This document shows, piece by piece, positions 1 to 41,240 of a stretch of DNA of 41,240 bases. Both the position numbers and the translations under genes were made by a program. The notes under the pieces were generated by a model. That model searched no databases, was not told where the DNA came from, and saw only the letters and a program-made list of their open reading frames with translations. The DNA comes from Limisphaerales bacterium (GTDB lineage Bacteria; Verrucomicrobiota; Verrucomicrobiia; Limisphaerales; CANJXF01), in the NCBI GenBank assembly GCA_046595315.1, contig JBKJOZ010000133.1, positions 1-41,240 of the forward strand, in the 5' to 3' direction. The stretch's first letter is position 1; each line of letters opens with the position of its first letter.

Positions 1-4
1 CGAC

Positions 5-949
5 ATGGATGTTTTGCCGTGGGTGAGCGATGTCTATAAGCGCGATCTGACCATCGAAAAATATTCCATTGGTTACCTCAAAGATCCCTATCTCTCGCTC
101 TACACCGGTCGCGGTTGCCCGGCGCAATGCAGTTTTTGCCTCTGGCCACAGACGATTGGCGGACACAAATATCGCGTTCGTTCGGCAGAAAATGTCGCGG
201 CGGAGATGGCTCATGCGAAAAAACTTTTCCCGCAAGTGGAAGAATTTTTCTTCGACGACGATACCTTCACCGCGAATTTGCCGCGCGCTCGCGAAATTGC
301 GCAAAAACTCAAACCGCTTGGCTTGACCTGGAGTTGCAACAGTCGCGCGAACGTCAATTACGAAACGATCAAGCTCATGAAAGATTGCGGCTTGCGCTTG
401 TTCCTCGTCGGTTACGAATCAGGAAACCAAGGCATTCTCGATCGCATCAAAAAGGGAATTAACATCGAGGAAGCCAAGCAGTTCACCAAAGCGTGCAAAG
501 ATTTGGGCGTGATTATTCACGGCACCTTCATTCTTGGTTTGCCAGTTGAAACCAAAGAAACCATTGAGCAGACCGTTCGTTACGCGATGGATCTCGACGT
601 GTTCAGCATTCAAGTTTCTCTAGCCGCGCCTTATCCCGGCACCGAGCTTTACGAAATGGCGCGTCAGAACGGTTGGTTCGCCAAGAAAGATAAAAGCGAC
701 ATCGTCCATGACGATGGCTTCCAACAAAGCGCGCTGGAATATCCCGGCCTGAGCAAAGAAGAAATTTTTGAATCCGTCGAAAAATTCTATCGCCGCTACT
801 ACCTGCGTCCGAAACCCATTCTGCGCATCGTGAAAACGATGCTGGAAGACAAAGACGTTTGCGTTCGCCGTCTGCGTGAAGGCTACGAATTTTTCAAATC
901 GATGGCGCAACGTCGCACTGATTTAGCTTCGGCAAAAGCTGCGGCGTAA
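5..949 (+). CDS. hpnJ: Hopanoid biosynthesis-associated radical SAM protein HpnJ (5' part lies outside the window)
   Basis: Motif YLKDPYLSLYTGRGCPAQCSFCLWPQTIGGHKYRVRS (CxxxCxxC), FFFDDDTF, WSCN, VGYESG, IQVSLAAPYPGT, all typical of HpnJ. The frame is open back to the window edge. Confidence 0.85.
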   Translation: MDVLPWVSDVYKRDLTIEKYSIGYLKDPYLSLYTGRGCPAQCSFCLWPQTIGGHKYRVRSAENVAAEMAHAKKLFPQVEEFFFDDDTFTANLPRAREIAQKLKPLGLTWSCNSRANVNYETIKLMKDCGLRLFLVGYESGNQGILDRIKKGINIEEAKQFTKACKDLGVIIHGTFILGLPVETKETIEQTVRYAMDLDVFSIQVSLAAPYPGTELYEMARQNGWFAKKDKSDIVHDDGFQQSALEYPGLSKEEIFESVEKFYRRYYLRPKPILRIVKTMLEDKDVCVRRLREGYEFFKSMAQRRTDLASAKAAA

Positions 950-1018
950 TTTCAGAAGGGGTTTCTGGTCGCTCTTAACGAAAATTTTCAAACTGCGACC
1001 GACTTTTCACGACCAGTC

Positions 1019-2116
1019 GTGAAGCCGAAGAAAAGTGTCTTGAAACTTTTCGGCGAAGTTCTCGAACACGGCGGACCTGGTTATCTTCAGTTCGCCATCA
1101 CCAATCTTTGCAATGCGAGATGCGACTTCTGTGGATTCGCGGTTGATAAATTTGATCCAAAACAACGTCGCAGCGTCACGCTCAAGGAAGCTAAAGATGT
1201 CATCGACATCTCGGTAAAAAATCACATCGGCTACATGCTGTTCGTCGGCGGCGAACCGCTCGTGCACAAAGACCTTCGCGCGATGGTTCGTTACGCCACC
1301 GAGGCCGGCATCAAGGCGATGATTTGCACCAACGGTTCGCTTTGGACCGAGCAAAACATGCGCGATTTGGCCAGCGACGGCACAAGCAGCGTTATCATGT
1401 CGATTGATTCGCACGACGTCGCGAAGCATGAGAAAAATCGCGGGCTGCCCGATGTTTGTAAAAAAATCAAACGCGCCAACGAAGTTTTCAAGGAACTCGG
1501 AATTCAAACCACCGCCAGCGTCACGGCGAGCAAGCTTATTGACGATTACGAAAAGCTTCCTGACTTTCTAAAAACCCTCGGTTTCGCCAGTTGCACTTTC
1601 AGTTATCCGCTCACGTCGCTGGCTTCGAGCTATTTGAGTTTCAGCGATTCCGCGCTGGTGAATTACAAAACCGACGAACTCATTCAAGTCTTTGAAAAAA
1701 TCAAGGAAATGAAACGCCACAGCGGTTATCCCGTCGTCAATCCGACTGAATCGCTTTCTGAAATGCAGCGGCACTTGCGCAAAGAACCGGAGAAATTCGG
1801 CTGCCTCGGCGGCCACAAATATTTTTATCTCGATTGGAATTTGAATCTCTACCGCTGCCACGCGTGGGAATCGCCCATGTGCAACATCTACGACTTCGAC
1901 CAGACGCGCATCATTCGCGACGGCTGCACCAAGTGCATGATTGATTGCTACCGCGACCCGAGCGTCCTCCAGTTCGTGGCCATCAGCGCGAGTGATGCCT
2001 ACAATAATTTGAAAAAGGGCAAAATTTTTTCTGCCGCGAAAAATATTTTCGATCGCCGCAACCTCACCTCGATCAAAGCCGTTTGGGACGATCGGAAGTG
2101 GATTGGCAAAGTTTAG
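1019..2116 (+). CDS. Radical SAM protein with a C-terminal SPASM/twitch-like Cys cluster
   Basis: ITNLCNARCDFC, GGEPL, TNGSL, SIDS motifs; C-terminal CLGG...YRCH...GCTKCMIDC. GTG start. Confidence 0.85.
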   Translation: MKPKKSVLKLFGEVLEHGGPGYLQFAITNLCNARCDFCGFAVDKFDPKQRRSVTLKEAKDVIDISVKNHIGYMLFVGGEPLVHKDLRAMVRYATEAGIKAMICTNGSLWTEQNMRDLASDGTSSVIMSIDSHDVAKHEKNRGLPDVCKKIKRANEVFKELGIQTTASVTASKLIDDYEKLPDFLKTLGFASCTFSYPLTSLASSYLSFSDSALVNYKTDELIQVFEKIKEMKRHSGYPVVNPTESLSEMQRHLRKEPEKFGCLGGHKYFYLDWNLNLYRCHAWESPMCNIYDFDQTRIIRDGCTKCMIDCYRDPSVLQFVAISASDAYNNLKKGKIFSAAKNIFDRRNLTSIKAVWDDRKWIGKV

Positions 2117-2249
2117 TATCTCCCGGGAACAGTGGCTCGTACTCCGCTAAATAAAAAATGGGTTGAAGTTTTTTGGAATTCTCCTACAACCACCCAATCC
2201 CCCACAGATTGTTGGACGACGAACCAAATCCCAAAACCCAAATCAAAAT

Positions 2250-3584
2250 ATGATAACTAAAAAACAGAAACCTTTTTGGAAGCGTAGTGCGAATTTATAT
2301 GCGACACTGGCGAGCATTGGCTTGGCAATTGCCTCGGGAGACGCCTTTGCCAGCACGGATTATGGTCCGGCCATTTGGAATCAGGCCTACTCGGGCCATT
2401 GGTACACTTCCGGCAATGGGCATAAGTTCCACGTCATTCACGATATGGAAGGGTATTATCTTTCGACGATTTCCTATTTCAAACAATCCGGCACTTCGGC
2501 CAGCGTTCATTATTGCGTCAATGGCTTGAAAGATTCCTCCTCAGACAGTCCGGCGGGCGAAATTACCCAGATGGTTAGAGAGTCGTATTATGCCTGGCAC
2601 GTGCTTTGTTGGAATACCCACTGCACCGGAACGGAACACGAAGGTTTTGCGAGTAACCCGGCATGGTTCACCGAAGCCATGTATCAGGCTTCTGCGGGAA
2701 TTTCCCGGCACCTGGCCGAAAAATTTGGCTACGGAAAAGATCGAAATCATATCGTGGGCCACAATGCGAAAAGTGTTTCTGGTTGGCCGACGTGGGCATC
2801 AAATAATCTTGGCGTTGATCCCTATTGCAACACTCATACCGATCCCGGCTCGTATTGGGATTGGAGCCATTACATGTCGCTCGTAAAAAACGCCGGGGCT
2901 GGAGCGGTCAAACCCGCCGTCTTCCGCGCCCCCAGCAATTGGCTAACCCGCAGTACTTTAGACGGCGGTCCAGCAGATGATGACTTCAATTACGGCATTG
3001 GTGGCGATATCCCGATCATGGGCGATTGGGATGGCAACGGCACAATCACCTGTGGAGTGGTTCGCAACGAGAGCGGAAATTTGTTCTGGTATTTGAATAA
3101 TTCGATCTCCGGCGGCGCGGCGGACATTGTTTTCTCTTACGGAAATGCGGGCGACGTGCCCGTGGCCGGTGATTGGGACGGCAATGGCACTTGGACTCCG
3201 GGCGTTGTTCGAGGCGTGAATTGGCTCTTGCGCAATTCCAACTCTGGCGGCGCATCGAGCATTTCCTTTAACTATGGAATTACTGGCGACAAATTCATCG
3301 TGGGCGATTGGGATGGCAACGGCACCTTCACCCCGGGAGTCGTTCGAGGCAGCAGTGGGTGGTACTTGAGCAATTCCAACACCAGCGGCGCGGCGGATAT
3401 TTCGTTCGCCTATGGAACCACCGGCGATATTCCCATCGTCGGTGACTGGAATGGAAACGGCACTTGGACCTGCGGCGTGGTGCGCGGAAACACCTGGCTG
3501 CTCAACAATTCCAACACCGGAGGCACAGCAGATATTTCCTTCGGATATGGCACAGGCGGCGACATCTTTTTGGTTTGGAGATAA
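2250..3584 (+). CDS. Secreted N-acetylmuramoyl-L-alanine amidase (Amidase_2 type) with C-terminal GDWDGNG (FG-GAP/VCBS-like) repeat domain
   Basis: Signal peptide ending AFA-S; Zn-amidase motifs VIHDMEG, SVHY, AWH, GTEHEG, IVGH, HTDPG; four GDW(D/N)GNGT.T.GVVR repeats. ATG at 2250 preferred over TTG at 2163. Confidence 0.85.
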   Translation: MITKKQKPFWKRSANLYATLASIGLAIASGDAFASTDYGPAIWNQAYSGHWYTSGNGHKFHVIHDMEGYYLSTISYFKQSGTSASVHYCVNGLKDSSSDSPAGEITQMVRESYYAWHVLCWNTHCTGTEHEGFASNPAWFTEAMYQASAGISRHLAEKFGYGKDRNHIVGHNAKSVSGWPTWASNNLGVDPYCNTHTDPGSYWDWSHYMSLVKNAGAGAVKPAVFRAPSNWLTRSTLDGGPADDDFNYGIGGDIPIMGDWDGNGTITCGVVRNESGNLFWYLNNSISGGAADIVFSYGNAGDVPVAGDWDGNGTWTPGVVRGVNWLLRNSNSGGASSISFNYGITGDKFIVGDWDGNGTFTPGVVRGSSGWYLSNSNTSGAADISFAYGTTGDIPIVGDWNGNGTWTCGVVRGNTWLLNNSNTGGTADISFGYGTGGDIFLVWR

Positions 3585-3846
3585 TTGAAAAAAATTGAAA
3601 TTAACACAACGCTCGTTGGCAACAACGAGCGTTTCGCTTTTATAAAGTTTGGAGCGGAGTTGGTGAGACTACAGCCTGCGCTAAAATCAAATTACGAAAA
3701 CTGGTTGGAGAATATTTCACTGACTCCCGCTCCTCAAAGCGTCCGCAGCGTCGCGCGGAAGTTTGCCCCATCAAAATTTTCCCGCTTTCTCATTGACCAT
3801 TACTCCCATTCTGTGCGCGAATATAAGACCTTTAATGGGGTAATGC

Positions 3847-6800
3847 ATGGCGAAGACGACACGTAAAAGTAGTTCAACAACCCGGTCGGGAAACACCACA
3901 AAGTATGATGCGCACCACACGGTGCTCTCCAAAACTTATGGCGCGCTGGCGGATCTGCGCCGGGAACTTTCAGATTCAAAAGCGGCGGTAGCTGAACGCA
4001 CCGAACTCCTTCGCATTTTCGCCGATTGCAGCGATTCGCAACGCGCCTGGCTGTTGCTCGAAGATTATTTCGAAAAACTTTCACTCTCGCGCAAAGATTT
4101 TGCCGGTCAGGATTGGTGGCCTCGGCTGATGTCGGTCCAAGGCAAAAAACGCCTCGAAGAAACCGCCATTCTTTTCCTGCGCTCGAATCGCCCGCTGCCC
4201 ACCGAACTGACTTCCCACGCCAATTTGGATAGTTTTGCCGAGATCGAACAATGTGAAAAAGAACAAGAGTTAGTCAAACAACTGGAGCATTGGCTCTTTC
4301 CGCCCGCGCCAGTGCATCTGGATGCGCCACGCGCGACGTTACGTGTTTTATGCGAACCCCTTCCCGCCGAAGAAGAATCCGCACTCTTCGCGCTTTCTGT
4401 AAAATTCCACTTGTTCCGACCACGCACCGGCGAAAAATCCAAAACGCTTTCGGAAATTATCGAGCTCACCACCCGCTCGGCACACGAGCAGGAACTTTTT
4501 TCTCCGGCGGATTGGGAATTCATACAATGGCTGGCCGAAACACATCCCGATCCCGAGGGACTTTGGGATAACCTCACCTTGACTGGCTTGGAACTGCTAC
4601 AATGGCTGGTGCGCTGGGGCGACAACGAGCGGTTGCAATTTGTCCACAGCCCAAGTTTGGTAAAATTTCATGGCCATCTTGCCGATCTCAAACCGAACCT
4701 CGAACAGATTGAAAACGAACTTTCCTTTACCCACAATTTGCTACTGCCGAATGGCGAACAACATTCGTTAGATGGCGTGCAGTTTTTTGCCGGGCGCCCT
4801 TCCCTCGTGTTAATCGCCAACACTTTTTATCTTTTGCGCAATGGCCCGCCGACAGATTTGCTCGATTCCTGGGCGAAAAAGAAATCATTGCCCGTTAAAA
4901 AACTTAGCCACCGTTTGCTCACGAAACTCCGCAAAACCCAGCCGACCCAAGGTGTCGACTGGGAACAACTTTGCGTCGCTCACACCGCGAAACCTCAATT
5001 TACTTTCGAACTCAACGATGCAACGGTGCGCCTTCGGTTGCAGGCGCGCAGCGAACGCGACCAAACGCTTTGGCATTGGACTGGACACGAGTGGCAATTG
5101 ATTGATCCAAAAATTAGCCTGGATCAAAAGCCGGAGATTTTAGACGACCCACGCCTCGATCCCCCGACGCAATGGTTGCGTCGTTTGGATTGGTTTATTT
5201 CCGAGCCGGGAGTCTGGATCAGCGATGCCAACGAAAATTTTCTCAACTCGCTCGCAACCGTCTGGGGAACCCGCCCCGCCGAAGCGGATTATTTAGGAAA
5301 CCCCGCTTTTCATCGCTTGTTTTTGCAACCGCGACAAGCGCGTCCGCACCTCATCGTCAAAGGCAGCGGCATCGATTGGTTGTCCGTTTCCACCGAATGG
5401 GAAATCGAAGGTTTGAAACTGACGGCGGCAGATTTGCAACGTTTACAAACGGCCACCGGACGCTTCGTCAATTTGCCGGACGCAGGTTGGCTGGAACTCG
5501 ATTCCGGCGCAGTGCAATCCGCCCATGAAGCCTTCGCCGATTTGGGTCTGGATGGCCTGAGCGCCATCCCGCAAAAACTGGGCATGGAACAAGTCGCGCA
5601 TCTGGACGAAAACGGTCTGAAACGTTTCGTTGATTCGCCGGAAGTCCGCGAGCTTCGTAAAAAAATTGCGGAGTTCACCGGAATTGTTTCTACACCTCTG
5701 CCGGAAAAATTGACCGCTGAATTGCGTCCCTATCAAAAAGAAGGGTTTGATTTTCTTTGTCACCTCACGCGCCACAAGCTCGGAGGTATCTTGGCCGACG
5801 ACATGGGTTTGGGCAAAACTTTGCAAACACTCACGTGGCTTTCCTGGCTACAAGCGCAACATCCAAAAAATCCAAAACCCGCGCTCGTGATTTGTCCCGC
5901 GTCCGTCTTGCACAATTGGCGGCGCGAAGCGGAAAAATTCACCCCGCACTTGAAAGTTCTTGTGCTCGAAAGTGGTTCCGCGCGACACAATTTACGGCAG
6001 AAAATTCCACAACACGACATTATCGTCACCAACTACGCGCTGCTGCGACGCGACCTTGAAGCGCTTCAGAAATTTTCGTTTCGCGCGGCCGTGCTCGACG
6101 AAGCTCAGTTCATCAAAAATCCAGATGCGCAAATCACACAGTCGGTCAAACAATTGGGAGCGGAACAAAGATTGGCGCTGACGGGAACGCCGCTCGAAAA
6201 CCGCCTGCTCGATCTTTGGAGCATCACCGATTTTATTCAGCCTGGATTTTTAGGAACAAAGGAACATTTTTCCGAAAAATACGAACCACGCGTCAGCATA
6301 GACCGCGGAGCACGGAACGCGGAAGGTGCCGAAGCCGCCGTTCCAAGTTCCGAACTGGAAGCGCGCATCGCTCGACGCCGACTCTCCTCGAAACTACGCC
6401 CACTCATGTTGCGTCGTCTCAAAAAACAGGTCGCTCGCGATTTGCCCGACCGCATCGAGGAACGCCGCGATTGCGATTTGGGCGAAGCACAACGCAAACT
6501 TTATTTGGCGGAATTGCGGCGCAGTCGCGATCAAGTCATGAACACCGTGGCCGAAAAAGGTTTGGGCAAAAGCACGATTCACGTCTTGGCAGCGCTCACA
6601 CGTTTGCGTCAGATTTGCTGCCACCCGCAACTGGTGGGCAACGACGCCGCGTCCGGCAAAACCGAAACGTTGTTTGAATTATTAGAGCCGCTCCTCGCCG
6701 ATAACCAAAAAGTTTTGGTCTTCAGCCAATTCGTCCAGATGTTGCGACTATTGGAAAAAGAATGTCAGCAACGCAACATTTCCACCCACATTTTGACGGG

Positions 6801-7161
6801 CGAAACCAAGGATCGCCAAGCCGTCGTCAACGCCTTTCAAGACGACCCAAAAGGCTCGCTCTTTTTGCTCAGCCTGCGCGCCGCTGGAACGGGCCTGAAC
6901 CTCACAACTGCCAGTTACGTGGTGCTTTATGATCCCTGGTGGAATCCAGCGGTCGAAGCACAAGCGATCGATCGTTCCCATCGCATCGGACAAACTCGCA
7001 CCGTCAACGCCTATCGCTTGATCGCACCGGGAACCGTCGAAGAAAAAATCTGGGATTTGCAGCAACGCAAAGCGCAAACCATTGCGGATGTTTTGGGTGA
7101 AGAAGGCTTCGCGCGCAACCTGTCCCAAATCGATCTAGAATATCTTTTCTCCGAGGACTGA
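3847..7161 (+). CDS. SNF2-family (DEAD/DEAH-like) helicase/ATPase with a long N-terminal extension
   Basis: LRPYQ, ILADDMGLGKT (Walker A), LDEAQ (Walker B), LTGTPLEN, LVFSQF, GTGLNL, DPWWNP, QAIDRSHRIGQ. Confidence 0.93.
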   Translation: MAKTTRKSSSTTRSGNTTKYDAHHTVLSKTYGALADLRRELSDSKAAVAERTELLRIFADCSDSQRAWLLLEDYFEKLSLSRKDFAGQDWWPRLMSVQGKKRLEETAILFLRSNRPLPTELTSHANLDSFAEIEQCEKEQELVKQLEHWLFPPAPVHLDAPRATLRVLCEPLPAEEESALFALSVKFHLFRPRTGEKSKTLSEIIELTTRSAHEQELFSPADWEFIQWLAETHPDPEGLWDNLTLTGLELLQWLVRWGDNERLQFVHSPSLVKFHGHLADLKPNLEQIENELSFTHNLLLPNGEQHSLDGVQFFAGRPSLVLIANTFYLLRNGPPTDLLDSWAKKKSLPVKKLSHRLLTKLRKTQPTQGVDWEQLCVAHTAKPQFTFELNDATVRLRLQARSERDQTLWHWTGHEWQLIDPKISLDQKPEILDDPRLDPPTQWLRRLDWFISEPGVWISDANENFLNSLATVWGTRPAEADYLGNPAFHRLFLQPRQARPHLIVKGSGIDWLSVSTEWEIEGLKLTAADLQRLQTATGRFVNLPDAGWLELDSGAVQSAHEAFADLGLDGLSAIPQKLGMEQVAHLDENGLKRFVDSPEVRELRKKIAEFTGIVSTPLPEKLTAELRPYQKEGFDFLCHLTRHKLGGILADDMGLGKTLQTLTWLSWLQAQHPKNPKPALVICPASVLHNWRREAEKFTPHLKVLVLESGSARHNLRQKIPQHDIIVTNYALLRRDLEALQKFSFRAAVLDEAQFIKNPDAQITQSVKQLGAEQRLALTGTPLENRLLDLWSITDFIQPGFLGTKEHFSEKYEPRVSIDRGARNAEGAEAAVPSSELEARIARRRLSSKLRPLMLRRLKKQVARDLPDRIEERRDCDLGEAQRKLYLAELRRSRDQVMNTVAEKGLGKSTIHVLAALTRLRQICCHPQLVGNDAASGKTETLFELLEPLLADNQKVLVFSQFVQMLRLLEKECQQRNISTHILTGETKDRQAVVNAFQDDPKGSLFLLSLRAAGTGLNLTTASYVVLYDPWWNPAVEAQAIDRSHRIGQTRTVNAYRLIAPGTVEEKIWDLQQRKAQTIADVLGEEGFARNLSQIDLEYLFSED

Positions 7162-7164
7162 AAC

Positions 7165-7317
7165 TTGGCGGGCGGTGGGCGAAATCGATGGCCACGGATC
7201 GCATGGGCCGGGTTCCCGCATCTTTCTAATGCGGGGCTGGAAAACACAACCTCGGGCTCAACGCGCACGGCGCCGTGCTGGTGATTTCGCGAGATGGTTA
7301 GCGAGTAATTTGCCAGC
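7165..7317. ncRNA. Candidate structured ncRNA (long imperfect hairpin, possibly 6S-like)
   Basis: Nested inverted repeats in an intergenic region: GCGAAATC/GATTTCGC (7179/7290), CACGG/CCGTG, GGGCC-GGGTT/AACCT-GGCTC, CCCGCAT/ATGCGGG. Family not confirmed. Confidence 0.35.
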
Positions 7318-7450
7318 AGGGTTTCACCTATCATTCTTGTCGGTAAAGCCTGATTGACAGGCGACGCTAATAGGTTTTCGATGGCAGCGACACCACCCGA
7401 AAATTCAGAGGACGGCTGTGTCTAAACGTCAAATCCCAAACCTAAAATAT

Positions 7451-8371
7451 ATGAATCAAAATCCACTCCATCACCTTCGCGTCAGTTGTCTCTTGCTCGC
7501 GATCTGCTCCATTCCCTCAATTGTCTTCGGTGTCGCCGACCGGCGATTCGAGGTAGCGACATTCTGCTGCCCCTGCTCGCCTGATGATCATTTTTGTCAG
7601 GCCCAATTTGACGCCCTCAATTGGAAAACCAACTCGAGCCGTCCCAATGGTCATTTTCTTTCGATGGGTTCAGACGCCCACCGTGCCGAAGTGAATGCTA
7701 ACGGCAACTTTCTTTGCGTTTATTACAATACGATGAACGACAACTGGACAACGATGACCGGCGCGCAAAAGGCGGCGGATATCGAAAATAATTATGTCAT
7801 TCCGCTTTTCACTACCAGTGGGGTAAAGCCAACCTGGATTTTTCTGAATGAAATTTCTGCAGGCACATGGCCAGTGAACCAAGCTTATCGAACATGGGTC
7901 GGCGATTTGTGCGCTGCATTGAAAAACACCTACGCACATACAGTGATTGTTGCTTCGCCTTTTGATAATCCGGGCGCAAATGATGCCGACTGGCAACGGG
8001 TTTCCAGTTACGCCTACATCGGAATTGAAAATTATTTAAGCGGGCAGGAAATCAACGCGAACGGCAATTCGATCAGCTGGTGCCAGACGCAATATCAGAA
8101 TTCTAAAAACAGCTACGCGGCGCGTGGTGTTTCCACAACAAAGATGTATCTCGTCGAGCATTTCGGGCAAACTGTGTCTAACACCGGTTGGGGACGTTCA
8201 GGGGCTTCTTATGCAGGATGGGATAATGCCATCAACGCCCGCAGCACTGCCGCTAAGAATTGCGCTTTCGCGGGATTCATCAGCTACGCTTGGGCCAAGA
8301 ATGCGATGCTCGCTTCAGACACGGATCTGATTCATTTCGAAAACACATACACGGCCAAAACTCTGCCGTAA
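7451..8371 (+). CDS. Secreted hypothetical protein, possibly a glycoside-hydrolase-like TIM barrel
   Basis: Long ORF with a signal-peptide-like N-terminus; CCPC motif; WIFLNEIS and YLVEHFG segments resemble paired catalytic glutamates; rich in Trp/Tyr/Asn. Alternative GTG start at 7418. Confidence 0.7.
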   Translation: MNQNPLHHLRVSCLLLAICSIPSIVFGVADRRFEVATFCCPCSPDDHFCQAQFDALNWKTNSSRPNGHFLSMGSDAHRAEVNANGNFLCVYYNTMNDNWTTMTGAQKAADIENNYVIPLFTTSGVKPTWIFLNEISAGTWPVNQAYRTWVGDLCAALKNTYAHTVIVASPFDNPGANDADWQRVSSYAYIGIENYLSGQEINANGNSISWCQTQYQNSKNSYAARGVSTTKMYLVEHFGQTVSNTGWGRSGASYAGWDNAINARSTAAKNCAFAGFISYAWAKNAMLASDTDLIHFENTYTAKTLP

Positions 8372-8386
8372 GATCTTCGCATCTTG

Positions 8387-8428
8387 AAAGGGCGGTTTCG
8401 ACGGATCAATCTGTTGAAGCCGCCTTTT
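8387..8428 (+). terminator. Intrinsic terminator-like hairpin
   Basis: AAAGGGCGGTTTCGACGGA-TCAA-TCTGTTGAAGCCGCCTTTT; long stem with G-U pairs on the + strand, downstream of the 7451-8371 stop. Confidence 0.65.
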
Positions 8429-8433
8429 AATTA

Positions 8434-9696
8434 ATGAGAATCGCCATCGCAACTTTCATTTTGCTTCGATCACTCGCGTTTCCAATGGATGCGGCTGAGC
8501 CAAAATTAAAAATTGCTGCTAAAATAATTTCGCTTGGAAAAAAACTACCCGGTATTGCGGAGGAAACAATTGTGGTCAGTGGGGACAATCGTCACGTCGC
8601 GTTTGGGGCTGCTCGTGACGGCAAGCAGTTCATCGTGCTCGATGGCAAAGAAGAGGCCGCGCAAGACGGCATTGCGCCAAGCAATATTCGATTTAGCGGC
8701 GACGGCAAGCGGTTCGCCTACGGGGCGCGCCGTGGCCAAAAACAATTCGTCGTGCTCGATGGTGTTGCCGGAAAAGAATACGATTTAATTGGAGCAAAAT
8801 CGGTGATGTTTAGCGCAGACAGTAAGACGCTTGCCTATGGCGTGGCGCTCGGCGCAAAACAATTCATCATTGTTAACTCAGCGCCGCAACGAGGTTACGA
8901 TGGCATTGTTGGCGGCACACTCACTTTCAGCACACGTGGAAATCATCTTGCCTATGCGGCCGCAAAGTCTGACGGCCAATTCGTGGTGGTGGACGGGAAG
9001 GAAGGGGATATTTATCCAGAAATCAAATCGCTTCACTTCAGCCCAGACGGCGAACATCTCGTTTTTAGCGCAGGCAGCGAATTAAAACAGCGCGTGGTTT
9101 TGGACGGTCTGCCGGGCGCGGAATATAACGGCTTCGGCGCGTTTACCTTCAGTCCTGATAGCAAGCGGCTCGCATTTGCCGTTGTGAAAAATGGGAAGAA
9201 ATTTGTAGTCCTCGATGGCGTGGAACAGAAAAATTACGATGGAATCGGTCAGACTATTTTCAGTCCCGATAGTCAACGGTTCGCCTACATTGCCGCGCAC
9301 CAGAACAAACGCCTCGTCGTTGCAGATGACGTCGAGAGTGACGAATACGACACGATCCAAAATAATGATTTTTTATTCAGTCCGGACGGCAAACAACTCG
9401 GGTTCGTCGCAACGCGCGGCGGGAAACAGTTTGCCGTCGTGAATGGTGCGGAAGGAAAAGAATACGAGCGAATTTTCGACGGTACACTCGCCTTTAGTCC
9501 GGGAGGCAAACGGACCGCATTCGCAGCCAAACGTGGCGGCAAAAACTTCATCGTAGTGGACGAAGTGGAAAGCAAACCTTTCGAAAATTTTGTGCGGTCC
9601 AGCAAGCTTATTTTCGAAAGCGCCAACGAATTGAGCATTGTTGTCATTGAGGGAAATGAATTTTCCCGAATCGAACTTAAAATTACGGAACCGTAA
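8434..9696 (+). CDS. Exported TolB/WD40(PD40)-like beta-repeat protein
   Basis: Signal peptide, then nine ~37-39 aa repeats FSPDGKRxAYxAxRGGKxFVVxDGxExKxYDxI plus a degenerate tenth. Confidence 0.85.
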   Translation: MRIAIATFILLRSLAFPMDAAEPKLKIAAKIISLGKKLPGIAEETIVVSGDNRHVAFGAARDGKQFIVLDGKEEAAQDGIAPSNIRFSGDGKRFAYGARRGQKQFVVLDGVAGKEYDLIGAKSVMFSADSKTLAYGVALGAKQFIIVNSAPQRGYDGIVGGTLTFSTRGNHLAYAAAKSDGQFVVVDGKEGDIYPEIKSLHFSPDGEHLVFSAGSELKQRVVLDGLPGAEYNGFGAFTFSPDSKRLAFAVVKNGKKFVVLDGVEQKNYDGIGQTIFSPDSQRFAYIAAHQNKRLVVADDVESDEYDTIQNNDFLFSPDGKQLGFVATRGGKQFAVVNGAEGKEYERIFDGTLAFSPGGKRTAFAAKRGGKNFIVVDEVESKPFENFVRSSKLIFESANELSIVVIEGNEFSRIELKITEP

Positions 9697-10883
9697 TGAA
9701 AAAAGTCATCGTCGCTTTGCTATTTCTGAATCTTGCGCTGGGCGTTGCTCTTGTTTATTACCGGCAAACGCAGCCTTTTGTTTTAAAAAATAACATCACC
9801 AAAAAACCAACGCTTTCTAGCACAGAAACAATTTCCACAACTAATTTTAACTGGCGCCAGATTGAGTCCGAAGATTACAGAAAATACATCGCAAACATGC
9901 GTGGCATCGGTTGCCCGGAAGAGACCATTCGCGACGTCATCATCGCCGATGTGAACCGGCTTTATTCTGCGCGCCAGGCTGAGCTGCTCAATGAAAATCG
10001 CGCACGCAAAACCTGGTGGCAGCCCAATAAATCCAGCTCGGTTCAGAGTCGAACCGCGTCGCAACAACTTGTGCGTGATTTGGAAAAGGAAAAACGCGCC
10101 CTCGTTCATGAACTGCTTGGGATTGATCTCGATGAGGAATCGGAAAACTACGCGCTCGCCCCGATTGAAACTTCCTGGAAACTCGATTCCATCCCGGCTG
10201 AAAAACGTGAAGCAGTCCGCACTCATTTGCAAAAATTTGATACCCTTCAAAAATCGCTCCTGGGGGAAGCTGATACAAACGAGGACGCGCCTGACTGGCA
10301 AACTCTTCGTGAGGCCTACCAAAAGCGGGAAGCTGAATTGACGAAACTTCTTTCACCGGCTGAGTTGGAGGATTTTCAATTGCGCAACGATGAAGTCGCG
10401 GAAACTTTGCGGCATCATCTGGCGGCATTTCATCCGACCGAACAGGAATTTCGCGACCTCTTTCGCAACCTGAAGAAACACCAGGACGAATTTGCCTACA
10501 CAAATCCCAATGACGAACAATCTGCGCAACAAAACCGCGCGGGCCTTGACCAGGTCAACGAACAAATCAAAACTCAGCTGGGAGAGCAACGCTATGCTGA
10601 ATATCAACGGGCCCAGGGCTACGAGTTCCAAAATCTTTATTGGCTTACGCAGCAGTATGATTTGCCCGAGGAGAGCGCGATAAAAATTTTCGAAGCGAAC
10701 AAGTCTGCCCGCCAACGTTTGGAAAAACTTCAGTCCAACGTGTCACTTAACGAAGAACAAAAAGCGGCTGGCTTGCGGCAGTTACAAGAAGAGTTACAGG
10801 CGACGATTAAAAATTCCCTCAGTGACAGTGCGTTTCGCTATTTTCAGCGAGGGGGGAACGCGCATTGGCTACAGCAGAATTAA
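9696..10883 (+). CDS. Membrane-anchored, all-helical hypothetical protein
   Basis: N-terminal TM helix; WRQIESEDYRKYIANMRGIGCPEETIRDVI segment; repeated 'L..LL/LG.E.Y..Y.R' helical units; TAATG overlap with the upstream gene. Confidence 0.8.
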   Translation: MKKVIVALLFLNLALGVALVYYRQTQPFVLKNNITKKPTLSSTETISTTNFNWRQIESEDYRKYIANMRGIGCPEETIRDVIIADVNRLYSARQAELLNENRARKTWWQPNKSSSVQSRTASQQLVRDLEKEKRALVHELLGIDLDEESENYALAPIETSWKLDSIPAEKREAVRTHLQKFDTLQKSLLGEADTNEDAPDWQTLREAYQKREAELTKLLSPAELEDFQLRNDEVAETLRHHLAAFHPTEQEFRDLFRNLKKHQDEFAYTNPNDEQSAQQNRAGLDQVNEQIKTQLGEQRYAEYQRAQGYEFQNLYWLTQQYDLPEESAIKIFEANKSARQRLEKLQSNVSLNEEQKAAGLRQLQEELQATIKNSLSDSAFRYFQRGGNAHWLQQN

Positions 10884-10962
10884 AATTAGTTAATTTGAGA
10901 CAGACGTTAACGAAAACAATCTACGGTATCTTTGAACCAGACTGAGGAAATTGTGGCAGAAG

Positions 10963-11036
10963 TGGCTGTCCGACATGGATTCGAACCATGACAAAGGCCT
11001 CCAAAGGGCCTTGTGCTACCGTTACACCATCGGACA
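10963..11036 (-). tRNA. tRNA-Gln (anticodon TTG)
   Basis: Reverse complement TGTCCGATGGTGTAACGGTAGCACAAGGCCCTTTGGAGGCCTTTGTCATGGTTCGAATCCATGTCGGACAGCCA: acceptor stem TGTCCGA/TCGGACA, GGTTCGAATCC T-loop, CT-TTG-GA anticodon loop, encoded CCA; lies downstream of ispE as in many bacteria. Confidence 0.96.
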
Positions 11037-11046
11037 ACGCGGGGAC

Positions 11047-11075
11047 AAATTACGCCGTCGCCTAAAATCCGCCAA
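11047..11075 (-). promoter_or_regulatory. Putative sigma70 promoter of tRNA-Gln
   Basis: Minus strand TTGGCG-17 nt-TAATTT, about 10 nt upstream of the tRNA 5' end. Confidence 0.4.
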
Positions 11076-11088
11076 GAGAATTTTCTTT

Positions 11089-11967
11089 TCAGTCTGAAAT
11101 AGGAACGAGGGCTGTCCAAAAGTCACCGCCAAATTTTGTTTGGAATTTTTCGAGAAGTTCCTCACCGGCTTTTTTTCCGTGAACCAAAGCAAACGTGGCT
11201 GAACCACTGCCCGACATCAACGAAACCACCGCCCCATTTTCGCGAAAGAATGCCTGAAACAACACGAGCAGAGGGTATTTGTGGAGCGCGGGAACTTCCA
11301 ATGAGTTGTAAAATTCGCGCACGGCCGCAATCAAATTGTCGTTTTGTAAGAGCGAAATTAAAGTTGCAGCGCGTCCCGGTTGTCCATTGAGCGCGAGCGG
11401 AAACTTTGAAAGCTGTTGATAGGCCCATGGAGTAGAAATTCCAAAACCGGGATGAACCAGCAGAATGTAGGTTCCTCGAAGTGCTGGAAAAAAATCGACG
11501 GCCTGAATTTGTTCGCCGCGACCTTGGGCTAGAGCGGGACGCTTTTGCAGGAAAAACGGAACATCCGAGCCAAGCGCAGCCGCGAGGTCATTTAATGTTT
11601 CTTTTGACGCGGGCGAATCGAAAAGTTGGTTGAGCCCCAAAAGAGTTGTCGCGGCATCGCCACTTCCGCCCCCCAAACCGGCGGCGTGCGGAATTTTTTT
11701 TTCCAGATGGATTTGCACTCCATGCGAAATGCCGGTTGATCTGAAAAATGCGTCAGCGGCACGATAGACCAGATTTTTGGAATCGGTCGGCAACGTTGGA
11801 TCACTGCAGGTTAATCGAACGCCGGAATCGATCCGTTCCAATTCCAACACGTCATGCAGTCGAACCGGGTGCATCACCGTTTCCAATTCGTGAAAGCCAT
11901 CGGCGCGTTTGCCCAAGATGTTGAGCAGCAAATTGACTTTGCAGGGCGAGAAAATTTCTAGCGTCAT
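11089..11967 (-). CDS. ispE: 4-diphosphocytidyl-2-C-methyl-D-erythritol kinase
   Basis: SPCKVNLLL, KRADGFHELET, KKIPHAAGLGGGSGDAA, LGSDVPFF, GRGE, LMSGSGS. Confidence 0.96.
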   Translation of the reverse strand: MTLEIFSPCKVNLLLNILGKRADGFHELETVMHPVRLHDVLELERIDSGVRLTCSDPTLPTDSKNLVYRAADAFFRSTGISHGVQIHLEKKIPHAAGLGGGSGDAATTLLGLNQLFDSPASKETLNDLAAALGSDVPFFLQKRPALAQGRGEQIQAVDFFPALRGTYILLVHPGFGISTPWAYQQLSKFPLALNGQPGRAATLISLLQNDNLIAAVREFYNSLEVPALHKYPLLVLFQAFFRENGAVVSLMSGSGSATFALVHGKKAGEELLEKFQTKFGGDFWTALVPISD

Positions 11968-11973
11968 GGAAAT

Positions 11974-12004
11974 AAAAAAGCGCCAACATCGAAATGTTGG
12001 CGCT
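11974..12004 (-). terminator. Intrinsic terminator
   Basis: Minus strand AGCGCCAACAT-TTCG-ATGTTGGCGCT followed by a T-tract. Confidence 0.75.
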
Positions 12005-12019
12005 CGAGAATGGCTTTAA

Positions 12020-12448
12020 TTAATTGTCAAAAATTGAGAAGCGACTACCGGGCGACCATGGGGCAACGTCGCCGCCAGAAAAGCCAAGGTGAGTGTCGGT
12101 TGCGAAAATGGAATCTGCCACAAGGTTGGGTTTATAATTATCTGGATAAAGCGGATTCACTGGAAAAATAACCGGGTCGTACGGCGGAAAAGGCGCGGTT
12201 ATAATTTCGTAAGCACCCACAAATGTGCGGGCAATGCTCCGATGAACTCCGTGGATAAAACCGGTGGTATAAGCCGCTTCAGGACCATTGAACAAAGCAG
12301 TTTGTTCCATCGAACGGCGGAATTCTCCACCCCGAGGAATTTCCGTGAAATTAGTGATCCCGCGGCCAAGTTTGTGTTCAGGACCAGCGCAACCGACGGA
12401 AAACAGGGCCAAACCAGCCAAGGCAATCGAAAAAAGGAAATTTCGCAT
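12020..12448 (-). CDS. Lipoprotein resembling the exosortase-system-associated TIGR04073 family
   Basis: Lipobox-like SVGC; KLGRGITN..EI...G...G....R...G.YEI.T.P pattern characteristic of that family. Confidence 0.7.
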   Translation of the reverse strand: MRNFLFSIALAGLALFSVGCAGPEHKLGRGITNFTEIPRGGEFRRSMEQTALFNGPEAAYTTGFIHGVHRSIARTFVGAYEIITAPFPPYDPVIFPVNPLYPDNYKPNLVADSIFATDTHLGFSGGDVAPWSPGSRFSIFDN

Positions 12449-12532
12449 AAATTTTGTCTTAAGTTAATTCAAGTTACCGCCAAACGATTTCTTGTAAAGC
12501 GAGTTTTCTTTGACAGTTCGAAAACCTCGCCC

Positions 12533-13426
12533 TCACTTTGGTGCCGCTTCTTTTTCGGACGGTCTGGATACTTTTCCATGTGGGTTTACTCCATTTTTGC
12601 GAAAGGCGTTTACCAGCATTATTCCAATCAGCACCAAAACGAGTTCCCCACCCAATGTGCAAACGATGGCTGCTCCTGTTGGCCAATCAAATTGATAGGA
12701 CGCAAACAAACCGACAACGCTGGCGAGCGTGGCGGCGATCCAGCCGATCAGCAGCAACCAGCGAAGTTTTGTTGCCAGGAAATTTGCGCAAACCGCCGGG
12801 ACAATCAGGTAGGAAAAAACCAGCAGCACGCCGCCGATGTGAACGAATGTTGTCACCACGATTCCGAACAGCGCGTAGAAAAGAAAATCCCAGCCGCGCA
12901 CCGAAAGTTTTTCCGCTTCAGCTCGCTCCGGATCAAAGGAAATCATGAGAAACTTTTTCCGAAAAATAAAATGCGCCACGGCAATCACGACAAAGAGGAT
13001 AAACGGTTTCAAAACTTGCTCGCCGGTCTGCAAATAGAGCAACTCGCCCACCATGGTTTGTTTCAATTCTTCGTTGCCGTGCGGGCTGTTGTTCAACAAT
13101 AAAATTCCTCCCGCCGCTGCCACCACGTAGATAATTCCAATCAGGGCTTCTTGCGGAACGCGGGTGTGATTCCTGGTTCTCGTGAGCGAGAAAACCGCCG
13201 CGCCTATCAGCGTGAATCCAACGGACATGGCGTAGCTTTGCCAATCATGCGGGTCGTGATGTAACAAAATGGCAACGCACGTCCCGAGGGTGGCGACTTG
13301 CGCCAACGCCAGATCGACGAAGATTACTTCGCGGCGAATAATGTGCAGGCCGAGGTAAACCAATAATCCCGGCAATGCCAGGCAAGCCACCGTCGGCCAT
13401 AACATGAATCTTAATGCGTCACTCAT
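12533..13426 (-). CDS. Metal ABC transporter permease (ZnuB/MntB-like, ABC-3)
   Basis: Many TM helices; YLGLHIIRREVIFVDLALAQVA, EALIGIIY, GGVLLVFSYLIVPA. Confidence 0.9.
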   Translation of the reverse strand: MSDALRFMLWPTVACLALPGLLVYLGLHIIRREVIFVDLALAQVATLGTCVAILLHHDPHDWQSYAMSVGFTLIGAAVFSLTRTRNHTRVPQEALIGIIYVVAAAGGILLLNNSPHGNEELKQTMVGELLYLQTGEQVLKPFILFVVIAVAHFIFRKKFLMISFDPERAEAEKLSVRGWDFLFYALFGIVVTTFVHIGGVLLVFSYLIVPAVCANFLATKLRWLLLIGWIAATLASVVGLFASYQFDWPTGAAIVCTLGGELVLVLIGIMLVNAFRKNGVNPHGKVSRPSEKEAAPK

Positions 13427-13438
13427 AAATATAAAATA

Positions 13439-13462
13439 GTAGGAGCCGACGTAAGTAGGCTC
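13439..13462 (+). repeat. GTAG-type REP-like palindrome
   Basis: GTAG-GAGCC-GACGTAAGTA-GGCTC in the SBP/permease spacer. Confidence 0.5.
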
Positions 13463-13477
13463 TGATTTTTTATAAAA

Positions 13478-14377
13478 TTATTTTTTCCCTTCAAATGCTT
13501 TTGCCAGCGATTTTACCGCGCCGTCCATCCAGGTTTCATAGGTTTCTGAAGTGCCCCGTGGAAACGTGGGAAAATCGACCACCACTCCGCCCGTATGTCC
13601 TGCGACCGCTTCTGCCGTTTTACGATTTTGATACGGTTGAGCCAAAATCACTTTTGTATTTTCTGTTTTCATCTTCGTAATCACTGCGGCCAGATGCGCG
13701 GGAGTCGGTGGGATCCCCGGTTTCGGTTCGAGAAATAAATCCATTTTCAACCCAAAACGTTTCGCAAAATAAGGCAACGAATTGTGATACGTCACCACTT
13801 GCTGTCCGGCAAAGGGCGCGAGCATTTTTTGCCATTCCGCCATTTTTGCGTCGAGTCGTTCGTTGAACTTTTTCAAATTCGCTTTGAACAGGTCGCACGA
13901 TTTCGCATCAAGTTGGCAAAAGGCATTGGCAATATGTTCGGCCACAATTTTTGCGTTGAGCGGATCGGTCATGTAATGCGGATTGCCTGCAGCGTGAATG
14001 TCGCCTTTCGAGCGGTCCAGGGAACTAGGAATTTCCAACAGCGAAATACCTTCACTGCAAGAAATTCGTCCAGGTTTCCCCGCTTCGATTTTTGAGTTGC
14101 GCGAGCCATCGACGAGCGGAGGCAACCAACCCACTTCTAATTCCGCCCCGCCTTCGATGAGGGCGTCGGCGCGATTTAGTTTCACCACGAAACTCGGTTT
14201 GGCATCGACGAAATGCGGATCTTCCGTCGGCTTGGCGAGGGTGACGAGGTCGATTCTGTCCCCACCAATTTCTTGCGCAATCGCACCGAAATCGGTGGTG
14301 GTGGCGACGACGTTTAATTTCGCGTGCGCCGAAACAGCAAACAAAGTTGCTGCAAAAAGACTAAATAATTTTTTCAT
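13478..14377 (-). CDS. Zn/Mn ABC transporter substrate-binding protein (ZnuA/TroA family)
   Basis: Signal peptide ending AHA; VVATT, EDPHF, GAELEVGWL, HAAGNPHY, YHNS, EPKPGIPP. Confidence 0.92.
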   Translation of the reverse strand: MKKLFSLFAATLFAVSAHAKLNVVATTTDFGAIAQEIGGDRIDLVTLAKPTEDPHFVDAKPSFVVKLNRADALIEGGAELEVGWLPPLVDGSRNSKIEAGKPGRISCSEGISLLEIPSSLDRSKGDIHAAGNPHYMTDPLNAKIVAEHIANAFCQLDAKSCDLFKANLKKFNERLDAKMAEWQKMLAPFAGQQVVTYHNSLPYFAKRFGLKMDLFLEPKPGIPPTPAHLAAVITKMKTENTKVILAQPYQNRKTAEAVAGHTGGVVVDFPTFPRGTSETYETWMDGAVKSLAKAFEGKK

Positions 14378-14384
14378 ATTTTAA

Positions 14385-14414
14385 ATTCGTGTTTATTCGT
14401 GTGCATTCGTGGTT
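14385..14414 (+). repeat. Tandem 10-mer repeat x3
   Basis: ATTCGTGTTT-ATTCGTGTGC-ATTCGTGGTT in the intergenic spacer. Confidence 0.8.
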
Positions 14415-14423
14415 AAAAAATTT

Positions 14424-15917
14424 TCAAAACTTATGTGCCCCATGTGCTCCGAGGAGGAATTCCAATTGCAGCCAAACGGAATGTTCGGTTCCGAAGTGTT
14501 CGCCTTGATCGTAATTATATTGCAGTCGCAGCTTGGAAAATTCGCTCGGGTAAAATGTCAGCACTGGTGAAACGCGATACCGCTCTCCGCGAAACTGGTC
14601 TTGTGAATCAAATGCATCGGAATTGCCGCTCGCATAATCGCCGCGAATTCCAGTCACCCAACGCGGTTTGAATCCCCACAACACCTGCGAATACGCGCCC
14701 CAATCTTTGATATTTTCCGAACGCAACGGTGTGGGCGCGAACGCATCAGCACCTGCGCCGAACCGGCGATAAATCGCTTCGGTTTGCCACGAGACAAATG
14801 GAAAACCCGCCTGCGCATTCGCCGGTTTCCATTTCCAGAAAATGTCCGCGCCGTAAATTTCCGTCCGACTGTGCGGGCCGGTGTCGTTTGCGCCGAACGC
14901 TCCCGAAAGTCCGCCGACCAACGTTTGCGTGTCGGTGATTTCAAATGAAGAAACAACGCGTGGCGTGAACAATAAATCCTGCGGCCCGCGCAAATGGCGA
15001 TCAGTTGTGGCGCGCCCGGCAAAACGATTTACGCCGGTGCCATCGTCCTCACCCGTGTTTCTAAAACTGTGCGCGGTGCCACCTTCACCGTCGGAAATAC
15101 CGAGAAATAATTCCGTGTAAAACGGCGTGGGCGCGAGCCACGAAAGTTGCGTCCCCACATTGCGCAAACCGTCCGGGCCAAAAGCGCGCGTCGAAATAAT
15201 CGGCGAATCCACAAAAGCCCATTGATGCGGATGCTGCGGATTTTGTCGCCCGAACGCGGTGAAGAATTGTCCGGCCTTCAATTGCAAATTCCCGGGCAGC
15301 GACGTGGATTGCAGAAACGCTTCCTCCAATTCGACGGCGGTTTCGTTGTTGTTTTCCAGTTTGAAAACGATGTTCGCGAAACCTTTGAAGTATGGATCCA
15401 CCGCGCCGTCGAGAGCGATTTCCGCATTGCGCAGGGAAAATCCGCGCTTTTGCGGATCGTGATCGCCGAGTTGCAGTTGCGCGGAAGGATCGCCAGCGGA
15501 AGAAAAACCGGCGTCGATCAGCGCATCAAAACTGATGTTCATGTAAGCCGATCCAGCGCGCGCGATGGTCATTGGGCCGGAAAGCTGTGAGTTTTGAATT
15601 TTAAGTTTTGAGTTGGGAACGGAATTTGTTTCGGGATCTTTGACAAGTTCCGCTGCTAATTCTGTTTCGAGTTTTTTCTGCTCCTCCGTTTTTGGCGCAA
15701 CGAGGGCTGGAGAGGTTTGTGTTTTTGTAAACTCATCCAACTTTTTCGTGAGCGCTTCGATTTGTTGCTGTTGCGCGCGCGTAACTTTGTCGAAACTTTC
15801 CTGCATCTGCTGCAATTGCATTTTGAATTGCGCTACTTCATTGGTCGCTTGAGCCGAAAGCGTCATTGCGCTCAGGCAAAGGGCAAACGACAACCCTACT
15901 ATTTTAAATTTTTTCAT
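14424..15917 (-). CDS. Outer-membrane beta-barrel/porin with N-terminal coiled coil, probably for metal (Zn) uptake
   Basis: Signal peptide, Q/E-rich coiled coil, AVDPYF, ELEEAF, FGRQNPQHPHQW, SEFSKLRLQY and C-terminal FLLGAHGAHKF; sits directly upstream of the metal SBP and permease. Confidence 0.85.
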   Translation of the reverse strand: MKKFKIVGLSFALCLSAMTLSAQATNEVAQFKMQLQQMQESFDKVTRAQQQQIEALTKKLDEFTKTQTSPALVAPKTEEQKKLETELAAELVKDPETNSVPNSKLKIQNSQLSGPMTIARAGSAYMNISFDALIDAGFSSAGDPSAQLQLGDHDPQKRGFSLRNAEIALDGAVDPYFKGFANIVFKLENNNETAVELEEAFLQSTSLPGNLQLKAGQFFTAFGRQNPQHPHQWAFVDSPIISTRAFGPDGLRNVGTQLSWLAPTPFYTELFLGISDGEGGTAHSFRNTGEDDGTGVNRFAGRATTDRHLRGPQDLLFTPRVVSSFEITDTQTLVGGLSGAFGANDTGPHSRTEIYGADIFWKWKPANAQAGFPFVSWQTEAIYRRFGAGADAFAPTPLRSENIKDWGAYSQVLWGFKPRWVTGIRGDYASGNSDAFDSQDQFRGERYRVSPVLTFYPSEFSKLRLQYNYDQGEHFGTEHSVWLQLEFLLGAHGAHKF

Positions 15918-16008
15918 AATTTTCTCCGTATTAACTGCATCGAAATTTTGCGCGTGATTGCGCTCTAAAAACTAAAGTGAATTGAAACAAGCCGCCCCAA
16001 TGGACGGT

Positions 16009-16347
16009 TTAAGCGAGTGGAGAAAGAAGGACAGGCGGAGCGCGCGAGGCGGAAAATCGATACGTGTGGTCAGAAAAAACGTTAAAATCCTCAATGCCAA
16101 TCAGCGAGACCAAACCAAAGTGGGGTTGAATTTCGATAACGATTGGATCGCTGGCGACGAGCTGTTGCTGTTCAAAAATTGTGATGGCGCATTGATGAGA
16201 CGGTTCCGAGGCATCTTTATGCAATTGCTCATGCAGCGAGCGGTCCGCAGAGAGAAACAGCGAGAGAAAAAGAACTGGAATCAGCAGGAAGGGCAGCGCC
16301 CGTTTGCTCCATTGCGCCAGAGAGAAAAATTTTCGTTCCAGTTGCAA
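16009..16347 (-). CDS. Small DUF2946-like leader protein (hydrophobic N-terminus, His/Cys motif, C-terminal RAPP)
   Basis: TM/signal-like [22 protein letters not shown]...HQCAIT, C-terminal SRAPP; first gene of the metal-uptake operon. TTG start is uncertain. Confidence 0.75.
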
Positions 16348-16355
16348 GTGAGTTA

Positions 16356-16383
16356 AAGCTAATCAGCCTCACTTTTTTTTCAA
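16356..16383 (-). promoter_or_regulatory. Putative sigma70 promoter of the RAPP leader/metal operon
   Basis: Minus strand TTGAAA-16 nt-TAGCTT, 8 nt before the TTG start (near-leaderless). Confidence 0.35.
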
Positions 16384-16439
16384 GAGGAGAAAATAATTGC
16401 CGATTGACGCGCTTCCAGTCTCTGAGGATTTTATCCGCC

Positions 16440-17987
16440 GTGAAAATTCAGCGTGCGCTTATTTCTGTTTTCGACAAAACTGGCTTGCTCCCTTTTGCGC
16501 AAACTTTGCGCGATGCCGGTGTGGAAATTATTTCCACGGGCGGCACGGCGAAATTTCTTCGTGAACAGGGAATTACCGTCAGCGACTTGAGCGCCTACAC
16601 CGGCTTTCCCGAAATGCTCGATGGCCGGGTCAAGACGTTGCATCCGAAAATTCACGGCGGCTTGCTCTACATTCGCGGCAATGCCGAACATGAAGCCGCG
16701 ACAAAAAAGCACGAAATCAAACCCATCGATTTGGTCGTGGTGAATCTTTATCCGTTCGAGCAAACCGTCGCAAAGCCGAACGTTACTTTGCCGGAAGCGA
16801 TTGAAAATATCGACATCGGCGGGCCTTCCATGCTGCGCAGTGCGGCTAAAAATCACGAAAGCGTGACGGTCATTATTGATCCAACGGACTACACTGAGGT
16901 GTCGAACCAAATCAAAGTAAACGGAAATACTGCGGCGCAATTTCGGCAGAAGTTGGCCGCCAAAGTTTTTGCGCGCACCTCCGCTTACGACGGTGCGATT
17001 GCAAAATATTTGGCGAAACAATTTGGCGGAAACGAAAGCGCGTTTCCTGACGAAATAATAATTTCTGCGACAAAATCGCAATCACTCCGCTACGGAGAAA
17101 ATCCACACCAGCAAGCCGCGCTTTATGGAGATTTTCAAAATTTTTTCCAGCAATTGCACGGAAAGGAACTTTCCTACAACAACATTCTGGATCTGACGGC
17201 TGCCGCGAGTTTGATCGGCGAATTTTCCGGCGAATTGCCGACACTTGCTATTTTAAAACACACCAATCCGTGCGGAGTCGGGCGCGGGGAAACTTTGCGC
17301 GAAGCGTGGGCACGCGCGTTTGCCACGGACAAACAAGCGCCGTTCGGCGGAATTATCGCCACGAACCAAACGTTGGACTTGGCTTGTGCCGAGGCGATTT
17401 CAGAAATTTTCAGCGAAGTGATTGTCGCGCCGGATTTTGCGCCGGACGCATTGGCTTTGTTGCAGAAAAAGAAAAATCTTCGACTGATCAAGTTGTTGAA
17501 AACTCCGTCAAAAGCGGATGTTCTCGAGGTGCGGAGTGTGACGGCGAATTCATTTTTAATACAGGAACGCGATTTGAAAACGATCACGGTAAACGATTTA
17601 AAAATCGTCACGAAACGGAAACCAACTGAGGCCGAATTGGAAGCGATGCTTTTCGGCTGGCGCGTGGTCAAGCATGTGAAATCAAACGCAATTGTTTACG
17701 CTTCAGATTGTTCTACTTTGGGAGTCGGAGCAGGTCAGATGAGTCGCGTGGATTCGAGCCGGATTGCGGTTTGGAAAGCGGGTGAAGCCGGTTTGTCGTT
17801 AAAAGGGAGCGTGGTGTGCAGCGATGCTTTTTTCCCGTTCGCCGATGGATTGATTGCCGCCGCGGAGGCGGGAGCAACCGCCGCGATTCAACCGGGCGGT
17901 TCCATGCGCGATGCTGAGGTCATTGCAGCGGCAGATGAGCGCAATCTAGCGATGGCGTTTACGGGCATCCGACACTTTCGGCACTGA
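16440..17987 (+). CDS. purH: Bifunctional AICAR transformylase/IMP cyclohydrolase
   Basis: [74 protein letters not shown]-terminus. GTG start at 16440. Confidence 0.98.
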
Positions 17988-18011
17988 AGTCTCGCCAGCA
18001 GTTTCGCCCAA

Positions 18012-18401
18012 CTAGCCGAGCAAATAATAGATGAGGGCGAATTGGCTTAGGCACAACAGAGCCAGCGCCATCCATGTCAACCATTCGCGAAGGCCCAAAC
18101 TTTTCTGCTGCGTTGCGCTGAGTCCAAACAAAATTTTCGCGAGTCCGATTTCGATTACGTCACCGTTGCGCAAGGCGGCCTGTTGAACGGTTTTTCCATC
18201 CATCACCACAGTGGTGCTGGGTTCCGTGACCAACGTAAAACCTTCCAGAGAAATAAGCTGGATTTGAAAATGTTTTTCCCACACGCCCGGATCGTCGAGG
18301 GAAAGTCCGCAAGCGGTAGAGCGTCCCACGTAGAAAGGAAAACGGCGGACAACCATTTCGGTGCCCGCCTTTTTGCCGGAAAGAATTTTAAGCTGGATCA
18401 T
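18012..18401 (-). CDS. FHA-domain membrane protein (degenerate)
   Basis: FYVGRS...[10 protein letters not shown]...[11 protein letters not shown]-terminal TM helix; TAATG overlap with the upstream OPX gene. Confidence 0.8.
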
Positions 18402-19003
18402 TAAAAATAGCGGCGCGGCACATGGATGGTATCGCCGGGGTAAACCGGCAAATCCAATCGCGGATTACGCAATGCTTTGTCGCAATCAACGGTCAAAGTT
18501 TTTCCATTGGCGCGGGTGAGAATGACTTTATTACGACGAGCGAATTCGGTGAAATCACCCGCTGACTGAATGGCTTTGATTACGGTCGTGCCTCCGACAT
18601 ACACATCGCGTTTTGGACTCCGGACTTCGCCACCGACCGAATAATAACGTTCCGGCGCTTTGACGGTTACGTTCATCGAAACATAATATTTGCTGTAGGC
18701 TTTTTGAATTTCTTTTTGGAGTTCGCCGGTCGTTTTTCCTGCGGCCTGAAAAGTGCCAACCAATGGGAGGGTAATGCTGCCGTCCCCTTTGATCTGCTCT
18801 TCGTGCGGCGATATTTGGCGTTCGCTCAAGTTTGAGAAGTCAATTTTCACCGTATCGCCAATGCGTAAAGTGTCTTCTCTCGTCGCAGCCTCTGGATCGG
18901 GTTCTTGATAAACGGCCCCAGTTTCGCATCCGGTTAAACCACAAGCTATGACCAGCGAGAAAAACCACAAACCAACCCATTTCCGTATGTTCATATTACT
19001 CAT
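18401..19003 (-). CDS. Polysaccharide export (OPX/Wza-family) lipoprotein, short Poly_export + SLBB form
   Basis: Lipobox LTGC; LRIGDTVKI, DGSITLPLVG, AAGKT, VGGEVRSP, AGDFTEFA, VYPGDTIHVP. Start ATG at 19003 or 18994. Confidence 0.88.
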   Translation of the reverse strand: MSNMNIRKWVGLWFFSLVIACGLTGCETGAVYQEPDPEAATREDTLRIGDTVKIDFSNLSERQISPHEEQIKGDGSITLPLVGTFQAAGKTTGELQKEIQKAYSKYYVSMNVTVKAPERYYSVGGEVRSPKRDVYVGGTTVIKAIQSAGDFTEFARRNKVILTRANGKTLTVDCDKALRNPRLDLPVYPGDTIHVPRRYF

Positions 19004-19022
19004 TTTACAAACTAGGTGCGTT

Positions 19023-21158
19023 TCAAGTTTTGACAATTTCGCGCTTTTTTGCCGCTTTACCGGTTTTGACACCGAGCTCGTCATCTTGTTTAGAATATTC
19101 GTAAAAACCGCTGTAATAATAATAATTTTCGTCCTGACTCATGTTGATGTTGTTCAGAACAATTCCAAGAAGGTTGCCGCCCACTTTTTGCACCATTTGC
19201 TTGGCGCGGAGCGTCATCGGTTGCGGATAGCGGCGGTATTGAATGACCTGCAAAACCATGTCCATCTCGCTGGCAAGAATGGAAGCATCACTGACACCCA
19301 ACAACGGGGGCGAATCGAAAAACACGAAGTCATAACGCTGCTTAAGTTCGAGAATGAGTTCTTTCATTTTTTCGGAACTCAAAATACCCATGGAGCTGCT
19401 CGGTAATTTTCCGCTGGGCATAAAATCCAATGTCGGAAGTTGAGTTCGCTGGATGACTTCTTCGAGCGAATTCTGTTTCAGTAAATAGTTGGTCAGCCCG
19501 ATGGAGTTCGAGAGCTTTAATACTTTATGGATGCTGGGCCGGCGGAGATCTGAATCCACCACCAGACAACGACTCCCGTTTTGGGCGAAAATGGTGGCAA
19601 GATTCAAAAGAGTAGTTGATTTGCCTTCACCGGCGCCGCCACTGAGAACGGAAAGGGTGTTAAACTTTTCATCTTTGCGCGAGAACAGGACATTCGTCCG
19701 CAAAACGCGATAAGCTTCAGCGTGCGGAGTATCTGGGCCTTCTTCGAGCAACACCCCGACATTTTGCGGAATGACACCCAGCACCGGAGCTTGGAGCGCG
19801 CGTTCCACGTCATCAATCGTCTTCACGCTCGTATCGAGATATTCAATGAAGAAGGCAAGACCGACTCCAACGATTAACCCAACGATTACGCCTAAACCGA
19901 TGTTAAAAAGTTTGTTGGGTTTGACCGGCCGTGGATTGAGCACCGCTTTGTCAGTGACCTGAACAATGGATGAGGTGGGCAATTCAGTTTCGATGCTTTC
20001 CGAAGCAATTTTTAAGGTGAGCGCGTCTTTGACCCGTTGCAAATTTTCAAGATCGCGTTTGGCATCAAAATAGGGGCGATATTTCGCAGCAACCAAGTTT
20101 TCATTCTCGCGAGCAGCGCGAACTTGAGATTCCGCTTCGGTCAGTCGTGCTTTGAACCGCTCGGTGCGAGTTTTTAGTCCAATCAGAATACCATCAATTT
20201 TCTCGTCAAGCTGGGTAGATACCAAATCAACAATGGCTTGCGCCTTTTTCACCTCGGAATGTTCAGGAGTATATTCTTTGAGCAAGGACGTGAGTTGCTG
20301 CTGACCTGACCCTAATTTTTCGGCGAGAGTTGTGAGTTGGGTATCAAAAGGATAAACCGTGGCCAAGGACGTTCGGAGTTGGGCACGGCTCAATTTACTG
20401 ACACTGGCTAGCAAGGTTGCCTCGTCATCATACTCACCTTGGGCTTTGAGGCGGGCTTGCTCCAAGCTCCGCAAGGTATCGGTGTTCAACAGCGTGGTGC
20501 TGATCGTTGAGCCGTCCAGGTCCGGAATGTCATTAGTCCGCCGTAATTCATCAAGTGAATGCTTGGCAATTTCCGCTTCTTTTTCGCGTTCTTGAAACTG
20601 TTCACGCAGAGAGGCAACTCCCTCTTCGCGGGATTGCTTGCGTTCTTTCAAACGACTTTCGCGATAGACGTCAGCCACGGTATTAGCGATTTCCGCAGCT
20701 TCCTTCATGTCCGGACTGTAAACCCAAATTTCGATCAAACTGGTGTTGCGTGATTGGCGCACACTAATTTGTCCTTTTAAAATCTCGTAAGTTTCTTCCG
20801 TTTTCAGTTCTGGAACTCCCAAGCGAGGTGCCCATCGTTCGTTCAAACCAAGTTTTTTGACCACTTCGTTCAGAACGGATGAAGATTGGATGACTTCAAA
20901 TTCGGTTTGCAGCCAATACGGGTCGTAGGAGGAAAAATTTTGTTTGTTATCGATGCCGCTTACCACAGGAATGTCTTTTTCAACCTTGATCCGGGCCCAA
21001 CTGGCGTACGTTTTGGGATACATAAACGTCACGGCGGTGGTCGTAATCACGACAAGAAGAAAAACGAGTAAAATGACCGTTTTACGCAAACGGATGATGC
21101 GCCAGTAGTCCAGAAAATGAAGTTTCATCTCTGGGGCATCAGGTAATTTAGTATCCAT
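19023..21158 (-). CDS. wzc: Wzc-like polysaccharide co-polymerase / BY tyrosine kinase
   Basis: Two TM helices flanking a coiled-coil periplasmic domain; EAYRVLRTN, GEGKS (Walker A), DSDLRRP, DSPP, C-terminal Tyr cluster NYYYYSGFYEY. Confidence 0.92.
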   Translation of the reverse strand: MDTKLPDAPEMKLHFLDYWRIIRLRKTVILLVFLLVVITTTAVTFMYPKTYASWARIKVEKDIPVVSGIDNKQNFSSYDPYWLQTEFEVIQSSSVLNEVVKKLGLNERWAPRLGVPELKTEETYEILKGQISVRQSRNTSLIEIWVYSPDMKEAAEIANTVADVYRESRLKERKQSREEGVASLREQFQEREKEAEIAKHSLDELRRTNDIPDLDGSTISTTLLNTDTLRSLEQARLKAQGEYDDEATLLASVSKLSRAQLRTSLATVYPFDTQLTTLAEKLGSGQQQLTSLLKEYTPEHSEVKKAQAIVDLVSTQLDEKIDGILIGLKTRTERFKARLTEAESQVRAARENENLVAAKYRPYFDAKRDLENLQRVKDALTLKIASESIETELPTSSIVQVTDKAVLNPRPVKPNKLFNIGLGVIVGLIVGVGLAFFIEYLDTSVKTIDDVERALQAPVLGVIPQNVGVLLEEGPDTPHAEAYRVLRTNVLFSRKDEKFNTLSVLSGGAGEGKSTTLLNLATIFAQNGSRCLVVDSDLRRPSIHKVLKLSNSIGLTNYLLKQNSLEEVIQRTQLPTLDFMPSGKLPSSSMGILSSEKMKELILELKQRYDFVFFDSPPLLGVSDASILASEMDMVLQVIQYRRYPQPMTLRAKQMVQKVGGNLLGIVLNNINMSQDENYYYYSGFYEYSKQDDELGVKTGKAAKKREIVKT

Positions 21159-21163
21159 ACATC

Positions 21164-21199
21164 AAAAAAAATAAGAGGCTGAAATGTGCAGCCTCTTAT
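21164..21199 (-). terminator. Intrinsic terminator-like hairpin between the OM barrel gene and wzc
   Basis: Minus strand ATAAGAGGCTG-CACATTT-CAGCCTCTTAT followed by TTTTTTT. Confidence 0.75.
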
Positions 21200-21218
21200 C
21201 TAAATATCAAATTTTTAT

Positions 21219-22508
21219 TTAGTATGTGGCGCGGACACCAAGGTAAACCCTGTTACGCGAGTAACTTCGGCCGAGAACATCCGAATCCAACCGATCGAAG
21301 TTATAGCCTGCCTCAGCCAAAAGATGAGGATTAAAGTGGTAAGTAAGATTTAATCCGCTGATGAGAAAATACTCAACATCTCCGTCAGCTGAACCGCCTT
21401 GAAAAGTGGATCTCTGACCTTGCACGAGCAAACTTCCGACCAAATTTGGGGTAAATTTGTGATTGATATTCCCATAAATGGCAGTGGCTTCCTGATCCAA
21501 CGTCGTTTGGTTCGCGGAATCAAATGAAGCGACGTCAGTCCGATTGCGGGTGTGATTAATTCCAACCTGAATATAATCGCCGCGGCCATACTGGTAGGTC
21601 AAATTAGCATCAGCATACGGGCTAATGCTGTTATCTCCTTGATTGTAATAGTCAGTATATTGGCCGCCGACACGGATCGAACCGTTTAACCGTGAGCTAA
21701 ATCGATGATCCGCTCCAACATACACTTGATGAGAGCGGCTGTTGCGAATGTCAGCCGAAATCGTCTCGCCAGTATCGGTGTTAAGCCCAACTTTTTCATT
21801 ACTGGTAAAATCCACCATCCCAAATGAATAGCCCACAATGCCATCGGTTTCCGGCAACATTTGCCAGCGCAGGTCAATCGAAGCTTTTTGCTCGATGCGA
21901 TCTAACAACGCAGAGCGACTTGGGGCTGCCGCTTGATCGAATTCATCACCATTATTTTCCTGCTGGTAATCGTAAAATGTATTCGCGTAACCCAGTTCCA
22001 ACGCAAGCAACTCAGTCATTTGCGCCGAAAAGTCAATTGATCCCAAATTACGGATGTTGTCTCCATCCGTCCGCAACGGCGTTGCAAGTGCTCCACCACC
22101 GGGGCTGAGAACTTCTGGTTCTTGAGCGATAACGAAAGAATCATTTACTTCGATTTTGTAACGCTCGCTGAAAGAGTGATCGAGACGCAGATCAAATTTA
22201 TGGCTCTGGTCGTAGTGGTCAGGGCGGCGGTCTTCGTAGTATTTCAGCGAATATTCGTAGCTGACACCGAAAAATGTTTGATCGAATGGCAGATTGAGGG
22301 AAACAGAAGGCGTGAATTCGTATCCAAAAGACTCCCGCTTAATGTCGTTAGGAGAGGTCGTGTAATTGTCATCGTAAAACCCACGCAAGGCAGCAGAAAC
22401 GCTCCAGGGTTTCGAGGATTCGATGGCGCTCAGATCATGACTAATTGCGCCATGCACTCCCGATATACTAAGCGCAACCAAGCCCGTGGAAGTTAGAAAT
22501 TTTTTCAT
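21219..22508 (-). CDS. Outer-membrane beta-barrel associated with polysaccharide export
   Basis: Signal peptide, YDDN motif, alternating beta-strands, C-terminal NRVYLGVRATY beta-signal; directly upstream of wzc and OPX. Confidence 0.85.
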   Translation of the reverse strand: MKKFLTSTGLVALSISGVHGAISHDLSAIESSKPWSVSAALRGFYDDNYTTSPNDIKRESFGYEFTPSVSLNLPFDQTFFGVSYEYSLKYYEDRRPDHYDQSHKFDLRLDHSFSERYKIEVNDSFVIAQEPEVLSPGGGALATPLRTDGDNIRNLGSIDFSAQMTELLALELGYANTFYDYQQENNGDEFDQAAAPSRSALLDRIEQKASIDLRWQMLPETDGIVGYSFGMVDFTSNEKVGLNTDTGETISADIRNSRSHQVYVGADHRFSSRLNGSIRVGGQYTDYYNQGDNSISPYADANLTYQYGRGDYIQVGINHTRNRTDVASFDSANQTTLDQEATAIYGNINHKFTPNLVGSLLVQGQRSTFQGGSADGDVEYFLISGLNLTYHFNPHLLAEAGYNFDRLDSDVLGRSYSRNRVYLGVRATY

Positions 22509-22621
22509 AATAAATCGTCTCACCCAAAAATGCTTAAAAACGTCCAAAGCATTGTTTTACGACAGTTAAGGAGTTCTATCTCGGAATCAATCATTGTCAA
22601 ATATTCTTTTGGTTTTGTACA

Positions 22622-24472
22622 CTACTCCGCACCCGTTGTCCACCGCTCCCAATCGGTCAAAAAGAACTGATCCGGCAAAAAGCCAGCGGGCGATTTTTTC
22701 AAAGGAAAACCATCGGGCACTTCTCCTTTGGACAGGCTTTCCAACACAAAACGGCCCCAGCTTTGGCGATCTTTAACCATTTGCGAAAGAAACCGGCCGT
22801 CCATCGTCTTTGGCGTCAGGTAAAGTGCCTGAACGGTTTTGACATCATCATTCATCCGGAAAAACTCGTTCGGGTAAGTCTGCGACAGCGGCACGCATTG
22901 ACGATTTCCGTACCAAGCGACGGCCCAAGGCACATCACTCATCATCAATTCATTTTTACGCATCCATCGAGATGTTTCCTGGATAATCGGCGGATAATAT
23001 GGTGGATAGCCGATCGGATTCGTTCCCGGCGGGAGAACGGTAAAAACCAATGGCAGCGATATGATTCCGCAGAAAAACAGGGTAATGGCGTAAGGAAGAA
23101 ACGGTTCGGAAAATGTGACCCGTCGGTGCAAATCAAAATAAAGGGCCACGCCAAAAGCGATGACCAACGGAGCCGTCAAAATTAACAAATTTTCAGAATT
23201 GATTTGCGGCGAGTCTGCGCTCAAGTGGGTCTGCCCCAGCGCTTGGGCACACAACAGAACTCCAAAAGAAAATAGAAGAAACACCCTCAGTTGGGACTGC
23301 TCTTTTCTTTCCAGCGGAATCAGCAGGCCAACCATAAAAAAAGCGGTGAGCCAACTTCCCCCCAAACGCAGCAATTCATTTTCAAAAATGTTGCGGGTGT
23401 TCACCATAAATTTTCTGAGGTAATCGGCGAAGAAAACTTTGCTGAAAATAGAGTCCGAATCCATCGAACGTTCCAAGCGCGTTTCCTGAAAAGCGGGTGT
23501 GTTCTGGCAGATGGCATAACCGGCCGTGCCAAATAAATTTCCGCTGAGCGAATAATTACGAATCAGCCACGGCGAAATCATGAGAAGGAATGTGACGATG
23601 GCGGTGAGGTAAAGTTTGCGGCGCGACGCATTTTCGAGGAGAGAAATAAAAATCAGGACGGGCAAGATCAACCAACCGAAACTGTAGCGTGTCATGCAGC
23701 CAAGCCCGACCAAAATTCCAGCCAGAATTGTCCAAAAGATTTGTTTGCCGGATTTTTCACGAATGGCGCAATCCAGTTGCAAGAGAGCCCAAGTCAGAAC
23801 TAAAAAAATCAAGAGCAGCAACAGAGTTGAAAGTCCCGAAATGCTCAATCGCCAGAAAAGTTCGGTGGCCACAAAGAGCAGCGCCGAAATCCACGCGACG
23901 GCACGGTCGAATAATTGGCGCGCAATTAAAAACAAAACCACCGCCGCGAAAAAAAATAAAATCTGGTTGAGGGCGGCGATCCAAAGCTCCGGGGCATAGG
24001 TCAAAAAACTTTTCTTCTTGGAAATTTTGCAATCGATCGGCGCGATTTTCATGAAACCGGCCAAGAGCGTTGGATAAACCGGCGCATTGGCCAAATCGGG
24101 GTGCGTCGTTTTTAAAAACGCGAGATTTTTCAATTGAGTTTGCTCTTTTTCCAATTCCGCTTGTTTTTCCTCGGACAATTTTCCGCCCCCTAGTTTTTTC
24201 TGGAGATCCGCGAATTTTTCATTCGCACGCGCTCCCACCAAAGCCAGGCTGATGGGGCGGACATATTTGGTCGTGTAACCCTGGCCTTCGGAAATATTTC
24301 GCGCCAATTGCGACGCATCCATCGCTTCCTCGGTGTAGAAATTTTTGAAGGACCCAATGTTGTAAAGCAACGCGAGCGCCACAAATGCGAGTGTCGCCAC
24401 GCTAATTCGAAGGGCGCGCGCGCCTTTGCCTTCTTCGAGGAAATAAATCCATTTTTGCAGTCGGGCGGACAT
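22622..24472 (-). CDS. GT-C fold membrane glycosyltransferase (GT39/ArnT/PMT-like)
   Basis: EAMDASQLARNISEGQGY, PVYPTLLAG, many TM helices, PWLIRNY..SG, MMSDVPWAVAWYG; TAATG overlap with the response regulator. Confidence 0.75.
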   Translation of the reverse strand: MSARLQKWIYFLEEGKGARALRISVATLAFVALALLYNIGSFKNFYTEEAMDASQLARNISEGQGYTTKYVRPISLALVGARANEKFADLQKKLGGGKLSEEKQAELEKEQTQLKNLAFLKTTHPDLANAPVYPTLLAGFMKIAPIDCKISKKKSFLTYAPELWIAALNQILFFFAAVVLFLIARQLFDRAVAWISALLFVATELFWRLSISGLSTLLLLLIFLVLTWALLQLDCAIREKSGKQIFWTILAGILVGLGCMTRYSFGWLILPVLIFISLLENASRRKLYLTAIVTFLLMISPWLIRNYSLSGNLFGTAGYAICQNTPAFQETRLERSMDSDSIFSKVFFADYLRKFMVNTRNIFENELLRLGGSWLTAFFMVGLLIPLERKEQSQLRVFLLFSFGVLLCAQALGQTHLSADSPQINSENLLILTAPLVIAFGVALYFDLHRRVTFSEPFLPYAITLFFCGIISLPLVFTVLPPGTNPIGYPPYYPPIIQETSRWMRKNELMMSDVPWAVAWYGNRQCVPLSQTYPNEFFRMNDDVKTVQALYLTPKTMDGRFLSQMVKDRQSWGRFVLESLSKGEVPDGFPLKKSPAGFLPDQFFLTDWERWTTGAE

Positions 24473-25839
24473 TACATTCCTTCCAAATTATAAGTGTGCA
24501 GTTTGCGGTGAAGGGTGCGTCGGCTCATGCCCGTTTTTTGCGCAGCCAAAGTTCGGTTGCCATCTGATTCTTTGAGAGCGCGAATGATCAATTGTTTTTC
24601 CGCCTCTTTGACGCTCAAAATATTTTGCGCGGCACCGATCGCATGCGGAAGAATTCCCACGGTTCCGCCACGCACATTATTGGGCAAATCGCGAAATGTA
24701 ATTTTGTCGCCGCGCGCCAGCACGACGGCGTGTTCGATCGCGGTGCGCAGCTCGCGGACATTTCCCGGCCACGAATAATTCATCATCGCCTCCAATGCTT
24801 CGGGCAGAATGCTGTTCACGCGCTTGTCATTTTCCTTGGCGAATTCGCGCAAGAAACTTTGAGCGAGCAGCGGAAGATCTGTGATCCGGTCGCGCAACGG
24901 CGGCAAAACCATTTCCACCACGCGCAATCGGAAAAACAAATCTTCGCGAAACGTTCCGGCTTTAACGAGCTCTTCCAAATTTTTATTGGTCGCCGTAATT
25001 AACCGCACGTCTGAGGAAATCGTTTTGTTTGAACCGACGCGTTCAAAGGTTCGTTCGCCCAAAAAACGGAGCAGCTTCACTTGCAGGGTTGGATCAATTT
25101 CGCCGATTTCATCGAGGAAAAGGGTTCCGCCTTGCGCTTGCTCAAAACGTCCGAGGCGTCGTTCGTGCGCGCCGGTGAACGCGCCGCGTTCGTGGCCGAA
25201 GAGTTCGCTTTCGAGCAACGTCGGCGCGAGCGCGGCGCAATGAACGGTGACAAGCGGCTGTTTGGCGCGCGGGCTGAGTTGATGAATGGCTTTGGCGATT
25301 AATTCCTTGCCCGTGCCGCTTTCGCCGAGAATCAAAATGGTGGCGCGGGTCGGCGCTACTTGCCGGACAATATCCAAAATTTCATTCATCGCGGGCGATT
25401 CGCCGATGATATTTTCCACCCCAAATTTGGTGTGGAGTTGTTGGCGGAGGGAAACATTTTCAGTTTCCAGATTTTGCTGGCGCAGGGCGCGCGCGATGCG
25501 CATTTCCAGTTCTTCAATTTGCAACCGGCCTTTGGCGATGTAGTCATCCGCGCCGCGTTTCATGGCATCGACGGCCAATTCTTCTGAGCCGTAAGCCGTC
25601 ATTAAAATGCAGATCGGCGGTTTGGAAAGTGACTTGGCTCGCGCGATGAGTTTCATCCCGTCTTCCTGCGGCAAACGAAAATCGGTCAGCAAGACCGCGA
25701 AATTTTCCTGCTCCAAAAGTGTCATGGCCGTGGTGGCATCCTCCGCGACGTAAACGTCGTAATGATCTTCGAGCGCCGCGCGCAATCCTTCGCGCGTTGG
25801 CTTTTCGTCATCCACAATGAGGAGCAGCGGTTTATCCAT
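24472..25839 (-). CDS. Sigma54-dependent response regulator (NtrC/AtoC family)
   Basis: REC domain (IVDDE, TDFRLP, MTAYGS), GESGTGKE, ESELFGHERGAFTGA, FREDLFFRL, WPGNVREL, Fis-type HTH. Confidence 0.95.
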   Translation of the reverse strand: MDKPLLLIVDDEKPTREGLRAALEDHYDVYVAEDATTAMTLLEQENFAVLLTDFRLPQEDGMKLIARAKSLSKPPICILMTAYGSEELAVDAMKRGADDYIAKGRLQIEELEMRIARALRQQNLETENVSLRQQLHTKFGVENIIGESPAMNEILDIVRQVAPTRATILILGESGTGKELIAKAIHQLSPRAKQPLVTVHCAALAPTLLESELFGHERGAFTGAHERRLGRFEQAQGGTLFLDEIGEIDPTLQVKLLRFLGERTFERVGSNKTISSDVRLITATNKNLEELVKAGTFREDLFFRLRVVEMVLPPLRDRITDLPLLAQSFLREFAKENDKRVNSILPEALEAMMNYSWPGNVRELRTAIEHAVVLARGDKITFRDLPNNVRGGTVGILPHAIGAAQNILSVKEAEKQLIIRALKESDGNRTLAAQKTGMSRRTLHRKLHTYNLEGM

Positions 25840-25846
25840 GTCGAAA

Positions 25847-27085
25847 TTATTCAGGCGAATACGAATTCAAAAGTCGAGGGCGCCGTTCGTGCAACGGCAA
25901 CCAGATACGAAACATCGTGCCTTGGCGGGCGTTGCTTTCCAGTTCAATTCGTCCGCCGTGTTCGCGCACGATTCGTTGCACAATCATCAAGCCGAGACCA
26001 GTTCCCTTCGCTTTCGTGGTAAAAAATGGCTCAAAAATCCGGTTCAATTGTTCCTGTGCAATTCCACCGCCGGTGTCGGAAACGCTGACCCAAACTCCGT
26101 CGCTGCCTTCGCCTGTTTGCAAGGTGAGCGTGCCGCCCTTGGTCATGGCCTGCACCGCATTTTTTATTAGATTTACGAGAGCTTGCTGAATTTGCCCCGC
26201 GTCGATCGGCGACGTCGGCATTCGGTTTGCGAGCAGTTCCTTCACGTCCAACCCGCGATTCTCAATTTCCGGGCGCAACAATTCAATGGCTTCGCGCACG
26301 ACGTCATTGAGTGAAGCGAGCGCGAGCTTCGGTTGCGTCGGGCGAATGGCTTGGAGAAATTGGGTGATAATATAATCGAGGCGCGAAATTTCCCCTTTCG
26401 CCACATCGAGATATTTTTCGATGCGATCCATGCTTTCCTCGCGACCGGAGGCTGAATTTTTTGGCGCGCGTTTGGAAAAACGCGGCTCCGGCGAATCGCC
26501 ATGGGATCCCCGCAGTTTGTTCATTTCCCGAGTCATCAATTGCAGGTGAATGTGCAGCGCGTTGAGGGGATTTCCAATTTCATGCGCGACGCTGGCCGCG
26601 AGCAAGGTCAACGAATGCAACCGCTCGCTTTCGATGGCTTCAAATGTTTTTTGACGCTGCTCGGTGGCGTCGTGCAAAATCAGCGCGACGCCAGAACCGC
26701 CCGCCCCTTCTCCATCCAGCGGCGCGACGTAAAGCCGGAAAAATTTTGAGCTCGGATAACTAATTTCAAACTCGTGGCGAACGACCCGTTGCCCCTTTTT
26801 TGCGTGCAGCAGTTCATCCCAGTTGAGTTGCGGCAGGCAGTGCGCAATGGGTTTGCCTTCGGCAATTTCATCGCAACCAATTAAAATTCGCGAGACGGCT
26901 TGATTGAAATAAATGATGCGGCCTTTTTCATCCACCACGAGCACGCCGTCTTCAATCGTGTTAAAAAGCGTCTCGAGAAAACTGCGTTCGCGCGCGAGAC
27001 GTTGCACCACCGTCTGCAACCCTTCGGCGTCCAGTCGCCCGATGCGCCCAAGAACCTTGTCGAGAAAGCTGGATTTAGGAGGCAT
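25847..27085 (-). CDS. Cytoplasmic PAS-domain sensor histidine kinase
   Basis: No TM helix; PAS (DGVLVVDEKGRIIYFNQA), H-box AHEIGNPL, NLIKNA, DTGGG, FEPFFTTK, GTGLGL. Confidence 0.93.
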   Translation of the reverse strand: MPPKSSFLDKVLGRIGRLDAEGLQTVVQRLARERSFLETLFNTIEDGVLVVDEKGRIIYFNQAVSRILIGCDEIAEGKPIAHCLPQLNWDELLHAKKGQRVVRHEFEISYPSSKFFRLYVAPLDGEGAGGSGVALILHDATEQRQKTFEAIESERLHSLTLLAASVAHEIGNPLNALHIHLQLMTREMNKLRGSHGDSPEPRFSKRAPKNSASGREESMDRIEKYLDVAKGEISRLDYIITQFLQAIRPTQPKLALASLNDVVREAIELLRPEIENRGLDVKELLANRMPTSPIDAGQIQQALVNLIKNAVQAMTKGGTLTLQTGEGSDGVWVSVSDTGGGIAQEQLNRIFEPFFTTKAKGTGLGLMIVQRIVREHGGRIELESNARQGTMFRIWLPLHERRPRLLNSYSPE

Positions 27086-27183
27086 AGGTCAAGCGGCAGA
27101 AGTCAAAAAGCAGGCAAAATTCCCCCTCGCGAAGTATCGGATTTTCTCCTGACTCCGGACACTGATCTCCACGCTTCTGTTTT

Positions 27184-28182
27184 TCAAAACCATTTTCGTT
27201 TTTTGAAATACCAATAAGTCGCCGCCGTGCTCACCGCCGTAATCCCAATGGCCAGTGGGTAGGCGTGGGCCCATTCCAGCTCCGGCATGTGTTTAAAATT
27301 CATCCCGTACCATGTGCCAATCATCATGATGGGAGTGGTAATCACGGTGATCAACGTCAGCAATTTTACAACTTCACCCGTCTGATTGGAGGACATGTTC
27401 AAATAAACCTGCAAAATCGCCGTGAGTGAATCGGTGTAATTTTGCGCCAGCTCGGAGATGTGAAATAAACCGTCATAAACATCGCGGTAATACGGAACCA
27501 AATGGGCGCGGACTAATTTAAACTCTCCGCGCGCAAATCGCGCCAGCACTTCGCTTTGCGGGCGAATGATTTGCCGCAAGTGCAGCACCTCTTTCTTGAT
27601 TTGCAGAATTCGATTCAGCGTTTCTGTGCTCGGGTCTTGCAAGGCTTGCTGCTCCACTTCCGCGATCTCCAGCGAGAGTTCATCGAGCGCCGGTTTGTAG
27701 TTTTCCACAATGGCGTCGAGCAGCGTGTGCGCGACGCGATCGGGCGCCCGCGCGACATGCATCGTTCCCTTCATGCACCGTTCTTCCGTGGCTTGAATAC
27801 TGCGCAATGGAACGTCGTGGTAAGTGACCAGAAAATTTTTACCGAGAAAAAAATTCAGCTCGCTCGTCGCGAACACGCCATCTTTACGGCTGTAATCCAC
27901 CGCGTGAATCACCATGAAAAGATATTGAGCGAATTGATCGTTTTCTTTCGGATAATACTCTTCAACTTTGGGCGAAGGGCTGACCGCGACACAGTCTTCA
28001 ATCGACAATGGATGAAAATGAAAAACGTCTTCGAGCAAAAAATTATATTCCTCCGGCGTTGGTTTTTCTAAATCAACCCAGAGGAATAAATTCGTGTCGG
28101 CCAAAAGCGTCGGCATCAAAAACAGGTCGATGTTTTTGCTGTGCAGCTTGCCCTGCGTGGTGAAAACAAACGAACGAATCAT
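27184..28182 (-). CDS. corA: CorA-family Mg2+/Co2+ transporter
   Basis: LWVDL, FHFHPLSIEDC, PKVEEY, YYRDVYD, WYGMNF..MPEL and two C-terminal TM helices. Start ATG at 28182. Confidence 0.92.
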   Translation of the reverse strand: MIRSFVFTTQGKLHSKNIDLFLMPTLLADTNLFLWVDLEKPTPEEYNFLLEDVFHFHPLSIEDCVAVSPSPKVEEYYPKENDQFAQYLFMVIHAVDYSRKDGVFATSELNFFLGKNFLVTYHDVPLRSIQATEERCMKGTMHVARAPDRVAHTLLDAIVENYKPALDELSLEIAEVEQQALQDPSTETLNRILQIKKEVLHLRQIIRPQSEVLARFARGEFKLVRAHLVPYYRDVYDGLFHISELAQNYTDSLTAILQVYLNMSSNQTGEVVKLLTLITVITTPIMMIGTWYGMNFKHMPELEWAHAYPLAIGITAVSTAATYWYFKKRKWF

Positions 28183-28341
28183 GCGCAATTTTTTGACCGT
28201 AAATTCTGGCGCGCATCTTAGGCGGAAGATGTTTCGACGCAAGCGCGGTTTGGAAAATCAAACGATCAGCGCCCCGCTGAAAACCAGAATTGCATTCCTG
28301 CCCTGAATCCCAAATGCTCCGCGCAAATCCAAATTCTGCGC

Positions 28342-29190
28342 ATGAAAAAAATCTCACGAAAATTATTTATTGGTTTGGTTTCGATCGCTGCTTTGCTCGT
28401 CACCACTTCCTGCACTTGCCCGTGCTTCGCAAAATCGTCAAAGAGAATTCTCGTCGTCACGGTCACGACTGGTTTCCCGCATAGTTCGATTCCGACCGCT
28501 GAGAAAATCTTGACCGAACTTGGCGCGAAGTCCGGGGCTTTTACCGTCGCAGACATTGTGCGCAGTGGGCCGCGTCCCTCTGACAAAGCGCAGGAAACCG
28601 CATGGATGGAAAAACTTACCCGCGATCTGGCGGAAAAAATGTCTGCTGATGAGCTCGATAATTACGACGGAATTATTTTCGCGAACACGACGGGCGATTT
28701 GCCTTTGCCGGACAAGGCCGCGTTTTTGAAATGGATTGAGCGTGGTCACGCATTCATCGGCATGCATTCGGCGACCGACACTTTTCGCGGTCACACGCCG
28801 CTGGACCCGTATGTGGAAATGATCGGTGGCGAATTCAAAGGTCACGGCGCGCAAGTCGAAGTCACCTGCCTCAATCAAGATCCGAAACATCCGGCCTGCA
28901 AACATTTCGGACCGACGTTCGCGGTGAAAGACGAGATTTACCTTTTGAACGGATTCAACCGCGCGAAAGTTCACGGCTTGCTCGCGCTCGACAAACAACC
29001 GAACAGCGGCGAACCCGGTGATTATCCGATTGCCTGGTGCAAAAAATACGGCAAAGGAAATGTCTTTTATACCTCACTCGGCCATCGCGAAGATGTTTGG
29101 GAAAGTGAGCCGTATCAAAAACATATTTTGGGCGGAATCAAATGGGCGCTCGGCCTCGAAAAAGGCGACGCGACTCCGCAAACAAAATAA
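28342..29190 (+). CDS. Secreted ThuA-domain (trehalose utilisation-like, class I glutamine amidotransferase-like fold) protein
   Basis: Signal peptide; TTGFPHSSI, FANTTG, FIGMHSATDT, GGEF..H, DEIY, PIAW..YGKGNVFYTSLGH. Confidence 0.85.
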   Translation: MKKISRKLFIGLVSIAALLVTTSCTCPCFAKSSKRILVVTVTTGFPHSSIPTAEKILTELGAKSGAFTVADIVRSGPRPSDKAQETAWMEKLTRDLAEKMSADELDNYDGIIFANTTGDLPLPDKAAFLKWIERGHAFIGMHSATDTFRGHTPLDPYVEMIGGEFKGHGAQVEVTCLNQDPKHPACKHFGPTFAVKDEIYLLNGFNRAKVHGLLALDKQPNSGEPGDYPIAWCKKYGKGNVFYTSLGHREDVWESEPYQKHILGGIKWALGLEKGDATPQTK

Positions 29191-29218
29191 GCAGCGCGGT
29201 CGTTTTGATTTGGGAAAT

Positions 29219-31957
29219 TCAGGACCGTTTCTTGTGCCCATTGCTTTTGGGTAATTCCACCCAAAATCGGCAACCGGAGCCGGGGGCGGCTTCGACTCCG
29301 ACATGGCCACCCATTTTCTCAACCCCCCGCTGGACGATGGCCAGTCCAATGCCGGTGCCGGGATATTCTTCGTTGCTGTGGAGCCGCTGGAAGGCGCCGA
29401 AGATTTTCAGGCGATTTTCCGGGGCAATGCCGATGCCGTTATCTTCCACGCAAAGCCGAACGTTGTCTTCGTGTTCCTCGGCGTAAATATGAATCTGGGG
29501 GATTCGTTCTGGCGGAACAAATTTAAAGGCGTTGGAAATCAGGTTTTCAAGGATTTGATCGAGGACAGGCGCATCGGCGCTGACCAGGGGCAACGGTTTG
29601 TCCACCTGCACGGCGACATGACGGTTTTCAATTTCTGCGGCGTTTCGGGCAAGGACTTTGTCAATTTCGGTGGTGAGATCAACTGATTGAATCGGAAGTT
29701 GAATGTGTGAGAGCCGACCGTAAGTGAGCAGATCGGAAATGAGCTGGTTCATTTTGACAGCGGCGTCATCAATGCGCTTGCAGTAATCCAGGGCGGTGCG
29801 GTCCAGACGCGGGGCGTATTCGTCGGCCAGCAGTCCGACGAAGCCACTCATGGCACGAAGAGGGGCTCGCAGATCGTGGGCAATGGCGTAGAGAAAAGTT
29901 TCCATGTCGCTCAGCGATTTTTGCAATTCGCCAGTGCGCAGGGCCACGCGCTCTTCCAGTCGCAGCGCGTGAGTTTCCAACTGTTCCTTGGCGCGAACCA
30001 GCGCTTTTTCGGCACGTCTGCGGGCGGTAACGTCGCGAAAGCTCCAGACGCGGCCCACAATCTGATGATTGATGCGATGGGCTTGGGAATACCGCTCAAA
30101 CACGCAGCCATCTTTAAATCGAAGTTCGTCGCGGGCTTCGGCTTCGGAGCGCATCAGTTCGTAAACTTTCTGAAGGAAAACTTCGGGCTGTTCGAGTTGA
30201 TCCAGAACACAGCGGAGGAGAGACTCATCATCTTTGCGGTCAAGAATGGCGGGCGGAATGCGCCACATGGCGGCAAATTTCTGGTTGTGAGCGACGACTT
30301 TGCCAGCGAGATCCACGACCAGAATCCCGTCCTCGGTCGATTCCAAAATAGTGCGAAAAAGAGAGACGGCTCGTTGGAGTTTTTCGTCAGCGAGTTTGTG
30401 CTCGGTAATATCCAAGGTGACGCCGATAAAGATGTCACCCAAATCCGCGTGTTCAGACAAAAACCGGCCTTTGGCCCAAATCCAATGAATGGATTTGTCG
30501 GGCCAGATGACACGGTATTCGAGGTCGAGGAATGAGCGGTCGCGCATGGAGCCATAACAAAAATCTTTTACCCGATCTGCGTCCTCAGGGTGCAGGCAAG
30601 AGAGAAATTTTTCGAGACTGGCCCCGCTGTCACCGGCATAGCCGAGGTGACGACGGGCAATGGCCGACCACTCTTGATTGCCGGTGGCGAGATTCCAGTG
30701 CCAGAGGCCAATGTCCGCCGATTCCGTGGCCAAGCGCAGACGCTCTTCGCTTTCACGGAAATTTTTTTCGGTTTCTTTCCGCGCGGTGATGTCGGCGACG
30801 ATGGCAGTGCAGGTCAGAGGATTACCGGCTTCATCCCGGAGAAAGGAAGCCGTGACGTGTGACCAGATCACGCTTCCATCTTTGCAAACGCAGCGTTTTT
30901 CACCTTGGATCACGGGGATTTCACCCGTCATCAGCCGACGAAAATCTTCCGCATCTTGCAGACGGTCTTCGGGCATTCTGAGATCTGCAAACGTGCGGGT
31001 GTGAAGTTCAGCCAAAGAATACTCGACGATTTTGCAGAATTTTTCGTTGGCATTGAGGAATCTGCCGGAGAGATCAATCTCCGCAATCCCCACGGCGGCG
31101 GATTCAAAAATTTTCCGATAACGCCATTCGCTCTGATGCAAGGCTTCCTCAGCCTGCTGGTGCTCCGTGTTGTCGCGGGCAATTTTCAGATAGCCAATGA
31201 GTTCGCCGAATTCGTTACACTTGGCGCAGGTGACGCCGTTGATGCAGATCCGTCGATTGCCTTTGGCCAGATGCCAGCGGTCATCGGCGCAGGATTTGTT
31301 TTCGCGGGCTTTGCGAAGTTCCTCCTCTGGATAATTGATGGCGCGGTCTTCGGGCGTGAAAATCTCGCTGCAATGCTGGCCAAGAATTTCTTCTTTGCTG
31401 TAACCAAAAACCCGCTCGGCCCCTTCGTTCCAATCGTTAATGTTGCCATTGAGATCGTAGGAAAGAATTGCGACGCCATGGGCATTTTCGAAAATAAGAC
31501 GCAGACGTTCCTCACGTTCGCGCAGCAATTGCTCCGCTTCCTGACGGCGTTCCATTTCGCGCTGCAATTCCTCGGCGCGATTCAGATTGTGGCGAGATTC
31601 ATCGACGACACGTTGTTGTTCTCGCCGAAGGGCGTTGACCAAATGAACCACCACCAATGACGCAAATAAAAAAATCGCACTTGAAACGCCATCAATCAGA
31701 CTTGGAACAGTCCAATGATTAAACGGTCTGGTGAAAAAATAATTCCCCAGGAGCAATGAAGCGACGCTGGCGATGAACGCCGGGCCAATCCCGCCGTACC
31801 ACGCAGCCACCATAATCGCAGGTGTGAAAAGAGCGAAGGCAACGTAATCGCCCAGAATCGGCGTCAGAAAAAATCGAAACAGAAAGGCCAAGGCCACGCC
31901 AACGGCAGCCACGCCATAACGTTTAAAAGCCGGAACCTCGTTTTCGGTTCCGGACAC
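29219..31957 (-). CDS. Multi-PAS sensor histidine kinase with an N-terminal DUF4118-like membrane domain
   Basis: Four TM helices (AAWYGGIGP), four PAS/PAC units, H-box IAHDLRAPLR, NLISNAFKF, DNGIGI, FQRLH, GTGIGLAIV. GTG start. Confidence 0.92.
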   Translation of the reverse strand: MSGTENEVPAFKRYGVAAVGVALAFLFRFFLTPILGDYVAFALFTPAIMVAAWYGGIGPAFIASVASLLLGNYFFTRPFNHWTVPSLIDGVSSAIFLFASLVVVHLVNALRREQQRVVDESRHNLNRAEELQREMERRQEAEQLLREREERLRLIFENAHGVAILSYDLNGNINDWNEGAERVFGYSKEEILGQHCSEIFTPEDRAINYPEEELRKARENKSCADDRWHLAKGNRRICINGVTCAKCNEFGELIGYLKIARDNTEHQQAEEALHQSEWRYRKIFESAAVGIAEIDLSGRFLNANEKFCKIVEYSLAELHTRTFADLRMPEDRLQDAEDFRRLMTGEIPVIQGEKRCVCKDGSVIWSHVTASFLRDEAGNPLTCTAIVADITARKETEKNFRESEERLRLATESADIGLWHWNLATGNQEWSAIARRHLGYAGDSGASLEKFLSCLHPEDADRVKDFCYGSMRDRSFLDLEYRVIWPDKSIHWIWAKGRFLSEHADLGDIFIGVTLDITEHKLADEKLQRAVSLFRTILESTEDGILVVDLAGKVVAHNQKFAAMWRIPPAILDRKDDESLLRCVLDQLEQPEVFLQKVYELMRSEAEARDELRFKDGCVFERYSQAHRINHQIVGRVWSFRDVTARRRAEKALVRAKEQLETHALRLEERVALRTGELQKSLSDMETFLYAIAHDLRAPLRAMSGFVGLLADEYAPRLDRTALDYCKRIDDAAVKMNQLISDLLTYGRLSHIQLPIQSVDLTTEIDKVLARNAAEIENRHVAVQVDKPLPLVSADAPVLDQILENLISNAFKFVPPERIPQIHIYAEEHEDNVRLCVEDNGIGIAPENRLKIFGAFQRLHSNEEYPGTGIGLAIVQRGVEKMGGHVGVEAAPGSGCRFWVELPKSNGHKKRS

Positions 31958-32140
31958 TTCCAGGAAAAACGGCCCGCGCCTTGGTAGAGACTGCTTTGAA
32001 ACCGCTTTTTTTATATTTTACCCCCCTTTAATTCAGCGCCCCGAAAATTAGCTCACGAGAACTGGCTGTAGATTAATAACAATCCGTTTTCGCGTTTTTT
32101 CAAACCGGCGAAGAGGATTTTTTTGCGCCGAGGGGAACCC

Positions 32141-34480
32141 TTAGTCGAACTTGTTTTCTATTTTGAAATCCAACCCATCGCGCACCGCGCTGAGCAGTTT
32201 TTGGGGCGAATACGGTTTAGGCAGAAAGCTCACTTCGTTGCCCAATTCCGCTTCCAACCCGTCTTTGTCCGGATCGTAGCCGCTGGTAAAAACTGTGGCC
32301 AGATGCGGGCGCTCCAGCCGCAACCGGCCGGCCAGATCCCGTCCCGAAATTCCGTCCGGCATGACAATGTCCGTGAGCAACAAACTAATTTCTGCATGAT
32401 GATTTTTCCAAACCGATAAAGCCTCCACGCCAGAACTGGCTTCCAGCACGTGATAACCACTCTGCCGGAGAATTGTCCTGGCCAGACTGCGCACCGCCGC
32501 TTCATCTTCCACCAACAAAATTGTTTCCGTGCCGCCGACGATTTTCTGTTCGGGATTTCGCGAGAGTGCAGGGGGTGCGCCGCTCGCCGAACGGGGTAGA
32601 AAAATTTTAAAGATTGTCCCCACCTCCAGTTGACTCATCACTTCAATCCAGCCCTGATGCTGCGCAACGATGCCGTGGATGGTGGCCAATCCCAACCCCG
32701 TTCCCTCGCCCACTTTTTTGGTGGTGAAAAACGGCTCAAAAATATGCGCCAAATTTTCCGGCGTGATCCCACAACCGGTGTCGCTCACCGAGAGGCAAAT
32801 AAATTCTCCCAACTGCGCGTCAGCGTGGCGGCGCAGATCCGTTTCGGTGACGGTGACGACGTTGGTATTGATATCCAATTTACCGCCCTTCGGCATGGCG
32901 TCGCGGGCATTGACCGTGAGATTCATCAAAACTTGCCCCATGCTGTCTTCGTCGGCATGAACCAAGGTCGTCTCCGGGCAATAGTCGAACTGCAAACAAA
33001 TATCCTCGCCAATGATGCGCTGGAGCATGCGGGCCATATTCGCGATCACCTTGTTCAAATTTAGCTCAGCCATCTGCATCACTTGCTTGCGGCTGAAGGT
33101 CAACAACTGGCCGGTCAAGCTGGTCGCTCGTTGCGCCGCCATCGTGATTTGGCGAAGGCCATCCAACGCGCTCGCATCGAGATTTTCTTTCATCCCGACG
33201 ATCTGGGCGTAACCGAGAATAACGGTGAGAATATTGTTAAAATCATGCGCCACGCCGCCGGCCAGATAACCAATCGCATCCATCTTTTGCGAATGACGTA
33301 ATTGTTCCTCCAGTTTTTTGCGTTCGAGCGATTGCCCGATCAAACTTCCCAAGGTGGTGAACAGGTCGCGGATGTCGTTTTCGGGCTGGCGAATTTTTCC
33401 GCTGAGAAATGAAATGACGCCCAGGATTTCTCCCTGCAAACGAATGGGAAATGCAAATCCGTCCACCAATCCGGCTTCCGTCGCAAATTCAGAGCGCGAA
33501 AATTGTTCATTCTCGGCCAGATTAGAAACCCAAATCGGCTGTCCACTTTCCCAGACGTGCCCGGGCAATCCAACGTTCCGGGCAAAAACGGTATGCTGGC
33601 TCACGGTTTTAAATTCAGAAAATCGCGGACCGGGCCGATGCCAAAGAGCGGCGGAACGCAAGAGATTCACATTTCGATCCACCGCCCAAAGTTCGCCCAC
33701 GTCCCAGCCCATTCCTTCGCAGATGATTTGGAGAATTCTCGTCGCCACCTCTCCCGAGGAAGTCGTGGAATCTGCCAGCACGTGGGTCACGTCATGTTGC
33801 AAGGTCAGGCAATGCTCGCGGCGAATGCGTTGCGTAATTTCATGTTCAAGATTTTTATTAGCCGCTTCGAGATGAGCGGTGCGCTCTGCCACTAACTGCT
33901 CCAATTCAACCATGGTGCGGCGCGTCTGTTGCAGGAGATTCCATTTTTCCGTCAAGGCATTGGCCAATTGCAGAACTTCCACCGTGTCGAATGGTTTCTT
34001 GAGGATGACGAGCCGGTCGGAATTGCCAATTTTGGCGATCATGTCGTCCCACGAATAATCGGAGTAAGCCGTGCAAATCACGATCTGCAAATCCGGATCG
34101 GCTTCCCAGAGTTTTTGGGTGGTTTCAATTCCATCCCAGCCGGGCGGCATCCGAACATCCACGAACGCCATGGAATAACGCCGCTTTTGCCGGACCGCTT
34201 CTTCGACCAGCGCGAGGGCTTCCTTACCCTGAAATGCGGAATCAAGGTCAAATTTTTTCCCAAAAGAAACTTCCTTCGCTTCACCAAACAACGCGACTTC
34301 GGCTGCGTCCATCGCGCTGCCATTTTCGCGCGTCACCAAAATTTTCCGAAAATCGTCGTGAATGGCTTTGGTGTCATCCACAACTAAAATTCGGGCGTTG
34401 ACGCTGGCATGGACGCCACTGGCGGGGGCAGGTTCTTGCCCCGCTGCGGCGAGTTCATTTTTTACGCTTGGAGCTGTCAT
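32141..34480 (-). CDS. Hybrid sensor kinase REC-GAF-HisKA-HATPase-REC
   Basis: RILVVDD...DVRMPPGWDG..CTAYSD; GAF (GLPGHVWESG); AGGVAHDFNNIL; NARDAM; GTGLGL; C-terminal REC (LLVEDE, TDIVMP, KP). Start ATG at 34480. Confidence 0.92.
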   Translation of the reverse strand: MTAPSVKNELAAAGQEPAPASGVHASVNARILVVDDTKAIHDDFRKILVTRENGSAMDAAEVALFGEAKEVSFGKKFDLDSAFQGKEALALVEEAVRQKRRYSMAFVDVRMPPGWDGIETTQKLWEADPDLQIVICTAYSDYSWDDMIAKIGNSDRLVILKKPFDTVEVLQLANALTEKWNLLQQTRRTMVELEQLVAERTAHLEAANKNLEHEITQRIRREHCLTLQHDVTHVLADSTTSSGEVATRILQIICEGMGWDVGELWAVDRNVNLLRSAALWHRPGPRFSEFKTVSQHTVFARNVGLPGHVWESGQPIWVSNLAENEQFSRSEFATEAGLVDGFAFPIRLQGEILGVISFLSGKIRQPENDIRDLFTTLGSLIGQSLERKKLEEQLRHSQKMDAIGYLAGGVAHDFNNILTVILGYAQIVGMKENLDASALDGLRQITMAAQRATSLTGQLLTFSRKQVMQMAELNLNKVIANMARMLQRIIGEDICLQFDYCPETTLVHADEDSMGQVLMNLTVNARDAMPKGGKLDINTNVVTVTETDLRRHADAQLGEFICLSVSDTGCGITPENLAHIFEPFFTTKKVGEGTGLGLATIHGIVAQHQGWIEVMSQLEVGTIFKIFLPRSASGAPPALSRNPEQKIVGGTETILLVEDEAAVRSLARTILRQSGYHVLEASSGVEALSVWKNHHAEISLLLTDIVMPDGISGRDLAGRLRLERPHLATVFTSGYDPDKDGLEAELGNEVSFLPKPYSPQKLLSAVRDGLDFKIENKFD

Positions 34481-34484
34481 AAAT

Positions 34485-37400
34485 TTACAGGTCGATTCTT
34501 TGATAAGGTAATTCCAAAGTGAAAACAGCTCCTTTGCCGATCCCCTCACTTTGAGCAAGCAATGCGCCACCCATTTCCTTGGCCGCCAACGCCCCGCTGT
34601 GCAGGCCAAATCCGTGCCCATTTTGGCGCGTGGTAAAGCCGTGCGCAAAGATGCGCGTCAAATTTTCGGCAGGAATTCCGACTCCATTATCCGAGACGGA
34701 AATGCGGACTGTATTTTGATTTGGTTGATCAATCCTCAAACGCAATTCCTTGTCCTCCGCTCCCCGGTCATCGAGCGCATGCTTGGAGTTGCGCATGAGG
34801 TTGACCAGAATTTGCAGCACCTTGTGTTTCTCCACGAGGATGGGCGGCACTTTGGAAAATTCGCGAATGATGCGGACGCCGTGTCGCTCTAATCCGCCCG
34901 CGTTCATGCGCACGGCGTCCTCGACGAGGTCCACCACCTGTAACATTTCTGAAATCCCTGAAACTTTGGCGTAGCTCTGCTGCATGGTCACGATCTCCTT
35001 GATGTGTTCAATGTTACTCACTAATGAGCTAACTTCCTCTAAAACTTCCTGCTGCTCACACACCAAGTGTTGGGAAAGTTGCGCTAGGTAATCAGGCAAT
35101 TGCCTACTGCGAGCATCCTTGGCAAAAAACGCCGGCAAATCCTTGGCGTGCTCGTCAAAAATCGTCACCACTTTGCCGAGATTCGACACCTTCGATTTTT
35201 TGATTTTTTCGCGAATCAACGAGCTGGAAACATTCACGCTGTTCAACACGTTGCCCACATTATGCAGCACGCTCGTCGCGACCTCGGCCATGCCCGCCTG
35301 GCGTGACGTGTCCAGAAGTTGCGTGTGCAGAGTGGTCAATTCTGCCTCAGCTTGTTTGCGCTGGGTAATGTCGCGGAAAATACTTAAGAGCAAAGGTGGC
35401 TGTCCCGGCAAATGCAGAATCGAATTAGATAATTCAAACCAGATTTTCCGACCGTCCCATAGCGAAACTTCTTTTTCCAAATGCAATTTGAAGCTGTTGG
35501 TTTCAATTTGTTCCTTGTGCCGGGCAAGGACGCGCTCGGCATTTTCCGAGCTGTGAATAATTGAAAGCGGTTGACCTTCCAGTTCCTGCCTGGTCTTGCC
35601 TACCATTTGACAATAAGCCTCGTTCACGGTCAGCACGTTCCCTGCGCGATCCGCCAATCTCATGCCGTCAGCCGAGGCGTTCCACACCAACCGGAATTGC
35701 GATTCGGATTTTCGACGCGCCTCTTCCGCCCAAATTCGCTCGAAAGCCCCGCCGCATTGGTTGGCCAAAATTTCAAACGTCTTTAAATCCTGCTCGGTAT
35801 AAGCTTTGGGCGTGTAGCTTTGGGCGGAAAAAATTCCCACCGCACGACCCGCACTCAGAATGGGAGCGAACATAATCGACGCCGATGGACGCGATTTATT
35901 TCCAAAGGGAACCGCGCCGAGCAACATTGCCTCAGGATTATCGCGCAAAATTAATTCAGCGCCCGTGGTGAGAATACGTCGATAAAGCGCCGTCGGCTCC
36001 CGCCCGGCGCTGCTTTGTTCGACGACCCGGTGGCCATCTACCGTATCCACAATGAACTCGGAATAAATTTCGTCCTTCTCCACATCATACAACTTCAGCC
36101 AGAACGCATCCCAACCAAACAAGACGTTCACTACTTCGCCAATCACATCGGCCGCCTCTTTCATCGAGGTGGCTGAACTCAAATTCTGACCCAGTTTCGA
36201 AAATGCGATGGCCGAAATTTCCGCCTGCTTGCGTTCGGTAATGTCTTGGAGAATCCCCATTGACCCCGTGGGGACGCCATTCTCGTCCAGATTTTGCACC
36301 GAAGCATCTGAAATCCAGCGTGACTTCCCCGCCTTCGTCACGACGCGCATATCGCAACGCCACTGCCGGACATCCCCCTCCGCCACGCGCCGGGCGGCCT
36401 CGGCCTTGTCCAACCCTGCCGCTTCGCCCCCCATGATCGATTCACGGATGATTTGTTTCCAAAGCGCGCCTGTGATTTCCTGCGGAGCATATCCGATCAA
36501 GTGTTCGATCCCTTCGCCCATGAACAAATACGTTTTCGTTTTGTAATCATACGAATACGGCACCGCTCCTGCCCCGCCGATGGCGCGGCGATAAAGCTCC
36601 TCGGTGCGCCACAACAATTCTTCCGATCGTTTACGCTCCGTGATGTCCTGGATCTGAGAAATGAAATTCACAGGCTTGCCATGTGCATCGCGAATCAAAG
36701 AAACTCCCAACAACGCCCAAACCAGATGCCCAGCCTTGTGAAAATAGCGTTTCTCCATGTGGTAAAAACGAATTTCGCCTTCTAAAATCTGGCGCACATT
36801 CTCCAAATCACTATTCAAATCATCAGGATGCGTGAGGTCTTGGAAGGTTTTGCGACTCAATTCTTCCGCTGAATAGCCGAGCATGGCGCACAACGTCTTG
36901 TTCACTTTGAGCCAGCGCCCATCCAGTCCGACCATCGCCATGCCGATGGCCGCGTGTTCAAATGCATTGGAAAAACGTTCCTCGCTGGAGCGCAAATCCC
37001 GTGTCCGCTTTTCAACTCGCAACTCCAGATCGTCTTTGGCTTTTTGCAATTCGCCATCGCGTAATTGAATTTGCGCCAACATTTCGTTGAAATTATCGAC
37101 CAAGCTACCCAGCTCGTCGTCACTCTGTTTGATCGCGCGCAACGAGTAGTTTTTGTCGCGAGCAACCGCCTTCGCCATTGTCACCAAGTGAAGTATTGGA
37201 CTGGAAATCAGTTTTTGAAGCTTCGTCGAAAGGAGGAGCGAAACAAGCGACGCCGCCACGAAAACACAAAAGGCAATCAGGAAATATCGCCTTAGACGCG
37301 AATACAAAGCTTCCAAATCTGACTCGACGTACACGGTGCCGATGAACTCACCCTTATGTTCAATCCGGCGAAAAATGTGCAGCGTATCGCCGTCAAAATA

Positions 37401-37757
37401 ATACCCATCCTCAGGAACCACTTTTGGGAAATTTTGCCCCTCATCCTCTGCCCGCAAGTAAACCGCAAAAACTTCCCGATTCTTCGTGTAAATACAGCCC
37501 GCTTTGATATTGGGTTCCGCCCGAAGAGCCGACAACGTTTCCACCGCACTTTCCTGATCATTAAAATTTAGCGCCGCCGTCGAATTGTTCCCCACAATTT
37601 TTGCCAGTGTGGAGAGATTTCTCACCAGCGCACGATGCAACGTGACCACGTCGTAGGTCGCGAACGTCACGCACGTCAGGAGCAGCGCAACCCCGCTTGT
37701 CAGCATGACAATTAACGCCTGCTTTCGTTGGAGCGAAAATTTGTGGAGAAATTTCAT
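34485..37757 (-). CDS. Membrane sensor histidine kinase (CHASE-like periplasmic domain, HAMP, PAS x3, GAF)
   Basis: Two TM helices around NSTAALNFND; HAMP (DELGSLVDNFNEML); PAS units; H-box GMAEVATSVLHNVGNVLN; DNGVGI, GFTTR, GHGFGLHS. Start ATG at 37757. Confidence 0.92.
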   Translation of the reverse strand: MKFLHKFSLQRKQALIVMLTSGVALLLTCVTFATYDVVTLHRALVRNLSTLAKIVGNNSTAALNFNDQESAVETLSALRAEPNIKAGCIYTKNREVFAVYLRAEDEGQNFPKVVPEDGYYFDGDTLHIFRRIEHKGEFIGTVYVESDLEALYSRLRRYFLIAFCVFVAASLVSLLLSTKLQKLISSPILHLVTMAKAVARDKNYSLRAIKQSDDELGSLVDNFNEMLAQIQLRDGELQKAKDDLELRVEKRTRDLRSSEERFSNAFEHAAIGMAMVGLDGRWLKVNKTLCAMLGYSAEELSRKTFQDLTHPDDLNSDLENVRQILEGEIRFYHMEKRYFHKAGHLVWALLGVSLIRDAHGKPVNFISQIQDITERKRSEELLWRTEELYRRAIGGAGAVPYSYDYKTKTYLFMGEGIEHLIGYAPQEITGALWKQIIRESIMGGEAAGLDKAEAARRVAEGDVRQWRCDMRVVTKAGKSRWISDASVQNLDENGVPTGSMGILQDITERKQAEISAIAFSKLGQNLSSATSMKEAADVIGEVVNVLFGWDAFWLKLYDVEKDEIYSEFIVDTVDGHRVVEQSSAGREPTALYRRILTTGAELILRDNPEAMLLGAVPFGNKSRPSASIMFAPILSAGRAVGIFSAQSYTPKAYTEQDLKTFEILANQCGGAFERIWAEEARRKSESQFRLVWNASADGMRLADRAGNVLTVNEAYCQMVGKTRQELEGQPLSIIHSSENAERVLARHKEQIETNSFKLHLEKEVSLWDGRKIWFELSNSILHLPGQPPLLLSIFRDITQRKQAEAELTTLHTQLLDTSRQAGMAEVATSVLHNVGNVLNSVNVSSSLIREKIKKSKVSNLGKVVTIFDEHAKDLPAFFAKDARSRQLPDYLAQLSQHLVCEQQEVLEEVSSLVSNIEHIKEIVTMQQSYAKVSGISEMLQVVDLVEDAVRMNAGGLERHGVRIIREFSKVPPILVEKHKVLQILVNLMRNSKHALDDRGAEDKELRLRIDQPNQNTVRISVSDNGVGIPAENLTRIFAHGFTTRQNGHGFGLHSGALAAKEMGGALLAQSEGIGKGAVFTLELPYQRIDL

Positions 37758-37948
37758 GATTTCTTCGGCCACTTTTCCTAATCCCTCAAGCAAGGATTGA
37801 AATGAATGGCGAAAATCGCGTAGAGCCGGTTTGACTTCCGGCTATGTCTCAAATTGGGATGAGTCTGCCAACTTTTAGTTTTGTAAATTTTCACACCTAT
37901 CATTTTCGCTCCGTTATCGATAATTAAACACTGCAGAACTGGGGTTAT

Positions 37949-37965
37949 AGCCGTAACCATGCCAA
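37949..37965 (-). promoter_or_regulatory. Possible sigma54 (-24/-12) promoter upstream of the kinase cluster
   Basis: Minus strand TTGGCATGGTTACGGCT, i.e. GG-N10-GC spacing; strong -24 element, weak -12. Confidence 0.3.
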
Positions 37966-38032
37966 AATAGGAATTTAGAGGGAAACTGAAGAGACCAATT
38001 GGAGACTCGAGGTGCGATCTGAAAAAAGAGGT

Positions 38033-39004
38033 TTATCCGCGGTTCGCGTTCGGGATATTTACGAAATTAACAGCAGGTTCGCCTCGCAACACCCGATCCA
38101 AATCCTCACACACGCACTCCATCGTGCGAGTCTGCGCTTCTGCTGTGAATGCGCCGATGTGCGGCGTCAGAATTACATTTTCCATTTCCACCAACGCCGA
38201 TTTTTCCTGAGGCGGTTCCACTTCCCGAACGTCCAATGCCGCGCCGCCCAGATGATTATTTTTTAGCGCGATGAGCAAAGCCAATTCGTCCATCACGCCG
38301 CCGCGCGACGTGTTGATGAAAAAGCTGCCGGGCTTCATCGCCGCAAATTTTTCCGCGCTGAACATGTGCTTTGTCTCCGGCGTCAGCGGCAAATGAACCG
38401 TCACAAAATCAGCAATCGCCAAACCTTCTTCGAGTTTCATCGCGAGCGTCGCGCCAACTTCGCCCACGTGAATAGAATCTTCCTCAATAAACGGATCAAA
38501 CACGACCACACGCATTCCAAAAACTTTCGCGCGCGCCGCCACCATCCGTCCGATGCGACCAAACCCGCAGATCAAAATGGTTTTTCGATCCAGTTCGATG
38601 CCGGTGCAATTTTTGCGGTCCCATCCGCCAGCCTTGGTCGAGCGATCGGAAAACGGAATTTTTCTCGCAAGGGAAAGCATCAGGCCAAGCGTTAATTCCG
38701 CCACGCTCGTCGCATTGGCAGTGAGCGGCGCAATGACCACAATCCCTCGTTCCGTTGCGGCTTTAACATCGATGTTGTCGAGGCCAACCCCGACGCGACC
38801 AATCGCAAGTAGATTGGGCGCGGCGGATATAACTTCAGCGGTGAGTTGTGTTTGATTGCGCACCATGACCGCACGCGCGTCACCGAGAAGATTTTTAAGT
38901 TGCGCAGAATCTTTCCAAAGCGCCGGTTCACGAACGATTTGATATTTGCCCGCGAGTTTTTCAATCGCAGGCGAATCAAGTTCTTCTGAAATCAGAATGT
39001 CCAT
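38033..39004 (-). CDS. D-isomer-specific 2-hydroxyacid dehydrogenase (SerA-like, no ACT domain)
   Basis: GRVGVGLDNID, NATSVAE, GFGRIG, HLPLTPET, INTSRG, ALDV...EP, TPHIG. Confidence 0.9.
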   Translation of the reverse strand: MDILISEELDSPAIEKLAGKYQIVREPALWKDSAQLKNLLGDARAVMVRNQTQLTAEVISAAPNLLAIGRVGVGLDNIDVKAATERGIVVIAPLTANATSVAELTLGLMLSLARKIPFSDRSTKAGGWDRKNCTGIELDRKTILICGFGRIGRMVAARAKVFGMRVVVFDPFIEEDSIHVGEVGATLAMKLEEGLAIADFVTVHLPLTPETKHMFSAEKFAAMKPGSFFINTSRGGVMDELALLIALKNNHLGGAALDVREVEPPQEKSALVEMENVILTPHIGAFTAEAQTRTMECVCEDLDRVLRGEPAVNFVNIPNANRG

Positions 39005-39023
39005 TGCCGGAACTTTTACCTTT

Positions 39024-39047
39024 CTCCGCGCCTCCGCGTCTCCGCGG
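39024..39047 (+). repeat. Tandem 8-mer repeat x3
   Basis: CTCCGCGC-CTCCGCGT-CTCCGCGG in the thrC/dehydrogenase spacer. Confidence 0.8.
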
Positions 39048-39052
39048 TAAAT

Positions 39053-40273
39053 TTAAATTTTGTCCCAATCAATCGGTTTAGTAATGTCGATCCTCTGCAA
39101 TTGCTCCTGAACCGCTTCGGGATATTTTTGCGCTGCGCCCGTGTTGAAAATCAAAACACGATCCGTTTTTTTGATCGTTCCACGTTTCAACAATTCTTCC
39201 AGTGCGCCGAGGCAAATCGCCGTTTCAGGACAAAGCGCAATTCCTTCACTCGACGCCGCCATCTGCATAAATTTCGGAATATCTTTTTCCGCCGTGGCAA
39301 TGGCGACGCCGCCGCTTTCGCGCACCGCATCGAGAATCATAAAATCTCCGACCGCCACCGGCACACGAATCCCGCTCGCGACCGTTGCAGCGTTTTCAAA
39401 TAATTTTGCGAAGCGCTCACCTTTGTCGAACGCGGTGGAAATCGGCGCGCAACCTTCGCTCTGGCAGGAAATCATTTTCGGTTTCTTCGGCGATTTCAGC
39501 CAGCCCATCGCTTCGAGTTCGGCGAACGCTTTCCACATGCCGATCAAACCGGTGCCGCCGCCGGTTGGATACAAAATTACGTCGGGCAATTCCCAGTCGA
39601 ATTGCTCGGCGAGTTCTAGCCCCATCGTTTTTTTGCCTTCGATGCGATACGGCTCTTTCAAAGTGGAAAGATCAAACCAGCCTTTTTTCGTCTTTCCTTC
39701 CCCGACAATTTTGCCGCAATCATTGATTAGCCCATTCACCGAAAACGTTTTGGCGCCCGCCAGATAACATTCCTTTTTGTTAATCATCGGCGTGTCTTCC
39801 GGCATGAAAACGTAAGCCTCCATTCCCGCGCGCGCAGCGTAAGCGGCCATTGCGCCGCCTGCATTTCCAGCGGTCGGACACGCGACTTTTTTTATCCCAA
39901 ATTCGTTTGCCATCGAAATCGCCATGGCCATCCCGCGCGATTTGAAACTGCCGGTCGGCAAACGGCTTTCGTCTTTTACAAGCAAACTTTTCATACCGAA
40001 ATGCGACGCGAGCCGTTTGCAATCGAGAATTGGCGAAATGGTTTCCGTGAGCGAAACGATTTTGTCCGGATTGGAAATCGGCAACATTTCCAGATAGCGC
40101 CAAATTGTCGGCGGCCGGCCGACCAAATCTTTTTTGGTAAAATTTTTCTTCAGCGCTTCGAGATCGTATTTGACCCAGAGCGGGCGATTGCACGCCGTGC
40201 AAAGATTGTGGATTTTTCCTTTTTCGTAGTGAACGCCACAGTTGGCGCATTCGAGATGAGTGACAAAATTCAT
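39053..40273 (-). CDS. thrC: Threonine synthase (PLP fold-type II) with N-terminal CxxC..CxxC
   Basis: KDESRLPTGSFKSRG (PLP lysine), TAGNAG, EPYRIEGKKTMG, YPTGGGTG, FNTG. Confidence 0.85.
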   Translation of the reverse strand: MNFVTHLECANCGVHYEKGKIHNLCTACNRPLWVKYDLEALKKNFTKKDLVGRPPTIWRYLEMLPISNPDKIVSLTETISPILDCKRLASHFGMKSLLVKDESRLPTGSFKSRGMAMAISMANEFGIKKVACPTAGNAGGAMAAYAARAGMEAYVFMPEDTPMINKKECYLAGAKTFSVNGLINDCGKIVGEGKTKKGWFDLSTLKEPYRIEGKKTMGLELAEQFDWELPDVILYPTGGGTGLIGMWKAFAELEAMGWLKSPKKPKMISCQSEGCAPISTAFDKGERFAKLFENAATVASGIRVPVAVGDFMILDAVRESGGVAIATAEKDIPKFMQMAASSEGIALCPETAICLGALEELLKRGTIKKTDRVLIFNTGAAQKYPEAVQEQLQRIDITKPIDWDKI

Positions 40274-40369
40274 AATAAGATTGAAACGTCGCGCTGCGGC
40301 CGCGTCAAGTGAGCTTCCGGTAGGTTTTAGGTTTTCGGACGAGAGATGTTTTTAAAATAAAACCAGCGA

Positions 40370-41239
40370 CTAAAGTTTTTTGCCGGTCAATTTCTCAAAC
40401 GCTTCCAAATATTTTTCCGTCGTTTTCTCCACGACATTCTTTGGCAGCACCGGTGCGGGCGGTTGTTTGTCCCAATCCAACGTTTCGAGATAATCGCGGA
40501 CGAATTGTTTGTCAAAACTCGGCTGGCCTTTGCCCGGCTGATATTCGCTGGCAGGCCAGAAGCGCGAGGAATCCGGCGTTAAAACTTCATCGATCAAAAT
40601 TAATTTTCCTTCGAAAAGCCCGAATTCAAATTTGGTGTCGGCGATGATGATGCCGCGCTGGCGGGCGTAATCGCGACCCGCTTTGTAAATTTTCAAACTC
40701 AAATCACGCACCTGATTTGCGATTTCACTGCCCACAAGTTTTTCCGCTTCTTCAAAGGAAATATTTTCGTCGTGCCCCGATTCCGCCTTGGTCGAGGGAG
40801 TGAACAACGGTTCGGGCAACTCCGCCGATTCCGTCAAGTTTGCTGGCAACTGAATCCCGCAAACCGTTCCCGATTTTTTGTATTCCTTCCAACCGCTCCC
40901 TGACAAATAACCGCGCACGATGCATTCGATGACCAGTGGCTGCGCCTTTTTCACGATCATGCTGCGCCGCGCGATTTTGTCTGCGAACGGTTCAAGATTC
41001 TTCGGCAACGGATCGTTCGCGCCAGCCAGCAAATGGTTCGGAACCAGCGCGGCAAATTTCTCAAACCAGAAGTGGGAAATTTGTGTGAGCACTTCGCCTT
41101 TGCGGGGAATGCCGTTGGGCATTACGCAATCGAATGCGGAAATGCGATCGCTCGCCACGAGGAGAAAACTGTCACCGAGATCAAAAACTTCGCGGACTTT
41201 TCCGCTGCGAACTTTTTTGAGGCCAGGCAAATCGAGTTG
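40370..41239 (-). CDS. purC: SAICAR synthetase (5' end lies outside the window)
   Basis: [69 protein letters not shown]. Confidence 0.97.
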
Positions 41240-41240
41240 G

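Follow-up and report, generated by a model that had tools for sequence, protein, structure and literature searches.

The first gene of a metal-uptake operon in a soil genome of the Verrucomicrobiota, located within a 41,240-nt stretch of DNA that was analysed as a whole (hereafter the window), appears, on a slender balance of probability and by analogy with known systems, to encode an export-targeted, cis-acting and metal-responsive arrest switch, which would control an outer-membrane channel, a ZnuA-type binding protein and a ZnuB-type permease. The parts of this reading are held with different firmness. It is practically certain that the leader is a conserved and translated gene, and RAPP-dependent arrest of the leader is regarded as quite probable in view of the characterised arrest peptides. 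Metal-responsive control of the operon is favoured with fair confidence on similar grounds, and coupling by masking of the downstream start site rather than by Rho is put forward more tentatively, at a little short of an even chance. Stalling, metal binding and the sign of the regulation in the leader are matters that we infer by comparison with related peptides. The lineage is a non-proteobacterial one, as had been supposed from the sequence.

Minus-strand reading together with the list of open reading frames places the leader at 16009..16347 of the minus strand, with 112 aa and a TTG start, which confirms the reading frame and all coordinates given in the original prediction. The signal-like N-terminus and the HEQLH...HQCAIT motif were likewise found at the residues expected. 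The former consists of a basic n-region and an 18-residue hydrophobic stretch ending in LSA; residues 8-34 (16246..16326, minus strand), preceded by basic residues, are modelled by AlphaFold2 as a signal-peptide-like or transmembrane helix, the block-mean pLDDT of residues 11-40 being 84-94, and the helix segment is hydrophobic in 21/21 aligned homologues. It is followed by a candidate metal-binding motif recognised by its conservation, H39-x3-H43-x-D45...H51-x-C53-x2-T56 (residues 39-56; 16180..16233, minus strand), in which HEQLH represents residues 39-43 and HQCAIT residues 51-56. H39, H43, D45, H51, C53, A54 and T56 are invariant in the alignment of 21 sequences, and among 149 sequences H43 and C53 remain invariant, with H39 and H51 conserved in at least 90%. 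The Cys motif of the window leader reads C53-A-I-T56, with CxxT in place of CxxC as had been anticipated, and the 45-residue distance to RAPP known from CruR is retained between T56 and R102.

A candidate arrest motif, also defined by conservation, occupies residues 96-105 (16033..16062, minus strand). Y96, R97, S99 and S101-P105 are invariant in 21/21 sequences, and the same alignment is free of gaps between the His/Asp/Cys motif and the arrest motif. SRAPP (residues 101-105, with RAPP at 102-105 of 112) is present as described, but it stops short of the very C-terminus, as another seven residues, VLLSPLA, come after it. RAPP has its second Pro codon at 16035-16033; by analogy with the toeprint reported for CruR (PMC12992588), the P site of the stalled ribosome would be expected on CCG 16038-16036 and its A site on CCT 16035-16033. 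The third positions vary synonymously over the invariant RAPP codons, and therefore selection acts on the peptide. Upstream of the gene, the conserved hexamers TTGAAA (16383-16378) and TAGCTT (16361-16356), separated by a 16-nt spacer, constitute a promoter-like pair (16356..16383, minus strand) that ends 8 nt before the leader TTG start; hexamers and a 16-17-nt spacing are kept in 5/5 near relatives with differing spacer sequence. A sigma-70 consensus scan returned 0 sites and did not call this pair, which is described here as a promoter-like element of the leader.

The leader is a member of a large family of the Verrucomicrobiota. The first homologue search returned 20 homologues of the leader, and a profile search with the leader family recovered 1945 cluster representatives at E<=1e-3, the features in common being the signal-like helix, HxxxHxD...HxCxxT, a spacer of about 45 residues (43-45) and RAPP or RGPP. 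The predicted conservation of RAPP at homologous loci was found in 21/21 aligned sequences, and among 141 parsed relatives 122 carry RAPP and 15 RGPP. In 119 of the 141 the spacer from CxxX to this motif is 45 residues long, 21 have one of 44 and a single relative has 43; the Cys motif is CxxT in 114 and CxxC in 16, and the Pro-Pro pair lies 0-14 residues from the C-terminal end in all but one.

Kinship with DUF2946, the family of CruR and CutF, is judged likely from sequence comparison, although it escaped the direct HMM search. Pfam and NCBIfam models gave no match to the window leader at E<=1, the DUF2946 model (PF11162, gathering score 23.7 bits) included, and a six-frame search of the window's genome with PF11162 returned no match. 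A link between the families is suggested instead by the CxxC-bearing relatives, by weak matches to PF11162 in 18/149 relatives (best E 1.2e-4) and by hhalign, in which the 149-sequence profile aligned to eight canonical DUF2946 sequences from the phylum with 89% probability (E 2.2e-6, 43 columns), an alignment that is confined to the Cys motif and the LH motif behind the helix and sets C53-A-I-T on CxxC. The corresponding comparison with the 21-sequence profile gave 63% probability, and three canonical DUF2946 members from the phylum have spacers of 43-45 residues by hand count. As for other families, CbtB, a small one-helix cobalt-transport subunit, is weakly matched by 15/149 relatives, which was judged to reflect the helix and the His composition. 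DUF2607, an Atlas lead with a score of 0.93 at rank 27, is absent from the Pfam matches of the leader and its relatives.

It may be asked whether the gene mainly serves to make a small working protein that binds metal in the membrane or periplasm, for instance as a chaperone or as an accessory to the transporter, with a C-terminal motif that is there for the protein and not for regulation. Such a protein would be in keeping with the confident model of the motif region (residues 21-60, block-mean pLDDT 92-94), with the weak CbtB matches and with a gene that is always co-oriented with transport genes. The C-terminal half, however, is modelled as coil (block-mean pLDDT 62-70), and what stays invariant in this half is precisely an arrest motif of known type, set at a constant distance from the Cys, after which free variation sets in. 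Moreover, RAPP and RGPP are reported to be avoided in proteomes generally, Verrucomicrobiota included (PMC12992588), and the long spacers carry start-site complementarity. A role of this kind is considered very improbable.

Behind the leader, after a spacer of 91 nt (80-235 nt in relatives), the expected porin-SBP-permease operon was found on the minus strand. The first gene after the leader (14424..15917) encodes a secreted, porin-like outer-membrane protein of 497 aa with a signal peptide, which belongs to no Pfam family and has a weak LbtU-porin match only (E 0.02). It is followed by a ZnuA-family periplasmic metal-binding protein, AztC-like (13478..14377; PF01297, 8e-55), by an ABC-3 metal permease, ZnuB/AztB-like (12533..13426; PF00950, 1e-35; AztB, 9e-24, below cut-off), and by a TIGR04073-family lipoprotein (12020..12448; TIGR04073, 1.2e-20, above cut-off), which is possibly the last gene of the operon and has the same position in L003 and L004. 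The best NCBIfam model of the binding protein is AztC (4.5e-34, below cut-off), and in the PDB it is matched best by 6xpn, 5w56 and 5kzj, where three of its His residues fall on His in the alignment. A search of the genome for the ZnuC ATPase yielded only generic ABC ATPases of 29-34% identity. For the porin, the nearest Atlas cluster has been named automatically as 'Zinc-regulated TonB-dependent outer membrane receptor family'; this is taken as a lead only.

The porin-like gene is syntenic behind the leader in 16/26 loci (L002-L027), and the set porin-ZnuA(-ZnuB) follows the leader in 8/26 of these loci and in 4/20 larger regions. Among the larger regions retrieved, 18/18 leader-gene pairs have the leader first and then a signal-peptide outer-membrane gene, an arrangement that recurs in 24/29 class-wide loci. 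Other leaders precede TonB receptors; ZnuD is the best model for 11/15 of those tested (331-455 bits, with every ZnuD score, like every AztC score, below the curated cut-off), four of the 15 are not ZnuD-like, and the TonB-copper model reached 25-74 bits in six receptors tested. Because the partner genes are zinc-type, the sensed metal is most likely Zn(II), an assignment drawn from gene context for which the chances seem somewhat better than even. The suggested retuning away from copper holds as far as the partner genes are of zinc type and not of copper type, and the leader looks like a CruR/CutF relative that has been retuned from copper to another metal, probably zinc.

In the mechanism proposed, the ribosome would stall with the two Pro codons (16038-16033) in the P and A sites, in the manner of CruR, whose arrest at RAPP has been demonstrated in vitro (PMC12992588). 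At this point the 45-residue spacer would span the exit tunnel and the translocon, and because it fills both, the metal motif would have just emerged on the periplasmic side. The stalled ribosome would sit on or against the CU-rich tracts 16056-16048 and 16029-16019, which could otherwise pair with the porin Shine-Dalgarno (SD) region at 15928-15921, so that a lasting stall would keep the porin start open and the uptake genes would be made. Metal, most likely Zn(II), on the emerged motif would end the stall through folding or a pulling force, upon which the ribosome would finish and leave and the start site would be masked again.

The SD region of the porin, CGGAGAAA (15921..15928, minus strand), was recognised by sequence reading and includes GGAGAAA at 15927-15921, three nt before the ATG at 15917-15915. 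A CU-rich box, CUUCUUUCUCC (16019..16029, minus strand), contains TTTCTCC at 16025-16019, nt 8-14 after the second Pro codon; both elements of the anti-SD switch in the original prediction are thus in place and form a perfect 7-bp complement. Two other tracts can pair with the same site. One is formed by the F-S-A codons, UUUUCCGCC (16048..16056, minus strand), CU-rich, situated 5' of the stall site and chosen as consensus partner by RNAalifold, of which 16056-16050 can form 7 bp with the SD in the window, including one G-U. The other is GUUUUUUCUG (16071..16080, minus strand), 33-42 nt 5' of the stall P site, which is preferred in the partition function and, when 15893-16104 of the minus strand (212 nt) is folded, in both the minimum-energy and the centroid structure. 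Over both strands of the window together, the heptamer TTTCTCC was counted 17 times vs 7.9 expected, with eight of the copies on the minus strand, and from this frequency a chance occurrence is estimated at ~0.6% per 30-nt stretch and ~8% in the ~430-nt leader plus spacer.

That the single helix 16025-16019 : 15927-15921 constitutes the switch, to the letter as first drawn, is on this evidence unlikely. The pair is perfect and correctly placed, it is present in the minimum-energy fold of 15900-16060, and it recurs unchanged in L003 and, altered on both sides, as CUUCUCC:GGAGAAG in L002. Nevertheless, its pairing with the SD falls to zero once more upstream sequence is included: with 60 nt more, the window SD is predicted to pair with 16080-16071 and not with the post-Pro-Pro box. 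Two further tracts pair about as well as the named one (-9.9 vs -9.9 kcal/mol), which leaves it among three partners of similar standing. Covariation was not seen in the 12 short-tail relatives, whose box variants fail to follow GGAGAA/GGAAAA and are mismatched if anything. On general geometric grounds, a ribosome stalled at RAPP would take in only the first 2-3 nt of 16025-16019, and this also speaks against the single helix. Nor did the in silico folds of the leader-spacer region bear out a special structure, as they were not more stable than shuffles (z = +1.40, +0.12 and +0.73). The segment 16080-16071 lies outside the footprint of one stalled ribosome, and masking of the stalled footprint did not raise the accessibility of the window SD (0.57 to 0.39).

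The comparison of relatives supports, at the level of sequence, an anti-SD or anti-start segment after the arrest codons as a family-wide principle, and it is in this more general form that the anti-SD idea is supported in principle. In the porin clade, GGAGAA or GGAAAA is found at the same distance from the ATG in 15/17 aligned loci, with AGGACAA in the other two, and the SD is predicted to be paired in 16/17 loci (unpaired share <=0.31), its mean unpaired share being 0.13 vs 0.26 in shuffles. The main predicted partner is the F-S-A codons in 11/17 loci. Among the 12 short-tail relatives RNAalifold also selected these codons 5' of RAPP and not the 3' box, the covariation term being just -0.25 kcal/mol. 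This helix has a single variable pair, at which it is kept in 9/12 and broken in 3/12.

On the 3' side, the pyrimidine fraction of nt 7-22 after the Pro-Pro codons is 0.75 vs 0.52 in the rest of the spacer (21 loci), and this richness is seen whether the segment is coding (six loci) or follows the stop codon (15 loci). In a comparison of cognate with swapped partners, the 30 nt after Pro-Pro form stronger pairings with the start region of the same locus than with one taken from another locus, both in group A (n=21; z -3.1, 2/3000 permutations) and in group B (n=23; z -4.8, 0/3000 permutations), figures that are not true probabilities because the loci are related. Four to five other segments per group gave no signal, save the far-upstream control segment of group B (z -3.0) and the 'pre' segments (z about -2). 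These values come from a repetition within GC groups, the same test over all 44 loci having been confounded by GC content, with a control segment that also scored. The post-Pro-Pro:start helices differ by clade, examples being UUUCUCC:GGAGAAA, CUUCUCC:GGAGAAG, UUGUCCUG:CAGGACAA, GCUGAAC:GUUCAGC, GCUGAGU:ACUCAGC and GUCAGCCUGG:CCAGGCUGAC, and compensatory variants of the CU box occur in L002 and L004. The share of start-region pairing that goes to stall-proximal partners reaches 0.3 or more in only 26/45 loci, and in duplex energy the stall zone is the best in only 12/27 loci when set against three upstream control zones.

The same leader and the same arrest could also be coupled to the operon as in CruR, where the stalled ribosome would cover a C-rich, G-poor Rho-loading site around and after the RAPP codons; read-through into the porin would then take place only during the stall, and release would lead to Rho termination in the 91-nt spacer. 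This is a serious possibility, even if a rather doubtful one. CruR, the only homologue in which the coupling step has been dissected, is reported to work so, through Rho termination, not SD masking, and without need of its signal peptide (PMC9426467). Profiles in 60-nt windows show C exceeding G by +16 to +33% at a peak whose centre falls on the FSASRAPP codons and the CU box in 11/11 profiled loci of one motif-defined group. The assembly also contains a rho gene, and the CU box is retained behind the stop codon even in TonB-receptor loci without a recognisable SD (L005, L013). However, much of the C excess follows from the invariant peptide itself, through its Phe, Ser, Ala, Arg and Pro codons, and in the three loci profiled from clades further removed (L030, L033 and L041) the peak lies away from the arrest site. 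Rho coupling also leaves unexplained the match of the post-Pro-Pro segment to its own start region and its clade-specific sequences.

A terminator-like, six-bp GC-rich hairpin followed by CUUGUUUCAA (15992..16007, minus strand) begins 2 nt after the leader stop codon. An intrinsic terminator was dropped as the main mechanism, one hairpin having been found vs 1.5 expected. The hairpin bears, nonetheless, on a regulation of opposite sign, as in CutF, in which metal would cause or prolong the stall and downstream expression would fall with metal; when metal is absent, the ribosome would reach the stop codon and open the spacer structure or the hairpin 16007-15992. Copper is reported to induce the CutF stall (bioRxiv 10.1101/2025.02.05.636593). 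Since the hairpin starts 2 nt past the stop codon, only a terminating ribosome would cover it, which fits such a scheme. Yet the hairpin is not above chance, because one site was found vs 1.5 expected in shuffles, and similar hairpins with U-runs are confined to the nearest relatives, L002 and L003. A stalled ribosome, moreover, would still cover the complementary segments, and the start would be opened rather than closed. The inverted sign is for these reasons regarded as improbable.

If the preferred reading is correct, with metal ending the stall and the start site being masked upon release, the leader would represent the first zinc-sensing nascent chain, in which a His3-Asp-Cys set reads periplasmic Zn(II) at RAPP and gates ZnuD receptors or porin-ZnuABC through uncovering of the start site; for this full statement the chances are put at less than even. 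To our knowledge, the metal-sensing arrest peptides described so far (CruR and CutF) respond to copper only, and a literature search for a zinc-responsive bacterial arrest peptide found none. Post-transcriptional zinc control would then exist beside or instead of Zur in much of the Verrucomicrobiota class of the host, and the CruR/CutF design would be retunable from copper to another metal by its sensing motif, with the 45-residue ruler kept. A branch with another ligand set and zinc-type uptake genes would make the ruler plus RAPP a general metal-sensing platform, and the pair CxxC vs HxxxHxD...HxCxxT would offer a natural comparison of how ligand binding releases a stalled ribosome. The family is large, comprising about 2000 clusters at 50% identity, unseen by Pfam and annotated as hypothetical proteins only; a family model would improve the annotation of operons in Verrucomicrobiota. 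The clade-specific complementarity between post-arrest and start segments provides ready designs for compensatory mutations.

Among the known systems, ApdA, ApdP and the wider RAPP uORFs resemble the leader in bearing a C-terminal RAPP after a localisation signal (PMC7897499, PMC10951233, PMC10987492, PMC12992588), and arrest at RAPP is reported for CruR, ApdA and ApdP in sources that include PMC12992588. In contrast, ApdA and ApdP monitor Sec or YidC components, and the neighbours of the leader in the window are metal-uptake genes, not Sec or YidC pathway genes. The 2025 survey describes RAPP/RGPP uORFs that precede genes for TonB-dependent receptors and for metal homeostasis in Gram-negative bacteria of many phyla (PMC12992588); the words zinc, ABC transporter, substrate-binding and porin are absent from its main text. 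In Caulobacter crescentus, the Zur-activated zinc-efflux operon czrCBA-zntA begins with the gene of the DUF2946 protein CC2720 (PMC4176598), and the resemblance to the leader lies in this DUF2946-type first gene of a zinc-related operon. Unlike the window operon, however, that operon serves efflux and not uptake, its regulation is ascribed to Zur, and CC2720 was never examined as an arrest peptide.

CutF of Rhodobacter capsulatus, also of DUF2946, is described in two preprints by Ozturk et al. (bioRxiv 10.1101/2025.02.05.636593 and 10.1101/2022.11.11.516240) as an exported nascent chain that senses periplasmic metal while attached to the ribosome, its C-terminal proline stall opening an mRNA structure in which the next gene's ribosome-binding site is hidden; the same traits are proposed for the window leader. 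According to the same accounts, it differs in having CxxxC and an EF-P-dependent PPP, where the window leader has RAPP, and in controlling a detoxifying oxidase that metal switches on, whereas the window leader heads uptake genes; its sign, with metal causing the stall, is opposite to the one proposed here.

The closest counterpart is CruR (Bp2923) of Bordetella pertussis, a DUF2946/PF11162 protein with a 45-residue spacer to RAPP (Roy et al. 2022, PMC9426467). Each heads a metal-uptake operon and is set apart by a long spacer from the gene of an outer-membrane transporter, both combine an N-terminal export signal, a Cys-containing motif, the 45-residue spacer and RAPP a few residues from the end, and relatives of the window leader precede TonB-dependent receptors as CruR does. 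The window leader is distinguished by CxxT in place of CxxC together with the invariant HxxxHxD...H set, by its escape from the Pfam model, by partners (ZnuA, ZnuB, ZnuD-like) of zinc type and not of copper type, and by its origin in the Verrucomicrobiota, the text of the CruR paper naming Proteobacteria and a few Planctomycetes, Firmicutes and Deinococcus (PMC9426467). Finally, CruR couples its arrest to the operon via Rho, whereas for the window family the comparative evidence points to start-site masking.

The leader is encoded on the minus strand at 16009-16347 by an open reading frame of 112 codons with a TTG start, and the minus-strand reading together with the ORF listing reproduced this frame and every coordinate of the original prediction. 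A basic and then hydrophobic N-terminus is followed by HEQLH (residues 39-43), HQCAIT (residues 51-56) and SRAPP (residues 101-105); the last motif had been described as C-terminal and is present, but it lies near rather than at the C-terminus, because seven more residues come after RAPP. On the same strand, TTTCTCC at 16025-16019 comprises nucleotides 8-14 past the second Pro codon (16035-16033), and GGAGAAA at 15927-15921 stands three nucleotides ahead of the ATG at 15917. This ATG opens the gene of a 497-aa secreted protein without a Pfam family (14424-15917), termed the porin, behind which are located the genes of a ZnuA-family binding protein (13478-14377; PF01297, 8e-55), an ABC-3 permease (12533-13426; PF00950, 1e-35) and a TIGR04073 "exosortase-associated" lipoprotein (12020-12448), all on the minus strand. 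The lipoprotein also trails the transporter genes in the homologous leader loci L003 and L004, and in L002 a YHYH-domain protein (9835-10767, plus strand; PF14240, 3e-73) is found behind them. No ATPase gene occurs in the window operon (12020-14377, minus strand), though binding protein and permease are present; such a gene adjoins them in L003 and L024, and the 83%-complete assembly of the window harbors only generic ABC ATPases with 29-34% identity to the L003 enzyme.

Upstream of the leader, promoter-like hexamers (TTGAAA/TTGATA, 16-17 nt, TAnnnT) were observed at 16356-16383 on the minus strand and at the same position in L002, L003, L004 and L007. They are kept in five of five near relatives with differing sequence between them, and the pair ends 8 nt ahead of the conserved TTG start. 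The leader transcript may accordingly lack a 5' untranslated region or almost lack one, an uncommon arrangement with a UUG start. The divergent purH gene (16404-17987, plus strand), arranged likewise in L002 and L003, carries GGAGAAA at 16386-16392, 11 nt ahead of its listed TTG start, and its homologues suggest that the true start may be a Val a few codons downstream.

A word-indexed search returned 20 leader homologues, which are 97-141 aa long and have E values from 4e-40 to 5e-5; those that are named come from Verrucomicrobiota. Their alignment is ungapped between HQCAIT and the segment of residues 96-105 ending in RAPP, with H39, H43, D45, H51, C53, A54, T56, Y96, R97, S99 and S101-P105 invariant and the residues past the two prolines freely variable. 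RAPP is thus conserved at the homologous loci, as had been proposed for checking, and its invariant codons display synonymous third-position changes in the nucleotide alignment, a sign that the peptide is under selection. When 1.84 billion representatives were searched with a profile, 1945 proteins passed E<=1e-3 and 692 of them E<=1e-10. Among the best 149 of these 1945 relatives, 141 could be parsed for the motifs and eight that did not fit the expression were set aside; in the parsed set, the candidate arrest motif is RAPP in 122, RGPP in 15 and CGPP in 2. CxxX and Arg are 45 residues apart in 119 proteins, 44 in 21 and 43 in one, and, with a single exception, 0-14 residues lie between the two prolines and the C-terminus. 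Matches were detected in 36 of 401 sampled genomes of the phylum, and 25 of 35 matching genomes belong to one family of the window's class. Judged from sequence, the leader ORF is genuine and belongs to a large gene family, and a purely structural role for its protein appears very improbable. Weak matches to the cobalt-transport subunit CbtB were noticed in 15 of the best 149 relatives (best E 1.3e-3), and a DUF2607 cluster from Pseudomonadota has an Atlas score of 0.93 to the family.

The proposed search with the DUF2946 model PF11162, the family of the copper-sensing stalling leaders CruR (Bordetella pertussis) and CutF (Rhodobacter capsulatus), gave no match to the window leader at E<=1 and none anywhere in the window's genome, so the leader is not a DUF2946 member by that family's own criterion. 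Weak PF11162 matches were obtained in 18 of the best 149 relatives (best 1.2e-4). A profile of these 149, compared with eight canonical DUF2946 proteins of the same phylum, aligned at 89% probability (E 2.2e-6), placing C53-A-I-T on C-x-x-C and the post-helix LH motif on its counterpart; a smaller 21-sequence profile reached 63%. According to Roy et al. (PMC9426467), 45 residues separate CXXC and RAPP in CruR, a distance that deviates by no more than one or two across over 2000 proteins, and altered spacing impairs regulation; the window leader likewise has exactly 45 residues, from T56 to R102. From these sequence comparisons we conclude that the leaders probably form a divergent sister family of DUF2946, with Thr usually in place of the second Cys (CxxC in 16 of the 141 parsed relatives) and with an added His/Asp set, and the predicted change from CxxC to CxxT with extra histidines in a DUF2946-like ORF was correct.

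The genes behind the leader were surveyed at 26 loci (L002-L027), many of whose contigs end early. A homologue of the window porin directly follows the leader in 16, with ZnuA also behind it in eight and ZnuB in five, and in five others a TonB-dependent receptor with TonB, ExbB and ExbD takes the place of the porin. Class-wide, 24 of 29 loci have CxxX with RAPP, RGPP, CGPP or HAPP 48-51 residues on and a signal-peptide gene 45-210 nt downstream. Twenty larger genomic stretches provided 18 leader-gene pairs, namely 14 with receptor-length and four with porin-length proteins; ZnuA is next in all four porin-type pairs and ZnuB in three, and Plug and barrel domains were recognized in all five receptors tested. 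One genome (L079, G048:C1:107000-117000) contains two leaders separated by about 2.8 kb, each of which has HAPP at its end instead of RAPP; the first of them stands ahead of a TonB receptor and the second ahead of porin-ZnuA-ZnuB, or in the opposite order. Behind the ZnuD-like receptor of L084, a hybrid histidine kinase of about 1325 aa (3421-7395, minus strand; PAS, HisKA, HATPase and receiver domains) was noted, and an ORF of about 1405 aa occupies the same position in L085 (3212-7426, plus strand). In CutF, metal is reported to cause the stall (bioRxiv 10.1101/2025.02.05.636593), so the sign of control can be reversed; such a reversal is rated unlikely here, because uptake genes are preceded by a leader built like CruR.

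With regard to the metal, the zinc receptor ZnuD is the best NCBIfam model for 11 of 15 receptors (E 1e-98 to 6e-136), with scores of 331-455 bits that lie below the model's 950-bit cut-off; the other four are of another type, and a copper-receptor model scored only 25-74 bits in the six receptors compared. The best model for the window binding protein is AztC, and against its best PDB entries (6xpn, 5w56 and 5kzj) three query histidines, presumably its metal ligands, face His. His instead of Glu at the third site marks zinc-type binding proteins, and a His3-Asp-Cys ligand set suits Zn(II). The porin is consistently linked to ZnuA in Verrucomicrobiota, a related Atlas cluster carries Porin_O_P on 22% of its members, and the automatic name of the Atlas cluster nearest to the porin contains "Zinc-regulated", which is a lead only; the porin may represent an undescribed zinc-uptake porin family. 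Its N-terminal residues ~25-110 give weak matches to unrelated families and are taken as coiled-coil-like. In Caulobacter, a DUF2946 gene is reported as the first of a zinc-efflux operon (PMC4176598). The ZnuD-like receptors, the AztC-like binding protein and the His3-Asp-Cys set make zinc the best guess for the sensed metal, by a modest preference, with copper, manganese, cobalt and nickel as possible further candidates. Contigs C10, C409 and C378 of the window's assembly contain a single Fur-family gene and two open frames (448 and 393 aa) that match Rho_RNA_bind above cut-off; should the Fur-family gene be Fur and not Zur, zinc control of the operon could lie mainly with the leader.

A ribosome covers roughly 12-15 nt either side of its P site. 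By analogy with the CruR toeprint (PMC12992588), the P site of the stalled ribosome would be occupied by CCG (16038-16036) and its A site by CCT (16035-16033). These codons are flanked by two CU-rich tracts on the minus strand, the F-S-A codons (16056-16048) and a box containing TTTCTCC (16029-16019). The pyrimidine fraction of the box is 0.75 versus 0.52 in the rest of the spacer (21 loci), and its enrichment both where it is coding (six loci) and where it lies past the stop codon (15 loci) suggests that the RNA itself is constrained. The Shine-Dalgarno region of the porin gene (15928-15921 in the window) is mostly paired in the predicted folds of 16 of 17 porin-clade loci; the mean unpaired share is 0.13 versus 0.26 in dinucleotide shuffles, and nine loci do not exceed the 5th percentile of their own shuffles. 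The predicted partner is the F-S-A codons in 11 of the 17, the box in four to five, and a tract farther upstream in the window and L002. RNAalifold of 12 short-tail loci gave an 8-bp helix between UUCUCCGC (F-S-A) and GCGGAGAA (Shine-Dalgarno), whose single variable pair is CG in five, UA in two, UG in two and CA in three.

The strongest RNA evidence, drawn from sequence complementarity, spans the clades. A segment of 8-14 nt starting 1-8 nt past the second Pro codon is complementary to the RNA just 5' of, or overlapping, the next start codon, and the helix sequences vary by clade: UUUCUCC:GGAGAAA in the window and L003, CUUCUCC:GGAGAAG in L002, UUGUCCUG:CAGGACAA in L004, GCUGAAC:GUUCAGC in L033 and L034, GCUGAGU:ACUCAGC in L035, GUCAGCCUGG:CCAGGCUGAC in L039, 14-15 bp in L046, and nine or more bp in L037 and L042. 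This variety implies several independent instances of complementarity. When each 30-mer past the prolines was paired with every start region within its GC group, the cognate mean was -11.4 versus -10.0 kcal/mol in the low-GC group (21 loci; z -3.1, 2/3000 permutations as low) and -15.0 versus -11.6 kcal/mol in the high-GC group (23 loci; z -4.8, 0/3000), figures that are not true probabilities because the loci are related. For segments 5' of the arrest codons, z was -2.2 and -1.9. No signal came from the 30 nt of spacer that follow, from a downstream coding segment or from two far-upstream segments, apart from one far-upstream segment among the high-GC loci (z -3.0). When full partition functions were computed, the segment past the prolines was the leading class of start-region partner at 17 of 45 loci, and together with the arrest codons it accounts for at least 0.3 of start-region pairing in 26. 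Coupling through Rho, the mode reported for CruR (PMC9426467), would leave this cognate complementarity unexplained; rho is present in the assembly, and a C-over-G peak of +16 to +33% covers the arrest codons and box in all 11 loci of the window's clade profiled, but the codons of the invariant peptide account for much of this peak. Rho coupling is accordingly held to be possible though doubtful, and it could act together with start-site masking.

For masking of the porin start, the window itself is a weak point. Eight copies of TTTCTCC occur on the minus strand of the 41-kb window. A given 30-nt target would contain one with a probability of about 0.6%, so its position right behind RAPP is improbable as a coincidence; other leader sequences are also able to pair with the Shine-Dalgarno region. 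With 60 nt of upstream context, the predicted partner of this region is GUUUUUUCUG (16080-16071, minus strand) and the box receives none of the pairing, the duplex energies of box and upstream tract being equal (-9.9 kcal/mol). The proposed in silico folding gave no structure more stable than those of shuffled sequences. The upstream tract would lie beyond the footprint of one stalled ribosome but beneath a second one queued behind it. The original prediction that a stalled ribosome covers an anti-Shine-Dalgarno box and frees the porin start thus fits the family, given the cross-clade pairing, but in the window itself more than one helix would be possible.

The leader shares with CruR an export signal, a Cys motif, a 45-residue ruler, RAPP and a place as the first gene before an outer-membrane transporter, and start-site unmasking is already the mode of CutF and SecM. 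A 2025 survey already describes RAPP/RGPP uORFs ahead of TonB-dependent receptors and metal genes in many phyla (PMC12992588). In the portions of the literature consulted, no account was found of the CxxT plus His/Asp sensing motif, of a consistent tie to ZnuD-like receptors and porin-ZnuA-ZnuB operons, of the size of this Pfam-invisible Verrucomicrobiota leader family, or of clade-by-clade post-arrest complementarity, and the supplementary tables of PMC9426467 and PMC12992588 may list some such genes. Relative to those portions, the present leaders would be distinguished by their putative sensing motif, their zinc-type gene partners, the size of their family and a post-arrest complementarity that is rewritten from clade to clade.
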